64,000 nt of DNA, from assembly GCA_963714975.1 (NCBI GenBank), contig CAVQQD010000002.1:640001-704000 (forward strand), written 5' to 3'. This stretch comes from an uncultured Gammaproteobacteria bacterium (GTDB lineage Bacteria > Pseudomonadota > Gammaproteobacteria > JAURND01). This document shows positions 1-64,000 of this stretch, piece after piece. Both the position numbers and the translations under genes were made by a program. The notes beneath the pieces are model-generated. The model ran no database searches and had not been told where the DNA came from. It saw only the letters and a list, made by a program, of their open reading frames with translations. Each line of letters opens with the position of its first letter. The first letter of the stretch is position 1.

Positions 1-1029
1 CAGGCCTATGTGATGGCCATCGAGAAACTTTTAGGCGTTACTCCCCCCATCCGTGCCGAATATATTCGCACGATGTTTGCTGAAATTACCCGGATCTTGA
101 ATCATTTATTATGGCTAGGCGCACATGCGCTAGACCTTGGGGCGATGACCGTTTTTCTCTATTGCTTTCGTGAGCGCGAAGATTTGCTGGATTGTTATGA
201 AGCGGTTTCAGGCGCCAGGATGCACGCAACTTATTTTCGTCCCGGGGGCGTCTATCGAGATTTGCCGCAGAAAATGCCTGAATATAAGCCTGTTCCTTGG
301 CGTAGCCAACGGGATATGGCTGAAATTAACCGCAACCGCCAAGGTTCTTTGCTCGATTTTATTTGGGATTTTAGCGAGCGGTTTCCTAAGTTGCTTGATC
401 AATATGAAGAACTCTTAACCGAAAATCGCATTTGGAAGCAACGTACCGTCGGGATCGGGGTGGTGACTGCGGAGCGAGCCATCGAATTAGGCTTTACCGG
501 TCCCATGCTACGTGGTTCTGGAGTCGAGTGGGATTTACGCAAAACCCAGCCGTATAGTATTTATGAGCAGTTAGATTTTGCGATCCCGCTTGGAAAAGTC
601 GGCGACTGTTATGACCGTTATTTAGTGCGCATGGAAGAAATGCGTCAATCTAACGCTATGATTCGCCAATGTGTGCAATGGCTAGAACGAAATCCGGGTC
701 CAGTGATGATCGATGATCCGAAAATAGCCCCTCCAAAGCGGGAAGTAATGAAACGCGATATGGAAGCCATGATCCATCATTTTAAGCTATTTACTGAGGG
801 TTATTGCCTTCCCCCTGGCGAGGTGTATGCGGCGGTTGAGCAACCCAAGGGAGAGTTTGGTATTTACTTAATATCTGATGGGGCCAACAAACCGTATCGA
901 GTCAAGATTCGACCTGCAGGATTTCCTCATTTAGCCGCTCTGGATGAATTGTGTCGTGGTCATATGATTGCTGATGTTGTCGCTATTTTATCGAGTTTGG
1001 ATATTGTGTTTGGAGAGATCGATCGATGA
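1..1029 (+). CDS. nuoD: NADH-quinone oxidoreductase subunit D (5'-truncated by window)
   Basis: [27 protein letters not shown] and the C-terminal DIVFGEIDR motif; first gene of the nuo run. Confidence 0.97.
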
Positions 1030-1544
1030 GTGAAGTGAAAGAATTGCTTATTTCTGCGCCCGTGCGCGCTGAAATAGAGCAATGGATGCGGAAATATCCG
1101 CCAGAACGTAAACGTTCGGCTCTGTTATTTGCCCTGCGTCGAGTCCAAGAACAAAATGGCGGTTGGTTAAGTGTGGAATTAATGGATGCGGTCGCTGATT
1201 TTTTAGAATTGCCGAAAATTGCTGTTTATGAAGTCGCTACTTTTTACAGCATGTATGATTTAAAACCGGTAGGCAGGCACAAAATTGATGTCTGTAATAA
1301 CATTTCCTGTATGCTCAATGATTCGGAAAAAATTATCGAACATCTTGAGCAACGTCTTGGGATTGGCGTGGGTGAAACTTCTGCCGATGGCTTATTTACT
1401 TTAAATGAGGTGGAATGTTTAGCGGCGTGTGTCCATGCGCCGGTATTACAGCTTGATGATACAGTTTATTATGAAAATATGAGCTTAGAAAAGGTTGATG
1501 CCTTGATTGATGAGATTCGGGCGGTGGAGGCAAAAGATGCCTAA
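1026..1544 (+). CDS. nuoE: NADH-quinone oxidoreductase subunit E
   Basis: VATFYSMY and the 2Fe-2S cysteines CNNISC and ECLAAC; operon position. Confidence 0.97.
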
Positions 1545-2808
1545 TGCTGTTTGTTTTCGCAGCTTACATTTAGATCAGCCCTGGACTTTGCGAACTTATG
1601 AGAGTATTGGCGGCTATGCACAATGGCGCAAAATTCTCCGCGAAAAAACCCCACCAGAATCGATCATTGAGGAATTGAAAAAAGCTTCGTTGCGGGGGCG
1701 TGGTGGCGCTGGATTTCCTACAGGGTTGAAATGGAGTTTTATTCGACGTGATACGCCAGGACAAAAATATGTGTTATGTAATTCCGACGAAGGGGAACCT
1801 GGCACTTGTAAAGATCGGGATATTCTGCGTTATAACCCCCATCAAGTACTCGAAGGCATGGCGATTGCTGGCTATGTGATGGGTGCGACGATTGGTTATC
1901 ATTATTTGCGCGGTGAATTTTGGGAGATGTTTAATCGTTGCGAGCAAGCTTTGGAAGATGCGCGTGCCGCCGGTTTATTTGGTAAAAATATTTTAGGTTC
2001 TGGCATTGATTTTGATCTGCACCATCATTTGGGCGCGGGTGCGTATATTTGTGGTGAAGAAACCGCGTTGATGGAGTCTTTAGAAGGTAAAAAAGGTTTT
2101 CCACGTTTTAAGCCGCCTTTTCCTGCGACTTATGGCATTTATGGTTGCCCGACGACGGTAAATAACACCGAAACCTTTGCTTCGATTCCAGTGATTTTAG
2201 AAAAGGGCAGTGATTGGTTTTTGCAATTGGGTAAACCCAATAATGGTGGTGAAAAGATTTTTTGTGTCAGCGGTCATGTCAATAAACCTGGAAATTATGA
2301 GTTGCCCTTGGGCATTCCTTTTCCAGAATTGTTAGAAATTGCTGGCGGTGTTCGGCATGGACGGGCGCTGAAAGCGGTGATCCCAGGGGGTACTTCGATG
2401 AAAGTCCTGCCTGCGTCTATCATCATGCAGACCTCGATGGATTATGATAGCTTGATGCAGGCGGGGTCGATGATTGGTACCGCCGCTGTGATTGTGATGG
2501 ATGAAACCACTTGTATGGTGCGAGCGCTGAGAAATATTTCTACGTTCTACAAGAAGGAATCGTGTGGACAGTGTACGCCCTGCCGGGAGGGGAGTGGCTG
2601 GATTATGCGCATTGTTTGTCGGATTGAGGAAGGTCGAGGCGAACCCGACGATTTACAACGACTAGCTGAGGTGGCTAAAGGTATCGAGGGGCGCACCATC
2701 TGTGCTTTTGGTGAGGCCACTGCCTGGCCTGTGGCGGGATTTTTAAGGCATTTTTACGATGAATTCGAATATCATATTAAGCATAAAAAGTGTCTGACTC
2801 ATGATTGA
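1537..2808 (+). CDS. nuoF: NADH-quinone oxidoreductase subunit F
   Basis: [40 protein letters not shown]; ATG 1537 overlapping the nuoE stop preferred over 1507. Confidence 0.97.
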
Positions 2809-5248
2809 ACTTGAAATAGACGGTCGAAAACTAAGCGCCAGGCAAGGCGAAATGATTATCCAAGTGGCGGATGAGGCAGGGATTTATATTCCGCGCTTTT
2901 GTTATCATAAACATCTGTCTATTGCAGCTAATTGCCGGATGTGTTTAGTTGAAGTTGAAAAAGCTCCTAAAACTTTGCCTGCTTGTGCCACTCCAGTAGC
3001 AGCGGGTATGAAAGTATTTACCCAGTCGGAAAAAACTATAGAGTCGCAGAAAAATGTGATGGAGTTTTTGCTGATTAATCATCCTCTTGATTGCCCGATT
3101 TGCGACCAAGGTGGCGAGTGTGAGTTACAAGATTTATCCATGGGTTATGGTAAAGGAGTTTCCCGTTATAACGAAAGAAAGCGCTCGTTCAAAGACACGA
3201 ACTTAGGACCATTAATTTCCTCCGAAATGACGCGCTGTATCCAATGTACCCGCTGCGTCCGTTTTGGCGCTGAAGTGGCAGGAATGCGCGAATTAGGTGC
3301 TACCAATCGGGGCGAGGTGATGGAAATTGGCACTTATGTCGAGCATGTGATCCAATCCGAAGTCTCCGGTAATATCATTGATCTTTGCCCAGTTGGCGCA
3401 TTGACCTCTAAACCTTATCGATTTACTGCCAGAGCTTGGGAAATGAAACAGCATCCTGCTATTGCTCCTCATGATTGTCTTGGTTCTAATATTTTTATTC
3501 ATAGCCGTGGTGAAGAATATAGTCCAGTTCGTCAGGTGATGCGCGTAGTGCCGAGGGAAAACTCGAGTATTAACGAAGTGTGGTTGGCCGATCGTGATCG
3601 CTATAGTTATGAAGGAATTCATAGTGAAAATCGCGTCACTCAGCCATTAATTAAACAGGGGGGAGTGTGGCAAGAAACCTCCTGGGAACAGGCATTGCAG
3701 CATGTGGTGGAATACCTGCGAGCAGCCGGACCGACGCAGATGGGAGCTTTAATCAGCCCAAGTGCCACCGTGGAAGAGCACTATTTATTGCAGAAATTGC
3801 TGCGGGGAAGTGGTTGCCATAATATCGATCATCGTCTCCAACAAACTGATTTTAGCGATCAAGAATACAGCCCCCTCTACCCGTCCTTAGGATTACCTAT
3901 TGCGGAATTAGAACAATTAGAGGCATTTTTCTTGATTGGCGCTGATGTGCGGATGGAGCAGCCCTTAGCAAATATTCGCTTGCGTAAAGCAGCATTAAAA
4001 GGCGCAACGACTTTGCTGGCTAATCCGATGCATTATGACAGCAATTTTCCGGTGACCGAATCCTGGTTAGCGGCAGGGCCGGATTTAATTAATGTCTTGG
4101 CCAAAATACTGAAAGCACTGCAAGAACAATCAAGCTATCAACTGCCTGAATCACTACGCGTCTCGCTAGATTCCGTGACTCCTGGTGAGGTCGAACAGGC
4201 CGCAGCGACGAAATGGTTACAAGCAGAAAAAAAAGCAATTTTATTAGGTGCTTATGCTCTCAATCACCCCCAAGCTTCCCTAGTGCGGCACTTGAGTTAC
4301 GCTATTGCACAGTGTAGCCAGGCAAGCTGGGGGGTTTTTTCAACCGGGGCTAATAGTGCTGGTGCCCATCTGGCGGGTGCAGTGCCGCATCGCGGAGTAG
4401 ATGGTGAAAATTTAGCTAACCCTGGTCTTAATGCACGCAGCCTCTTTGAGAAGCCGTTACCGATTTATATCCTCTTCAATGTCGAACCCGAATTGGATTG
4501 TGCCGACTCTGCTGCTGCTCTGCGAGGGTTAAGTGCAGCAGATAAGGTGATTAGCCTAGCGACCCACCGAGGAGGCGCGATGGAGGAATATGCTGATGTG
4601 ATTTTACCGATTGCCAGTTTTGCAGAGAATTCAGGGACCTATGTTAATGCTGAAGGTTGCTGGCAATCGATGATAGCAGCGGTGTTACCGCTTGGTAAAG
4701 CGCTGCCAGGGTGGAGGTTATTAGCGAATTTAGGGAGTTTATTAGAATTACCGGGTTTTGATTATGTTGCCGCTGAAGTGGTGCGGGATGAACTGAAAGG
4801 GAAGTTGGAGAATATTAGTTTTGTGGATCCACTATCAGAGACGGCCGCGCTGAGCCGAAGGGGTGGCGCGTTGGGCAACCATGCCGCGCGCAGCGTGCGA
4901 GCACGGCAGGTGCCCGAGCGACAGGACCCCGTAGGCGGGGACCGGCTACGGCTCTTATATAGAATCACCGAATGGCCGATGTATCGGATAGACAGTATGG
5001 TTCGAAATGCAAAATCCTTGCAAGCAACCTTATCGGCAGAGCTTGCAGCCATACGCATTCATCCCCAATTGGCCAATGAATTACAGCTCAAAGCAGGGGA
5101 GTGGGTCACGGCAATTCAAGAGGGCAGCGAGGTGAAACTAAAATTAATCCTCGACGAGCGCATTGCTCCAGGGTATGTTGCTATTCCAGCCGGCCTTGAA
5201 GCCACCGCCGGATTTGGTGATGCGATGGGGGAGATTGAGTTAATGTAG
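2801..5248 (+). CDS. nuoG: NADH-quinone oxidoreductase subunit G, with a GC-rich in-frame insertion near 4840-4953
   Basis: [28 protein letters not shown] and [10 protein letters not shown] Fe-S motifs. Confidence 0.96.
4840..4953. repeat. GC-rich palindromic repeat element inserted in frame in nuoG
   Basis: 4902-4937 is the reverse complement of intergenic 40198-40233 at 31/36 identity; gccgaaggg...caggaccc(c)gtaggc also shared with 40297-40330; boundaries approximate. Confidence 0.7.
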
Positions 5249-5340
5249 CCCCTTGTCCCCTCTCCCCCGCCAAAATCCCCCCTATCCCCTTTGCAAAAGG
5301 GGGGTAGGGGAGGGATTTGGAAGGTGGGAGAGGGGGTATA
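5249..5340. repeat. Intergenic palindromic repeat (CCCTCTCCC/GGGAGAGGG family with a nested CCCCTTTGCAAAAGGGG hairpin)
   Basis: Nested inverted repeats between nuoG and nuoH; family recurs throughout the window. Confidence 0.8.
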
Positions 5341-5357
5341 ATCTAGAGGTATAAACT

Positions 5358-6386
5358 TTGCTACAACAATTATTACTTATAATCTGGATAGTAATAAAAA
5401 TTCTGGTATTAGTACTCTGCTTGTTTGCTGCTGTCGCCTATTTAATGCTAGCGGAGCGCAAGGTTGTGGGCTATATGCAATGCCGCATTGGACCTAATCG
5501 GGTTGGGATCATGGGATTAGGCCAACCCATTGCTGATATCATTAAATTATTATGTAAAGAAATTATCATTCCTTCCGCTTCGAATCGTTATTTGTTTATT
5601 ATTGCCCCCATCTTAACTCTGGCTCCCGCAATGGTTGCTTGGGTAGTCATTCCTTTCGACCAAGGTTACGCGTTAGCCAATATCAATGCCGGACTGTTGT
5701 TTTTGTTCTCCATGACCTCACTTGGAGTTTATGGCATTTTAGTTTCGGGTTGGGCTGCCAACTCCAAGTATTCCTTATTTGGAGCCTTACGTGCTTCGGC
5801 GCAGACTATCTCTTATGAAATTCCGATGGGGTTTGCTTTGGTAGGAGTCTTACTAGCCGCCAATAGTATGAATTTGCAGGATATTGTTTTGAAGCAGAGC
5901 GGGGGAATTTGGCACTGGTTTTTCTTGCCCCTGTTGCCATTATTTGTGGCTTATTGGATTTCTGCTTTGGCAGAGACTAATCGCTTGCCCTTCGATGTGG
6001 CGGAAGGAGAATCCGAAATTGTGGCAGGATTTCATGTGGAATATTCTGGAATGTCCTTTGCGCTCTTTTTCTTAGCAGAATATGCTAACATGATTTTGAT
6101 TTCAGCCATTGCTTCGTTATTGTTCTTAGGTGGATGGTTATCTCCCTTCGAAGGGATCCCGATATTGGGGAACTTTTTTGCTTGGGTTCCTGGAATCATT
6201 TGGCTGTTGGGCAAAATGGCTATGTTTTTATTTCTTTATTTATGGATTCGCGCTACTTTTCCGCGTTATCGCTACGACCAAATTATGTATCTCGGCTGGA
6301 AGGTGTTAATCCCCGTCACTCTGATCTGGATTTTGCTGGTTGCGGCGGCAGTGCAATTCCAGGTACCCCCTTGGTTTATTGGTTGA
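5358..6386 (+). CDS. nuoH: NADH-quinone oxidoreductase subunit H
   Basis: [35 protein letters not shown]. Confidence 0.97.
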
Positions 6387-6393
6387 TTGAAAC

Positions 6394-6903
6394 ATGAACG
6401 TTGCAAATAAATTTCTCCATGTACTACTGCAGTGGCTCAAGCGCTTTTCGTTGTGGGAGTTATTTAAAGGGCTATCAGTGACCGGACGTTATTTTTTTAC
6501 TCCCAAGGTCACGATTCAATATCCTGAAGAAGAAACCCCGACTTCGCCGCGTTTCCGAGGGATGTTGGCCTTGCGTCGTTACCCCAATGGCGAAGAACGT
6601 TGCATTGCTTGTAAACTGTGTGAGGCAGTTTGCCCGGCTTTGGCCATTACGATTGAGGCTGAACCTCGTGAGGATGGTTCGCGTCGCACGACTAAATATG
6701 AAATTGATGTTTTCAAATGCATTAATTGTGGTTTCTGTGAGGAAGCCTGCCCCGTCGATGCGATTGTTTTAACGCGTGAAATGCATTATCACCAAGAAAA
6801 TCGTGGTGAAAATATTCAAACTAAAGAAAAATTATTGGCATTAGGGGATATGTATGAACAGCAAATCGCCGAAGATCGAAAGGATGACGGAGATTATCGT
6901 TGA
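6394..6903 (+). CDS. nuoI: NADH-quinone oxidoreductase subunit I
   Basis: Two CxxCxxCxxxCP ferredoxin motifs; ERCIACKLC. Confidence 0.97.
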
Positions 6904-7502
6904 TGACGGTTTTAGAATTACTTTTCTATGGCTTTGCCGCCCTGGTGTTATTTTCAGCCGTGATGGTCATCACCTCACGCTATCCAGTGCGCGCGGTATT
7001 ATTTCTAGTGTTGACTTTTTTTGCCAGCGCTGTGCTATGGATGATGTTACACGCAGAATTTCTTGCTCTAGTGTTAATTTTTGTCTATGTCGGTGCTGTC
7101 ATGACCTTGTTTTTATTTGTGGTGATGATGTTAAATTTAGATATTGTGCCGCGACAAAAACAGTGGGTGAAATTCCTGCCGTTGGCGTTGTTGATTATTG
7201 GCGTACTGTTACTCCTCATGCTGTGGGCACTGCAGCCGCATTTCTTTTCTAATCAGGACTACCCTTGGATATCACAACCAGAAAATTACAGTAATGTTAA
7301 ACAGCTAGGGGCGCTGTTGTATACCGACTATATGTATCCGTTTGAATTAGCTGCAGCACTGCTTTTAGTGGCGATTATTGCGGCCATCAGTTTGGTATTT
7401 CGGGGCAAACATGGCAGTAAGGCTCAGTCAGTCAGTCAACAGGTTGCTACTCGCCCTCAGGATCGTCTCCGTATAACTAAACATCTGCAGAGAAAACGAT
7501 GA
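6900..7502 (+). CDS. nuoJ: NADH-quinone oxidoreductase subunit J
   Basis: [24 protein letters not shown]. Confidence 0.96.
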
Positions 7503-7804
7503 TTTCCTTGTCCCATTACTTAATATTGAGCGCGATCTTGTTTGTATTGAGTATGGCGGGTATTGTACTTAACCGCCGTAATTTAATTGTGCTGTTGATG
7601 TGTATTGAGCTGATGCTCTTAGCTGTTAATACTAATTTAATTGCCTTTTCACATTTTTTGCAAAATGAAAGTGGCGAAATATTTGTGTTTTTTATTTTAA
7701 CGGTGGCCGCGGCGGAATCAGCAATTGGATTGGCATTAATCGTGCTGTTTTTCCGCAATCGTGGCAGTATCCAAGTAGATGAAATGCGGTCCTTGAAAGG
7801 TTAA
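7499..7804 (+). CDS. nuoK: NADH-quinone oxidoreductase subunit K
   Basis: [23 protein letters not shown]. Confidence 0.97.
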
Positions 7805-7806
7805 AC

Positions 7807-9774
7807 ATGCAATCGGCTATTTATACTATTTCATTACTGATTATATTATTGCCGCTATTAGGAGCTGCGATTGCGGGAATTTTTGGCCACTTTATTGGTC
7901 GTGCCGCATCCCATTGGGTCACTATTTTGGGTGTGGCTTTATCTTTTATGGGTTCCATTTATTTATTTTATGCGATGGTATTAGGTGACGTCGCACCTAT
8001 GGATCGTTTTATTTATACCTGGGGGATTAGTGGCAGTTATTATTTGGGTGTAGGTATTTTAGTGGATCAATTGACAGCGGTGATGATCACTACGGTCACT
8101 TTTGTCTCTTTATTAGTCCACATTTACAGCATTGGTTATATGAAAGAGGATTCGGGATATCAGCGCTTTTTTGCGTACATGTCTTTATTTACCTTTTTTA
8201 TGCTGGTGTTGGTAATGGCCAATAATTTTTTACTATTATTTTTTGGCTGGGAAGGGGTGGGATTAGTTTCCTATTTGTTGATTGGCTTTTGGTTTCAACG
8301 AGAATCTGCTGCTCAGGGTGGCTTAAAAGCGTTTGTGGTCAACCGCGTCGGAGATTTTGGCTTTATTTTAGGTATTGCTGGCATTGTCGCTTATTTGGGG
8401 GTATTAGATTACCAAGAAGTATTTAGACGGGCACCTGAATTAATCAATGAGACTCTAGCCATTACTTCACATATTCATTGGTCCGTCATTACCGTCATTT
8501 GCTTGTTATTATTTGTCGGCGCCATGGGGAAGTCAGCGCAACTGCCGTTACATGTTTGGCTGCCAGAATCGATGGAAGGTCCCACGCCGATTTCTGCCTT
8601 AATTCATGCGGCTACCATGGTCACCGCGGGGGTGTATATGGTGGCTCGTCTTTCTCCATTGTTTGAATTGTCTGCAGTGGCTTTGAGTGTTGTGTTAGTG
8701 GTAGGCGCGAGTGGAGCGTTATTTTTAGGTATTGTTGCTTTGGTACAAAATGATATTAAACGCGTCATTGCCTATTCGACCATGTCGCAGTTAGGTTATA
8801 TGATGGCAGCCAATGGGGTGTCGGCTTTTTCTGCGGGCATATTTCATTTAGTCACCCATGCTTGTTTTAAAGCCTTATTATTCCTGGCGGCAGGTTCAGT
8901 GTTGATTGCTTTGCACCATGAACAAGATATGCGGCGCATGGGCGGGTTGCGCAAATACATGCCGGTCACTTATCTGATGTTTTTAATTGGGGCTTTGGCT
9001 TTAGCGGCTTTGCCTCCTTTTGCAGGCTTTTATTCAAAAGATGCCATTATTGAAGCAGTACAAAATGCCAATCTTCCGGGAGCACGATATGCTTATACCT
9101 GTCTACTCTGGGGCGCTTTCGTAACTGCCTTATATATTTTTCGTGCTTTTTTCTTAACTTTTCATACTCAAGAACGTTTTGATCCCCATTTACGTGAGCA
9201 GGTCCAAGAAACTTCAGCAGTGGTGCTGGTGCCCTTGATCGTTTTAGCGATTCCCTCCATGTTGTTGGGGATATTAATGGCGGAGCCAATGTTGTATAAC
9301 TTTTTTCCTTTGTTGGGAAATAGTGTTTTAGTATTGCCACAATATAATTTTTTTAGCCAAGTTATTGCTGAGTATCATGGCACATTAAATGCTGCGTTAA
9401 CCTCGGTTTTTCATTGGCCTTTTTGGTTTTCTGTAGCCGGAATTTTTGTCGCCTGGTTAAGTTATGTTCGTTTTCCTAAGTTCCCAGCTTGGTGTGCTGA
9501 ACGAGCGCGATTAGTCTATTTGATATTAGTGAATAAATATGGCTTTGATGCCTTCAATGACTGGTTATTTGTACGCGGAGGGCTTAAACTTAGCCACTTT
9601 TTCTTTGATTTTGCGGATGTAAAGTTAATTGATGGAATTCTTGTTGATGGTTCAGGACGCGAGGTTACTCGTCTTTCTGCCCTGTTGCGCCGTTTACAAT
9701 CGGGTTACCTCTACCATTATGCTTTAGCGATGGTGCTTGGGTTAATTTTATTTTTGGTATGGTTTTTTATCTAA
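7807..9774 (+). CDS. nuoL: NADH-quinone oxidoreductase subunit L
   Basis: GKSAQLPLHVWLPESMEGPTPISALIHAATMVTAG. Confidence 0.97.
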   Translation: MQSAIYTISLLIILLPLLGAAIAGIFGHFIGRAASHWVTILGVALSFMGSIYLFYAMVLGDVAPMDRFIYTWGISGSYYLGVGILVDQLTAVMITTVTFVSLLVHIYSIGYMKEDSGYQRFFAYMSLFTFFMLVLVMANNFLLLFFGWEGVGLVSYLLIGFWFQRESAAQGGLKAFVVNRVGDFGFILGIAGIVAYLGVLDYQEVFRRAPELINETLAITSHIHWSVITVICLLLFVGAMGKSAQLPLHVWLPESMEGPTPISALIHAATMVTAGVYMVARLSPLFELSAVALSVVLVVGASGALFLGIVALVQNDIKRVIAYSTMSQLGYMMAANGVSAFSAGIFHLVTHACFKALLFLAAGSVLIALHHEQDMRRMGGLRKYMPVTYLMFLIGALALAALPPFAGFYSKDAIIEAVQNANLPGARYAYTCLLWGAFVTALYIFRAFFLTFHTQERFDPHLREQVQETSAVVLVPLIVLAIPSMLLGILMAEPMLYNFFPLLGNSVLVLPQYNFFSQVIAEYHGTLNAALTSVFHWPFWFSVAGIFVAWLSYVRFPKFPAWCAERARLVYLILVNKYGFDAFNDWLFVRGGLKLSHFFFDFADVKLIDGILVDGSGREVTRLSALLRRLQSGYLYHYALAMVLGLILFLVWFFI

Positions 9775-9775
9775 A

Positions 9776-9801
9776 TCCCCTCTCCCGCTTGCGGGAGAGG
9801 G
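9776..9801. repeat. Short palindromic repeat CCCTCTCCCGCTTGCGGGAGAGGG
   Basis: Perfect hairpin between nuoL and nuoM. Confidence 0.8.
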
Positions 9802-9826
9802 ATGTCCAATTATTCTAAGGTATAGC

Positions 9827-11350
9827 ATGTCCCAATGGCCTTTATTGAGTCTATTAATTTGGCTCCCAGTATTGGGTGGCATCGTCATCCTGGTTGCAGC
9901 AGGAAATGATCGTCACGCCATGTGGGCACGTTTTATCGCCTTAATTTTTTCTTTCAGCAGTATTGCGCTCTGTGTTCCTTTGTATCTCAATTTTGACGAA
10001 AGCACTTACTTATTGCAATTTCAAGAAAGTATTAGCTGGATTCCGGCCTATGGAGTGAAATATTCACTCGGGGTTGATGGAATTTCCATGCCGTTAGTGC
10101 TACTGACCGTATTTACCACTTTGTTAGTGGTTTTCTCCTCTTGGGAGACAGTGCATAAAAAAGTCGCACAATATCTAGCTACTTTTTTGATTATGCAAGG
10201 CATGGTGATTGGGGTATTTTCTGCGACAGATTCTTTATTGTTTTATATTTTTTGGGAAGGAATGCTGATTCCGATGTATCTGAGTATTGGTATTTGGGGG
10301 AGTGATAATCGATCCTATGCCGCGATTAAATTTTTTCTGTTTACTTTTTTAGGTTCGGCTTTAATGTTGGTGGCCTTCCTATATTTGCGTATCAAGGTCA
10401 ACAGTTTTAACATTTTTGCATTTTATGATGTGCCACTGACTATGCAAGAACAAATCCTGCTCTTTGTGGCTTTTTTACTGTCATTTGCGGTCAAAATTCC
10501 GATGTGGCCAGTGCATACTTGGCTTCCCGATGCGCATACCGAAGCCCCGGCCGGAGGTTCAGTGGTGTTAGCAGCCCTGATGTTAAAAATGGGTGCTTAT
10601 GGTTTTTTACGTTTTACTCTGCCCATTGCTCCCGATGCTTCTCGTGCGTTGGATTGGCTGATGATCGTCTTATCATTAATTGCCATCGTCTATATTGGTT
10701 TTATTGCGATTGCCCAAACCGATATGAAAAAACTTATTGCTTATTCCTCAGTAGCTCATATGGGTTTTGTGACTCTGGGATGTTTCATGATTTATATCAT
10801 TATTGAACGCGCTGGAAACTATGATGCTGCATTCATGAGTTTAGAGGGTGCTTTGGTACAAATGATTTCCCATGCCTTTGGTTCTGGGGCGATGTTTTTG
10901 AGTTTTGGGATGTTATATGAACGCTTGCATACGCGTTTGATTTCGCACTTTGGCGGCATCGCACGACCGATGCCAGTTTTTGCGGCCTTTTTTATGATCT
11001 TTGCTCTTTCAAACGTTGGCTTGCCAGGAACCTCGGGATTTGTCGGCGAGTTTTTAATTATTTTAGCCAGCTTTAAAGGCAATGTTTGGGTTGCCTTATT
11101 TGCAGCGACTACCTTAATCATTGGTTCGATTTATACTTTGTGGATGTATAAGCGAGTTTTCTATGGCCCAATTGTTAATGAAGGCGTGGCCATGCTGAAG
11201 GATGTTAATTTTCTGGAAGTCGTTATTTTTGTGTTAACTGCGGGTGCAGTATTCTTTATTGGTTTATATCCGGGACCGTTACTGTCTATTTTTCATAGCA
11301 CAGTGGGTCATTTATTAGAAATCAGTATGCGATCAAAGCTCGTGATTTAA
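9827..11350 (+). CDS. nuoM: NADH-quinone oxidoreductase subunit M
   Basis: KIPMWPVHTWLPDAHTEAP, GLPGTSGFVGE. Confidence 0.97.
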   Translation: MSQWPLLSLLIWLPVLGGIVILVAAGNDRHAMWARFIALIFSFSSIALCVPLYLNFDESTYLLQFQESISWIPAYGVKYSLGVDGISMPLVLLTVFTTLLVVFSSWETVHKKVAQYLATFLIMQGMVIGVFSATDSLLFYIFWEGMLIPMYLSIGIWGSDNRSYAAIKFFLFTFLGSALMLVAFLYLRIKVNSFNIFAFYDVPLTMQEQILLFVAFLLSFAVKIPMWPVHTWLPDAHTEAPAGGSVVLAALMLKMGAYGFLRFTLPIAPDASRALDWLMIVLSLIAIVYIGFIAIAQTDMKKLIAYSSVAHMGFVTLGCFMIYIIIERAGNYDAAFMSLEGALVQMISHAFGSGAMFLSFGMLYERLHTRLISHFGGIARPMPVFAAFFMIFALSNVGLPGTSGFVGEFLIILASFKGNVWVALFAATTLIIGSIYTLWMYKRVFYGPIVNEGVAMLKDVNFLEVVIFVLTAGAVFFIGLYPGPLLSIFHSTVGHLLEISMRSKLVI

Positions 11351-11360
11351 GGATTATTAT

Positions 11361-11406
11361 TCCTTCTCCCCTTGTGGGAGAAGGTGCCGAAGGCGGATGA
11401 GGGGTG
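11361..11406. repeat. Palindromic repeat CCTTCTCCCCTTGTGGGAGAAGGTGCCGAAGGCGGATGAGGGG
   Basis: Near-identical copies at 47492-47538 and 58183-58227, and in reverse at 52771-52810 and 61591-61633. Confidence 0.85.
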
Positions 11407-11416
11407 AGTTATACCA

Positions 11417-12853
11417 ATGTCATTTACAATACCTGATTTTGTGCCAGCGTTGCCTGAAATAGTAGTGCTTTGTATGGCATGTGTGATCTTGATCGTCGAT
11501 TTGTTTATTCCGAAGCGAGCGCGCTGGATTACCTATGGGTTGGTACAATTAACTTTAGTGATTGCTGCTGTTATTAGTCTTTGCCAATATGGACATCCTG
11601 CTGTCACGACATTCAATGGCACTTTTGTTTTAGATCGATTAGCCGTCATTTTGAAATTTTTTATTTATTTTTCATCCTTCATGGCTTTTGTCTATACCAG
11701 GGCTTATTTACCCAAGACGAATGTTCCTCAGGGAGAATATTATATTTTAGGCTTATTTTCAGTGTTAGGGATGATGGTGTTAGTTTCGGCAGCAAATTTC
11801 ATGACTTTATTTTTAGGTCTGGAGTTATTTTCCTTACCCTTATATGCCATGATTGCCTTGCGCCGTGATTCCGCTATTTGTGTTGAAGCCGCAATTAAAT
11901 ATTTTGTGATTGGTTCTTTAGCTTCTGGAATGTTGCTCTATGGTATGTCGATGTTTTATGGTGCGGCCAAGAGTTTAGATATTTATGCAGTGGCGAAGTT
12001 TATTGGCCAACCAGGAGAGCTTTACGGGATTTTAATGTTTGGTTTGGTATTTATTGTGACCGGAGTTGCTTTTAAATTAGGCTCGGTGCCGTTTCATATG
12101 TGGATCCCAGATGTGTATGAGGGATCTTCCTCTCCGGTGATTTTATTTTTGGGTTCAGCATCGAAGATCGCGGCCATTGGCTTAGCCTTTCGGTTATTGG
12201 TGGATGGCTTGTCGGGTTTAAGTCATCATTGGCAAGATTTATTAATTATTGTTTCCGTGCTGTCGATGGGCTTAGGGAATTTAGCAGCGATTGTGCAAAG
12301 TAATATCAAACGTATGTTGGCTTATTCTTCAATTGCGCACATGGGTTACATGATGTTAGGGCTATTAACCGCCACGCCGTCGGGCTATGGGGCAGCTTTA
12401 TTTTATATGATTACTTATGCCTTGATGACTCTTGGCGCCTTCGGTTTGGTGGTGATGATGAATTATTCCGGTTATGAGGCGAGTAAAATTGATGATTTGC
12501 GCGGGCTGAATAGCCGCAATCCTTGGTTAGCGTTGATGATGTTATTGACGATGTTTTCCTTGGCGGGCGTACCGCCCTTGGTAGGTTTCATGGCTAAAGT
12601 GTCGGTATTAGAAGCTTTAATTGAAGTGCATCTGGTATGGTTAGCCGCAGTGGCTTTATTATTTGCCATCATTGGGGCGTATTATTACATTCGCATTATC
12701 AAAGTGATGTATTTTGAAAATCCCCTAGAGGCACGACCCATCCGCTACTCCCGTGATATGCAAATTGCTTTGACTGTTAATGGCTTATTATTATTGATCC
12801 TCGGGATGGTCCCCGGCTTCTTATTTACCCTCTGCCAAAGCGCGTTTTCTTGA
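11417..12853 (+). CDS. nuoN: NADH-quinone oxidoreductase subunit N
   Basis: FKLGSVPFHMWIPDVYEG, KRMLAYSSIAHMGY. Confidence 0.97.
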   Translation: MSFTIPDFVPALPEIVVLCMACVILIVDLFIPKRARWITYGLVQLTLVIAAVISLCQYGHPAVTTFNGTFVLDRLAVILKFFIYFSSFMAFVYTRAYLPKTNVPQGEYYILGLFSVLGMMVLVSAANFMTLFLGLELFSLPLYAMIALRRDSAICVEAAIKYFVIGSLASGMLLYGMSMFYGAAKSLDIYAVAKFIGQPGELYGILMFGLVFIVTGVAFKLGSVPFHMWIPDVYEGSSSPVILFLGSASKIAAIGLAFRLLVDGLSGLSHHWQDLLIIVSVLSMGLGNLAAIVQSNIKRMLAYSSIAHMGYMMLGLLTATPSGYGAALFYMITYALMTLGAFGLVVMMNYSGYEASKIDDLRGLNSRNPWLALMMLLTMFSLAGVPPLVGFMAKVSVLEALIEVHLVWLAAVALLFAIIGAYYYIRIIKVMYFENPLEARPIRYSRDMQIALTVNGLLLLILGMVPGFLFTLCQSAFS

Positions 12854-12963
12854 TGCTTGGGGGTGCAAAAATCCCCCTTCTCCCACAAGGGGAGAAGGAT
12901 ATATTACCCACTCAAAACTTCATAGAGCCATATTAATTAAACACAAATCACTTCAAAAATTAC

Positions 12964-12992
12964 TAGACAATTAGATATAAATAAATTAGCAT
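12964..12992 (+). promoter_or_regulatory. Putative sigma70 promoter TAGACA-N17-TAGCAT, conserved upstream of three paralogs
   Basis: Equivalent TAGAC(A/T)-N17 boxes at 16357-16385 and 23755-23783, each preceded by AAAATT. Confidence 0.6.
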
Positions 12993-13044
12993 TCACCAAT
13001 TAATTAGGATCATCTAATCATCCACTTAGCCGAGGAGTTAACCC

Positions 13045-13587
13045 ATGAGTCGTGAATTATTAGAATTGAAAGCCGCCCTTCATAAGCTTGATGAGACCGA
13101 TTTAAGTCTTAGAAAGAAACATCAAAATGCTCAAAATGTATTAGGGCAGATAGAAAAATATTTAGAGGATGGATCACCTGATAATGAAACTAAAGCTTTA
13201 ATTAACACTGCACTAGAAAAGATCAAGGGAGTGGCTAAGCATTATGCCCAGAACTGGCATGACCATGACCATGACCATGACCATGATCATGAAATCTCGC
13301 CAGGTCAGCGGGGGTTGGCTGGTGCATGGTTTGTGGCTGCAATTGCGGGACCAATCGCGTCAAGCTATGCACCAGACGAAGTGACTCGACGAATTTTAAT
13401 GTTTTCACCTGTAGAATCATTCGCTCTCTTGGCGTTGTATATAGCTTTTCAGAACTGGCACAATGCTTCTGCTGAAGAAAAAGAGACTTTGAACAGAGTT
13501 AGAAAAATAGAAGAAAATTTTAATCAGAAGCCTGGGGAAGCACAATCAACTAACGGATGGAGTCTACTAACTGATTTCGTTTCCTAA
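13045..13587 (+). CDS. Orphan protein with N-terminal helical/coiled region, His-Asp repeat and two-helix hydrophobic hairpin (paralog 1)
   Basis: GAGGAG RBS; shares IAGP, LMFSPV.SFAL and W.NA..EEKETL with 16438-17016. Confidence 0.75.
   Translation: MSRELLELKAALHKLDETDLSLRKKHQNAQNVLGQIEKYLEDGSPDNETKALINTALEKIKGVAKHYAQNWHDHDHDHDHDHEISPGQRGLAGAWFVAAIAGPIASSYAPDEVTRRILMFSPVESFALLALYIAFQNWHNASAEEKETLNRVRKIEENFNQKPGEAQSTNGWSLLTDFVS
13258..13290 (+). repeat. (GACCAT)n coding tandem repeat encoding HDHDHDHDHDH
   Basis: cat(gaccat)4gatcat. Confidence 0.9.
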
Positions 13588-13720
13588 TTCAGGGATTTAA
13601 TTTGTTGAGGAGTTCAAACATAATACCAGCCTTCTTTCCTTGCAGAATCCGCTTGTGAGCTCTTCTCGCTTATGCTACATTTTGTACAAGAATTTGTGTA
13701 CATAACATAGTGAGGAATTG

Positions 13721-13968
13721 ATGAAAACTTCTGTTCATGTGTTCATGAACTTAGAATATCAATGAAACGCATACTCGGTGTAGTTCAGCGTGGTCAAGTA
13801 GTGACTGTTTATTCCAGAAAGCTTCCTATTGCCAAAATTATTCCCATCAATAAACGACAGACTGAAATCCAGGAAGTAGGCTTCGGCATGTGGAAGGATT
13901 ATAGTGAAATTGCTGACGTCAATAAATATTTAAGAAAAATAAGGAAAGGACGACAGCATGATATTTGA
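13721..13968 (+). pseudogene. Phd/YefM-family antitoxin frameshifted by an 8-bp tandem duplication
   Basis: Removing one TGTTCATG (13732-13747 holds two copies) gives MKTSVHELRISMKRILGVVQRGQVVTVYSRKLPIAKIIP; GAGGA RBS; TGTACA operator-like palindromes at 13683-13707. Confidence 0.8.
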
Positions 13969-14169
13969 TACAGATGTACTTATTTGGTATTTTCGAGGTA
14001 ATAATAAGGCCAGGGAAGCCGTGTATGAAACAAGTGAAATTGGTATAAGTGCTGTTACATTAATGGAATTAATCCAAGGTGTCAGAAATAAACAAGAGCT
14101 TCAGTTGCTGCATAAATTTCTAACAACTAATTCCATCCGAGTTTTTTATTTGACATCCTTGTATCTTAA

Positions 14170-14370
14170 TTCCAATCACTCAATGTGGTTAAATATCCAA
14201 GGGCACTTGGATAGGGGTAAATATGCCGGTGACATCCTAAGGCATTAAGCCTGTAGAGGAGATTTTAGCAATTTACCCCGTACTTTATTCATACAGACCG
14301 GACGGTATCTTAGGACTTGAGGTAAATATCAATGATCCTGTATTCACAAGGTTGGTCCGAATAAAGCTAT
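14170..14370 (+). ncRNA. Predicted bridge RNA (5' hairpin, target-binding loop about 14214-14279, donor-binding loop about 14283-14366)
   Basis: Left target guide TGACATCCT 14230-14238 and right target guide GAGGAG 14256-14261 inside stem GGGGTAAAT/ATTTACCCC; left donor guide ACGGTATCT 14302-14310 and right donor guide ACAAG 14346-14350 inside stem CTTTATTC/GAATAAAG; transcript ends approximate. Confidence 0.85.
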
Positions 14371-14401
14371 CCAAGCTATTCGCAACATGTAGGATACTAC
14401 T

Positions 14402-15367
14402 ATGAAGAAAGCATTTCTAGGCATTGATATCAGTAAAAATACATTTGATGTAGCTGTGCTAATGGAAGATAAGATAAAAACTCAAAAATTCAACAATAAC
14501 GAGCAAGGCTTTAATAAATTACTTGTATGGCTAAACCAGAAGGAAATCGTGTTGTCTCAAGCTTGTATGGAAGCAATCAGTATTTACGGGCAGGCATTAG
14601 CCGAATTTCTTTATGCTCAAGAAATCCCTATAAGCGTTGTTAATCCTGCGAGAATTAAAGGATTTTCTCAAAGTGAATTAGCCCGCTCTAAAAATGATAT
14701 TCTTGATGCAAAATTAATTGCAAGATTTTGTAAGTTGATAGGCCCAGAATTATGGCAACCAACTCCTGAACCGATTAAAATATTACAGCAATGGGTTAGG
14801 AGATTGGATGATTTAATCGCTATGCACAGACAAGAAGAAAACCGATTAGAAGTTTCTGATCATTGTTTAAAGGAGCACATACAAGAGAACATTAGCCACT
14901 TAGAAAACAATATTAAGGAAGTTAAAAATGTCATTAAAAATCACATAAATAGCGATCCTGACATGAAGAAAAAAAGCAAGCTATTGCAATCTATTCCTGG
15001 TATTGGAGAAGCAACTACAGCGCAGATATTGGCTTTTATTGGGAATGTGAGTAAATTCAATAATGCGAAAGAATTGGCGGCATTCGTTGGTCTTAATCCC
15101 AAGCAACGACAATCAGGAACCTCTATCAATGGTAGAGCTAGACTCTCTAAAACAGGTGATTCGGCTCTAAGAAAAGCATTTTATATGCCCGCTGTTGTCG
15201 CCATGAGACATAACCCAATACTCAGAAATTTTTCTATGCGACTAGAAAAAACCGGCAAACACAAAATGGTTATTATTGGCGCAGTAATGAGAAAGCTTGT
15301 TCATATGATTTACGGGATACTAAAATCTGAAACCGTGTTTGATCAAAATATATTAAAATTAGCTTGA
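14402..15367 (+). CDS. IS110-family DEDD recombinase/transposase
   Basis: GIDISK, CMEA, KNDILDA (DEDD), SIPGIG, GLNPKQRQSG (catalytic Ser), AVMRKLV. Confidence 0.95.
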   Translation: MKKAFLGIDISKNTFDVAVLMEDKIKTQKFNNNEQGFNKLLVWLNQKEIVLSQACMEAISIYGQALAEFLYAQEIPISVVNPARIKGFSQSELARSKNDILDAKLIARFCKLIGPELWQPTPEPIKILQQWVRRLDDLIAMHRQEENRLEVSDHCLKEHIQENISHLENNIKEVKNVIKNHINSDPDMKKKSKLLQSIPGIGEATTAQILAFIGNVSKFNNAKELAAFVGLNPKQRQSGTSINGRARLSKTGDSALRKAFYMPAVVAMRHNPILRNFSMRLEKTGKHKMVIIGAVMRKLVHMIYGILKSETVFDQNILKLA

Positions 15368-15391
15368 CAGATGAGACGGTATCTCCTCGCC

Positions 15392-16042
15392 CTAAAGGGC
15401 GAGGATTCCTACTGCGGTTACGCAACTTGTGCGCAACTCGCTTCGGTGGGTTCTTGCTTCCTCGAGCGACCTGACTGCGTCTTCTCTCCACAAGCTAGCA
15501 AGCGGTGCCCCCGCTCTAAAATATTGATCGCGGCCAACCACATCGGCATGGTGGCTATAGCCACAACGCACGCACGCAAACTCAGCTTGCGTTTTGCGAT
15601 TGTCTGCACAAACGTGCTGACAGGCAGGACAGGTTCGACTGGTATTTTTCGGATCCACCGCCAGAAAAATGCCACCGTCAATACCCATATCAATACCCAC
15701 TGGGGTAGTAGCTGTTGGCAAGGGTTGACTCTCTTCACGCTCGGTCTGCACTGATACAAACCACAAGCCATTGCATTGCTTAACGATGACGTTTTTAATT
15801 TTCCCTACTACATCGCGACTGTTGCGATAGCGTATCCATCCCAATTTTGGCAGAAAAATACGGTTATTATCTTGATCCAGCTTAAACCCTTTGAAAACGA
15901 AAACTATCTGATGAGTGAGCTTTTTTCTTGAATTTGGGGAAAGCAGCACGGTGGGCGAAGAAGTTTTTAAATCGATCAAGGTCCTTAGTGATTGTTGAAG
16001 GTTGGGAAGGCGATTGTTGCAGGTAGGGCATTTCTTTTTTCC
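15392..16042 (-). pseudogene. tnpB: tnpB remnant (5'-truncated, frameshifted, internally deleted between RuvC-I and the zinc finger)
   Basis: GIDMGI is joined directly to [20 protein letters not shown]; RuvC-II segment missing. Confidence 0.85.
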
Positions 16043-16437
16043 ATAGAAGAAATTAATTTACATGCTATCCATCTTTTAGAAGACTATGTACTTTCTGATG
16101 GAATTGAGTTGGCTGATGCGCTAATAGCAGCAACCTCCTTGCACTACGGTGAAGAGATACTTACTTCAAATATTAAACATTATCGTTGTTTGCCCAATTT
16201 AGTTTTAAACAAATTCGTTCCAGCCTAGTCACCTATCTGAGTCTTAAATGAGCTGTCTGCATCGGCTAGGTCTGGTCACAGGCTCTCAGCTCGCGTCCAC
16301 ACGATTGGAGGGATGTGGGGGGTGGTAATTAATTACAAATTCACCCACAAAATTGCTAGACAACTCAGTATGGATAAGTTAATCTTTTGCGACTTTGCAG
16401 GATCCATTCCAATCATCACCTAGCCGAGGAGTAAACT

Positions 16438-17016
16438 ATGAGTACTGAAACGCGAGAACAGCAGCTGAAAAAGGCTATTAAACCGCTTGAAAAGCTTGTT
16501 CATTCATCATTATCTGAGCGGAGCCGCTTTGAACCTATTGCACAACAACATCGAATTGCTCAAAGCGCATTAAAAGTGATAGAGGACTATGAGCCTAATT
16601 CTGAAACAGATTCACAGACTAAGGCCGAAATTCAGCAGGCACTACTAGAGATAAAAAAAGTAGCCAATGACTATGCTCAGCTATGGGAAGAGCATGAAAG
16701 TTCAACGCAGAGTTCAGTAGTAGCTTGTCTGTTCTGGGGAGCTGCTTCAATTGCTGGACCCGTAGTAGGAGCGGAAATTATTGAATCCAATCCGTTGGTC
16801 GGTCATGTTTTAATGTTTTCACCTGTAATATCATTTGCCCTAATGGCGATCTGTCTCTTTTTAACCAAGTGGAATAATGCTTACTCTGAAGAAAAAGAGA
16901 CTTTAAAAAGAATTGAAACAATTCAAGAAAATCTCAATAAGCAGTCTCAGCTTCAGTCGAAGCTTGACGAATCTGGTAATGATGGGCGCACTTTTCCATT
17001 AACTAGTGTTGTCTAA
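16438..17016 (+). CDS. Orphan two-TM hairpin protein (paralog 2)
   Basis: Homologous upstream region and protein motifs shared with 13045-13587. Confidence 0.75.
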   Translation: MSTETREQQLKKAIKPLEKLVHSSLSERSRFEPIAQQHRIAQSALKVIEDYEPNSETDSQTKAEIQQALLEIKKVANDYAQLWEEHESSTQSSVVACLFWGAASIAGPVVGAEIIESNPLVGHVLMFSPVISFALMAICLFLTKWNNAYSEEKETLKRIETIQENLNKQSQLQSKLDESGNDGRTFPLTSVV

Positions 17017-17042
17017 TTCAATACATTTTCGTACTCCGCAGG

Positions 17043-17192
17043 TGTCATCCCGAGCGAAGCGAGGGATCTCATGAATGTGGCAAAGCATATGATAAAAAAT
17101 CTGTATGGGACTCTTCTTTAAACAGCGAGATCCCTCGCTTCGCTCGGGATGACACCTCTGGGGCGGGATGACATTCGCTCGGGATGGCACCT
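17043..17192. repeat. CGTC/TGTC-type REP-like inverted dimer (GTCATCCCGAGCGAAGCGAGGGATCTC ... GAGATCCCTCGCTTCGCTCGGGATGAC) plus partial copies
   Basis: Perfect inverted repeat of about 30 bp; relatives at 35811-35872, 37050-37140, 56228-56372 and 62913-62948. Confidence 0.85.
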
Positions 17193-17312
17193 GGGAGTTA
17201 CACATTTTCTGGCATAACAGCCCGGTAATTATTTGCACTAGGCTGTTGTTTTGGGAGGGGCTTAGATTCCTCCCGTCTTAATTACTAATAATAATATTTA
17301 GGAACTTAGCTT

Positions 17313-17954
17313 ATGACTCTTCGGCAATTGCAAAACATTCTTAATACTCTTAATAATCCCACAGCTGCAATTATGCGCCAATATTCTACGTATCAATATG
17401 CCAGAGGCGTATTAATAGCGTTGGAAAATAGTTTAAATCCCAATATAAATAATCCAATACCTAATAATCAAGTTGAAGTGATGAGAGCTATATTAAGTAA
17501 GATAAAGCAAGAGGCTCGACACTATGCTTGCCAATGGTACAAGCGTATTGGTTCATGCAAAAATTTAGCTACAATACTGGCGGTAACTATATGTTCGGCA
17601 GTTGTGGCTACAGCCGGATTTTTAGGAACGATGTTTGCAGTTGGACTTGCGCCGGGCGCATTGTATTTTTGGTTTCTCCCTGTGGTGGGATTAGTGGGGG
17701 CAAGTGTATATGTCTCTTTAAGAGAGGGGGTCAGAGCGCTTACTGAACTGAGAGATATATTTCGCAGAGTTGGCATTTTAGAACGAAACCTGAACCTAAA
17801 TGTTGAGCAGCCTCAGCAACTTCGTGAGGAATCGGAATCTAAGTGGGAATCTAAACGGGGATCTGAGGTAGAATTAGTGTCATTTTCCAATCATCCTCCC
17901 GATCCTCCTGATTCTGAGCGAGGAATAACGCTACCTGGCGCTCTTACGGTATAG
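17313..17954 (+). CDS. Orphan protein with long bilobed hydrophobic segment (distant paralog 3)
   Basis: Same layout; ILSKIKQEARHYACQW resembles ALEKIKGVAKHYAQNW. Confidence 0.65.
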   Translation: MTLRQLQNILNTLNNPTAAIMRQYSTYQYARGVLIALENSLNPNINNPIPNNQVEVMRAILSKIKQEARHYACQWYKRIGSCKNLATILAVTICSAVVATAGFLGTMFAVGLAPGALYFWFLPVVGLVGASVYVSLREGVRALTELRDIFRRVGILERNLNLNVEQPQQLREESESKWESKRGSEVELVSFSNHPPDPPDSERGITLPGALTV

Positions 17955-18012
17955 TAATTCGCCAGCTATTTGTTACAGTTTCCTTTCCCTTGTCTCGTAG
18001 GTTGCTACGCCA

Positions 18013-18354
18013 ATGAAAGGTTTCGCTTTAATTGAAATATTGCTGACACTGTTTATTCTTTCCTTTGCTTTGTTGGCTTTGGCCGGGATGCAAATGTCAG
18101 CTTTACGTCACAGCCAAGCGGCTTATCTGCGCAGTTTGGCTCTGGTGCAATTATCTTCACTTATTGACCGTTTGCAGGTAAATCACCCAAGCTTGCATAA
18201 TGCGGAATTAGCCCGTTGGAATGCGCAAAACGCTCGTTTATTACCTAAAGCCCAAGGCTCTTACCATTGTCTTGGTGTGACTTGCGCAGTAAGCTTGAAT
18301 TGGCAATTTGGGCAGCTAGAGCAAGCGACTTTGTCAATTACTTTGCGAGAATAA
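18013..18354 (+). CDS. pilV: Type IV pilus minor pilin PilV-like
   Basis: Prepilin motif KG/FALIEIL; LAGMQMSALR. Confidence 0.75.
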   Translation: MKGFALIEILLTLFILSFALLALAGMQMSALRHSQAAYLRSLALVQLSSLIDRLQVNHPSLHNAELARWNAQNARLLPKAQGSYHCLGVTCAVSLNWQFGQLEQATLSITLRE

Positions 18355-18355
18355 G

Positions 18356-19069
18356 ATGTGGCAGCAGAGAGGCTTTTCATTACTCGAAGCTATGTTAGCT
18401 TGTAGTTTGGGATCATTTTTATTATTGGGCTTGTTGCAAATTTATTGGACCGTGCATACTAATTTACCGCTGCAACAAGCGATTGCTAGTATGCAAGAAA
18501 ATGGTCGTTTTGCCAGCCATTTATTGCGACAAGCTATCGCCATGGCGGGCGATGCCCGTTGTGTTTCTCCGCCTCCTTTCGTAAATCACCACCTTGCTAT
18601 TCGCGGTTACGAAAATACTGTGCCGGAATTTCTGCGGGGTAAAGTGATGCCGTCTACCGACAGCTTAGTGGTTGGTCGTTGTCAAACTGTTGAAGGAAAA
18701 GCCCAGTTTGCGCAATACGGATATTTTATTGGCAAAACCATTCGCAAAAATTTGCAAGACGAATTTGTGGCAGCTTTGTATGAATCACCGGTGGTTGGCT
18801 ATAAACAAGAATTAATTCCAAATGTGAAAGCAATGAAAATTCATTATGGCATAGCAAGTCATGATGGCAAGTTTATTGAAGCTTACCAGCCGGCTTCTGC
18901 TATTACTGATTGGTCGCGAGTTAAAATTGTTGCTATAGCTTTATTGCTGAGTTCGGAAAAGCCGGTATTATCAAAGCCGATTCCCTATGAATTTGCTGGT
19001 CAAACTTTTCCACCAAGTCGTTTTTTACATCGTGAATGGGATATTGATATTGCATTACAGGAAGGATAA
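18356..19069 (+). CDS. pilW: Type IV pilus minor pilin PilW-like
   Basis: RG/FSLLE prepilin motif; MQENGRFA; DWSRVKIVAIALL. Confidence 0.8.
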   Translation: MWQQRGFSLLEAMLACSLGSFLLLGLLQIYWTVHTNLPLQQAIASMQENGRFASHLLRQAIAMAGDARCVSPPPFVNHHLAIRGYENTVPEFLRGKVMPSTDSLVVGRCQTVEGKAQFAQYGYFIGKTIRKNLQDEFVAALYESPVVGYKQELIPNVKAMKIHYGIASHDGKFIEAYQPASAITDWSRVKIVAIALLLSSEKPVLSKPIPYEFAGQTFPPSRFLHREWDIDIALQEG

Positions 19070-19181
19070 TTCTAGGATTTGAATCCGCCGGAGAGGTTTT
19101 TAATGTTATCCTCCTGCGCCGTAAAACCCCGTCATTCATGACGAGGATATAAGGCGCACAACCGCGAAGCGAAGTGAGCGC

Positions 19182-19595
19182 TTAGTGGGGAGAGTTCTGT
19201 TGCTCGATATAGTGTCGAATGACAGAGATGGGCGCTCCTCCACAGGAAGCAGCAAAGTAACTGGGAGACCACAGTACTCCTTTCCAATAACACTGCAGAT
19301 TTTGAGAGTGTGCTTGGCGAAGGCGACGAGAAGAAACGCCTTTGAGGCTATTGACTAACCGTGACAACGATATTTTGGGTGGATAATTAACCAATAAGTG
19401 CACATGGTCACGCTCTCCTTCCATTTCGACCAATGTCGCGTCAAAGTCTTCGCAGACACTATAAAATACTTCACTCAAGAGCTCTAGCATGGGTTTTGTA
19501 AAAACACATTTGCGATACTTTGTCACAAATACCAAGTGAGCATGTAAATTAAAAACACAATGTCTGCCGTGTCGGATGTCTATTGAACTATTCAT
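19182..19595 (-). CDS. tnpA: IS200/IS605 HUH (Y1) transposase
   Basis: HLVFVTKYRK, DHVHLL (HUH), LWSPSYF, YIEQQ. Confidence 0.96.
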   Translation of the reverse strand: MNSSIDIRHGRHCVFNLHAHLVFVTKYRKCVFTKPMLELLSEVFYSVCEDFDATLVEMEGERDHVHLLVNYPPKISLSRLVNSLKGVSSRRLRQAHSQNLQCYWKGVLWSPSYFAASCGGAPISVIRHYIEQQNSPH

Positions 19596-19621
19596 AGACC
19601 AATAGTATATTCATTGGTACT

Positions 19622-20794
19622 ATGAAAATCAAAAAAGCCTATCGTTTTCGCTTAAAACCCAGCCAAGAGATTGAGCAGCAACTGTCCGCTTATGCAGGAC
19701 ATTGTCGATTTGTATGGAATAAATGTTGCCGCATGAATTTGGAACGCTTGCAACGACAGGAGCGTATTCTGCGCTATGCAGAATTTGATTTTTGGGTGAA
19801 GCAATGGAAGCAATCTGCAGAATATGGTTTTTTGAAAGAATGTCCAGCACATATCGTGCAACAAAAATTGCGTGATTTAGATCGAGCATTTTCCGATGCA
19901 TTTGACAAAACGCAGCCAAATAAACGATTACCTCGCTTCAAGAAAAAAGGTCGTCACGATAGTTTTCGATTTCCGGAGCCGAAGCAAATCGAATTAGAAG
20001 GCAACCGTCTGAAATTACCGAAATTAGGTTGGATTCATTTTTACCGAAGCCAGGAGGTCATAGGGGACATACGAAATGTGACGGTATCGCGGCAAGGAAA
20101 ACATTGGTATATCAGTATCCAAGTACAACAAGACATCTCTTCGCAGTCAACAGCAGTCGATAGCGTAGGTATAGACGCAGGCATTGCAAAATTCGCGACC
20201 CTATCCAATGGTGACACTATAGAATCCTTGAATAGTTTTAGGCAGATAGAAAAAAGATTAGGGATAGAACAGCGCAAATTAGCGAAGAAGCAAAAATTTT
20301 CTGGGCGATGGAAGAAGCAAGTGGCTCGAGTAGGGGCACTGCATCAAAAAGCATCGAACATGAGACGAGATTTTTTACACAAGACTACAACCCGCATCAG
20401 CAAAAGCCACGCGGTAGTGGTTGTGGAAGATTTGCAAGTAAAAAATATGAGTCGATCCGCATCGGGAGACTTACAAAATCCCGGGGTGAATGTTGCTGCG
20501 AAGTCTGGATTAAACAAGGCGATATTAGACCAGGGCTGGTATGAATTCAGGCGACAATTGGGATATAAGCTGACGTGGAATGGAGGGATGTTCATTGAAG
20601 TATCACCCCACTATACCAGCCAGCGTTGTTCTCATTGTTTGCATGTTGCCAAGGAAAACCGTCAGACCCAAAGTGAATTTGTGTGTGTATCGTGCGGATA
20701 TGCAGCAAATGCTGATTTGAACGCGGCGAAAAATATTTTAGCAGCAGGGCATGCTGTGATGGCTCGTGGAGCAAGCGCGTTGGGTGCGGCGTAG
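19622..20794 (+). CDS. tnpB: RNA-guided endonuclease TnpB
   Basis: RuvC residues GIDAG, VVVEDL and NADLNAA all present; zinc finger CSHC..CVSC. Confidence 0.95.
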   Translation: MKIKKAYRFRLKPSQEIEQQLSAYAGHCRFVWNKCCRMNLERLQRQERILRYAEFDFWVKQWKQSAEYGFLKECPAHIVQQKLRDLDRAFSDAFDKTQPNKRLPRFKKKGRHDSFRFPEPKQIELEGNRLKLPKLGWIHFYRSQEVIGDIRNVTVSRQGKHWYISIQVQQDISSQSTAVDSVGIDAGIAKFATLSNGDTIESLNSFRQIEKRLGIEQRKLAKKQKFSGRWKKQVARVGALHQKASNMRRDFLHKTTTRISKSHAVVVVEDLQVKNMSRSASGDLQNPGVNVAAKSGLNKAILDQGWYEFRRQLGYKLTWNGGMFIEVSPHYTSQRCSHCLHVAKENRQTQSEFVCVSCGYAANADLNAAKNILAAGHAVMARGASALGAA

Positions 20795-20867
20795 AAACGA
20801 GAACCTCATACTCGTGGCACAGCCACATGTATGGAATCTCCGGCATTTATGCCGGAGAGGATGTCAA

Positions 20868-21003
20868 AAACGCTACCCCCTAAATTAGCCTCGTATAAAC
20901 CATGATGCATTTCTTGTATGGCTTTTACCAACACCTTATCTTTTATCTTCTCTTGCAATGCCCACTTATGAAACTCTTTATTTTTCAAAATATACATTGG
21001 CAT
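20868..21003 (-). pseudogene. RelE/ParE-family toxin N-terminal remnant cut by IS605
   Basis: YILKNKEFHKWA..KAIQEMHHGLYEANLGGSV resembles RelE-like toxins; remainder and antitoxin absent. Confidence 0.7.
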
Positions 21004-21207
21004 TTCTCTCTATAAGTATACCACCTTGTGCCATAGGGTTGAATATAATTTAAAATTTACTGAACTTTAAATGCATTATCTACATGGAAATTCTCAGGTT
21101 CAATACCGTATTGCACGATATGAAACATCCACTCTCCCGCTTGTACGGTATGGTTCAGGGGTTAGGAATTTGTTACTTTAGGCATGTAAGGAGCAAAAAT
21201 AAGCTTA

Positions 21208-21681
21208 TTGCTGGTATTATCCAAACCGATTTTCTATGAATTTGCCGGCCAAATTTTTCCACCGAGTCGTTATTTACATCGTGAATGGGACATAGACATT
21301 GCATTGCAGGCAAGATTATTCACAAGGCTTTGTGCTGATTACCGCACTATTATATTTAATGGTAATAACGCTATTAGTCATGAGCGCTTTTGGCAGCAGT
21401 ATCCTCCAAGGCCAAATGACACAGCATATGAACGATGAATTGCAAGCCTTGAACGAGCTCAGGCAGCATTGTTAATGGCAGAGCAATCAATTCAAGGTAC
21501 TGAACTGGTAGGGTAGGGGAGTGACCATGGGGCAAATTATTCTTTTAAGCGATTGGTGGAAATTAAAGGTGGTATTTATTATCAAGTAAGTGCTACAGGT
21601 ACTTTTGCTGCGGCTCAAAGCCAGTTGCAAAGCATTTGGCTGATGCCGGATAAAAAAAGAGTGTGGTGGTCGGAGGGCTAA
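21208..21681 (+). pseudogene. Duplicated pilW 3' end plus frameshifted pilX-like copy
   Basis: Aligns by eye with 18960-19075 and 23090-23600; frameshift near 21450 and in-frame TAG near 21514. Confidence 0.85.
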
Positions 21682-21717
21682 GGAGCTTAATCGTTCGCTT
21701 CTCTCTTCGAGACTTTT

Positions 21718-22950
21718 TTAATACAAAAACCCAAACAGCCACAGAGGAATGCGTTTTTGAAAACCGTGCTCAATATTATCAACAGCTAAGTAGGCATTTT
21801 CCAGCTCTTTCACTTGTGATAGGTCTTTATTTTTTCCTCCTACTTCAATCTGAATTTCGTTATCAATACAGAAATCTGTTCGTGGATGGCCAGTGATTTT
21901 GTGTTGGGGGCTCAGCATACTTAGGAAAAATGTCTCACGTACATTGCCAATATTTGGCTGCGTTTCTAGGGTATAGAGTAGATTGGGGTTACTAAGCAGA
22001 ATTTTATCCGTCATTTCCAGGTGTTTAAGTCGCTGATTACCGGCAGGTAAGCAACGCACAATACTGGCATCTTCTAGATATTTAAAATAAGTTTTGATGG
22101 TGCGATCATCCTGAATGTCAGTTAGGTTTTTAATTTTTTGCCAATTGGGGGTAAAGGGTACTTCTTGAGCAATATAGGCCAGTAATTGTTTAATTTTTTT
22201 AATGCTATTACCGGTGAGATGAGGATAAATCGCCGCTAAATCCGCTTCAATTGTAGTATGTAAATTTTGTTCCAAGGTAATTTTAAATTCGTTTAGATCT
22301 TTAAATTCTCGGAAATAAGGATAATAGCCATGCTGGCGATATTGTTGAAAGAGTTTGAGAATTTTGAGTTCTTTGGAAGCAAGCAATTCAATAATTTCAA
22401 AAGCATGTTGCGTGTGTTGCTGCAGAATGTCGGTGAGAGTAAAGCTGGGTAAGGACAGATCATGACTTAATTCGATAAATTCTCGGAACGAGAGGCCAAC
22501 CATCCGATAAGTCACAGCTCGGCGGCTTAGGTCATGGCTGCCTTGATGAATTTCTAATGCAGAACTGCCTGAAGCGATAATGCGTAATTGTGGAAAAGTA
22601 TCACAAATGCTTTTTAGCTCCATGGACCAATTAGGATATTTGTGCAGCTCATCAAAGGCGATGAATTGTCCTCCTAGTTGGACAAAGGTTTCGGCGATCT
22701 CGTATAAACTGAGATTTTGCACTACGAAATGGTCAGCCTGGATATATAGTATTTCATCGCTGTAGCGATTTTGGTGGGCATAATCGAGTAAATATTGAAT
22801 AATGGTCGTGGTTTTACCAATTCCCCGCTCTCCTAGGATAATGGCGAAGTGATGTTTTAAAAGAGTGGTCCGAATAAAATAACGGCGATATTGCGCAAAT
22901 TTATGTGTAATGAAAGTTTGACTGAGTTCAAATAAGGCTTGGATATTCAT
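21718..22950 (-). CDS. AAA+ ATPase (AAA_14/DUF4143-type)
   Basis: Walker A GERGIGKTT, Walker B FDELHKYPNW, ASGSS, ETFFLSML, IPLWLFGFLY. Confidence 0.85.
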   Translation of the reverse strand: MNIQALFELSQTFITHKFAQYRRYFIRTTLLKHHFAIILGERGIGKTTTIIQYLLDYAHQNRYSDEILYIQADHFVVQNLSLYEIAETFVQLGGQFIAFDELHKYPNWSMELKSICDTFPQLRIIASGSSALEIHQGSHDLSRRAVTYRMVGLSFREFIELSHDLSLPSFTLTDILQQHTQHAFEIIELLASKELKILKLFQQYRQHGYYPYFREFKDLNEFKITLEQNLHTTIEADLAAIYPHLTGNSIKKIKQLLAYIAQEVPFTPNWQKIKNLTDIQDDRTIKTYFKYLEDASIVRCLPAGNQRLKHLEMTDKILLSNPNLLYTLETQPNIGNVRETFFLSMLSPQHKITGHPRTDFCIDNEIQIEVGGKNKDLSQVKELENAYLAVDNIEHGFQKRIPLWLFGFLY

Positions 22951-23125
22951 AGATTCGGGTATCCTGTAGAGCGTTTCAAATATAGCTCACGAATATATGG
23001 AATGCAAACCATTTCTAATCCGCTTTAAAGGCTTAGCTCTACTGTATGTTTCAGAGTGTGGGAATTTGTTACATTAGTCTATATAAAAACTGATTTACTT
23101 TGAATTTGCCGGCCAAATTTTTCCA

Positions 23126-23180
23126 GGTCTGTAGGGGACAAAAATAATTCCTCCTTTTTCTCCCCCTATAGAGTTTTTTC
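23126..23180. repeat. Roughly 55-bp MITE-like insertion in the third pilW 3' copy
   Basis: Absent from the other two copies; CTGTAGGGGACAAAAATAA matches the ends of the 24429-24585 element. Confidence 0.65.
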
Positions 23181-23218
23181 AGCGAGTCGTTATTTACAGC
23201 GTGAATAGGATATAAACA

Positions 23219-23602
23219 TTGCATTGCAGTAAGAATAATTCAGAAGGTTTTGTGCTGATTACCGCATTATTATATTTAATGGTAATAACCCTACTGGTAA
23301 TGAGCGCTTTTGGCAGCAGTATCCTACAAGGTCAAATGACACAGCACATGTATGATGAGTTGCAAGCATTAGAGCGAGCTCAGGCAGCATTATTAACAGC
23401 AGAGCAATCAATTCAAGGCACAGAACTGATGGGAGAGGGGAGTGATCATGGGGTAAATTTTTCTTTTAAACGGCTGACGGAAAATAAAGGCGGTATTTAT
23501 TATCAAGTAAATGCCACAAGTACTTTTGCTGCGGCTAAAAGCCAACTGCAAAGCATTTGGCTGATGCCGGATAAAAAAAGAGTGTGGTGGTCGGCGATTT
23601 GA
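23219..23602 (+). CDS. PilX-like N-terminal-domain minor pilin (intact copy)
   Basis: EG/FVLITALLYLMVITLLVMS..ALERAQAALLTAE; follows a pilW 3' copy. Confidence 0.7.
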   Translation: MHCSKNNSEGFVLITALLYLMVITLLVMSAFGSSILQGQMTQHMYDELQALERAQAALLTAEQSIQGTELMGEGSDHGVNFSFKRLTENKGGIYYQVNATSTFAAAKSQLQSIWLMPDKKRVWWSAI

Positions 23603-23638
23603 CATCCTCACCTTCCTAAGGGAAGGTGAGGATGTCAA
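23599..23638. repeat. Perfect 40-bp palindrome made of two IS605-type right ends
   Basis: TTGACATCCTCACCTTCC-TAAG-GGAAGGTGAGGATGTCAA, with 18-bp arms. Confidence 0.85.
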
Positions 23639-23826
23639 CCATGTATTTAGCTAAATTTAATCTGACTTTGAGAGCATTTCATCTCTTCTAATTTTTGCTG
23701 CTGCAATGTCGAACTTTGATTGAGGCAACAACGCCATTTTATATTAAAAATTGGTAGACTTCGGCATTGAATTAGGTTATTTTTCTGTAAGTAAGAAACA
23801 TCTACCCCAATCATGAGGAATTGACT

Positions 23827-24436
23827 ATGAGTACTGAACAGAAGTATAGCCAAGTTAGTAGTTTGGAGCGCAATTTGGGTGATTATCTCAATGATTTTAA
23901 GCAAAAAGCACATAAATTACCCACTCATAGATTCGCAGTGGGTTACGAACAAAACCTTGAGGATGCTCGAAAAAGGCATAAAGATTCTCTACAAGTGCTG
24001 AAAGATATTAAAGCTTATGTGGATAAGAACCAAGCATTGAATCCGGAATTACAGCAATTAGTTCCACAAGTATTAGAAGCAGTAAAACAAGATGCGAAGG
24101 AATGGTATAAAATAAGCACGAGCTCTCATAACCAGGAAGAGTACTTCTATCCCAATGGTAGGGACGATAGTAGGCTACCAAGCTTCATGGTAACTGCCCT
24201 CGTTTCAATAGGTGGAGGTGTTGCTAGCAGATCAAATATTTGAAACCGATGGTCTTGCTGTGGGTATCGGAGCTGGGGCGTGGGTCGTGCTTTTTTTGCT
24301 TGCTGTTACGGTACAAAACCGAATTTATGCTACTAATGATAAGAATGAGGTGCTGGATCAGGTTGAAGAGATTGGGGCTAAGATAAAATCAACAGATGAT
24401 GTGTCCTTAAGAGTTGTAGTGGTTGACCCTGTATGA
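23827..24436 (+). pseudogene. Paralog 4 of the two-TM orphan family, frameshifted near 24226
   Basis: MSTE start as at 16438; the two ORFs join to GGGVA-ADQIFETDGLAVGIGAGAWVVLFLLAV..KNEVLDQVEEI, matching the family layout. Confidence 0.7.
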
Positions 24437-24585
24437 GCCCAAAATAATTCCCCCTTTGAAAAAGGGGGATTAAGGGGGATTTAAAAAGATAAGGATACTA
24501 ACGTTATTTTCGTAGTACACAATCTCTTTAAATCCCTCCTAACCTCCCTTTTCCAAAGTGAGGGATTTATTTTTGTCTCCTACAG
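24429..24585. repeat. MITE-like element with imperfect terminal inverted repeats and internal CCCCCTTTGAAAAAGGGGG hairpins
   Basis: CTGTATGAGCCCAAAATAA ... TTATTTTTGTCTCCTACAG. Confidence 0.7.
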
Positions 24586-24611
24586 AGAGTTGTTAATGCA
24601 TAGTTTCTCTT

Positions 24612-24644
24612 GTTAATATTCCATTAATCTGGGTTTGTTACAAT
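24612..24644 (+). promoter_or_regulatory. PmrA-like box with -10 element
   Basis: gTTAATATT-cc-aTTAATctg-N7-TACAAT; same geometry as 45347-45379. Confidence 0.6.
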
Positions 24645-24675
24645 ATAGACAATGAAAAAGTTGAGGAGGTGAGTT

Positions 24676-25032
24676 ATGGCACAAGAGAGACTAGGGGCAC
24701 AAGCGATGCCGAGCTGGGCTGCGCGAGGGATTGATGCACGGTTAGGGGATACTTCCTTGATGGATTATGGGCTTACTACTGATGGTAGAAATACGGAGTT
24801 ATATTTGGGTGAGGCGCGTAAACGTAATCACATTGGGGCTCGTGATGGTGAAGAATACAATGGTGTTGCAGATAATGCATGGCAGAAAGGTAATGCCAGG
24901 CGTAATCGTAATGACGGGCTGACTGAGGAGAGATTAGATCAAAACGTAGATTTAACTAATGCGAAGTTGAATCAGCAGCAAGCAAGCGTTGATGAGAAAA
25001 CTGAGGACAATACTCCTAGTTTTGGGATGTGA
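24676..25032 (+). CDS. Hydrophilic hypothetical protein, candidate PmrA-regulated secretion substrate
   Basis: Strong RBS GAGGAGGT; acidic C-terminal patch DEKTED. Confidence 0.7.
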   Translation: MAQERLGAQAMPSWAARGIDARLGDTSLMDYGLTTDGRNTELYLGEARKRNHIGARDGEEYNGVADNAWQKGNARRNRNDGLTEERLDQNVDLTNAKLNQQQASVDEKTEDNTPSFGM

Positions 25033-25093
25033 TTAATACCCCCTCCTCCCACAAGGGGGGAAGGAATAATGCCGAGGGTTTATTATGGGGGTT

Positions 25094-28000
25094 CTACTTC
25101 GAGCGATCCTTAGCAAAATAGGTATACATGGTTGGGACGACAAATAAAGTGAAGGCCGTTCCAATTAACATTCCGGTCGCAATCACCAAACCAATATTGT
25201 AGCGGCTAACCGCACCCGCTCCGGTGGCAATAAGCAGCGGTACCACGCCTAGAATCATCGAAGCAGTCGTCATCAAAATAGGTCGTAAGCGAATTGAGGC
25301 GGCTTTCTCAATCGCTTCACGGACGCTTAATTTCTCTGCGACCTGCAATTTATTGGCAAAGTCCACCATTAAAATGCCGTGCTTACTAATCAGTCCAATC
25401 AGGGTAATTAAACCCACTTGGGTGTAAATATTAATCGTGGCTAGCCCTAAGTTTAATGGGATTAAGGCTCCACAAATCGACATCGGAACGCTAATTAAAA
25501 TAATAAAGGGATCACGGAAGCTTTCAAATTGTGCTGCCAGCACCAGAAAAATAATGATAATGGCAAAAAAGAAGGTATAAATTAAAGCACTGCCTTCTTC
25601 AATGAATTGTCGCGATTGCCCGGCAAAATCATAGCCCATGCCTTTGGGGAGTATTTTATCTGCTTGCTTTTTAAGAAAATCCAAAGCATCGCCAATAGTT
25701 TTACCAGGAACCAAAATACCTTGCAAAGTGGCGGCGTTTAATTGTTGAAATTCGGCTAAATTATTGGGTTTGGCTGCCTCGGTAATACTCACCATGGTAG
25801 ACAAGGGCACCATAGTGCCATTGGCCGCCTTGACGTAAATATTGGCTATTTGCTGCGGGTTTAACCGCAATTCTCGTAAAACTTGCGGAATCACTTCGTA
25901 ACTCCGTCCTTCCATGCTAAACAAATTAATATAATTACCTCCTAAGGAAATGGCGAGGGCATTACCGATATCCTGCATACTGATGCCAAGTTGTCCGGCT
26001 TTATTGCGATCAATATGCACCACTAATTCTGGCTTATTAAACTTTAACGAGTTATCAATAAAGATAAATAAACCACTTTTTCGAGCCGCTTCTTCAATTT
26101 GTTGAGAAATTTGATAAATTAATTCAAAACTGCTGGTGGAATTGATGACAAATTGAATGGGAAGCGGTGTTCCTCCAACGGGTAAGGAAGGCAGGGGAAA
26201 GATTGCGGTTTTTAATCCAGCAACATCCCGAACTTTTTCTTGGATGATCGGGTTCAATTGCTGCTGCGAGCGACTTCGTTCATTCCAAGGTTTGAGGATA
26301 ATTCCCGAAAAAGCACTGGTCGGGTCATTGTTCATCCCATTGACCGCAAAATAGGCTTCAGTTTCTGGGAAACTTTTAAAGATTTTGTCAAATTCAGCAG
26401 TATAGGCGGTGAGATAATCAATATTAGCGTATTGGGGTGCGGTAGATTGCGCAAATAAGACGCTTTGATCTTCATCTGGGGCTAATTGTGATTGAGTAGT
26501 GCTATATAAGAAATAACAGCTAATTATTACTAGAATGGCAAATACCGCGACGACAGGCCGATAATTAAGCACGGCGTGGAGGCGCCGGCGGTAGGTTTCT
26601 TTGAGTTCTTCAAATTTGGTGTCTAGATAATGAACCATGCGTCCTTGACTAAGGTTGGCATTAAGCACTTTTGAGCACATCATCGGGGACAGGGTCAGGG
26701 CAATAATCCCAGAAATAATCACCGAACTTGCCAGAGTAAAAGCAAATTCCTTAAATAGGGCGCCGGTTAAACCGGTCATAAACCCAATGGGGGCATAAAC
26801 TGCAGCGAGAGTAATTGTCATCGCAATGACGGGAGTGGCAATTTCTCGGGCGCCTTTGATAGCGGCATCAACAGGTGACAAACCTTCTTCAATATGACGA
26901 TAAATATTTTCTACCACGACAATCGCATCATCCACCACTAAACCAATGGCCAATACCATCGCCAGCAAAGTCAGTAGGTTTAATGAATAACCTAGGGCTA
27001 ACATAAAAGTACAAACGCCAACTAAGGAGAGCGGGATCGTGATGATCGGGATGGTGACTGAGCGTAGTGATCCTAAGAAGAGGAAAATCACTAAGATAAC
27101 AATAACAGTTGCTTCGACAATAGTCTTGATTACTTCTTCAAGAGAAGCGCTAATATAACGGGTGGAATCATAGGCTATTTTCAGACCTAGGGAGGGAGGA
27201 AAATTCTTTTCCAGATCGGGTAGTAATTTTCGTACGTCCTCAATGACAATGAGTGGATTGGCGGCGGGGGTAGCATTAATACCGACAAAAATAGCTTTTT
27301 GCCCATTAAAGGTCACCAAAGATTCATAGGTTTCTGAGCCTAGTTCTACATTGGCAATATCTTGTAAGCGAATTAAAACACTATTTTGTTGTTTGACTAC
27401 CATATTCCGAAAAGTATCCACATCATGAATACCAGTTTCGGCGCTGATATTAAATGCGACATATTCCCCCTTGGTTTTTCCTGGCGCGGATTGAAAATTG
27501 TTTTTCTTCAGGGCATCGGTAATATCATTCGGCGTGACTCGCAGCGCCGCCATGCGTTGCGGATCAAGCCAGATGCGCATGGCAAATTTGCTGCCACCAA
27601 AAATGTCAGCACTAGCGACACCGGATATCGTTTGCAGCCGTGGTTGAATGACGCGTGTGATGTAGTCAGTGATTTGTTCTGGGGTCATTTCGCTACTAAA
27701 AAAGCTCAAATACATCAGCGCTACAGTAGCACCCGTACTTTTTTCAATGGTAGGCTGTTTGGCTTCGGAAGGTAATTGTCCCTGGACTTCAGCTACCTTA
27801 CTCATGATGTCGGTAAAGGCGGTATCAGGGCTGTAATTGAGCTTGATATAAGCTTGGATTGTGCTGACCCCCTGGGAGCTTGAGGCAGTGAGGTAATCAA
27901 TGCCATCGGCGCTGGCAATGGATTTTTCTAAGATGGAAGTGATAAAACCTTGGATAACGTCAGGACTTGCTCCTGGATAAGCAGTCGTTACGGTAATGAC

Positions 28001-28129
28001 AGTATTTTCCATTTCTGGATATTGCCGTAACTGTAAATCATTTATGGAGCGCAGTCCGACAATAAAAATCAGTAAACTCACCACAGTGGCTAGAACGGGA
28101 CGCTTGATGAAAATGTCAGTAAATTGCAT
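25094..28129 (-). CDS. RND efflux permease (MexI/MexW-like AcrB family)
   Basis: FIKRPVLA, AIGLVVDDAIVVVENI, RLRPILMT. Confidence 0.95.
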   Translation of the reverse strand: MQFTDIFIKRPVLATVVSLLIFIVGLRSINDLQLRQYPEMENTVITVTTAYPGASPDVIQGFITSILEKSIASADGIDYLTASSSQGVSTIQAYIKLNYSPDTAFTDIMSKVAEVQGQLPSEAKQPTIEKSTGATVALMYLSFFSSEMTPEQITDYITRVIQPRLQTISGVASADIFGGSKFAMRIWLDPQRMAALRVTPNDITDALKKNNFQSAPGKTKGEYVAFNISAETGIHDVDTFRNMVVKQQNSVLIRLQDIANVELGSETYESLVTFNGQKAIFVGINATPAANPLIVIEDVRKLLPDLEKNFPPSLGLKIAYDSTRYISASLEEVIKTIVEATVIVILVIFLFLGSLRSVTIPIITIPLSLVGVCTFMLALGYSLNLLTLLAMVLAIGLVVDDAIVVVENIYRHIEEGLSPVDAAIKGAREIATPVIAMTITLAAVYAPIGFMTGLTGALFKEFAFTLASSVIISGIIALTLSPMMCSKVLNANLSQGRMVHYLDTKFEELKETYRRRLHAVLNYRPVVAVFAILVIISCYFLYSTTQSQLAPDEDQSVLFAQSTAPQYANIDYLTAYTAEFDKIFKSFPETEAYFAVNGMNNDPTSAFSGIILKPWNERSRSQQQLNPIIQEKVRDVAGLKTAIFPLPSLPVGGTPLPIQFVINSTSSFELIYQISQQIEEAARKSGLFIFIDNSLKFNKPELVVHIDRNKAGQLGISMQDIGNALAISLGGNYINLFSMEGRSYEVIPQVLRELRLNPQQIANIYVKAANGTMVPLSTMVSITEAAKPNNLAEFQQLNAATLQGILVPGKTIGDALDFLKKQADKILPKGMGYDFAGQSRQFIEEGSALIYTFFFAIIIIFLVLAAQFESFRDPFIILISVPMSICGALIPLNLGLATINIYTQVGLITLIGLISKHGILMVDFANKLQVAEKLSVREAIEKAASIRLRPILMTTASMILGVVPLLIATGAGAVSRYNIGLVIATGMLIGTAFTLFVVPTMYTYFAKDRSK

Positions 28130-28170
28130 ACGCAGCCTAGTCTATAAATAAATCATGGGCGCAGTTTAAC

Positions 28171-29325
28171 CTATTTTAATTGCCCTGGCGCTAGTTCAGG
28201 TAATTTAACGTTATTGTTAATCTTTACTTCTGTCCCGTTATCTAATTTGAGCTGTCCTGAGTTGACGACTTGTTCGCCTGGTTTTAGGCCTTCTAAAATC
28301 GCAATTTCATTGCCACGACGATCACCAATGGTGACATATTGTTGTCGTACCTTATAAATAGGGTGGTCATTTTCATCTTTGTCTTTTTGCTCAACCACAT
28401 ACACGGTACTACCATAAAGGCTTATGGAAACAGCAGTTTGTGGTACTGTCACGACTTTGTATTGTGTAGGCAGCAATACTTGCACGTTGGCAAACATCCC
28501 TGGGTACAATTTGAAATTATCATTGGGTACAGTAGCTTCAATTAAAATATTTCGGGTGATGGGGTCGACTTGGGCATCAATAGCGGTAATTTTGCCCTGG
28601 AATTTTTCACTAGGATAATTGGAGACTTCCATGGCTATGGGTTGGCCGTAGCTGAGCAGTTTGAAATTTTGCTCAGGTAAAGAAAACTGTACGTGCAAGG
28701 GATTGAGTGATTGTAAGTTGACTAAAGCGGTTCCAGGCGAGACATATTGGCCGAGATTAACCTCACGAATACCGATTTTGCCGGCGAAAGGGGCAGTAAT
28801 AAGCTTTTCGCTAATTAATATTTTCGTTTTATTGACCCCGGCTTGGGCTTGTTGCAATTCCGCATTGGCAGAATCTACGCTGGCCTGTGAAGTCGATTTG
28901 GTTTTAAGGAGTTGTAGTTGGCGATCGTAATTCATCTGCGCCAGGGTTAATTGAGAATTAAAATTGACTAAATCTTGCTGATCGACGCGATCATCAAGCT
29001 GCACAAGTTTTTCTCCGGCTTTTACAACTTGACCTGATTGAAAGAAAATTTCTGTGACCATCCCAGGAACCTCTGGGCTCACTTGCACCCCATTGATAGC
29101 CACTAAAGAACCAATAGCATTGATGGTCGGGACCCAGTTTTCTTGTTTGGCAGTAGTGGTGGAAATAGTCACTGCACCGAGACTAAAGTGCGCAAAAAAA
29201 CGGTTCATGAAAAATTTTCGGAGTCCGTTAATTAAAAATATACTGCCAAATAATACAATGACAATGATCAACATGGTGATCATGCGTTTACGGAGCAGGC
29301 TTTTTTCAGGAGGCTGTTCAGTCAT
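28171..29325 (-). CDS. RND periplasmic adaptor (membrane fusion protein)
   Basis: N-terminal TM helix, ITAPFAGKIGI, LYPGMFA. Confidence 0.93.
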   Translation of the reverse strand: MTEQPPEKSLLRKRMITMLIIVIVLFGSIFLINGLRKFFMNRFFAHFSLGAVTISTTTAKQENWVPTINAIGSLVAINGVQVSPEVPGMVTEIFFQSGQVVKAGEKLVQLDDRVDQQDLVNFNSQLTLAQMNYDRQLQLLKTKSTSQASVDSANAELQQAQAGVNKTKILISEKLITAPFAGKIGIREVNLGQYVSPGTALVNLQSLNPLHVQFSLPEQNFKLLSYGQPIAMEVSNYPSEKFQGKITAIDAQVDPITRNILIEATVPNDNFKLYPGMFANVQVLLPTQYKVVTVPQTAVSISLYGSTVYVVEQKDKDENDHPIYKVRQQYVTIGDRRGNEIAILEGLKPGEQVVNSGQLKLDNGTEVKINNNVKLPELAPGQLK

Positions 29326-29328
29326 AGG

Positions 29329-30462
29329 TTATTCCATTTGTAACTCATTTAACAAAGCTGCTATAAAACGCGCTGCCTCTCCACCCGTGATAGCTCGATG
29401 ATCGAAGGTTAAAGAAATGGGTAATATGGAGTGCACAACGGCCTGGCCTTCAAAGGCGACTACCGAGGGCCGAATTTTACCAAAGCCAATGATGCTTGTC
29501 ATCGGCGGAATAATGATTGGGGTTGAATATCGTCCGGCAATTGTACCGAAATTGGTGAGTGTGATAGTGGCGCCTTTCAATTCTTCAGAGGAAAAATGAT
29601 GCGTGCTAGCTTTGGCTTTAAATTCATTGAGTTTCTGCCGTAATTCCGCAGCGGATTGCGCAGCCGCATTTTTAATCACGGGAACATATAAAGCTTCTGG
29701 GGTGTCTACAGCAATCCCAACATTAACTTCCTGAAAGGTTTGGAGGCGATTCTCTCCCCCATGAAAATGTGAGTTTAATACCGGAACCGCCGTGCAAGCG
29801 GCAATGATCGCGCGAACAAAGCGGACGGTAATATCAGAGGATTTTGGCCATAAATGTAAGTCGACATCTTCAAAAAGGGTTACCGGGACAACTTCAGCAT
29901 GAGATTTGGCCATTTGCATGGCCATGATGCGGCGTGCGCCCTGCAGAGGGGTGCCTGCTTTGCTCGCTATTTCTGCTGTTACTGTGGAAGCAGCGGCGGC
30001 ATTGGCGGCACGGCGTACATCTTCTGCAGTCACTGCACCTCCTGGTCCAGTGGCAGTCACTGTGGCTAAATCAACTTGCAATTGCGCGGCTAAGGCACGG
30101 ATAGCCGGTATTGCCTTAATTGTCGAGCGACTTTCAGTCTTAGTTTCTAGCAGAACTTGCGCATTCTCCGGTAAAATATCGCTGCTTTGGATTTCGCCCA
30201 CTACCGTACCGGTATCAGAATGTGGCGGCTCTCCAGCGAAAGCTACTAGCGGGTCACCGGTTTTGATGGTTTCACCTGGTTTGCCATACAGCTTCTCGAT
30301 TCGTCCTGTATGCGGTGAAGGGACATCAACCATTGCTTTAGCTGTTTCCATCGCGACAATCGGTTGATCAACTTGTACCTCGTCTCCTTCAGCTACGTAC
30401 CATTGTCGAATTTCCGCATCCGGCAGACCTTCTCCGAGGTCTGGTAACTTAAATGTAATCAT
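29329..30462 (-). CDS. 2-oxoacid dehydrogenase E2 (dihydrolipoamide acyltransferase)
   Basis: Lipoyl motif ETAKA; DHRAITG. Confidence 0.93.
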   Translation of the reverse strand: MITFKLPDLGEGLPDAEIRQWYVAEGDEVQVDQPIVAMETAKAMVDVPSPHTGRIEKLYGKPGETIKTGDPLVAFAGEPPHSDTGTVVGEIQSSDILPENAQVLLETKTESRSTIKAIPAIRALAAQLQVDLATVTATGPGGAVTAEDVRRAANAAAASTVTAEIASKAGTPLQGARRIMAMQMAKSHAEVVPVTLFEDVDLHLWPKSSDITVRFVRAIIAACTAVPVLNSHFHGGENRLQTFQEVNVGIAVDTPEALYVPVIKNAAAQSAAELRQKLNEFKAKASTHHFSSEELKGATITLTNFGTIAGRYSTPIIIPPMTSIIGFGKIRPSVVAFEGQAVVHSILPISLTFDHRAITGGEAARFIAALLNELQME

Positions 30463-31439
30463 GCATACTCCATAACTTTGGTGACAGCAGTTAATATTCG
30501 CTCTACGCTTGGCAAGAATAGTTTTTCCATTTTGAAATAGGGCACTATCGTATCATATCCAGTCACACGCTGGACGGGCGCCAGTAGGGAAGTTAAGGCA
30601 TATTCGCCAATTTGTGCGGCTATTTCAGCTCCCATACCCCCAGTTCGTACCGCCTCGTGGATAATAACGCATCTTCCGGTTTTTTCAACTGAGCGTAGTA
30701 TAGTCTCAATATCCAGCGGTTTGATGGTCGCTACGTCAATAACTTCCGCAGCTAGGCCTTGGCTGGCCAACTGATTGGCTGCTTGCAAGGTTTCGTTGAT
30801 CGAAGCTCCCCAGCTGACTAGAGTGATGTCGCTGCCAGTACGCAACACAAAACATCGATCGAGTGGTAAGGCTTTTCCGTCGTCGGCTACCTCTTGTTTG
30901 CCATAGCGATAAATACGCGCAGGTTCCATAAAAATAACCGGATCAGGATCTCGAATTGCGGCCAGTAATAAACCATAGGCCCGGGCCGGGGAAGAGGGAA
31001 TGACCACACGCAAGCCAGGAGTATGAGCAAATAATGCCTCAGTACTTTCAGAGTGATGCTCGATTGCGCGGATGCCAGCGCCAAAGGGAGTTCGAAAAAC
31101 TAGTGGACAGGATAAACGACCACGCGTGCGGTTGCGTAACCGCGAGATATGGCTAATGATTTGATCCAGTGCCGGATAGAAAAAGCCAAGAAATTGAATT
31201 TCTGCAACTGGCCGTAAACCTTGTGCCGCCATGCCGCAACTAATTCCTGCGATCATGCTTTCGGCCAAGGGGGTATCAAGTACGCGCTCTGGGCCGAATT
31301 TTTGCAACAAGCCATTGGTGATTCTAAAAACGCCGCCGTTGACGCCAATATCTTCCCCTAAGAGGATTACGTTGGGATCATTGCACATTTCGTAATGAAG
31401 CGCTTGGTTGAGGGCTTCAGCTAAAGTAATTTCTGTCAT
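30459..31439 (-). CDS. 2-oxoacid (pyruvate or branched-chain) dehydrogenase E1 beta
   Basis: GEDIGVNGGVFR, DTPLAES, EHHSES. Confidence 0.93.
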   Translation of the reverse strand: MTEITLAEALNQALHYEMCNDPNVILLGEDIGVNGGVFRITNGLLQKFGPERVLDTPLAESMIAGISCGMAAQGLRPVAEIQFLGFFYPALDQIISHISRLRNRTRGRLSCPLVFRTPFGAGIRAIEHHSESTEALFAHTPGLRVVIPSSPARAYGLLLAAIRDPDPVIFMEPARIYRYGKQEVADDGKALPLDRCFVLRTGSDITLVSWGASINETLQAANQLASQGLAAEVIDVATIKPLDIETILRSVEKTGRCVIIHEAVRTGGMGAEIAAQIGEYALTSLLAPVQRVTGYDTIVPYFKMEKLFLPSVERILTAVTKVMEYA

Positions 31440-31485
31440 GGAGATTCCTTGTTAAATGTCGCCCCGACCTACGTCGTCCCGACGA

Positions 31486-32547
31486 CTAAAGCAGTGCAAT
31501 TTCTTCTCGTTGTTTTGCATAGGGGGCGGGTACTTCGGCGTATAAATAATCAATGATGGCGGTGTTGGGTTGAGGAGGCATGTTTAAATAGGCATCCGCC
31601 TCTTCGGCCACTTTGGCAGTACATTCTGCTTGTAAACTTTCTTCCTGGCTTGCTGACCATAGGTGCATAGTTTCAAGATATCGTCTCAACCGGGCGATCG
31701 GCTCTAATTTCCAGGCACGCTCCATCTCTTCTTTAGGGATATAACGTCTCGCATCATCTGCCGTTGTGTGATCGCAGAGCCGATAACTGATTGCCTCGAT
31801 TAAGCTAGGACCGCCACCTTGACGTGCCTTATCGAGAGCTTCATTAAGACTGTGGGTGACGGCAATGATATCATTGCCATCTACTTGCCAGCCTTCAAAT
31901 CCTGCGGCGATGGCTTTTTGCGCCAAGGTTTGACTGTGAGTTTGTTTACTGCGAGGTTCGGAAATGGCCCATTGATTATTGTTAATAATAAATACCAAAG
32001 GCAAGGCTTGGGCGCCGGTGAAGTTTAAAGCTTCATAGAAATCCCCTTCTGAAGTACCACCATCGCCACAAATACTGAGCACTGCCCGGGGTTGTTGGCG
32101 CATTTTCACCGCATAAGCTACTCCTGCGGCATGTAAGTATTGGGTGGCAATGGGAACGCAATTAGGGAAATCTTCTGCCAGCGGAAAATCCGCATTGCCG
32201 CGTTCATCACCGCCCCAGTACGCAAAAATGCGTGACATCGAGACGCCACGCATCATTAAAGCGCCTTGATCTCGATAGTAGGGGACGAATATATCTTGTG
32301 ATTGCAGGGCTTTTCCTATGCCAATTGATATGGCCTCTTGTCCCAGTGAAGAAGCAAAAGTGCCCATTTTCCCGGTGCGTTGTAAGGCTACTGCTTTGGC
32401 ATCACCTACCCGCGTTAACATCATCCAACGGTAAAGATCTAGTAATGTTTGCGAATCATTAGCAAACTCTGGCCAGGGTTGAGTGGGCTTACTGTCGGCA
32501 TCCAGAAATTGTAAATATTTAACTGAGAACTCAGCGATGGTTTTCAT
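31486..32547 (-). CDS. 2-oxoacid (pyruvate or branched-chain) dehydrogenase E1 alpha
   Basis: TPP motif GDGGTSEGDF..NNQWAIS; HTTADD; start MKTIAE preferred. Confidence 0.93.
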   Translation of the reverse strand: MKTIAEFSVKYLQFLDADSKPTQPWPEFANDSQTLLDLYRWMMLTRVGDAKAVALQRTGKMGTFASSLGQEAISIGIGKALQSQDIFVPYYRDQGALMMRGVSMSRIFAYWGGDERGNADFPLAEDFPNCVPIATQYLHAAGVAYAVKMRQQPRAVLSICGDGGTSEGDFYEALNFTGAQALPLVFIINNNQWAISEPRSKQTHSQTLAQKAIAAGFEGWQVDGNDIIAVTHSLNEALDKARQGGGPSLIEAISYRLCDHTTADDARRYIPKEEMERAWKLEPIARLRRYLETMHLWSASQEESLQAECTAKVAEEADAYLNMPPQPNTAIIDYLYAEVPAPYAKQREEIALL

Positions 32548-32648
32548 GTATGTAGTCCATTGTTTTAGTTTATACTGCGCGTCTTCTGGCATCTATGTCA
32601 GGACGACGGCGTGTCAATAAACTATCATTCCTCTCAAGGAAAAGCTAT

Positions 32649-33380
32649 ATGTCATCAAAAGTTCAGTTGCCGAAAGTGATAGGTCATCGCGGCGCTTGCC
32701 ATTTTGCTCCTGAAAATACTTTAGCTTCTTTAGCCAAGGCAAAAGAATTGGGAGTAGCCTGGGTTGAATTAGATGCGATGTTGACAGGCGACGAAGAAGT
32801 GATTGTAATGCACGATCAGACAGTGAATCGTACGACTAATGGCCAAGGTGAAGTGTCGCAAATGAGCTATGCTGACCTAGCAAAATTGGATGCTGGCAGT
32901 TGGTTTGGTTCAGAATTTTCTGGAGAACGAGTGCCCACCTTGAGTGATTTCCTGGGTCGTGCTGCTGAATTAGCAATCGGGGTTAATGTTGAAATTAAGT
33001 CTTATCAGGGTAGAGATCGGCAGACTGCATTTCGGGTGATTGAGATACTCAATCAGCATGATTTTACGAATGGTATTATTGTTTCGAGTTTTTCTTGGGA
33101 AAGTTTAGCCGTTGCGCGTGCGCTGAGTGAAGTTTATCCTTTGGCGATGATTCTAGATCACTGGACTGCAGATTGGCAGGAGTACATACGTCAATTGGCT
33201 TGTTTTTCCGTACACGTGGCTGCGGGAATGTTAACACCCAAAATAGTAGATCAAGTTAAATCACTTGATGTACGCTTAGCGGCTTATACGGTTAATTCAC
33301 CTGAACAGGCAGCAAAATTATTTGCCTGGGGCGTTGACGCAGTGTTTAGCGATTGTATCAATCAAGGAGATTATTTTTGA
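32649..33380 (+). CDS. ugpQ: Glycerophosphodiester phosphodiesterase
   Basis: VIGHRGA..APENTL, VELD, HD, NVEIK. Confidence 0.88.
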   Translation: MSSKVQLPKVIGHRGACHFAPENTLASLAKAKELGVAWVELDAMLTGDEEVIVMHDQTVNRTTNGQGEVSQMSYADLAKLDAGSWFGSEFSGERVPTLSDFLGRAAELAIGVNVEIKSYQGRDRQTAFRVIEILNQHDFTNGIIVSSFSWESLAVARALSEVYPLAMILDHWTADWQEYIRQLACFSVHVAAGMLTPKIVDQVKSLDVRLAAYTVNSPEQAAKLFAWGVDAVFSDCINQGDYF

Positions 33381-35809
33381 TTACTTTACTTTGGATTATG
33401 GCATTTTTTGCGATTATTTTGCTATTAGCTTATCGTCGTGCTTCATTGTCAGTTTCGAGCATTGCCCTGTTGCTGTTTTTACTCATGGTTTCAGCATTTA
33501 GCAGCTTAGGATTAGCTGGGCAAATTATTTTGTGGCTGATTTTTCTTATTATTGCTATACCGCTTAATGTCATTCCGCTGCGCCGACGTTTATTGACCCA
33601 GCCTATTTTTTCGCTTTATCAAAAAGTAAAACCCATGGTGTCGTCCACCGAAAGAGAAGCATTATCGATTGGCACTGTGGGTTGGGAAGGGGAATTATTT
33701 AGTGGAATGCCAGATTGGAATAAATTTTCTGCTTATTCCGCACCACAACTAACAGCTGAGGAGCAAGCTTTTTTAGATACTGAGGTAGAAGAACTTTGCC
33801 GCATGATTGATAACTGGGATATTAATCATCGGCGGTTTAATTTACCTGCGGAAATGTGGGAGTTACTAAAACAAAAAGGTTTTTTTGGCTTAATTATCCC
33901 GAAAAAATATGGTGGAAAAGAATTTTCTGCCTTAGCGCATTCAGCGGTAATCGTCAAAGTAGCAGGATGTAGCACGGCTGTGGCTACAGTTATTGGTGTG
34001 CCTAATTCCTTAGGCCCAGCTGAGCTATTGTTAGAGTATGGAACCGAAGACCAAAAAAACCATTATTTGCCAGGTTTAGCTAAAGGTGAGGAAATTCCTT
34101 GTTTTGCTCTGACTAGTCCTGATGCAGGATCGGATGCCAGTGCGATGCCTGATCGGGGAATCGTTTGTAACGGCAGTTGGGAAGGACAAGAAATTTTAGG
34201 AATCCGCTTACACTGGGATAAGCGTTATATTACCTTGGCGCCAGTAGCGAGTTTATTAGGTTTGGCCTTTAAATTGTTTGATCCAGATCATCTGTTAGGT
34301 AGCAATAAAGATATCGGCATCACCTGCGCCTTAATTCCCACTCATCTCCCAGGAATTACCATTGGTCGGCGGCACTTTCCCTCGCAATGTGCATTCCCCA
34401 ATGGCCCTACCCAAGGTAAAGAGGTATTTATTCCTCTGGAGTTTATTATTGGCGGAAGAGAAATGGCAGGTAAGGGCTGGCAGATGTTAATGGAGCGGTT
34501 AGGCGTGGGCCGTTCGATTACCTTGCCCTCTTTAGTGACCGGGGGGGCCAAAATTTCTGCTTTTACAACCGGAGCTTATTCACGTATTCGTACCCAATTT
34601 CATTTAGCTTTGGGTAAATTTGAAGGAGTGGAAGAAGCTTTGGCGCGAATTGCGGGTCATACCTACATTATGGATGCTACCCGGTTATTTTGCGTTTTAG
34701 CTGTGGATCGTGGCGAACGCCCTTCAGTACCTTCGGCAATTAGCAAATATCATACGACTGAAATGGGCCGTCGCGTGATTAATGATGCTATGGATATCCA
34801 TGCTGGGAAAGGAATTTGTATGGGACCGCGCAATTATCTGGCCCAAACTTATCAAGAAACTCCAATCGGGATTACAGTTGAGGGCGCTAATATTTTGACG
34901 CGTTGTATGATGATTTTTGGCCAAGGAGTGATGCGTTGCCATCCTTATTTATTTAAGGAATTTATGGCAGCTCAGAATCCAGACCAGCAGGCAGGTTTAA
35001 TTGAGTTTGATCGAGCTTTGTGGGGACATATTGGATTTTTAATTAGTAATAAGGTGCGTGCATTTTTATTAGGTTTGACTGGAGGGCGCCTTGCGATCAC
35101 ACCCGGTACAGCGGTTAGCAAGTATTATTATCAGCAGTTAACCCGGTTTAGTGCTGCTTTTGCCTTTATTGCAGACATGACGGTGCTCAATTTAGGGGCA
35201 GAATTTAAACGGCGTGAGCATTTGTCAGGTCGCTTAGGGGATGTGCTGAGTATGCTTTATATGGGCTCCGCCGTGCTGAAGCAATTTGAAAATCAAGGGA
35301 ATCCCTCCGAAGATTCGCCCTTATTGCATTGGGCTTTTCAAACCCTATTGTATCGGTTACAGGATGCTTTGGAAGGCATTCTGGGCAATTTTCCCAGGCG
35401 GTGGCTAGGGATTACTATGCGGTGGGTGCTATTTCCGCTAGGTCGCCCTTGTAAGCCGCCCAATGATGCTTTATGCAATCAAGCGGCCAGCTTACTGGTT
35501 AGCGCGACGGCGACGCGTTACCGATTAACCCAGGGGATATACGCCACTCCAGACGCAAATAATGTAGTGGGTTTTATTGAGCAAACTCTGCTTAAGACGA
35601 TTGCAGCCGAAGCTTTATGGACAAAAATTCATCTTGCCGAAAAAGAAGGCCAGATTCAGGGGGCAAATAAGCTCGAAAAACTTGAGGCTGCCTCATCTTT
35701 AGGCATCATTAGCCCTGAAGAGATTCAACTACTGGAAGAAGTTGATCGTATGCGTAAAGAAATCGTTGCTGTAGATGACTTTCCCCCCGACTTTCCTGCC
35801 TCATTTTGA
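33353..35809 (+). CDS. fadE: Acyl-CoA dehydrogenase (long FadE type); start may be slightly downstream
   Basis: PNSLGPAELL, PCFALTSPDAGSDA, ITVEGANILTR, VDDF. Confidence 0.92.
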   Translation: MYQSRRLFLITLLWIMAFFAIILLLAYRRASLSVSSIALLLFLLMVSAFSSLGLAGQIILWLIFLIIAIPLNVIPLRRRLLTQPIFSLYQKVKPMVSSTEREALSIGTVGWEGELFSGMPDWNKFSAYSAPQLTAEEQAFLDTEVEELCRMIDNWDINHRRFNLPAEMWELLKQKGFFGLIIPKKYGGKEFSALAHSAVIVKVAGCSTAVATVIGVPNSLGPAELLLEYGTEDQKNHYLPGLAKGEEIPCFALTSPDAGSDASAMPDRGIVCNGSWEGQEILGIRLHWDKRYITLAPVASLLGLAFKLFDPDHLLGSNKDIGITCALIPTHLPGITIGRRHFPSQCAFPNGPTQGKEVFIPLEFIIGGREMAGKGWQMLMERLGVGRSITLPSLVTGGAKISAFTTGAYSRIRTQFHLALGKFEGVEEALARIAGHTYIMDATRLFCVLAVDRGERPSVPSAISKYHTTEMGRRVINDAMDIHAGKGICMGPRNYLAQTYQETPIGITVEGANILTRCMMIFGQGVMRCHPYLFKEFMAAQNPDQQAGLIEFDRALWGHIGFLISNKVRAFLLGLTGGRLAITPGTAVSKYYYQQLTRFSAAFAFIADMTVLNLGAEFKRREHLSGRLGDVLSMLYMGSAVLKQFENQGNPSEDSPLLHWAFQTLLYRLQDALEGILGNFPRRWLGITMRWVLFPLGRPCKPPNDALCNQAASLLVSATATRYRLTQGIYATPDANNVVGFIEQTLLKTIAAEALWTKIHLAEKEGQIQGANKLEKLEAASSLGIISPEEIQLLEEVDRMRKEIVAVDDFPPDFPASF

Positions 35810-35810
35810 A

Positions 35811-35872
35811 GTGAAAACGTCATCCCGTGACTTGAGTGAAAACGTCATCCCGTGACTTGATCGCGGGATCCA
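35811..35872. repeat. 25-bp tandem duplication within a CGTC-type REP
   Basis: (GTGAAAACGTCATCCCGTGACTTGA)x2 followed by TCGCGGGATCCA. Confidence 0.85.
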
Positions 35873-35950
35873 TATGATTACATTTTTTCTTAAATTTTCA
35901 TTTAGTATTACAGTTGGTTCAAGGACTATTTACCATAAAAGGAAACTTTA

Positions 35951-36107
35951 TATGTTAGGTACCATTTTGCTAATACTGCTTATATTGTTGTTAGTAGGCG
36001 CGTTGCCTGCTTGGCCTTATAGCCGAGGGTGGGGTTATTATCCAAGCGGGGGAATTGGCTTAATTGTAATCATTTTAATTATTTTATTACTTTTAGGCAG
36101 AATATGA
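35951..36107 (+). CDS. DUF3309-family small membrane protein
   Basis: LLVGALPAWPYSRGWGYYPSGG signature; start MLGTILL, position approximate. Confidence 0.85.
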
Positions 36108-36119
36108 TCAGGAGGATTT

Positions 36120-36575
36120 ATGAAAAAAGTGCTGTTCTTAAGTTTTGCTTTAATTGCTCCATTATTTTTGTCTTATGGAGTTTATGGTGCTTCAAGGGAT
36201 ATGAATGATAACATGCCAATGAACGTCCAGATGACAAAGATGATAAGAGGCTTGGAAAATAATGGGTATATAGTCATCCGTGATATTAAATTTGATAACG
36301 GAGTCTATAAAGTAGATGCTATTAATGCACAAGGAAAAGATGTTGAAGCTAAAGTAAATCCAACTACGGGCATGGTGACTCAATCTGCAGATGGTAAAGT
36401 GAGGATAACTACTTTTGATGCAGCACAAAAAGTTGAAAATGCGGGATATAAAAGCATTTATTCCATTGAAGCATCAGGAGATAATTATAAAGTAAAAGCA
36501 ATACAAAGTAATGGTGATAAAATCTCCTTAACTGTGGATGGAGCTAACGGAAATATCAGGAAAGATCTATTTTAA
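36120..36575 (+). CDS. Secreted tandem PepSY-like domain protein
   Basis: Signal peptide; two LE..GY..I..I...G.Y.V.A repeats; paralog of 48520-48957. Confidence 0.75.
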   Translation: MKKVLFLSFALIAPLFLSYGVYGASRDMNDNMPMNVQMTKMIRGLENNGYIVIRDIKFDNGVYKVDAINAQGKDVEAKVNPTTGMVTQSADGKVRITTFDAAQKVENAGYKSIYSIEASGDNYKVKAIQSNGDKISLTVDGANGNIRKDLF

Positions 36576-36602
36576 AGGAATATTAAACAAAGGAGGATAT
36601 AC

Positions 36603-36810
36603 TATGAATAAAGATGTCATTCAAGGTAATTGGCACCAAATTAAAGGTCAATTAACGCACCAATGGGGAAAGTTAACGGATGATGATGTGACGAAAATGC
36701 AGGGATCGTATGAAGAGCTTTGTGGTGTGTTACAAAAGAAATATGGTTATTCCAAGGACAATGCGGAAAAAGAGTTGAATGAATTTATCAAGAAAAATAA
36801 TTGTCACTAG
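36603..36810 (+). CDS. CsbD/YjbJ-family stress protein
   Basis: MNKDVIQGNWHQIKGQLTHQWGKLTDDD..LQKKYGYSKD; AGGAGG RBS; start position approximate. Confidence 0.9.
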
Positions 36811-36862
36811 AATAGTGATTATTGTTTGGACATTTTTTTAACTAACCAAAAGGAGAAATACC

Positions 36863-37012
36863 ATGAGTCCACTTTATCCTAAAGAACATAATCCTAGTGT
36901 CGAGAGACCTGAGCCAAATCAACCTAAACATCCTACTGAACCTCGCCGTCCTGAGCACCAAAAACCTGGTGAACCAAGAATGCCGCAGGGTGATCGTAAA
37001 AAGATGAAATAG
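36863..37012 (+). CDS. 49-aa Pro/charge-rich small protein not in the ORF track
   Basis: AAGGAG RBS; MSPLYPKEHNPSVERPEPNQPKHPTEPRRPEHQKPGEPRMPQGDRKKMK. Confidence 0.65.
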   Translation: MSPLYPKEHNPSVERPEPNQPKHPTEPRRPEHQKPGEPRMPQGDRKKMK

Positions 37013-37122
37013 TAGTGGTTCGATGTCTGTAGATGTTCTTGTTGTCTCTGCAGGGATGACTGCCGTCCTCCCTGCATTTTTTCGTCCCATCTTTCCGTCC
37101 TCCCTGCATGGATGCAGGGATT

Positions 37123-37821
37123 CTAGCACGCAGGAAGCGAAACTTTCACATCCTTGCGATCTGGATTTTGGTATCCATTCCAGAACGACACTAACCAAGG
37201 CACAATAAGAATTGACAAATACATTCCAGCAACCACATCGCTTAGATAATGCGCAGTAACCACAATCCGAGAAAGACTAATTACCAAAAATAAAAGCACA
37301 AAGGCAATCCAATAACGGGTAAACAAAAAACACAGCCCTAACATGAAACTGGTTATAAGCATACTGTGTCCAGAGGGAAAAGAAAGATAAGCCACTTGGC
37401 TTTTTAGCAATGTAAAACCATAGATATCATGATGAAAAAGAAGTGTGGGTCGGGCACGGCCTAATATTCTTTTTATGATGTTACAAACTACAGCATTGGT
37501 TGTAATAGATAATAATAAAAAACCGCTCATCCAACTCCAACGTTTATTTTTCAATAAAAATTTAGTCACAATAAAGAGGATTGATAGAGACAGAAAGTAA
37601 GCTGTACCATGGCCCATAGCAGTAAGTATTTTATTCATCGAGACGAAATTTCTGTTCGCCGCATATTTCATATAAAGTGCAATGGGTTGGTCCCAGTAAA
37701 GAAAACTTAGGATACAGAAAGCTATGATAAAGCAAAAAAAATAAAAAGAATGGGTGATAGCAATAAACTTGTTGAACGAAGTGGATGAGCTATATCCTTT
37801 GTGTTTTAATAAAGTTTTAAT
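37123..37821 (-). CDS. PAP2-family membrane phosphatase (LpxE-like), probable ATT start at 37821
   Basis: KRILGRARP, SFPSGH, SRIVVTAHYLSDV; frame open upstream of ATG 37671 through an extra TM segment (FIIAFCILSFLYWD). Confidence 0.85.
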   Translation of the reverse strand: MKTLLKHKGYSSSTSFNKFIAITHSFYFFCFIIAFCILSFLYWDQPIALYMKYAANRNFVSMNKILTAMGHGTAYFLSLSILFIVTKFLLKNKRWSWMSGFLLLSITTNAVVCNIIKRILGRARPTLLFHHDIYGFTLLKSQVAYLSFPSGHSMLITSFMLGLCFLFTRYWIAFVLLFLVISLSRIVVTAHYLSDVVAGMYLSILIVPWLVSFWNGYQNPDRKDVKVSLPAC

Positions 37822-37833
37822 GGCTCTATCCTT

Positions 37834-38109
37834 TTAAACTCGACTATCGGAAAGCTCAGGTAAGATCACATTAAGTTCTAATACGGAACGATTTTCATCG
37901 CGTTGCAATTCAACACTCACTTGATTTTTTTCAATATGAAGATATTCAGAAATGACCTCAATTAATTTTAGTTGTAATTCCTGAAGGTTCACCACCCCAT
38001 TTTTACGCTGGATACGTTCATGTGCGACAATAATTTGCAGCCGTTCTTTCGCTATTTCAGCGGTGTTGGGGCGGTTAAGTTTTAATTTAAAATAATCGAT
38101 TAACTTCAT
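37834..38109 (-). CDS. minE: Cell division topological specificity factor
   Basis: TAEIAKERLQIIVAHER, VLELNVILP. Confidence 0.96.
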   Translation of the reverse strand: MKLIDYFKLKLNRPNTAEIAKERLQIIVAHERIQRKNGVVNLQELQLKLIEVISEYLHIEKNQVSVELQRDENRSVLELNVILPELSDSRV

Positions 38110-38942
38110 GCTAAACTGGTCTCCGTGTTAGATTTGCTTCCAAAGAGTCGTTTAAAAAATCCTTTCTTTTCGATATTTAAAAACCGATGAGGAACGGAAT
38201 CGCCCAAAAAGCGACTGACTGCATCCGAATAAGCTTGGCCAGCATCACTCATTTTATCCATAATGACTGGAATTCCAGAATTGGAGGCACGGAGTACAGC
38301 TTGAGATTCAGGGATAACCCCAAGTAAAGGAATCGATAAAATATCTTGCACGGTTTCAAGGCTAATCATATCGCCTGATTCAACGCGACGCGGGGAGTAG
38401 CGTGTAATCAATAAATGTTCTTTAGGAGCGGGCAGACCTTCTTCAACGCGTTTGGTTTTGCTGGCTAAGAGACCTAAAATTCGGTCGGAATCCCGCACCG
38501 AAGAAACTTCAGGGTTGGTGACAATAACCGCATTATCAGCAAAATACATGGCTAAATGCGCCCCACGTTCAATACCTGCCGGGGAATCGCAGACGATATA
38601 ATCAAAATCTTGTTGCAATGCATCGAGAACTTGTTGTACCCCTTCTAGAGTGAGGGCATCTTTGTCGCGGGTTTGTGAGGCAGGTAGGATATGCAAATTT
38701 TCTGTGTGCTTATCTTTAATCAATGCTTGGGAAAGCTTGGCTTCGCCATTGATTACATTGACAAAATCATAAACGACACGGCGCTCACAACCCATGATTA
38801 GGTCTAAATTACGTAAGCCGACATCAAAATCAATGATGACAGTTTTGAACCCGCGTAACGCGAGCCCGGTTCCAAAAGCAGCACTGGTGGTTGTCTTTCC
38901 TACCCCACCTTTACCTGAAGTCACAACAATAATATTGGCCAA
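38106..38942 (-). CDS. minD: Septum site-determining ATPase
   Basis: TSGKGGVGKTT, DFDVGLRNLD, C-terminal GFFKRLFG; TTG start. Confidence 0.97.
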   Translation of the reverse strand: MANIIVVTSGKGGVGKTTTSAAFGTGLALRGFKTVIIDFDVGLRNLDLIMGCERRVVYDFVNVINGEAKLSQALIKDKHTENLHILPASQTRDKDALTLEGVQQVLDALQQDFDYIVCDSPAGIERGAHLAMYFADNAVIVTNPEVSSVRDSDRILGLLASKTKRVEEGLPAPKEHLLITRYSPRRVESGDMISLETVQDILSIPLLGVIPESQAVLRASNSGIPVIMDKMSDAGQAYSDAVSRFLGDSVPHRFLNIEKKGFFKRLFGSKSNTETSLA

Positions 38943-39011
38943 TGTTTTATCCCTTGAGTTTATTAATAAAGTCGCCATTAACTAGGCATTGGCGGCATTG
39001 TACTGCACAAA

Positions 39012-39103
39012 TCCCTTCTCCCACAATGCTTTTTTGTGGGAAAAATCCCCTCTCCCCGCCAGAGAGTAAGCGAGGAAGGTGGGAAAGGATTAGGGAGAGA
39101 GGG
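39012..39103. repeat. CCCTCTCCC-family palindromic repeat
   Basis: Resembles 42061-42121, 58236-58291 and 60003-60060. Confidence 0.75.
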
Positions 39104-39163
39104 TATTATTTGATTTAAATCGGTGATATTCTTACAAATTTTTATAGGGAGCTTATTTAAGGA

Positions 39164-39451
39164 ATGGTGGTTATGTCTGATAATTGTGTTGGGACTATTT
39201 TTAAATATGCGGGAATATCCGGGTCTGTGGCAGGAGTGTTTTTTTGTATGATTAATTACTTAAAAGACAAGGATAATCAAATTAGCCCCCAAGTTTACCT
39301 TAATCTCGCACTGGTGATTATTGGTGCTGCTGTAGCAGGTGGCTTGATTGGGTGGTTAAAGAATTGTTATCAGCAAAAAGATGAAGATTGGACCGATATT
39401 GTGGAGGTGGGGGAACAGATAATAGAAGAGCCTAGTAATCTTAACCCTTAG
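39164..39451 (+). CDS. Small two-TM orphan inserted antisense between minC and minD
   Basis: AAGGA RBS; two hydrophobic helices; acidic C-terminus. Confidence 0.6.
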   Translation: MVVMSDNCVGTIFKYAGISGSVAGVFFCMINYLKDKDNQISPQVYLNLALVIIGAAVAGGLIGWLKNCYQQKDEDWTDIVEVGEQIIEEPSNLNP

Positions 39452-40118
39452 TTCCCTCAATACAGATCTTCTCGCCCTCTAAATAAACCTGGACCATAGG
39501 TGCAGTAATTTTTGGGATATCCTCCTGCAATTTGTAGAACCCTGCTATTGAGACCAATTCCGCCTCAAGTTGTTGGGCAAAAATGCGCGCTGTTTTATCA
39601 CCTTTTACTCCTGCTAAGGCCCGGCCACGTAAACTGCCATAAACATGAATAAAACCATCGGCAAGAATCTCAGCGCCATGGCTCACAGAAGATAAGATGA
39701 CCAAGCTACTATTGCGGGCATAAATTTGTTGCCCTGATCTTATAGGCTTATCCACCAGTAAAGTAGATAGGGGCGCAGCAACCTTGGCCTTAGCTGGGGT
39801 GGCGCTACTAGTTTGGTGAGAAAGTAAAGCCAAACCCGCGGTTTCTGCAGCCTTGTTTTGGATGGTGTTGCCATGGCGGACTCCAACTGGAATTAAACCA
39901 TGTTCGCGCAAATAATGTTGAATGGCAGTGAAGTCAACATTGGTTTCTACTTGATTAATTCTTTGCAGATCAATAACTAACGGCATGTTTTTAAATAAAT
40001 TTGGAGTTTTTTGGGCATGTCTTCTTAGATCAGCGACAAAGAGATTAAGATCGGGATTTAACAAGTGAAGCACCGTAAGGGTAATCATACTGCCTTTGAG
40101 TTCAAAAGCACTTTTCAT
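39441..40118 (-). CDS. minC: Septum site-determining protein
   Basis: PIRSGQQIYA, GAEILADGFIHVYGSLRGRALAG, AELVSIAG; start MKSAFELKGS. Confidence 0.95.
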   Translation of the reverse strand: MKSAFELKGSMITLTVLHLLNPDLNLFVADLRRHAQKTPNLFKNMPLVIDLQRINQVETNVDFTAIQHYLREHGLIPVGVRHGNTIQNKAAETAGLALLSHQTSSATPAKAKVAAPLSTLLVDKPIRSGQQIYARNSSLVILSSVSHGAEILADGFIHVYGSLRGRALAGVKGDKTARIFAQQLEAELVSIAGFYKLQEDIPKITAPMVQVYLEGEKICIEGTKG

Positions 40119-40174
40119 TTTTGCACATACCTTATGCAGGATAATCGGAATGCAAATTTTGCACCAGTTTAGCG

Positions 40175-40370
40175 GTGAACACAAGCTGCAGACGCAACGC
40201 CTTCGGAGTCCTGCCGCTCGGTCACCCGCCGTGTGGGAAAAGGGATAAGAAGTAGCTGCCGTACCTTCCGAGGGGAGAAGGTTGGTACGGCACAAGCCGA
40301 AGGGTTGCTCGCGCGTCAGGACCCGTAGGCAAGCTGGGAGTGGCAACGTTGTAGACTGAGGCACCGGCTT
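40175..40370. repeat. GC-rich structured intergenic element related to the nuoG insertion
   Basis: Hairpin TGCCGTACC..GGTACGGCA plus two segments homologous to 4840-4953. Confidence 0.6.
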
Positions 40371-40399
40371 TTGTTTATCATTAGCAAAAAGGAGAATTT

Positions 40400-42109
40400 A
40401 TGTCGGAAAAAATTTGGCTCAAAAATTATCCCCCTGGTGTTCCTGCGGAAATTGATTGCCATGCTTATGAATCCCTGGTCGATTTATTTGAACAATCCTG
40501 CACACAATTCGCTGATAAACCAGCACTTAGCAATTTTGGCACTACTATTAGCTATGCCAAATTAGACAGCTTAAGTCGCGATTTTGCCGCTTATTTGCAG
40601 CAAGTACTACAGATTCCGCCAGGTGAACGCATCGCTATCATGTTGCCCAACGTCATGCAATATTACGTAGCCATGTTTGGTGCTCTGCGCGCTGGTTTAA
40701 TCGTGGTGAATGTCAATCCTCTGTATACCCCACGCGAACTTACTCATCAGCTCGTTGATGCGCAAGTCACCACCATCATTATTATGGCTAATTTTGTCGA
40801 GACATTAGCTCAAAGCTTGCCTCAAACCTCATTGCAACAGGTGATTGTGACCCGCCTAGGGGATTTATTTCCCTTCCCAAAAGCGACTATTTTTAACTTT
40901 GTGCTGCGCTATATCAAAAAACAAGTGCCTGCTTGCCGTCTACCCAAGGTAATTTGGTTTAAACAGGCTTTATCCACAGGTAAAAAATGCAAGTTTGAAA
41001 AAATTGCTCTGACCCAAAAGGACATCGCCTACCTCCAGTATACTGGAGGCACTACTGGCGTCCCCAAGGCAGCAGTATTAACTCACGGCAATATGGTTGC
41101 GAATGCTGAGCAAGCTTATGCTTGGGTTATGGCGAGTAATCTACAACCAGGTAAAGAAATCATCATCGCGCCATTACCCCTGTATCACATCTTTTCCCTC
41201 ACCGCTTGTGCCTTATGTTTTTTTAAACTGGGAGGGATGGCGGTGTTGATTACTGATCCACGCGACATTAAAAACCTAGTGCGCGAACTAGAAAATACTG
41301 AATTTTCGGCGATAATTGGCATCAATACTTTGTTTGCTGCTTTGCTACATAACCGACATTTTCGCCAACTTAACTTTGCAAAATTAAAACTCGTGGTTGC
41401 AGGAGGTATGCCATTACAACGTTCTATTGCTGAGCAATGGTATCAACTTACCCATATGCCGATCCTAGAAGGTTATGGTCTCACGGAGGCTAGTCCTATT
41501 GTGACGGTGAACACTTTCAATAGTCAGGTTTTTACTGGCAGTATTGGCTTGCCTGTGCCTTCAACCGATGTAGTCATTCGCGATGATAATGCAGACTTGC
41601 CAATTGGAGTAGCGGGTGAACTATGCGTTAAAGGTCCGCAGGTGATGAAAGATTATTGGCATTATCCCGAAGAAACCAAAGCAGCCTTTACCGACGATGG
41701 CTGGTTGCGAACAGGTGATATTGCCAAACTGGATGAGGAGGGCTATGTCTACTTGTTAGATCGGAAAAAGGATATGATTTTGGTCTCTGGATTTAATGTG
41801 TATCCTAACGAAGTGGAAGAGGTATTGGTAAGTCATCCTGGGGTATTGGAAGCGGGTGTGGTGGGTATTCCCAGTGATACTACCGGGGAGGCAGTAAAAG
41901 CCTATATTGTCAGACAATCTCCCGCGTTGACTAGCAAAGAAATTATTGCTTTTTGTCATCAGCATTTGACAGGATATAAAATCCCGCGGGTGATCGAATT
42001 TGTTGATGAGCTGCCGAAGTCTTATGTGGGCAAGGTGTTACATCGAAAACTAAGAAAAATTCCCTCTCCCCCGCCCGAGCGCCAGCGAGGGAAGGTGGGA
42101 GAGGGTTAG
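40400..42109 (+). CDS. fadD: Long-chain fatty acid-CoA ligase
   Basis: LQYTGGTTGVPK, EGYGLTEASP, RTGDI, DRKKDMILVSGFNVYPNEVE; C-terminus reads into a repeat. Confidence 0.94.
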   Translation: MSEKIWLKNYPPGVPAEIDCHAYESLVDLFEQSCTQFADKPALSNFGTTISYAKLDSLSRDFAAYLQQVLQIPPGERIAIMLPNVMQYYVAMFGALRAGLIVVNVNPLYTPRELTHQLVDAQVTTIIIMANFVETLAQSLPQTSLQQVIVTRLGDLFPFPKATIFNFVLRYIKKQVPACRLPKVIWFKQALSTGKKCKFEKIALTQKDIAYLQYTGGTTGVPKAAVLTHGNMVANAEQAYAWVMASNLQPGKEIIIAPLPLYHIFSLTACALCFFKLGGMAVLITDPRDIKNLVRELENTEFSAIIGINTLFAALLHNRHFRQLNFAKLKLVVAGGMPLQRSIAEQWYQLTHMPILEGYGLTEASPIVTVNTFNSQVFTGSIGLPVPSTDVVIRDDNADLPIGVAGELCVKGPQVMKDYWHYPEETKAAFTDDGWLRTGDIAKLDEEGYVYLLDRKKDMILVSGFNVYPNEVEEVLVSHPGVLEAGVVGIPSDTTGEAVKAYIVRQSPALTSKEIIAFCHQHLTGYKIPRVIEFVDELPKSYVGKVLHRKLRKIPSPPPERQRGKVGEG

Positions 42110-42124
42110 GGAGAGGGAGAGGAA

Positions 42125-42982
42125 ATGAAATCTGCAGGTCAACGTTTTAGAATGGCTTTAAATCAAGAGCAGCCATTGCAAATACCGGGCACGATTAATG
42201 CCTATTCTGCCCTGATGGCTGAGCGAGCAGGTTATCGCGCTATTTATTTATCAGGTGCTGGAGTTGCGAATGCCTCCTATGGTCTACCGGATTTGGGAAT
42301 GACTAATTTAACTGATGTCTTAATTGATGCTCGACGTATCATCAGTGCGACAAATCTGCCCTTGTTAGTCGACATTGATACCGGCTGGGGGTCTGTGTTA
42401 AATATAGCCAGAACCATTCGCGAAATGCAGCAAGCCGGAGTTGCTGCAGTGCATATTGAAGATCAGATTAACGAAAAGCGTTGCGGTCATCGTCCTGGTA
42501 AAGCAGTGGTAGCGATTGCTGAAATGCAAGACCGGATTAAAGCGGCGGTAGATGCCAGAACCGATGCTAACTTTGTTATTATGGCACGAACTGATGCATT
42601 ACAATCCGAAGGAATTGACGCTACTATTGAGCGAGCCTGTCGTTACCAAGAAGCTGGAGCTGATATGATTTTTGCGGAAGCTTTAGGCGAATTAGTTCAA
42701 TATCGCCGTTTTGTGGAGGAAGTGCAGTTACCTCTATTGGCCAATATTACTGAGTTTGGGAAAACGCCTTTGTTTAGTTTAGAAGAATTGCGGAGTGTGG
42801 GAGTGAGCATGGTGTTATATCCCCTCTCTGCTTTTCGGATGATGAGTGCAGCAGCTAACACTCTTTATGTTGGGCTACGCCAAGAAAGCAGTCAGCAAAA
42901 ATTTATTCAGCAAATGCAAACGCGAGAAGAGCTGTATGATGTTTTAAATTATTATACCTATGAGAGGAAATTTAGTTCATGA
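42125..42982 (+). CDS. prpB: Methylisocitrate lyase
   Basis: KRCGHRP motif; adjacent to prpC. Confidence 0.95.
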
Positions 42983-44100
42983 ATGCCAAGAAAAAACAAG
43001 GTGGGTTGGCAGGTGTCATCGCAGGACAAACTGCCATCGCTACCGTAGGCAAAGCAGGATTGGGATTAACTTATCGAGGTTATTCTATTGATGATTTAGC
43101 ACAACACGCTACTTTTGAAGAAGTTGCTTACTTGCTGATTTATGGAGAATTGCCGAATGCGAGTCAGTTGCAGAATTATCAGCAACGGTTAAAAGCCAAT
43201 CGATTTTTGCCTGATGCTTTAAAAACTGTTTTAGAGTTAATTCCTGGCCACACGCATCCGATGGATGTGTTACGCACCGGTTGCTCTGTTCTTGGGACCC
43301 TGGAGCCAGAGTCGGGTAATTTAGCAGCCTTGACTATTGCTGATCGTTTAATAGGTATTTTCCCCTCAATGCTTTTATATTGGTATCACTTTCATCAGCA
43401 GTGCATCCGCATTGATACTGAAACCCCGACTGAAACAGTGGCAGGGCATTTTCTTTATCTTCTTACTGGCAAGGCAGCGGATGAATTGCAGCAACATGCC
43501 TTGGATGTATCGCTCATTCTATATGCGGAACATGAATTTAATGCCTCGACGTTTGCGGCTCGAGTGACGACTGCGACCGGTTCCGATTTTTATTCTGCGA
43601 TTTGTTCTGCGATTGGTACCCTACGCGGAGATTTACACGGAGGTGCTAATGAAAAAGCCATGGAACTCATTGAGCGCTTTAATTCTCCTGAATCTGCTAC
43701 GGAAGGTGTGCGACGTTTGTTAGCGGAAAAATATTTAATTATGGGTTTTGGTCATCGAGTGTATACGCAATCGGACCCTCGTTCAGATATTATTAAGCCT
43801 TGGGCGAAACGCTTGGCGGATGAGACCGGAGATCAAGTCATTTATCCAGTTTCTGAGGCTATTGAAAAAGTGATGTGGGACGAGAAAAAACTTTTTCCTA
43901 ATTTAGATTTTTATAGTGCTAGTACTTATCATTTTTGTGGTATTCCCACGACAATGTTCACACCGTTATTTGTGATTGCACGTACTGCTGGCTGGGCTGC
44001 CCATATCATTGAGCAGCGGGCTAACAATAAACTAATTCGTCCTGATGCCGAATATATTGGTCCTGAGTTAAGAGAATTTAAGCAATTGGAAGAGAGATAA
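42979..44100 (+). CDS. prpC: 2-methylcitrate synthase
   Basis: [32 protein letters not shown]. Confidence 0.93.
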
Positions 44101-45311
44101 TGCCACGCCATAAGACAGTTGCTGTACAAATAGGTTCGATGATTATTGGTGGTGACTCGCCAATCGTCGTGCAATCGATGACGGATACGGATACTGCAGA
44201 TTTAGCAGCGACCGTAAAGCAAGTAATGGCTTTGGCGCGAGCAGGCTCGGAATTGGTCCGCGTGACTGTCAATAATGAAGCCGCTGCCCAACAAGTGCCT
44301 GCCATTCGTGAGCGTTTAGATGCCATGAATTGCCAGGTACCGCTCGTGGGTGATTTTCATTATAACGGACATTTGTTGCTGGCAAAGTACCCGGCTTGTG
44401 CCGAGGCGCTCGATAAATATCGGATTAATCCGGGAAATGTCGGTTTTGCGGGAAAACGTGATAAGCAATTTGCTGAGATGATTGAGATTGCTTTAAAACA
44501 TAACAAAGCCGTGCGTATTGGGGTCAATTGGGGGAGTTTAGACAAAGCATTAGTGACGCGTTTAATGGATGAAAATGCCAAGATAGCCCAGCCAAAAACT
44601 GATAAGGAAGTGATCCAAGAGGCGTTAGTATTATCCGCGCTTGAAGGAGCAAAATTTGCTGAGTCGATTGGAATGGCTCGAAATAAGTTGGTGCTTTCTT
44701 GTAAGGTGAGTGAGGTGCAAACGTTAATTGCGGTTTACCGTGAATTAGCTGCACGCTCTGATTATGCGTTACATTTGGGACTCACGGAAGCGGGCATGGG
44801 ATCAAAGGGCATTGTAGCTTCAAGTGTGGGCATTGGAATTTTATTGCAAGCAGGTATTGGTGATACGATTCGTGCTTCGCTCACTCCTGAGCCAAATGGT
44901 GATCGGACTCAAGAAGTGATTGTCTCACAGCAGATTTTACAAACCATGGGTCTGCGTGCCTTTGCTCCTTTAATCACCGCTTGTCCCGGCTGTGGCAGGA
45001 CGACCAGTCAATTTTTTCGGGAATTAGCTGAACAAATTCAAAATTACACCCGAGAGCAAATGCCGATTTGGCGTGAAAAATACTTGGGTGTCGAGACAAT
45101 GACCGTCGCGGTGATGGGCTGCGTGGTCAACGGACCTGGAGAAAGCAAGCATGCCAATATTGGGATTAGCTTACCAGGAACCGGCGAAGAACCTGTGGCC
45201 CCGGTTTTTATCGATGGGATGAAAGCCGTCACCTTGCGTGGTGCGAATATTGCCGCAGAATTTGTGCAGTTGTTAGATCAGTATGTAAAAACCAAATACG
45301 CCTGTCGTTGA
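44100..45311 (+). CDS. ispG: HMBPP synthase (GcpE)
   Basis: [38 protein letters not shown]. Confidence 0.97.
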
Positions 45312-45346
45312 ACGGCCGCCTGTCGCGTTATAGAAACCGACAAGGT

Positions 45347-45379
45347 CTTAATATTTAGTTAATATTGATCATTTATGAT
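45347..45379 (+). promoter_or_regulatory. PmrA-type box with -10 element
   Basis: cTTAATATT-ta-gTTAATATT-N7-TATGAT, matching the Legionella/Coxiella PmrA tandem repeat. Confidence 0.75.
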
Positions 45380-45414
45380 GACTTAACATTTTATCGTAAC
45401 TATCGGAGTCGTGT

Positions 45415-47172
45415 ATGAGTGAAACAAAGGTGAACGAAACAAAAGTAGAAAAACTAGAGGAATATACGTTTACAGATGTACAATCTTCTCTGAAAATTCC
45501 AGAAGGTTTAACTGATGCTTTTGAGCCGCTATCAAGATTGGTTAATGAAGATAAAAGGACAGTAGAGAGACGTGCTTTCAGGGAAACATTATCCTTTATT
45601 ATGGGGGGGATATTAAACCCTACTCAGGATGAGAAGAGTATTACTTCCAAAGAGCAGGATAGGGATAGTAATATTTCCAAAGTGGATGCTTTTATAGGGC
45701 AACTTCCAGGTGAAATAGTGTCTAAGTGGAAGTTACGAGAATTGTGGGAGCTTAAACAACGCAGTCTACGTCCTGTAGAAGCGAAACCAAAACCTAAGTC
45801 CTTTAATTATATTAATAATTATGCCATCGGAACTGCTTTTTTTTCGCTTGTTCCAGGTATTGGGTTTGGTCTATTGGATCTTTGTGGTGCAGACTCTTCT
45901 GCGGATAGAATAGATAACCTCATCAGTTATCTTTATATTAGCCTGGCTGCGGTGGCTTTTTCCTATTTAATGATTTGTCTTTATGCTCACCTAAGAAAAA
46001 CACCAGTTGAAAGTAAAGCTACAGAAGCACCCGGTGAAATTAACGTAGTTTCATTAGATTATGATGATTGTGCAGATATCATTTTTTGGGAAAAATGCAC
46101 TCCTAAATGGCGTATTTGTTATGCGGAGTCTCATTTTAAGGGTGAACTAACTCCAGAAGAACAAAAAGAATTTAATAGCTTAAATGATACAGCGAAATCC
46201 TATAGCGTAATGGAGGAAAAGCTATCCTTAGGATTGAAGGATACGTTGAATGCTCTTTTCAAGAAACATGCGGATAAATTTCGAGATAAATTAATATCTC
46301 TAGCCAAGAATAGATCGCTTGAATTTTTTACATTGTCAAATAGACTGTCCTTAAAACGAGAGCGAGAAAATGTGCAGGAGAAGGGAAGTGGATCTAGTTT
46401 TAAAAACTATAGTGACTTATGTGAGACAGAGAATTGGCATTTCAATCAACTGTTGTTACACGATCAGATGGGTCAACTGAGCGATGGCGCTACATTATTG
46501 CAATTTTTCAATCCCAAATCTGGTTTTGTAGAAAAAAGCACAAGCACTTTTCTGAACTCATCTGAACATGAGCTTCATGATATGAACTTTTCATATTATG
46601 ATAAAGAGAAGAGTTCATCGAAAATTTTATCTATTATAAATCAGTCAAGAGCCATAGCTAAGAAACAACCGAAAGCAATAATCAATTTTTATTGTATAGA
46701 TGACAGGGGAGACCTGCTTGATGATATTAAACGTTTTTTTACTGTTTATCCGCAGCTCCTTCCTAAAAATATTAAATTGCATGTCCTACAATACATAGTT
46801 GAGGAGGATGAGCCATTTATTACGGTTTTCTCTCCTTCCCCTACTAAGGAAAATACTTTTTCGAAAAAATTGCTAACTTTTCTAGCAGTATCAGGGATTG
46901 GTTTAGGTATTGTTTCGTTGGCTAGCAAGATAAATACGCAGGATTCGAGCGCCTATTTACGCACCGAAATTTTCGATGGAAATTCTTTTAATGCAATTGA
47001 GTGTATTACAATAGCCGTGGCTTTGATGGCTATTGTTGCCATTGGGGTCAATAGTAGGCTGCAGCAATCTCATGTATCAGATGTGAGGGATGCTCCCGAG
47101 ATTGCCATCACGAAGGCACTGCGCGGCATAAACTTAGCATATCCAGATCGTTTGAAGCGTGGTGATGCCTGA
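45415..47172 (+). CDS. Membrane-anchored HAD-like phosphatase resembling Legionella Ceg4/Lem4 effectors
   Basis: VVSLDYDDC (DxD), TLSNR, SSK, FYCIDDR..LLPKNIKLH; hydrophobic helix pairs on both sides; PmrA box upstream. Confidence 0.65.
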   Translation: MSETKVNETKVEKLEEYTFTDVQSSLKIPEGLTDAFEPLSRLVNEDKRTVERRAFRETLSFIMGGILNPTQDEKSITSKEQDRDSNISKVDAFIGQLPGEIVSKWKLRELWELKQRSLRPVEAKPKPKSFNYINNYAIGTAFFSLVPGIGFGLLDLCGADSSADRIDNLISYLYISLAAVAFSYLMICLYAHLRKTPVESKATEAPGEINVVSLDYDDCADIIFWEKCTPKWRICYAESHFKGELTPEEQKEFNSLNDTAKSYSVMEEKLSLGLKDTLNALFKKHADKFRDKLISLAKNRSLEFFTLSNRLSLKRERENVQEKGSGSSFKNYSDLCETENWHFNQLLLHDQMGQLSDGATLLQFFNPKSGFVEKSTSTFLNSSEHELHDMNFSYYDKEKSSSKILSIINQSRAIAKKQPKAIINFYCIDDRGDLLDDIKRFFTVYPQLLPKNIKLHVLQYIVEEDEPFITVFSPSPTKENTFSKKLLTFLAVSGIGLGIVSLASKINTQDSSAYLRTEIFDGNSFNAIECITIAVALMAIVAIGVNSRLQQSHVSDVRDAPEIAITKALRGINLAYPDRLKRGDA

Positions 47173-47475
47173 CAGCATTACTAAGGCAATTAATAAATAT
47201 CCTGCCCATAGAGAATTATAAAGGCTATTGATTGGGATAACTAACATGAGCAGGTACATCTCGCCTCGGTTTAAGATGCGCCAAATGATAGTTTCATCTG
47301 GATCGATGACGGCTTTACGATGGTTAGCATAGGCCACTTCAAACGATGGCATAATGGCAAAGAACATTGCAAGACAAATCCATTGTGATAATGGTAGCCA
47401 TGGCGGAGTGATGGGTAGCCAAAAATAGCTAAAAAGCAGCATGAAATCAATAAATCGATCTAGGCTCCCATCTAA
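47141..47475 (-). pseudogene. Duplicated 3' half of the CDP-alcohol phosphatidyltransferase gene
   Basis: Direct repeat of 49523-49857 with mostly synonymous differences and a 3-nt indel; the N-terminus of the ORF-track call is translated repeat DNA. Confidence 0.9.
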
Positions 47476-47489
47476 CTTTGTGCGTAAAA

Positions 47490-47637
47490 ATCCTTCTCCC
47501 CTTGTGGGAGAAGGTGCCCGAAAGGGCGGATGAGGGGTAAACTTGGAATCAGCAAAGAGCATTTTATTAGCTAAATGCTGCTTACCCCTCACCCGCGCGC
47601 CTAACGGCGCGGCGGCCTCTCCCACAAGGGGAGAGGC
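47490..47637. repeat. Inverted dimer of the CCTTCTCCCCTTGTGGGAGAAGG repeat
   Basis: Two oppositely oriented copies around a spacer. Confidence 0.8.
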
Positions 47638-47689
47638 AAAATTGTGGTGAATGGTTGCCAACCTCTTTGTATATCAAGAGTTTGTATCG

Positions 47690-48076
47690 TTACAATCGTT
47701 TAACCTGTTTGATCTTTGCAAATTTTTCATCAAAAGTATAAAAATCTTTTGCATCAGCATTTTTAGCTGCTACTAATATCATGCAATCAGAGAAGTCAGC
47801 ATTATTTTCTTTAAAAAGTACAAGTCCTTCTAGAAAATTTTGCTCACGTTCAACAACAAAGGCAGAATTTTCGTATATTTCCTGCAAAACGACAAGAATT
47901 TGTTGTTTGGTAAGATCATAAGCTCGATCTAAAACCCATACCATTTCGATTAATACGATTTCGGATAAAAAAATATGCTTGGCTTTTTTTGCTAGGTCTC
48001 TAGATTTTTTAACTTGACTCTCATTTAAGTCATCGATAAAAATTCGAACCAGGATGTTAGTATCAATTGCTATCAT
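47690..48076 (-). CDS. PIN-domain (VapC) toxin
   Basis: MIAIDTNILVR, VLIEMVWVL, ADFSDCMI, YTFD. Confidence 0.9.
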   Translation of the reverse strand: MIAIDTNILVRIFIDDLNESQVKKSRDLAKKAKHIFLSEIVLIEMVWVLDRAYDLTKQQILVVLQEIYENSAFVVEREQNFLEGLVLFKENNADFSDCMILVAAKNADAKDFYTFDEKFAKIKQVKRL

Positions 48077-48302
48077 CACTATATCCCTTTTCAATTGCTC
48101 TTTGGATTTCCCCAAGAGAAACTTTTTTCTCGACTTTAAACATACCGAATGCTTGAGTGATGTCGTCTCTTTTTTTAAAAATCAATATCTTTTGATCCAA
48201 TGCTTCAAAAGCTACTGTATCTCCAGGATGTAAATCTAAAGCTTGTCTTAAATTAGCTGGTATGGTTACTTGACCCTTGGATGTTAGAGTTGAAGAATAC
48301 AT
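48063..48302 (-). CDS. AbrB/MazE/SpoVT-family antitoxin
   Basis: STLTSKGQVTIPANLRQALDLHPGDTVAF; upstream operator inverted repeat AAGTAATAC..GTATTACTT at 48319-48348. Confidence 0.9.
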   Translation of the reverse strand: MYSSTLTSKGQVTIPANLRQALDLHPGDTVAFEALDQKILIFKKRDDITQAFGMFKVEKKVSLGEIQRAIEKGYSDDSN

Positions 48303-48519
48303 GGGGACCTCCATAAAAAAGTAATACATGTGTAATTAAGTATTACTTAACTCTCTTTGTATGTCAAATATTTTTAACTAAGTAGGCTATAGATCAGCCC
48401 CTTTGTATATTAAGAGCTTTTTATGCCTTGAAAAATAATTTCAACTGTTTAAAATGACATTTGTTTAGAATGACATTTTTTCCAGTGGTTCCTATTCATT
48501 ATATTAAGGAGATTTTTTC

Positions 48520-48957
48520 ATGAAGAAATATTTAGTAATGACTGTTTTAGCTAGTGGTTTGCTTTTTGCAGTCAATAGTTTGGCTGATGACCAACTTCCA
48601 GCGAATGCCGTAAGTGCTTCTACGGTATTGGAAAATTTGCAGAAAGCAGGTTTTACTGGGGTCCGTAAAGTTAAGTTTGAAAACGATGTTTATGAGGCTG
48701 TTGCCATTAATCATGAAGGCAGACCTGTAAAAGTTGCGGTAAATCCAACGGATGGACAAGTTTCCAAGGAGTCTAAAGCAATGGCGGCGCAATTAACCAT
48801 TCTTGATGCAGCAAAAAAAGTGGAGAAGGCTGGTTATACGCATATTAGCGAGATTGAATTGGAAAAAAATAAGTTTGACGTAAAAGCTCTGGATAAGAAT
48901 GGTAAAAAAGTAGATTTAGAAGTGGATGGGCAAACTGGGAATATTAAGGAAGACTAG
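48520..48957 (+). CDS. Secreted tandem PepSY-like domain protein
   Basis: Signal peptide; paralog of 36120-36575. Confidence 0.75.
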   Translation: MKKYLVMTVLASGLLFAVNSLADDQLPANAVSASTVLENLQKAGFTGVRKVKFENDVYEAVAINHEGRPVKVAVNPTDGQVSKESKAMAAQLTILDAAKKVEKAGYTHISEIELEKNKFDVKALDKNGKKVDLEVDGQTGNIKED

Positions 48958-48964
48958 GAATAAC

Positions 48965-48992
48965 ATGCCGCGGCTAGCCCGCGGCATTTTTT
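48965..48992 (+). terminator. Rho-independent terminator
   Basis: ATGCCGCGG-loop-CCGCGGCAT followed by a T run. Confidence 0.8.
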
Positions 48993-49071
48993 GTACCTAG
49001 GATTGACGCTCTCTATAATTCATGTTAATTTGGGACATATAACGCCCGTTAATCAACTTAAGGAGGCTAAA

Positions 49072-49416
49072 ATGTCACAAATATCTGCCTTGCCTCAAGC
49101 TGTGCAAGAAGCTCTGCAAATGCTTGGCGAGCTCATACAATCCGCTCGCAGATCAGCAAATTACACCTCTGAAGAAATAGCCCAAAAAGCTGGTGTCAAT
49201 CGAAAAACCATCGCTCGTTTGGAAAAAGGTGATCCTGGTATTGGGCTGGGTTTATTTCTTAGCGTCCTTTGGTTATTAGATATTCCTTTATTACGTGGCT
49301 TTGACCTAGGCAATCGCCAATCTAGGACACAAATAGCCCTCTTATTACGTAGTTTAGGGCAAAATCAGGTTCAACGTGTTCGCCGCTCATCCAAAAGTCA
49401 CTATGACAAATCCTAA
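49072..49416 (+). CDS. XRE-family HTH protein (HipB-like antitoxin)
   Basis: LGELIQSARR..EEIAQKAGVNRKTIARLEKGDPG; AAGGAGG RBS. Confidence 0.85.
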   Translation: MSQISALPQAVQEALQMLGELIQSARRSANYTSEEIAQKAGVNRKTIARLEKGDPGIGLGLFLSVLWLLDIPLLRGFDLGNRQSRTQIALLLRSLGQNQVQRVRRSSKSHYDKS

Positions 49417-49495
49417 ACAATACAGCGCCTATGTTTGGATATGGCTGCCTGGTACAGAGCATCCAGTACCCTGTGGGCAACTCACGGATCACTGA
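49403..49495 (+). pseudogene. HipA-like toxin N-terminal stub (30 aa)
   Basis: MTNPKQYSAYVWIWLPGTEHPVPCGQL overlaps the HTH gene stop and is cut where the convergent gene ends. Confidence 0.65.
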
Positions 49496-50118
49496 CCTGA
49501 ATACCGTGAAAACTTTAAACTAATCCAGATCGTCTGAAAGGTTGTAATGCCTGACAGCACTACTAAGGCAATTAATAAATATCCTGCCCATAGAGAATGA
49601 TAAAGGCTGCTGATCGGGATAAGCAGCATAAGCAGGTACATTTCACCTCGGTTTAAAATACGCCATATGATAGTTTCATCTGGATCGATTACAGCTTTGC
49701 GATGATTAGCATAGGCCACTTCAAACGATGGCATAATAGCAAAGAACATCGCAAGACAAATCCATTGTGATAATGGTAGCCATGATGTGGTGATAGGTAA
49801 CCAGAAGTAGCTAAAAAGCAGCATGAAATCAATAAATCGATCTAGACTCCCGTCTAAAAATGCTCCCCGGTAAGAAGCACAGTTTAAATGTCTAGCCAAA
49901 GCCCCATCCACTAAATCCAATATGCCAGCTAGCAGGAAAAAACTGCAGCCTAGCCATATCGCATGAGTAATGATGGCGATAAGACCAATTAAGGCAATGG
50001 GTACTGTGCTCCAAGTGTAGAAGTCTGGCGTGAAGGGCAGTTTTGAGAATATTTGGCCAATTTTGCGTGAAATGGCGGCCCAGGTTTTAGATTTCTCTTT
50101 TATCACGATATTATACAA
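49489..50118 (-). CDS. CDP-alcohol phosphatidyltransferase family protein
   Basis: DLVDGALAR..GAFLDGSLDRFID motif. Confidence 0.9.
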   Translation of the reverse strand: MYNIVIKEKSKTWAAISRKIGQIFSKLPFTPDFYTWSTVPIALIGLIAIITHAIWLGCSFFLLAGILDLVDGALARHLNCASYRGAFLDGSLDRFIDFMLLFSYFWLPITTSWLPLSQWICLAMFFAIMPSFEVAYANHRKAVIDPDETIIWRILNRGEMYLLMLLIPISSLYHSLWAGYLLIALVVLSGITTFQTIWISLKFSRYSGQ

Positions 50119-52235
50119 ATCCCTCTAGCACATTGAATGAATGCAGCTGTCCCCTGGGGAAGTTCAAATTTGTCGTGGTGATTCCTTTGAAAAACCAATG
50201 ATCCTCCACTGTTGATGGCGATGCCATCAAAGTAAATTGGGTCATTAACGGTGATATTTGCGCCATTCCCTCCGACAACGAGCTGCGGGGTATTGGGCCC
50301 AATGACGATAGAGTGGTCGATATATAAGCTTGTTAGTTCGTCTACTGCAAATCCCACGGCGTTATTCTCGAAGATCGAATTACCGACATAGATGCTGAAA
50401 TTATGCGAGGATAAATTATCTGCAATTAAACCGATGCCATTGTTGCTTACATTAGAATTAATGACCGTGAGTTTCGATCGGCCAGTATCATTCAAAGCTA
50501 AAATTCCCGAAGAAATATTATTGGTAATGCTGGAGTTGGTAATAGATAGCCAGGAATTACCTAGTAGATTAAGGTTACTGTAACCTAAACCAAAATTATT
50601 AATGCTGCTGCGGTCCATCACAAAGGTCATAGTACCGGTGGTATTGGTTAATGCCACTCCCGAGCCAATCCCCAGGCCAGATAACTGCGTGCGAAGCAAG
50701 CGAATATTCATATCACCCGAGGAAAGATTTTCTGCGTTAATACCATTCGAATTACCGAACAAAGATGAGTCTTGAATCGTCACATTCAGTTGCGAATCGT
50801 CAAAGAAATTTTGGTCCAGAATTCCTATGCCAAGGTTAAAATTAGTAATGAATGAATGGTCAATCAACACTTCGACATTATCATCGATAGGATTGCTAAT
50901 TAGTATGCCAGTGCTATCAACCAGAGGACCGGCACCTTCTAAGATTAAGTTGCTTAAGCGTGTCGTCCCTTCAGTGGGAACGATGAGGGCATTATTGATA
51001 CCACTCGTATTATTTTGAACTAGATTTAAAGCAGAAAATTGATTATTCCCAAATAAATAGGCGCCATCATTGGCAAAGAAAATAACGGGTAAATTATTGT
51101 CAATGATAGTGGCAGGTTTTTTGTAGCTGTAGTCACGTCCGCTAACATTGTCGTAGGTAAAAAATAGAGCGGGTAATCCATTGCTAGGATCACCATAAAT
51201 TCCAGATTGAATAAAGAAATTACGGTTATTTAAATCATTCGCATTGTCAATATTAGTTTGATTTAAGGCGCAGCGATTTTCATAGGTGCAGTTGCCGTCT
51301 GCAACACCATTGGGCGAGAAAAAGGAAATATTAGAGAGCAATACTCCTTCTTTATCAGTTAGTTTTTTACTTTTTTCGATAGGTTGTGCCGTGGGTGAAT
51401 TACCGGCAATAGACACAAGATTACGTTGAATAGGGTCGACTAGCCGCTGGGTTAAATCGTGGGGCTTGTAGGAATAGTGGCTATTGCGGCCACCTAAGTA
51501 AAGCGTCACTCCACCCTTAAAAACATTATGCGCTTCGGAATCGTAGGTTTCACTGAGGTCAACACTGAGGTAAGAGGTGAGTGGGATGCGCAGCCTGGCA
51601 GATGCTCCAGTAAACGAATCGGCATCTTTAGGACTAAAGTGGTAGCCGCCTAGATAGAGTTCCGGATTATTTTTTAACGGGAGTCGAAACCCCACTTGAG
51701 CATCGCCACCAAATCCTACTGAATTAAAAGTATCTACGAGGCGGTCGTAGGCTTCATGATTAGTAAATCTCAGATATTTATATTCGTCTGTAGATTCAGC
51801 AAAACAAGTACCGGTGGTTGCTCGCCTCGGCCCGACTGGCACATAAAGATTTGCGCTGAAATCGATCCTATCGCCTAGTCGTTCGATTCCGGGGCTAATA
51901 AACCAAAAACCGTGAGTATCGCTGCGGTGATTGTAATCAGCAAAGACATACGCGCCCAGGATACCTGCTTGGGAGTGAAGTTGGCGAAAACCCAATCCTA
52001 GGCTGCCAGTATAATCTTGAGAATTGTGATATTGGGTTTGTGGATCCAGAAAAATAAAGCGATTGGTTTGGCCAAAAACAGGAGCTAGTATATCACCATA
52101 CCCGGTAGTGCCACTGCCGGTAAAACCACTGATGGAAACGCCTGGTGTGAGCGGAAAAGGAGTGTTATCAGAAGCAAATCCATTATGAGCTAGAAGGCAG
52201 CTACTTAACACCAGCAATTTTACCGATGACCTCAT
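50103..52235 (-). CDS. Inverse-autotransporter-like beta-barrel protein with an Asn-rich beta-helix passenger
   Basis: Signal peptide; SLGLGFRQ..ILGAYVFADY..GIERLG..FSANLYVPVG barrel motifs; repeated I.NS.I.NN..GI strands. Confidence 0.7.
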   Translation of the reverse strand: MRSSVKLLVLSSCLLAHNGFASDNTPFPLTPGVSISGFTGSGTTGYGDILAPVFGQTNRFIFLDPQTQYHNSQDYTGSLGLGFRQLHSQAGILGAYVFADYNHRSDTHGFWFISPGIERLGDRIDFSANLYVPVGPRRATTGTCFAESTDEYKYLRFTNHEAYDRLVDTFNSVGFGGDAQVGFRLPLKNNPELYLGGYHFSPKDADSFTGASARLRIPLTSYLSVDLSETYDSEAHNVFKGGVTLYLGGRNSHYSYKPHDLTQRLVDPIQRNLVSIAGNSPTAQPIEKSKKLTDKEGVLLSNISFFSPNGVADGNCTYENRCALNQTNIDNANDLNNRNFFIQSGIYGDPSNGLPALFFTYDNVSGRDYSYKKPATIIDNNLPVIFFANDGAYLFGNNQFSALNLVQNNTSGINNALIVPTEGTTRLSNLILEGAGPLVDSTGILISNPIDDNVEVLIDHSFITNFNLGIGILDQNFFDDSQLNVTIQDSSLFGNSNGINAENLSSGDMNIRLLRTQLSGLGIGSGVALTNTTGTMTFVMDRSSINNFGLGYSNLNLLGNSWLSITNSSITNNISSGILALNDTGRSKLTVINSNVSNNGIGLIADNLSSHNFSIYVGNSIFENNAVGFAVDELTSLYIDHSIVIGPNTPQLVVGGNGANITVNDPIYFDGIAINSGGSLVFQRNHHDKFELPQGTAAFIQCARGICIIS

Positions 52236-52263
52236 CAGAACGACTCCTTAAGAAATTCTTAAC

Positions 52264-52292
52264 CTTATATCGAAAGCCTAAAGCGAGGTCAA
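52264..52292 (-). promoter_or_regulatory. Putative sigma70 promoter TTGACC-N17-TATAAG
   Basis: Consensus-like boxes with 17-nt spacing just upstream of the gene starting at 52235. Confidence 0.55.
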
Positions 52293-52850
52293 GTATTTTT
52301 CGAGGAACCCCATCCCGGCCAGCGCGCGCTGGGCTCTGTGCCACCCCCTCCTGGCCCCTTTCTTCCTGACTCAGCAGGGGGGAGTGCGTTTGCTGATTAC
52401 TGTCGCTTCTGATGGATATTTTCTGTATTATGTATAGCTCTTACAGTCGTTCCAAGGTGTAACTATGTCAGGCAAATTAAAAATAATGGGAGCTGGTGTT
52501 GCGGGAGCTGGGGTCTATACGATAACAGAGCTTGGATTTTTTGCTAAAAACCACCCGCCAGTTAAGGGTTTGGACTGCTGGGCAGTCGTTTATGCCTTGT
52601 TATTATAGTTATGGATGACCTAAAATAACGAAGTGTTTTTCATATTTCTTGCTTATTATTGTCGCTTTTTAGAGATATTTCCTATATTATGTGTAATATT
52701 TTCTATGCTAGGGGGGCTTACTGCCGACTATCCCTCTGCTAGTGACGAGGTGACGGGTGGAGGCACCCATTATCCGGCCTACGGCCACCTTCTCCCACAA
52801 GGGGAGAAGGAGTAAGGTCGCAAGTGTATGAGAGGGGAGAGGGTTTTTTT

Positions 52851-53032
52851 AACCTAGATTCGGCAGTAGAAACCGTAGCGAGAGGGATTAAGACGTTGAA
52901 GATCTTGATTATTTTTAAATTTTTTTCTTGAAGGCGTACTCACCCGTACGGTGAAAGAAAAAAATATAAAAATAAGCGAGAGATTCAATGTATTAAGCCC
53001 TCACAGTAGGTTTCTACTGCCGAATCTAGGTT
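52851..53032. mobile_element. 182-bp MITE-like element with perfect 24-bp terminal inverted repeats
   Basis: AACCTAGATTCGGCAGTAGAAACC / GGTTTCTACTGCCGAATCTAGGTT; interior largely self-complementary. Confidence 0.8.
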
Positions 53033-53051
53033 TAACAGTGTGGAGAAGGTA

Positions 53052-54761
53052 ATGACACAACTAACAGGCGCTCAAGCGATTATGCAATCTTTACTCGGTG
53101 AAGGCGTCGACATTTTATTTGGTTATCCTGGAGGGGCGATTATGCCAACCTACGATGCCTTATATGATGTTCAGTCGCAATTGCGGCATATACTGGTCCG
53201 ACACGAACAAGGCGCCGTTCATGCGGCTGAGGGTTATGCCAGAGCCTGTGGTAAACCTGGGGTTTGCTTGGTCACTTCAGGCCCAGGGGCCACTAATCTT
53301 ATTACCGGCATTGCTGATGCCATGCTAGATTCTGTCCCCGTGGTATGTATTACTGGCCAAGTGAGCAGTGTTTATTTAGGAACCGATGCCTTTCAAGAAG
53401 CCGATATTATTGGAATTTCCCTTCCTGTCACCAAGTGGAATTATCAAATTACCTGCGCTGACGAAATCCCAGTGGCAATTGCGAAAGCATTTTATATTGC
53501 CCGCTCGGGTCGCCCGGGCCCGGTTTTACTCGATATGACCAAAGATGCCCAATTAGGTTTGCTGGATTTTGCTTATAAACCCTATGTAAGCCCGAAAAAA
53601 ACCCTTGACGCTACCACGAATGCTAGTCAGTGGCAGGAAAAAATAACTCATGCGATGCAATTAATTAATCAGGCAACTAAGCCATTATTATTGGTAGGGC
53701 ATGGGGTGTTATTATCTGGAGCCATGGAGGAATTAACGCAATTTGCCGAAAAAGCCAATATTCCAGTGGCTTGTACCTTGTTAGGCTTATCAGCATTTCC
53801 TACAGATCATCCTTTATACGTTGGCATGTTAGGTATGCATGGAAATTATGGTCCTAATTTATTGACTAATCAGGCCGATGTTATTATTGCAGTGGGGATG
53901 CGCTTTGATGACCGAGTGACTGGAAATTTAAATTCTTATGCCAAACAAGCTAAAATCATTCATATTGATATTGACCCGGCTGAAATTAATAAAAATGTTT
54001 CGGTCGATGTTGCCTTGTTAGCGGATGCCAAGCAGGCATTGCAAGCACTACTGCATCATGTCGACGCAACTCGTTGTCCACAACAACATGAACGGTGGAT
54101 TGGTGAGTTTAAATCTTGTTATGATCAAGAATATCAGCAGGTCATTACCCATGAAATTTCCCCCAAAGGGCCGCAAATTAAGATGGCCGCTGTGATCCAT
54201 GAATTGGCGAGAAAAACTAAGGGTGAATCTGTGCTCGTGACCGATGTTGGGCAGCATCAAATGATAGCGGCACGTTATTATCAGTTTAGAAGGACTAATG
54301 CGCATATCACTTCAGGGGGTTTAGGCACGATGGGATTTGCTTTGCCCGCAGCAATTGGGGCTAAATTGGCAAATATGTCCCAGCAGGTCATTGCAATCAT
54401 CGGGGATGGTGGTTTCCAAATGAATATCCAAGAGTTAGGCGTGATTGCTCAGGAAAGCCTGCCGGTAAAGATAATTATATTAAACAACAATCACTTGGGC
54501 ATGGTTCGACAGTGGCAGGAGTTATTTTTTGAACAACGCTATTCCTTTGTGCACTTAAAAAATCCTGATTTCATTAAAATTACTGAGGGATATGGCATTG
54601 AAGCGCATCGTATCTCTGATATTACTGATTTATCGGCAGGTTTAGATCGATTATTAGCGGCTGAAGGCCCTTATTTATTGGAAGTTGTCGTCGAAAAAGA
54701 GGAAAATATGTTCCCCATGATTCCAGCGGGAACCGGGGTAGGTGAAATTCGTTTATCATAG
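53052..54761 (+). CDS. ilvB: Acetolactate synthase large subunit
   Basis: FGYPGGAIMP, RHEQGA, TSGPGATN, GDGGFQMN..NNNHLGMVRQWQ. Confidence 0.95.
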   Translation: MTQLTGAQAIMQSLLGEGVDILFGYPGGAIMPTYDALYDVQSQLRHILVRHEQGAVHAAEGYARACGKPGVCLVTSGPGATNLITGIADAMLDSVPVVCITGQVSSVYLGTDAFQEADIIGISLPVTKWNYQITCADEIPVAIAKAFYIARSGRPGPVLLDMTKDAQLGLLDFAYKPYVSPKKTLDATTNASQWQEKITHAMQLINQATKPLLLVGHGVLLSGAMEELTQFAEKANIPVACTLLGLSAFPTDHPLYVGMLGMHGNYGPNLLTNQADVIIAVGMRFDDRVTGNLNSYAKQAKIIHIDIDPAEINKNVSVDVALLADAKQALQALLHHVDATRCPQQHERWIGEFKSCYDQEYQQVITHEISPKGPQIKMAAVIHELARKTKGESVLVTDVGQHQMIAARYYQFRRTNAHITSGGLGTMGFALPAAIGAKLANMSQQVIAIIGDGGFQMNIQELGVIAQESLPVKIIILNNNHLGMVRQWQELFFEQRYSFVHLKNPDFIKITEGYGIEAHRISDITDLSAGLDRLLAAEGPYLLEVVVEKEENMFPMIPAGTGVGEIRLS

Positions 54762-54769
54762 GAACTTTT

Positions 54770-55027
54770 ATGCAATATATTTATGCCATTTCAATCATCA
54801 CTGAGAATGCCTTGCGCGTTTTGCAGCGTATGGCCGGCATTTTTGCCCGTCATCGGGTCAATATTGAACAAATGCATGTTTTTGAAACCAGCAATAAAGG
54901 GATCTCATATTTCAATGTGGTCATCCACAGTGATGATAAAACGACAACTAGAGTCATTATGCAATTACAAAGAATTTTTGAATTCGTCGAGGTCAAAATT
55001 AATAGTAAAATTGCTATTAAGCAATAA
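54770..55027 (+). CDS. ilvN: Acetolactate synthase small (ACT) subunit
   Basis: TENALRVLQRMAGIFARHRVNIE ACT pattern; position after ilvB. Confidence 0.8.
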   Translation: MQYIYAISIITENALRVLQRMAGIFARHRVNIEQMHVFETSNKGISYFNVVIHSDDKTTTRVIMQLQRIFEFVEVKINSKIAIKQ

Positions 55028-55170
55028 ACCATGGGCTTAATAAGCCCATGGGCAAAGCAATGGGGGTTAACCAAGGGGGAGAGAAGCAGTTCTCCCCCTT
55101 GGGCAAGCCCTTGGATTCATTCCAAGGACGCAGTGTAAACAATCAATCAATGAGTAAGGAGAAAAACTTC

Positions 55171-56220
55171 ATGCCTAATATCAAATTTGGTAGTGACTAT
55201 GAAAATGTGGTAACCCGTGACGAATTTCCATTAAATCGAGCTCTGGAAGTTCTCAAAGATCAAGTGATTGCGATTATAGGTTATGGGGTGCAAGGGCCTG
55301 CGCAAGCACTGAATTTAAAAGACAATGGCTTTAAGGTGATTATTGGGCAAAGACAAGATTCAGCGTCTTGGGATAAGGCAGTGAGCGATGGTTGGGTTCC
55401 TGATAAAGATTTATTTTCCATTGAAAAGGCCTGTGAAAAAGCCACTTTTATTTGCTACTTACTCTCTGATGCGGCACAAATCCAGTGGTGGTCAGAGGTC
55501 AAAAAATATTTAACTGCTGGTAAGACCCTATATTTTTCTCATGGATTTGGAGTGACCTATAGCGATAAAACCGGAATTGTCCCCCCCAAAGACATTGATG
55601 TAATTTTAGTTGCTCCTAAAGGGGCAGGTCGTAGTGTCCGTAAATTATTTTTAGCCGGGCAAGGTATTAATTCCAGCTATGCGGTATATCAGGATAATTC
55701 GGGCAATGCCAGAGAAAAAGCCTTGGCTTTTGGTATTGGCATTGGTTCGGGTTATTTATTTGAAACTACCTTTAAGAGGGAAGTATATAGTGATTTAACT
55801 GGGGAGCGCGGTACTCTGATGGGCGCTTTAGCTGGGATAATTAAGGCTCAGTACAAAGTCTTACGCAAACATGGGCATACCCCGAGTGAGGCATTTAATG
55901 AAACGGTTGAAGAACTCACCCAAAGTTTAGGACCTTTATTAGCAGAAAGCGGTATGGATTGGTTATATAGAAATTGTTCTACCACTGCCCAGCGTGGGGC
56001 ACTCGATTGGCTGCCTCGTTTTGAAGCTGCCGTCACTCCAGTTTTCGAGTCATTGTATGAAAGCGTAGAAAATGGCACAGAAGCAGAGGTTGTCATTAAG
56101 GCGAATAGCCAACCGGATTATAAGGAAAAGCTAAATCAAGAATTGGAAGTGATGGCTAATGAAGAGCTATGGCAGGCAGGTCGAGAAGTCAGAAAATTGC
56201 GTCCAGTAACTAAAACGTAA
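55171..56220 (+). CDS. ilvC: Ketol-acid reductoisomerase
   Basis: IIGYGVQGPAQALNLKDNG, SDLTGERGTLMG, CSTTAQRGALDW; AAGGAG RBS. Confidence 0.95.
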   Translation: MPNIKFGSDYENVVTRDEFPLNRALEVLKDQVIAIIGYGVQGPAQALNLKDNGFKVIIGQRQDSASWDKAVSDGWVPDKDLFSIEKACEKATFICYLLSDAAQIQWWSEVKKYLTAGKTLYFSHGFGVTYSDKTGIVPPKDIDVILVAPKGAGRSVRKLFLAGQGINSSYAVYQDNSGNAREKALAFGIGIGSGYLFETTFKREVYSDLTGERGTLMGALAGIIKAQYKVLRKHGHTPSEAFNETVEELTQSLGPLLAESGMDWLYRNCSTTAQRGALDWLPRFEAAVTPVFESLYESVENGTEAEVVIKANSQPDYKEKLNQELEVMANEELWQAGREVRKLRPVTKT

Positions 56221-56390
56221 TTACTCACGCCGTCGTCCTGGCATGGATGCGTAACGTCGTCCCTGCAGGATGCAGAGATCCAGTTCATCAGGATGTGAAA
56301 GATTCGCCTCCTGCGCCGTGGATCCCGGCATTCATGCCGGGACGACGTTACGCCTCCTGCAGAGACGACGTGCTTAAAATGGCGATGATT

Positions 56391-58178
56391 ATGTACCAAC
56401 TTATTGATTTTATAACTAAAAAACCAGTTCAAGCTCGAGGTTTTGTATTTACTGGAGAACAATCTCCATGGGAAGTTTCCATGGAGATGAAAGCCGTCGC
56501 GGTCAAAATAAATTTGGATTATTTTAAAACTTCTCCTCCCGGGCTTTCTAAGTATTTGCCCCTGATGCCCATTAAAGCCATAGCAAAATTTATCTCGTTA
56601 AATGAAGCCGCTACTCCTCTCATTAAAAGTAAAGTTTTAGGAGCGAAATTAAACCTAGATTTGTATTTTAAAGTAGAAGGGAAAAATCCCACCGGTTCTT
56701 TTAAAGATCGTGGTTCTGCAGTGGATATTTCCATTGCTCGTGAGTTAGGAGCGGAGGGCATTGTCCTTGCTTCGACGGGTAATATGGCAGCTTCCTGTGC
56801 TTGTTATGCCGCAGCGGCAAAAATGCCGTGTTTTATCTTAATCCCTGAAGGAGTGCCGGTAGGTAAGTTGGCGCAAGTGCTTGCTTTTGGTGGCCATGTA
56901 ATTCAGGTGAAGGGCAATTACAACGATGCGGCTCAGTTAGCGCAGAGGATCGCCGAAGAAATGGGGTTTTATTTAGCGGGCGATTATGCTTATCGAGTGG
57001 AAGGTCAAAAAACTGCCGCTTTTGAAGTCATTGATCAACTATTTTTTCAGGTACCCGATTGGGTGGTGGTGCCCATGGGTTGTGGCACTAATATTACCGC
57101 CTATGCTAAGGGGTTTAAAGATTACAAAGATTTGGGCTTAATAGAAAAACAGCCCCGATTACTGGGGATTCAGGCCGAAGGGGCGGCAGCCATTGTGCAG
57201 AGTTTTCAGGCGGGGAGAACCACCATTGAAGCGTTTTCAAGCGCTAACACTTTGGCGTCTGCCATTGCTGTGCCCAATCCTCTAGATGGAATTAAAGCTT
57301 TGGATGCGATTTATTCTTCGGAAGGCTCAGCAATGTCGGTGACTGATCAAGAAATATTGGAGGCACAATATTTGCTTTCTACCGAAGAAGGCTTGTTTGT
57401 AGAAAGCGCTTCTGCTACTACAGTGGCTGCTTTACTAAAGGCCGCAAGAAATGGCCAGGGAATTGAAGGGCGGGTGGTGTGTGTGTTAACCGGTGATGGT
57501 TTGAAAGATGCCAATGTAATCCTGCGAGCTGCGGTTAAACCGGTGACCATTTATCCAGAGATAGATGAATTTTTACTGCTCTACAAAAATAACTTTTTTA
57601 ATAATAAAAATATGATTTTTGTTGAGAAGAACCAGGTTCTTTTTGCTGCTGACCCCAGCTTAGAGCAAATTGAAGAGCAAACAATGTCTTTGCTCGGCGC
57701 GCATTATTCGCAAGAGTATTTGCTGAAGATTAAGGATATTTTGAGCAAAATTTTGCAGAAAGGAAAGAAAATCACTGTATCGGATTTCCAAGACAGTGTC
57801 CAAGATGCTTTGGGCACTCCCCACGTTTCAGGCACCGCAGTATTTTCAGTCATTGATTTTATGGTCACCACTGGGAAAGATCGGATGCCCAAGGCAACAG
57901 TCACGGTTAAAATCGGTGGACAAGAAAAAACTGCTGCCTCTGAGGGTGTTGGCCCTGTGGATGCTGTGATTAAGTCATTGATCCAAGCTTGTGGAGAAAA
58001 GATTGACTTTACCTTGACTGATTATAAGGTGGAAATTCGTAGTCAAGGGGTTGATGCAGTTGTTTATGTCGAATTGAAATTGATGAAAGGAAACAATTTT
58101 TCTTTGGGACGAGGGGTGTCACCTGATATTATCCAAGCTTCGATTGAGGCTTTTGAAGCAGCTTATAATGGCTTTTAA
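56391..58178 (+). CDS. Threonine-synthase-like PLP enzyme fused to a LeuA/CimA-type C-terminal allosteric domain
   Basis: NPTGSFKDRG, ASTGN, EGQKT, PMGCGTN, LTGDGLKD; tail ATVTVKI..EGVGPVDA..LTDYKV..GRGVSPDIIQASIEAF; start between 56379 and 56391. Confidence 0.85.
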   Translation: MYQLIDFITKKPVQARGFVFTGEQSPWEVSMEMKAVAVKINLDYFKTSPPGLSKYLPLMPIKAIAKFISLNEAATPLIKSKVLGAKLNLDLYFKVEGKNPTGSFKDRGSAVDISIARELGAEGIVLASTGNMAASCACYAAAAKMPCFILIPEGVPVGKLAQVLAFGGHVIQVKGNYNDAAQLAQRIAEEMGFYLAGDYAYRVEGQKTAAFEVIDQLFFQVPDWVVVPMGCGTNITAYAKGFKDYKDLGLIEKQPRLLGIQAEGAAAIVQSFQAGRTTIEAFSSANTLASAIAVPNPLDGIKALDAIYSSEGSAMSVTDQEILEAQYLLSTEEGLFVESASATTVAALLKAARNGQGIEGRVVCVLTGDGLKDANVILRAAVKPVTIYPEIDEFLLLYKNNFFNNKNMIFVEKNQVLFAADPSLEQIEEQTMSLLGAHYSQEYLLKIKDILSKILQKGKKITVSDFQDSVQDALGTPHVSGTAVFSVIDFMVTTGKDRMPKATVTVKIGGQEKTAASEGVGPVDAVIKSLIQACGEKIDFTLTDYKVEIRSQGVDAVVYVELKLMKGNNFSLGRGVSPDIIQASIEAFEAAYNGF

Positions 58179-58315
58179 AATTCCTTTTCCCCTTGTGGGA
58201 GAAGGTGCCGAAGGGCGGATGAGGGGGTAAATGGCCCCCTCTCCCTAACCCTCTCCCACCTTCCCTCGCAAGCTCGGGTGGGGGAGAGGGGAAGTGTTCA
58301 TTTAGAGGATTTACC

Positions 58316-59995
58316 ATGTCACAACTTAATAAATACAGCGCCAAACTAACTCAGACACCTTCGCAAGGGGCTTCACAGGCAATGCTATATGCGACTGGTC
58401 TCACTGAGGATGATTTACGCAAAGCGCAAGTAGGTATTGCGAGCATGTGGTATGAAGGCAATCCCTGCAATATGCATCTGTTAGATTTGGCTCAACAGGT
58501 CAAGGTAGGGGTGAGGGAAGCTGATCTGGTGGGGATGCGATTTAATACCATTGGCGTCAGTGATGGTATTTCCATGGGAACAGAAGGGATGCGTTATTCT
58601 TTGCCATCACGCGATTTAATTGCCGATTCCATTGAGACCGCCATGGGGGCGCATTGGTACGATGCGCTGATCGCCATCCCAGGTTGTGATAAAAATATGC
58701 CAGGCTGCGTGATAGCGATGGCGCGTTTAAACCGTCCTAGCTTAATGATTTATGGTGGTACTATCAGAGCTGGGCACATTGACCATAACACCATCGATGT
58801 GGTGACCGCATTTCAATGTTATGGTGAATTTCTTAGTGGCAAAATAGACGATCAGCAGCGCCGGGCTATTATAAAACATGCCTGCCCAGGGGCAGGGGCT
58901 TGTGGTGGGATGTTTACTGCCAATACTATGGCCTGTGCTATTGAGGCTTTGGGTATGAGCTTACCCTATAGTTCTTCTACCCCCGCAACCGATCCAGGGA
59001 AACTGCAAGAGTGTTTGCGCGCAGGTCAGGCTATCCGATATTTACTGGAAAAAGACCTTAAGCCCAAAGATATTATGACGCGGCGCGCCTTTGAAAATGC
59101 CATGGTTTTGATTGTCATATTAGGGGGATCTACCAATGGAATCCTACATTTACTGGCGATGGCACATGCCGCAGGAGTTCCTCTGGAATTGAGTGATTTT
59201 CAAAAAGTCAGTGATCGAACCCCGTTATTAGCTGATTTTAGGCCCAGCGGAAAATTTCTCATGGAGGATTTACAACGTTATGGTGGGACGCCAGCCGTGT
59301 TAAAAATGCTATTAAAGGCGGGTCGCATCGATGGGGATTGTTTAACGGTAACCGGAAAAACTTTGGCAGAAAATCTTGCTAATGTGCCAGATTTAGCCGT
59401 GGATCAACCTATTGTTCATTCTTTTGCGAATCCATTAAAGCCGACCGGGCATTTACAAATATTAAAGGGCAATCTGGCTCCTGATGGTTCTGTGGCTAAG
59501 ATTACCGGCAAAGAGGGTTTGTATTTTAGTGGTCCTGCTCGGGTATTTGACTCAGAGCAGGCTATGGTTGAAGCATTTGAACAACAGAAAATTGCCAAGG
59601 GCGATGTGATTGTAATTCGTTATGCTGGACCCAAGGGCGGTCCAGGGATGCCGGAGATGCTAAAGCCCACTTCGATGTTGATGGGAGCTGGCTGGGGAAA
59701 AGATGTCGCATTGATTACCGATGGGCGCTTTTCAGGCGGGTCACATGGCTTTATCGTGGGTCATATTTCTCCCGAAGCCCAAGTCGGGGGTCCGATTGCT
59801 TTAATTAAGGATGGGGATCGTATTACTATTGATGTAGAGCAAAATTCTATCCAAGTGGAGTTAACGCCTGAGGAATTGGCGGAACGTTATAAATTATGGA
59901 AAATGCCTCCTTTCAAGGTAAACCAAGGCCAATTATTTAAGTACATTAAAAATGTCTCATCGGCTAGTTTAGGATGTATTACAGATGGACAGTAG
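58316..59995 (+). CDS. ilvD: Dihydroxy-acid dehydratase
   Basis: [35 protein letters not shown]. Confidence 0.96.
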
Positions 59996-60067
59996 GCTTT
60001 AATCCCCTCTCCCCCCCGAGCGTTAGCGAGGGAAGGTGGGAGAGGGTCAGGGAGAGGGGGTATACCA

Positions 60068-61639
60068 ATGCTAAAGCGAGATATTTCAACCACCAATGTA
60101 TTAATTGCAGCCGCTGGCGGGATGATTGGCTCTGGCTGGTTATTTAGCCCTTTTATTAGCGCACAGATGGCTGGGAGCAATGCATTAATCTGCTGGGTTA
60201 TAGCCACCATTTTCATGGTATTTGTTGCCCTGCCATTGTGTGAATTGGGTGCTATGCTGCCCATTTCCGGGGGTATGGCCAATTATCCGACTTTTACCCA
60301 TGGTAAAGAGGTGGGCTTTTTATTTGCTTGGGCTTCTTGGCTATCTTATGTGGTCATGACCCCGATTGAAATCCAAGCTATTTTGCAATATGGCAGTCAT
60401 TTCTTGCCTTGGCTCGTGATTAAAGGGGAAACCGCATTTACCTTATCTGGCTGGGGGTATGGGGTTGCTATCCTCGTGATGTTATTTGTAGTGTTGTTAA
60501 ACACCTTTGGTATTAAATTACTGGCTGAATGTAATAAATACGCTAGCATTATAAAGTTTGCTGTTCCTATTATTGCTGTTATTGCCTTGCTGCACACCTC
60601 GCATTCGTTTGCCAATATCTCTATCAATCTGCATACCAAAGCAAGCTGGATGGGTATTTTTTCCGCCTTATCGACAGGGGGAGTCATTTTTGCTTTTACT
60701 GGATTTCAAAATGGTTTGATGTTGGCGGGCGAAGTACGCAATCCACAAAGAAATATTCCTATTGCCATTTTAGGTGCTGTTTTCATTGGGTTTGTCTTGT
60801 ATTTCCTGCTGCAACTTAGTTTCCTGGCCGCCATCCCAAAGTCGCTACTTAACCATGGTTGGCATCAGCTGGCTTTCGTGGGAGATAGTGGGCCTTTAGT
60901 GGGTTTAACTTTGTTGCTTGGATTGGGGCTAGTGGCCACATTACTCATGATTGATGCCTCTTTTTCGCCTTTTGGCACTACCTTAGTGTATACGGCAGCC
61001 ACCTCGCGTATTTTATACGGCATGGCACTTAACGAACACTTACCTAAGTTCCTGCTTAAGGTTAATCGTTATCGTATCCCTTATATTACTTTGTATATCA
61101 ATTTTGTCGTGGGGATCTTATCGTTTTTGCCTTTTCCAGGATGGCAAAAAATGGTGGCATTTCTTTCCTCGGCCAGTATTCTGTCCTATGGTATTGGGCC
61201 TATTTGCTTGTTAGCATTTCGTAAGTTGCAGCCTGACAGGGCTCGGCCATTTCAATTAAGCGCAGCTGGCCCGTTGTCCTATGTGGGGTTTTATGTGTGT
61301 AATTTAATGCTGTATTGGTGTGGTTTTGACATTATTTGGAAGCTTTTTCTTGCCATTTTGGTGGGTTTACTAATTAATCGAATTTATCAACGTAAAAACC
61401 TGCTTAGCTTCAGTCGCAGCTTAACGTGGTTTTTTAGCTATCTGGCCTGTTTATTGGGACTTTCTTATTTAGGTTCTTTTGGGGGAATTAACCTGCTGTC
61501 ATTTCCTATCGATGTCTTACTCATTTTGCCATTGAGTGTGTTTATGCTCTATCTTTCCCAGCGCTGCCTGGTGACCGAGGAAGATGGATCACCCCTCATC
61601 CGCCTTCGGCACCTTCTCCCACAAGGGGAGGAGGAATAA
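60068..61639 (+). CDS. APC-family amino acid permease
   Basis: GGMIGSGWLF, FAFTGFQ..AGEVRNPQRNIP; multiple TM helices. Confidence 0.9.
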   Translation: MLKRDISTTNVLIAAAGGMIGSGWLFSPFISAQMAGSNALICWVIATIFMVFVALPLCELGAMLPISGGMANYPTFTHGKEVGFLFAWASWLSYVVMTPIEIQAILQYGSHFLPWLVIKGETAFTLSGWGYGVAILVMLFVVLLNTFGIKLLAECNKYASIIKFAVPIIAVIALLHTSHSFANISINLHTKASWMGIFSALSTGGVIFAFTGFQNGLMLAGEVRNPQRNIPIAILGAVFIGFVLYFLLQLSFLAAIPKSLLNHGWHQLAFVGDSGPLVGLTLLLGLGLVATLLMIDASFSPFGTTLVYTAATSRILYGMALNEHLPKFLLKVNRYRIPYITLYINFVVGILSFLPFPGWQKMVAFLSSASILSYGIGPICLLAFRKLQPDRARPFQLSAAGPLSYVGFYVCNLMLYWCGFDIIWKLFLAILVGLLINRIYQRKNLLSFSRSLTWFFSYLACLLGLSYLGSFGGINLLSFPIDVLLILPLSVFMLYLSQRCLVTEEDGSPLIRLRHLLPQGEEE

Positions 61640-61808
61640 GGAAGATGGCTCACCCACAAGGGAGAAGGGAGTATGTCGAAAGTTTATGAGGGGGTTATTT
61701 TTAGGTCCAATTTGTGCTATAATGCCGGCTTTGCAAGGATGAGCAAAATTAAATACTGCCAGTGAGGTGGCAATTATTCTTAATTTTTTTGTTTTGGAAA
61801 TTTAAATC

Positions 61809-62912
61809 GTGAATAAAGTAAAACGTATCAACTGGACTAATACCCTGTTCCTAACCATCACCCCTTTAATAGCCATTTTTGGAACTCTTTTTATTATTCT
61901 AAACCATCAGTTTCATTCAGGAACTGCATGGCTTGCCCTTGGTATGACTATTGTTACCGGGCTTTCCGTCACCGCAGGTTATCATCGTTTGTTTTCTCAT
62001 CGAACCTATAAAGCAAGCTGGCCAGTCCGTGTCTTTTTTCTTTTATTTGGCGCCGGGGCTTTTGAGGGTAGCGCCGTAGAATGGTGTACTGATCATCGTC
62101 GGCATCATCTTTATACCGATACCGATAAAGATCCCTACAACATTAAAAAAGGATTTTGGTATGCCCACCTTGGGTGGTTGATATTTTTGGATACGTCGAA
62201 GCGAGATTTTAATAATGTAAAGGATCTGACTAATGATCCCTTAGTAAAATTCCAGCACCGTTTTTTTGTGTTCCTTGCTTTTATTATGGGCTTTGGATTG
62301 CCCATGGCTATTGCTAGCCTTTGGGGAGATCCTTGGGGAGGCTTAATCATTGCTGGCGCCTTGCGTATTGCTTTTCTGCAGCAGATGACTTTTTGTATTA
62401 ATTCAGTCTGCCATATGTTCGGCAAACGTACTTACTCAGAAAAGCTCAGTGCTCGTGATAATTGGTTTACGGCCTTATTTACTTTTGGGGAAGGTTTCCA
62501 TAATTTTCACCATCAATTTATGTTTGATTATCGTAATGGGATTCGGTTTTACGATTTTGATCCGAGTAAATGGTTAATCCGTGGCTTGGCCTATTTAGGC
62601 TTAGTCAGTGAGCTCAAGTGTGTCAGCCAAAAGCAATTGCTGCAGTATCGGATCCGCAATGAAGAACATCAGCTCATTCATGTAGTTAAACAACATTCAG
62701 AAGCTTTGTTGCACTCGGTAGAACATTGGTTATATCCCTTGCGAGATCGTATCTTAAAAACGGCTGCTTATATTGAGCACTTAGAAATGAAGGTACATAT
62801 AGATCGGCAATACAAGCAATTAAAGGAAGCGCGCTCAGAATTACGAAAATTATTATTACACTGGAGTCAGGTAATACGAAATCCAGAATTGGTCCTTTCT
62901 CTTTCTAGCTAG
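61809..62912 (+). CDS. Delta-9 acyl-CoA/fatty acid desaturase
   Basis: His boxes HRLFSH, HRRHH and GEGFHNFHH. Confidence 0.92.
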   Translation: MNKVKRINWTNTLFLTITPLIAIFGTLFIILNHQFHSGTAWLALGMTIVTGLSVTAGYHRLFSHRTYKASWPVRVFFLLFGAGAFEGSAVEWCTDHRRHHLYTDTDKDPYNIKKGFWYAHLGWLIFLDTSKRDFNNVKDLTNDPLVKFQHRFFVFLAFIMGFGLPMAIASLWGDPWGGLIIAGALRIAFLQQMTFCINSVCHMFGKRTYSEKLSARDNWFTALFTFGEGFHNFHHQFMFDYRNGIRFYDFDPSKWLIRGLAYLGLVSELKCVSQKQLLQYRIRNEEHQLIHVVKQHSEALLHSVEHWLYPLRDRILKTAAYIEHLEMKVHIDRQYKQLKEARSELRKLLLHWSQVIRNPELVLSLSS

Positions 62913-62966
62913 TCGGGGGATGACACTAGCTAATCGATCGGGATGACGCCTGGGAGCATTCTATCT

Positions 62967-64000
62967 ATGTTACAAGCCTATCGAGAGCAAATTGATGATC
63001 TAGATGCCAAGCTGGTAGAAATGATGAATCAGCGCGCCCAATTGGCCCAAGCCATTGGAAAATTGAAGGCAGGCTCGGTTTATCATCCCGGTCGTGAGTT
63101 AGAAATTTTGCATCATTTACAGCAAATAAACTCAGGGCCATTATCTCACCAGGCTATTGCTCTTACATTTAAGGAATTGATATCGGCTTGTCGGGAATTG
63201 CAAGATGTTTTAACTATTAGTTATCTAGGGCCTCCTGGCACTTTTAGTCAGGCAGCGGTTTTTGCTCATTTTGGCCATGGAGTTAAATTGCATGATTGCA
63301 GTTCAATTGATGAAGTTTTTCGTAGTGTTGTATTGAAGCAAGTGCAATTGGCGGTAGTTCCGGTAGAAAATTCCACTGAAGGCGCAGTAAATAAAACCTT
63401 AGATTTACTCACAACGACAGATTTGCGCATCGTCGGAGAAATAGTATTACCGATTCGGCAGCAATTATTACGCAAGACCAGCACTCTTGAGGGGCTGGAA
63501 AAAATCTATTCGCATCCACAATCCTTGGCACAGTGCAACCAATGGCTTAATAGCCAAGTGCCAAATGTGCAACGAATTCCGGTAGAGAGCAATGCCCAAG
63601 GAGCACGTTTGGCTGCTGAAGATGCGACTGCCGCTGCTATTGCAGGTGAGGTAGCCGCTGAATTGTATCAGCTGCAGGTAGTTGCGGCCGATATTCAAGA
63701 CGACATTAATAACACGACCCGATTTTTGATTTTGGGACATTTGGATAGCGCTCCTACCGGGCAGGATAAAACCTCCTTGGTGGTGGCAATTAAAAATCGC
63801 AGTGGGGCCTTGGTCGATTTGCTCACTCCTTTGTTCCGATATAATGTCAGCATGACTAAATTAGAATCCAGGCCTGCGCATACTGCTTTATGGGAATATT
63901 TATTTTTTATTGATGTGGAAGGGCATGAAAGAGATCCTAATGTAGCGAGTGCCATTACAGAAATGGCTCAGCAAAGTATTTTTATAAAAATATTAGGGTC
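62967..64000 (+). CDS. pheA: Chorismate mutase/prephenate dehydratase (3'-truncated by window)
   Basis: Translated by hand: MLQAYREQIDDLD.., YLGPPGTFS, PVENSTEG, SHPQSLAQC, NTTRF, LESRP; absent from the ORF track because no stop falls in the window. Confidence 0.93.
   Translation, partial: MLQAYREQIDDLDAKLVEMMNQRAQLAQAIGKLKAGSVYHPGRELEILHHLQQINSGPLSHQAIALTFKELISACRELQDVLTISYLGPPGTFSQAAVFAHFGHGVKLHDCSSIDEVFRSVVLKQVQLAVVPVENSTEGAVNKTLDLLTTTDLRIVGEIVLPIRQQLLRKTSTLEGLEKIYSHPQSLAQCNQWLNSQVPNVQRIPVESNAQGARLAAEDATAAAIAGEVAAELYQLQVVAADIQDDINNTTRFLILGHLDSAPTGQDKTSLVVAIKNRSGALVDLLTPLFRYNVSMTKLESRPAHTALWEYLFFIDVEGHERDPNVASAITEMAQQSIFIKILG

Follow-up and report, generated by a model that had tools for sequence, protein, structure and literature searches.

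How does an IS110-family insertion sequence come to lie in the right end of a TnpB transposon, and does its own RNA direct it there? The question is raised by a locus in a gammaproteobacterial genome of 2.56 Mb and 43–45% GC, which we analyzed within a stretch of 64,000 nucleotides (the window). A preliminary description had read the locus as an IS110 bridge recombinase programmed against IS605/TnpB right ends. The element's own copies, its homologues and family-wide matching of guides to flanks bear this reading out, and we consider it highly probable that an IS110-subgroup element integrates here by means of a bridge RNA aimed at IS200/IS605 TnpB right ends. What we observe comprises family membership, RNA structure, guide–flank matches, repeated use of the site and, in other lineages, covariation of the right guide with the hairpin stem that it faces.

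The Element and Its Predicted Bridge RNA

Sequence comparison confirms the element as a member of the IS110 subgroup with a DEDD/Tnp recombinase and a predicted two-loop bridge RNA 5′ of the gene. Its features are collected in Table 1, and the coordinates previously given for ends, flanks and guides all hold. The left flank reads TTGACATCCT (14150–14159), the element opens with TGTATCTT from 14160 and closes with ACGGTATCT at 15376–15384, and the right flank reads CCTCGCCCTAAAGGGCGAGGATTCC (15385–15409), a CT dinucleotide being present at both junctions. The recombinase matches the Pfam families DEDD_Tnp_IS110 (PF01548, 4.9e-23, residues 6–150) and Transposase_20 (PF02371, 9.5e-29, residues 193–277), and its PDB matches are IS621 (E 1.2e-70) and ISCro4 (2.2e-72), with residues 4–315 aligned. 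In the phmmer alignment D9, E57, D99, D102 and S238 lie opposite D11, E60, D102, D105 and S241 of IS621, residues to which the accessible part of Hiraizumi 2024 assigns catalytic roles, and S238-G239 is the stretch opposite the IS621 catalytic serine. We infer that the numbering of the IS621 PDB chain is offset by +2 from that of Hiraizumi 2024, because all five residues then fit.

Folding and covariance scoring of the bridge RNA region, both proposed in the preliminary description, came out in favor of a structured RNA, with z = −3.4 for the single-sequence fold and 167.8 bits for covariance model R1. The target loop consists of an outer stem (14215–14226/14268–14279) and an inner hairpin (14240–14252), and the donor loop likewise of an outer stem (14296–14301/14352–14357) and an inner hairpin (14311–14340). 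In an alignment of 13 relatives, paired cells make up 93.7% and 25 of the 41 pairs have changed on both sides in compensatory fashion, whereas shuffled controls gave 12.2 compensatory pairs (0/500 reaching 25) and slid partners at most 8, so that the structure exceeds what chance would give. Fold and covariation place the guides in internal loops of two conserved stem-loops, at the positions previously described, with the left target guide on the 5′ side of the target-loop internal loop. R1, which was built on these 13 relatives, locates the RNA upstream of the recombinase gene (80 matches over 81 sources; 79 matches over 80 sources). An Rfam 15 scan of 13000–17500 contained no match to a bridge-RNA family, its only match being sot0042 on the right-end hairpin, at 17.8 bits against a gathering score of 88.

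The second loop had been said to hold both halves of the element's own circle junction, and it does: both donor guides match in full (Table 1), the donor loop reading ACGGTAT-CT-TGT. The target loop reads TGAC[A/T]TC-CT-CCTC, and the predicted target of the bridge RNA is TGACATCCTCCTC. Position 14234, within the left target guide, is A in two of the genome's own copies and T in three. Throughout the family the donor guides are nearly invariant and the target guides hypervariable except for the core. Joining the element's ends would place TTGACA and TATCTT 17 nt apart, and a putative promoter (TTGACA - 17 nt - TATCTT) may thus be formed only at the circle junction; TTGACA is equally far from the element end in 14 of the 18 relatives listed, and a sigma-70 promoter scan found 5 sites in the linear element, not above the chance level (4.0 expected).

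Table 1. Features of the IS110 element and of the split right end (window coordinates)
Feature	Position	Strand	Basis or remark
IS110-family insertion sequence	14160–15384	+	1225 bp, one copy of the CT core counted
Bridge RNA region (5′ hairpin, target-binding loop, donor-binding loop)	14191–14360	+	Covariance model, fold, covariation
Left target guide TGACATC + core CT (TGACATCCT)	14230–14238	+	Same as left flank 14151–14159, 9/9
Right target guide GAGG + AG (GAGGAG)	14256–14261	+	Complement of CT + CCTC at 15383–15388, 6/6
Left donor guide ACGGTAT + CT (ACGGTATCT)	14302–14310	+	Same as the element's last 9 nt, 15376–15384, 9/9
Right donor guide ACAAG	14346–14350	+	Complement of CT + TGT, first bases of the left end, 5/5
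Recombinase gene	14402–15367	+	321 aa; Pfam and PDB matches
TTGACA, −35 half of predicted circle-junction promoter	15364–15369	+	−10 half TATCTT at 14162–14167
Outer 10 nt of split IS605-type right end	14150–14159	−	tnpB strand reads AGGATGTCAA, terminus TCAA
Inner part of split right end: subterminal hairpin CCTCGCCC/GGGCGAGG, then ATTCC	15385–15409	−	Comparison with free copies, IS608 geometry
TnpB element remnant	15385–16045	−	5′-truncated, internal deletion of ~393 bp

The Target Site

The flank had been taken for a genuine IS200/IS605 right end, and this is what it proves to be: it continues into tnpB, the target element has a matching left-end hairpin (CCCCGTCATTCATGGCGGGG), and the genome contains Y1 TnpA genes, with three Y1_Tnp loci in all. 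Full TnpB copies of 402 aa carry the Pfam domains OrfB_IS605, Cas12f1-like TNB and HTH_OrfB_IS605, and a full tnpA-tnpB element, its tnpA with a Y1 domain, lies in the window at 19182–20871; the tnpB domains, a Y1 tnpA in the genome and subterminal hairpins at both ends without inverted repeats are features of the IS200/IS605 family. In blastn against a full TnpB copy, the remnant beside the IS110 element aligns with reference blocks 461–835 and 1229–1515 at ~98%, and its 195-aa ORF matches Cas12f1-like TNB.

In the free full copies the right end consists of GGAAT, the hairpin and AGGA[ACT]GTCAA, followed by unique flank; it finishes in TCAA at a fixed distance of 10 nt from the hairpin foot, and likeness among independent insertion sites starts at TTGAC. 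The ATTCC of the right flank corresponds, on the tnpB strand, to the GGAAT that precedes the hairpin foot. Read against this architecture, TGACATC is the complement of the terminal GATGTCA(A), core CT that of the dinucleotide immediately 3′ of the foot, and CCTC comprises the last four bases of the hairpin stem read opposite to the tnpB strand. The crossover immediately follows the hairpin foot, separating the subterminal hairpin from the terminal GATGTCAA, and the insertion is always convergent with tnpB. The earlier proposal that the element lands between hairpin and TCAA therefore stands, but not its placement at the scaffold/guide junction, since the crossover is 8 nt inside the right end. 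Removal of the element was said to restore an intact site, and a site of this kind does exist in the empty state: the free paralogous one at C3:268402 has the sequence TGACGTCCTCCTCGCCCTGAAGGGCGAGGATTCC.

Copies in the Host Genome

The genome contains four full copies of the element (99–100% identity), one 711-bp 5′ part and one 31-nt stub, and counts drawn from them are small and concern copies related to each other. The left junction is TTGAC[A/T]TCCT in five of six cases (the window copy, L002, L003, L005 and the L006 stub) and the right junction is hairpin, ATTCC and tnpB in three of four, with L002 located in the right end of an intact 402-aa tnpB. Most of the other copies occupy the same site, as had been expected, but full copy L004 lies at an unrelated site inside an ORF (GTCCTTC-CT-CCTC) that shares with the guides the core, 4/4 right-target bases and 4/7 left-target bases. 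The A/T polymorphism of the left guide tracks the target in only four of the five own copies, guide and flank disagreeing at left-target position 5 in L003.

The perfect 13-mer target has no free occurrence in the 2.56-Mb genome. Seven of the 10 right ends of the commonest IS605 type are free, each with at least one mismatch or broken, and a second type, with a CTCC stem, has six right ends, all free; for these two commonest types together, 13 of 13 free right ends are mismatched or broken. The changes in the free ends are A>G or A>T at position 5 of the left target, T>C within the stem and CT>TG in the core. An intact tnpB is found in one of three occupied copies and in four of seven free ones, numbers too small to use.

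Relatives and Guide Matching

Tabulation of the flanks of homologues, as suggested earlier, revealed that relatives at 61–66% protein identity (L029, L110 and L111) occupy the homologous spot of diverged right ends and that their right target guides covary with it: guides GAGG (the present element), GGTG and GGAG face hairpin stems CCTC, CACC and CTCC, respectively. L029 (61% identity, guide GGAG) has the flank TTGACACC-CT-CTCCGGCG...CGCCGAAG-ATTCC, followed by a 407-aa tnpB, whose product is only 44% identical to the TnpB of this genome, and a divergent Y1 tnpA. L110 and L111 (66% identity, guide GGTG) share TTGACATC-CT-CACCGCC...GACGGTG-ATTCC and have two different left flanks. Their assignment as probable right ends draws on the hairpin-ATTCC architecture and the shared repeat boundary, tblastn having found no tnpB in the short right flanks of L110 (416 nt), L111 (279 nt) and L112, the last of which also has no hairpin in its right flank. 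The left flanks of L110 and L111 depart from the guide at left-target position 5, that of L029 at position 6, and these cases, together with L003, indicate that guide matching is not strict.

For the family at large, we took the element boundaries solely from the donor guides. Left target guides then match the left flank at 7/7 noncore positions in 32 of 86 elements (shuffled pairings ~1.0) and at six or more in 50 of 86 (shuffled pairings ~3.4), and right target guides match the right flank at 4/4 positions in 77 of 134 elements, compared to 7.1 in shuffles. Many other members of the family lie beside hairpins or palindromes, among them L043, L104, L170 and L124. A sister subclade with left guide GTTTCACCT has a conserved flank motif; CRISPR repeats were considered as its target and rejected, no arrays being present in L156 or L188.

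Only four of 154 non-own bridge RNAs have the left guide of this element. We also searched 401 genomes of the class for the target-loop pattern with one mismatch allowed. Matches in three other genomes (G121 with 18, G091 and G061) proved to be unrelated sequence, R1 giving 0 matches on 11 loci and the contexts being other repeats or coding sequence, which leaves no true case in the 400 other genomes. With four of 154 bridge RNAs and none of these genomes, this targeting habit is rare. A protein search of 60 relatives gave distant homologues only (≤51% identity), in a tally of 10 of 61 genomes that includes the unpublished genome G046, whose loci L013 and L020 are left out of all claims; the host's family is represented in the collection by only eight other species genomes. 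A search of genome contigs with the single protein found no relative and was repeated with alignment A1 in its place. Among the sequencing runs listed for the element none was of RNA. Contigs of runs X1–X4 (DNA shares ≤0.20) cover scattered pieces of 151–404 nt and contain no joints; in run X4, one contig links TCCGGCATAAATGCCGGAGATTCC to the 3′ end of an element that is 95–99% alike, a repeat junction that could be an assembly chimera.

Discussion

By analogy with IS621, the element would move as a double-stranded circle and integrate by RNA-guided DEDD/serine recombination, its donor loop reading the circle junction and its target loop the tip of the TnpB-element right end. Each integration would split an IS605-type right end between subterminal hairpin and terminal cleavage site. 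Extrapolating from IS608 and ISDra2, TnpA could no longer cut the right end of the split TnpB copy, whose omega/reRNA would cease to end in a flank-derived guide, and a single insertion may in this way disable both IS605 mobility and TnpB targeting. The geometry fits this idea, the distance from the hairpin foot to the end of TCAA being 10 nt here and in IS608 alike. According to the available excerpts on that element, the cleavage site lies at this distance and pairs with a guide tetranucleotide 5′ of the foot, which is needed for cleavage along with the two bases 3′ of the foot; those on ISDra2 describe a TnpB guide RNA made up of the tnpB 3′ end, the right end and ~16 nt of flank.

The matches between guides and flanks could in principle be fortuitous or secondary, with the recombinase protein itself recognizing the hairpin, as might be suggested by the contribution of target stem-loops in ISPpu10 (in the excerpts available) and by the tolerance of some guide–flank mismatches. 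We give this reading hardly any credence: family-wide matching far exceeds that of shuffled pairings, the target guides are variable in a scaffold whose stems covary, L029 and L110 show the right target guide changing along with the stem, and RNA guidance was demonstrated experimentally, per the accessible part of Durrant 2024, for IS621, a homologue at E 1e-70. Only slightly more credible, and still very improbable, is that one IS110 insertion in a TnpB element was spread through segmental duplication or by composite movement with TnpA. The occupied right ends, three in all, are indeed near-identical, with left flanks that differ from TTGAC outward, and a composite ending at TCAA would yield the same pattern. 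The 1.2-kb spacer, however, breaks the 10-nt cleavage geometry required in IS608, which makes composite excision implausible. Moreover, the occupied tnpB ends form no group of their own (over 270 positions, L003 shows 7 differences from the other two occupied ends and 6 from free ones, and L002 is only one position away from three free copies), the IS110 copies bear different left-guide alleles, the guides match the insertion site, three other lineages sit in diverged right ends with matching guide changes, and L004 is a free-standing insertion.

Given RNA-guided targeting, what does selection act on? The preliminary description spoke of an RNA-guided parasite of another RNA-guided family, of which the aiming of one family at the other is upheld by the guide and site evidence; the word parasite goes beyond the data, because a neutral safe harbor fits them equally well. 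Such a safe harbor, to which we assign roughly an even chance, would involve the same RNA-guided mechanism, the right end serving as a repeated, dispensable, GC-rich stem-loop, equivalent to the REPs used by IS621, ISPpu9 and ISPpu10, and the damage to IS605 being incidental. In its favor, IS110-family elements target REPs (Tobes and Pareja 2006, and the Durrant 2024 reference list), REPs are similar to the subterminal hairpins of IS200/IS605 (PMC3333891, in the part available), the target stem-loop is an added specificity determinant for ISPpu10 in the excerpted literature, and many other members of this family lie beside hairpins or palindromes, as listed above. We are more doubtful of a lineage specialized as a hyperparasite of RNA-guided IS200/IS605 elements, with free right-end variants and guide alleles as traces of an arms race. 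Here the left guide would read a terminus common to many IS605 lineages (GATGTCAA plus the two bases contacting TnpA's guide tetranucleotide) and the short right guide a lineage-specific hairpin stem, and integration would uncouple the TnpA hairpin from the cleavage site and deprive the TnpB RNA of its flank-derived guide by putting other sequence in its place, at the cost of the copy's mobility and homing. One trace would be the right-end variants left free, with their changes at position 5, in the stem and in the core; the other would be the guide alleles (left A/T; right GAGG, GGTG and GGAG). Nothing in our results speaks against the safe harbor, which is set apart from the antagonistic reading solely by the target of selection. 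That perfect sites are all occupied and free sites all mismatched is as compatible with saturation as with an arms race.

The case for the targeting of IS605/TnpB right ends is solid, and this natural target class is not described in the literature that we searched: we found no published description of an IS110/IS1111 element targeting an IS200/IS605 end in full-text literature, a body that excludes supplementary tables of natural targets such as those of Durrant 2024. It would join REPs, attC sites and Tn21 inverted repeats as a natural target class of IS110 elements, and would link their use of REPs to Y1/HUH hairpin ends at large. Among RNA-guided mobile-element enzymes, bridge-RNA recombinases and TnpB/omega-RNA nucleases are the two most recent families, both being made into genome editors, and in the present case one has the other as its natural target, at those few bases that the IS605 transposase reads and where the guide RNA ends. 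The system offers a simple natural case for studies of transposon conflict or coexistence. Its natural bridge RNAs, in which the left guide stays fixed and a 4-nt right guide shifts and reads into a DNA hairpin, could be useful for asking how target structure affects bridge recombination, and in genome annotation the finding accounts for a class of split, apparently dead TnpB ends.

Comparison with Known Systems

The target element resembles IS608 and ISDra2 in its tnpB with OrfB_IS605, TNB and HTH domains, in the presence of a Y1 tnpA and in the hairpins at both ends, and IS608 also in a right end that terminates with TCAA at 10 nt from the hairpin foot; unlike these, the type most frequent here, with 10 right ends, has tnpB alone. 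For the IS110 element the closest precedent, going by the reference list of Durrant 2024, is formed by IS110/IS1111-type elements that have another transposon family's end as specific target. The IS1111-type precedent belongs to the other subgroup, with a guide RNA that the available part of the seekRNA paper places 3′ of the gene, and its target is the inverted repeat of a DDE transposon, with no Y1/HUH hairpin end and no encoded guide RNA. ISPpu9 and ISPpu10 of Pseudomonas putida, also of the IS110 family, are described in the excerpts available as inserting into repeated palindromic sequences. For ISPpu10 the same partial sources report additional specificity from a GC-rich stem-loop beside the base-paired target, and the right target half here is the foot of a GC-rich stem-loop; their stem-loops, as far as these sources go, are REP or intergenic repeats rather than the functional end of another transposon. 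IS621 of E. coli (IS110 subgroup; structure 8wt6 and related) differs in guides, donor ends and host, with no shared Rfam family found, and in its natural target, a REP to judge from the reference list of Durrant 2024, in place of an IS200/IS605 TnpB right end. It is like the present element in full-length recombinase homology (E 1.2e-70) with aligned DEDD and Ser residues, in a bridge RNA 5′ of the gene with target and donor loops and a CT core, and in a 7+2 left guide and a short right guide. The promoter rebuilt at the circle junction that the accessible part of Durrant 2024 reports for IS621 may have its counterpart in the putative one here.

The IS110 Element and Its Predicted Circle Junction

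The sole long ORF of the element (positions of this and other features are collected in the table) encodes a 321-aa protein in which Pfam detects both IS110 domains (DEDD_Tnp_IS110, 4.9e-23; Transposase_20, 9.5e-29), and residues 4–315 align with the solved recombinases ISCro4 (2.2e-72) and IS621 (1.2e-70). D9, E57, D99, D102 and S238-G239 are aligned to D11, E60, D102, D105 and S241-G242 of IS621, the roles of which are taken from Hiraizumi et al. (2024). On re-reading, the element and its flanks matched the preliminary description exactly, and a CT dinucleotide is present at both its left and right junction. Joining of the ends would place TTGACA (15364-15369) and TATCTT (14162-14167) 17 nt apart, with TTGACA at the same distance in 14 of 18 relatives inspected, and this pair fits a putative circle-junction promoter such as that reported for IS110 elements by Durrant et al. 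(2024).

Features of the IS110 element, of the neighboring IS605-type elements and of free right ends of the targeted tnpB type
Feature	Position	Strand	Details
Left flank	14150-14159		ends in TTGACATCCT
IS110 element, left end	14160		starts TGTATCTT
Recombinase ORF	14402-15367		321 aa
IS110 element, right end	15376-15384		ACGGTATCT
Right flank	15385-15409		starts CCTCGCCCTAAAGGGCGAGGATTCC
tnpB-element remnant	15385-16045		5'-truncated, internal deletion of ~393 bp
Second IS605-type element	19110-20871		complete; left-end hairpin downstream of tnpA
tnpA of second IS605-type element	19182-19595	minus	
tnpB of second IS605-type element	19622-20794	plus	390 aa
Right end of second IS605-type element	20833-20867		GGAATCTCCGGCATTTATGCCGGAGAGGATGTCAA
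Free right end			TTGACTTC-CT-CCCC; two copies
Free right end			TTGACGTC-CT-CCCC; one
Free right end			TTGACGTC-CT-CCTC; one
Free right end			TTGACATC-TG-CCTC; one

Bridge RNA

The 242 nt 5' of the recombinase gene are predicted to fold into a short hairpin and two stem-loops (−54.9 kcal/mol, z = −3.4 for the single sequence, with 1 of 200 shuffles equally stable), and the guide segments fall, as had been proposed, in internal loops: TGACATCCT (5' side) and GAGGAG (3' side) in the first, ACGGTATCT and ACAAG in the second. Recombinase relatives were gathered from genome and metagenome contigs, and RNAalifold, applied to the aligned upstream regions of 13 of these, recovered this architecture with 41 pairs, 93.7% of the alignment cells being paired. 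Two-sided changes were seen in 25 pairs; shuffles gave 12.2, none of 500 reaching the observed count, and sliding the partners by 1–3 columns left at most 8. A covariance model built from this alignment located the RNA 5' of the gene in two sets (80 matches from 81 sources and 79 matches from 80 sources). The donor guides ACGGTATCT and ACAAG are near-invariant in the alignments, and the target guides vary between elements with the exception of the core-reading CT and AG. The predicted layout is the one known from the IS621 bridge RNA; an Rfam scan gave no bridge-RNA match.

Element boundaries were then fixed by the donor guides alone and the target guides checked against the flanks. The 159 model hits comprised 149 with complete guides, and a left boundary was obtained for 90 and a right boundary for 137, the remainder being excluded. 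The left target guide equals the flank at 7/7 non-core bases in 32 of 86 elements (shuffled pairings, ~1.0) and at no fewer than six, that is at least 6, in 50 of 86 (~3.4); the right target guide does so at 4/4 bases in 77 of 134 elements, versus 7.1 in shuffles. These counts take in the five copies of the genome under study and some duplicates and are therefore not independent, yet the effect is large.

The TnpB Right End as Target

The right flank leads directly into tnpB on the opposite strand. Complete copies elsewhere in the genome encode a 402-aa TnpB with OrfB_IS605, Cas12f1-like TNB and HTH_OrfB_IS605 domains and have a left end with hairpin CCCCGTCATTCATGGCGGGG, while their free full-length right ends read, on the tnpB strand, GGAAT, hairpin, AGGA[ACT]GTCAA and then unique DNA. 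The genome holds three Y1 transposase loci, one of them inside the second IS605-type element of the window, the right end of which reads TTGACATC-CT-CTCC on the target strand and is unoccupied. The right ends of the TnpB elements have the same geometry as those of IS608, in which, according to He et al. (2011), the right-end cleavage site is recognized via pairing with a guide of four bases 5' of the hairpin foot, while A-10 and G-9, immediately 3' of the foot, engage this guide in base triplets. Exactly these two bases, AG, are complementary to the IS110 core CT, which puts the crossover immediately beyond the hairpin foot and 8 nt short of the terminus.

Besides four full copies, the genome contains a 711-bp 5' part and a 31-nt left-end stub, and most of these share the right-end site, in line with the preliminary expectation for other copies: TTGAC[A/T]TCCT stands at 5 of 6 left junctions, and hairpin, ATTCC and tnpB at 3 of 4 right junctions. 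One of these loci, L002, is an occupied TnpB element with intact tnpB. The sole full copy outside a TnpB end (L004, G000:C2:1202801-1204025) lies 12 codons into a ~460-aa open frame at GTCCTTC-CT-CCTC, a site that has the core, 4/4 right-target and 4/7 left-target bases in common with its own guide, and is probably an off-target, gene-disrupting insertion. The 5' part (L005, G000:C1:90926-91636) follows TTGACTTCCT, and the stub (L006 1491-1530, G000:C2:270049-270080) directly follows TTGACATCCT; both are leftovers of further insertions at right-end termini, truncated afterwards.

Right ends of this tnpB type number 10. Each of the 3 with a perfect TTGACATC-CT-CCTC is occupied, and the other 7, all free, are 5 with readable variant words (see table) and 2 broken copies. 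No free occurrence of the perfect 13-mer (A or T at position 5) was found in the 2.56-Mb genome. In the second IS605 type, with two mismatches to the right guide, 6 of 6 right ends are free. At left-guide position 14234 two copies have A and three have T, and the flank base agrees in 4 of 5, a correspondence that is suggestive only, since relatives tolerate mismatch at that position. In five free right ends (G000:C2:514218, C3:268432, C3:487820, C1:102476 and C2:610776), every difference from the occupied ends falls either on a base that the bridge RNA reads or in the hairpin loop. The changes are CT>TG in the core, A>G or A>T in the left target and T>C in the stem, and could be escape or mere drift.

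The IS605-type element was the first to hit the PIN-domain (VapC-like) gene found here, and IS110 the second. This gene is split in two (within 13762-14149 and ~16046-16228): its N-terminal 64 aa (Pfam PIN, 5.2e-06) run up to the TnpB right end, with the C-terminal portion on the far side of the TnpB remnant. Upstream lies a small ORF (13762-13968) with no match in Pfam, which may form a toxin-antitoxin pair with the PIN-domain gene. Around the mobile-element cluster, three ORFs of 180–213 aa (13045-13587, 16438-17016 and 17313-17954) resemble one another in a coiled N-terminal region and a pair of hydrophobic stretches, and one has a HDHDHDHDHDHE run; by eye, from the ORF list only, they look like paralogues.

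Other Lineages

The left guide TGAC[A/T]TCCT occurs in only 9 of 159 bridge RNAs, namely the five copies of this genome and four loci elsewhere, L029, L110, L111 and L112, with 61–66% protein identity. L029, found in a public MAG labelled Gammaproteobacteria bacterium, has right guide GGAG and flanks TTGACACC-CT and CTCCGGCGTGAACGCCGAAGATTCC, the latter followed by a 407-aa tnpB (44% identical to that of our genome) and a divergent Y1 tnpA. L110 and L111 have a common right guide, GGTG, and a common right flank, CACCGCCATAAATGACGGTGATTCC; their left flanks diverge upstream of TTGACATCCT, and the host repeat thus ends at GTCAA, with no tnpB detectable in the short flanks. In L112 the 13-nt word matches, but the hairpin is absent. 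On a contig of sequencing run X4 the 3' end of a 95–99% alike element is joined to TCCGGCATAAATGCCGGAGATTCC, the hairpin of the second IS605 type; being a repeat-associated contig junction, this joint is to be read with caution. From lineage to lineage, the left guide keeps to the common terminus and the right guide (4 nt) tracks the hairpin stem (CCTC, CACC, CTCC). In the closest relative, L109 (74% identity), guides and site are both different, so the target can switch quickly. Right-end targeting is also rare: a search of 400 other genomes of the class yielded no bridge RNA with the target-loop pattern.

The window also holds a perfect palindrome (23599-23636, TTGACATCCTCACCTTCC-TAAG-GGAAGGTGAGGATGTCAA), a hairpin flanked on both sides by an IS605-type terminus that carries TGACATC-CT-CACC twice, the word predicted to be read by right guide GGTG of L110 and L112. 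Members of a sister subclade (L156, L177, L188, L186, L097 and ~25 other loci) have left guide (G/A)TTTCACCT, right guide TTGTAG and a shared right flank of ACAAA, ~26–30 variable nt, (A)TTGAGGATTAC and often GGATTGAAAG. A CRISPR-repeat target for this subclade is unsupported, since no tandem array was found in L156 or L188.

Alternative Explanations and Expected Effect

Recognition of the site by protein only leaves the family-wide guide-flank matches unaccounted for. Hitch-hiking, with IS110 and tnpB moving as one composite element, is unlikely, being at odds with the IS608 geometry, with occupied tnpB ends that do not cluster over 270 nt, with IS110 copies that differ in guide allele and with the covarying guide/stem cases in other lineages. 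The IS605 end may instead be just another repeated, dispensable, hairpin-bearing harbour, given that IS110 elements use REPs, REPs are similar to IS200/IS605 hairpins, and a stem-loop at its target raises the specificity of ISPpu10. This alternative is live and bears on meaning, not mechanism; the case for TnpB right ends as the landing site is strong.

Insertion would leave the hairpin and the 5' guide bases beside tnpB with the TCAA site displaced by 1.2 kb, and under the IS608 mechanism should block right-end cleavage of the split TnpB element. In ISDra2, the tnpB 3' end and the right end, plus ~16 nt of flank as guide, make up the TnpB RNA (Karvelis et al. 2021). A transcript through the hairpin would here enter IS110 in antisense and would lack both the final 8 nt of the end and the flank-derived guide. 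Intact tnpB is found in 1 of 3 occupied versus 4 of 7 free elements, a split that is uninformative.

Neither the recombinase family nor the bridge RNA nor site-specific insertion into repeats is new. Among the papers covered by full-text search, none was found to describe an IS110/IS1111 element with an IS200/IS605 right end as natural target; the nearest precedent there is IS4321/IS5075 on Tn21 inverted repeats.
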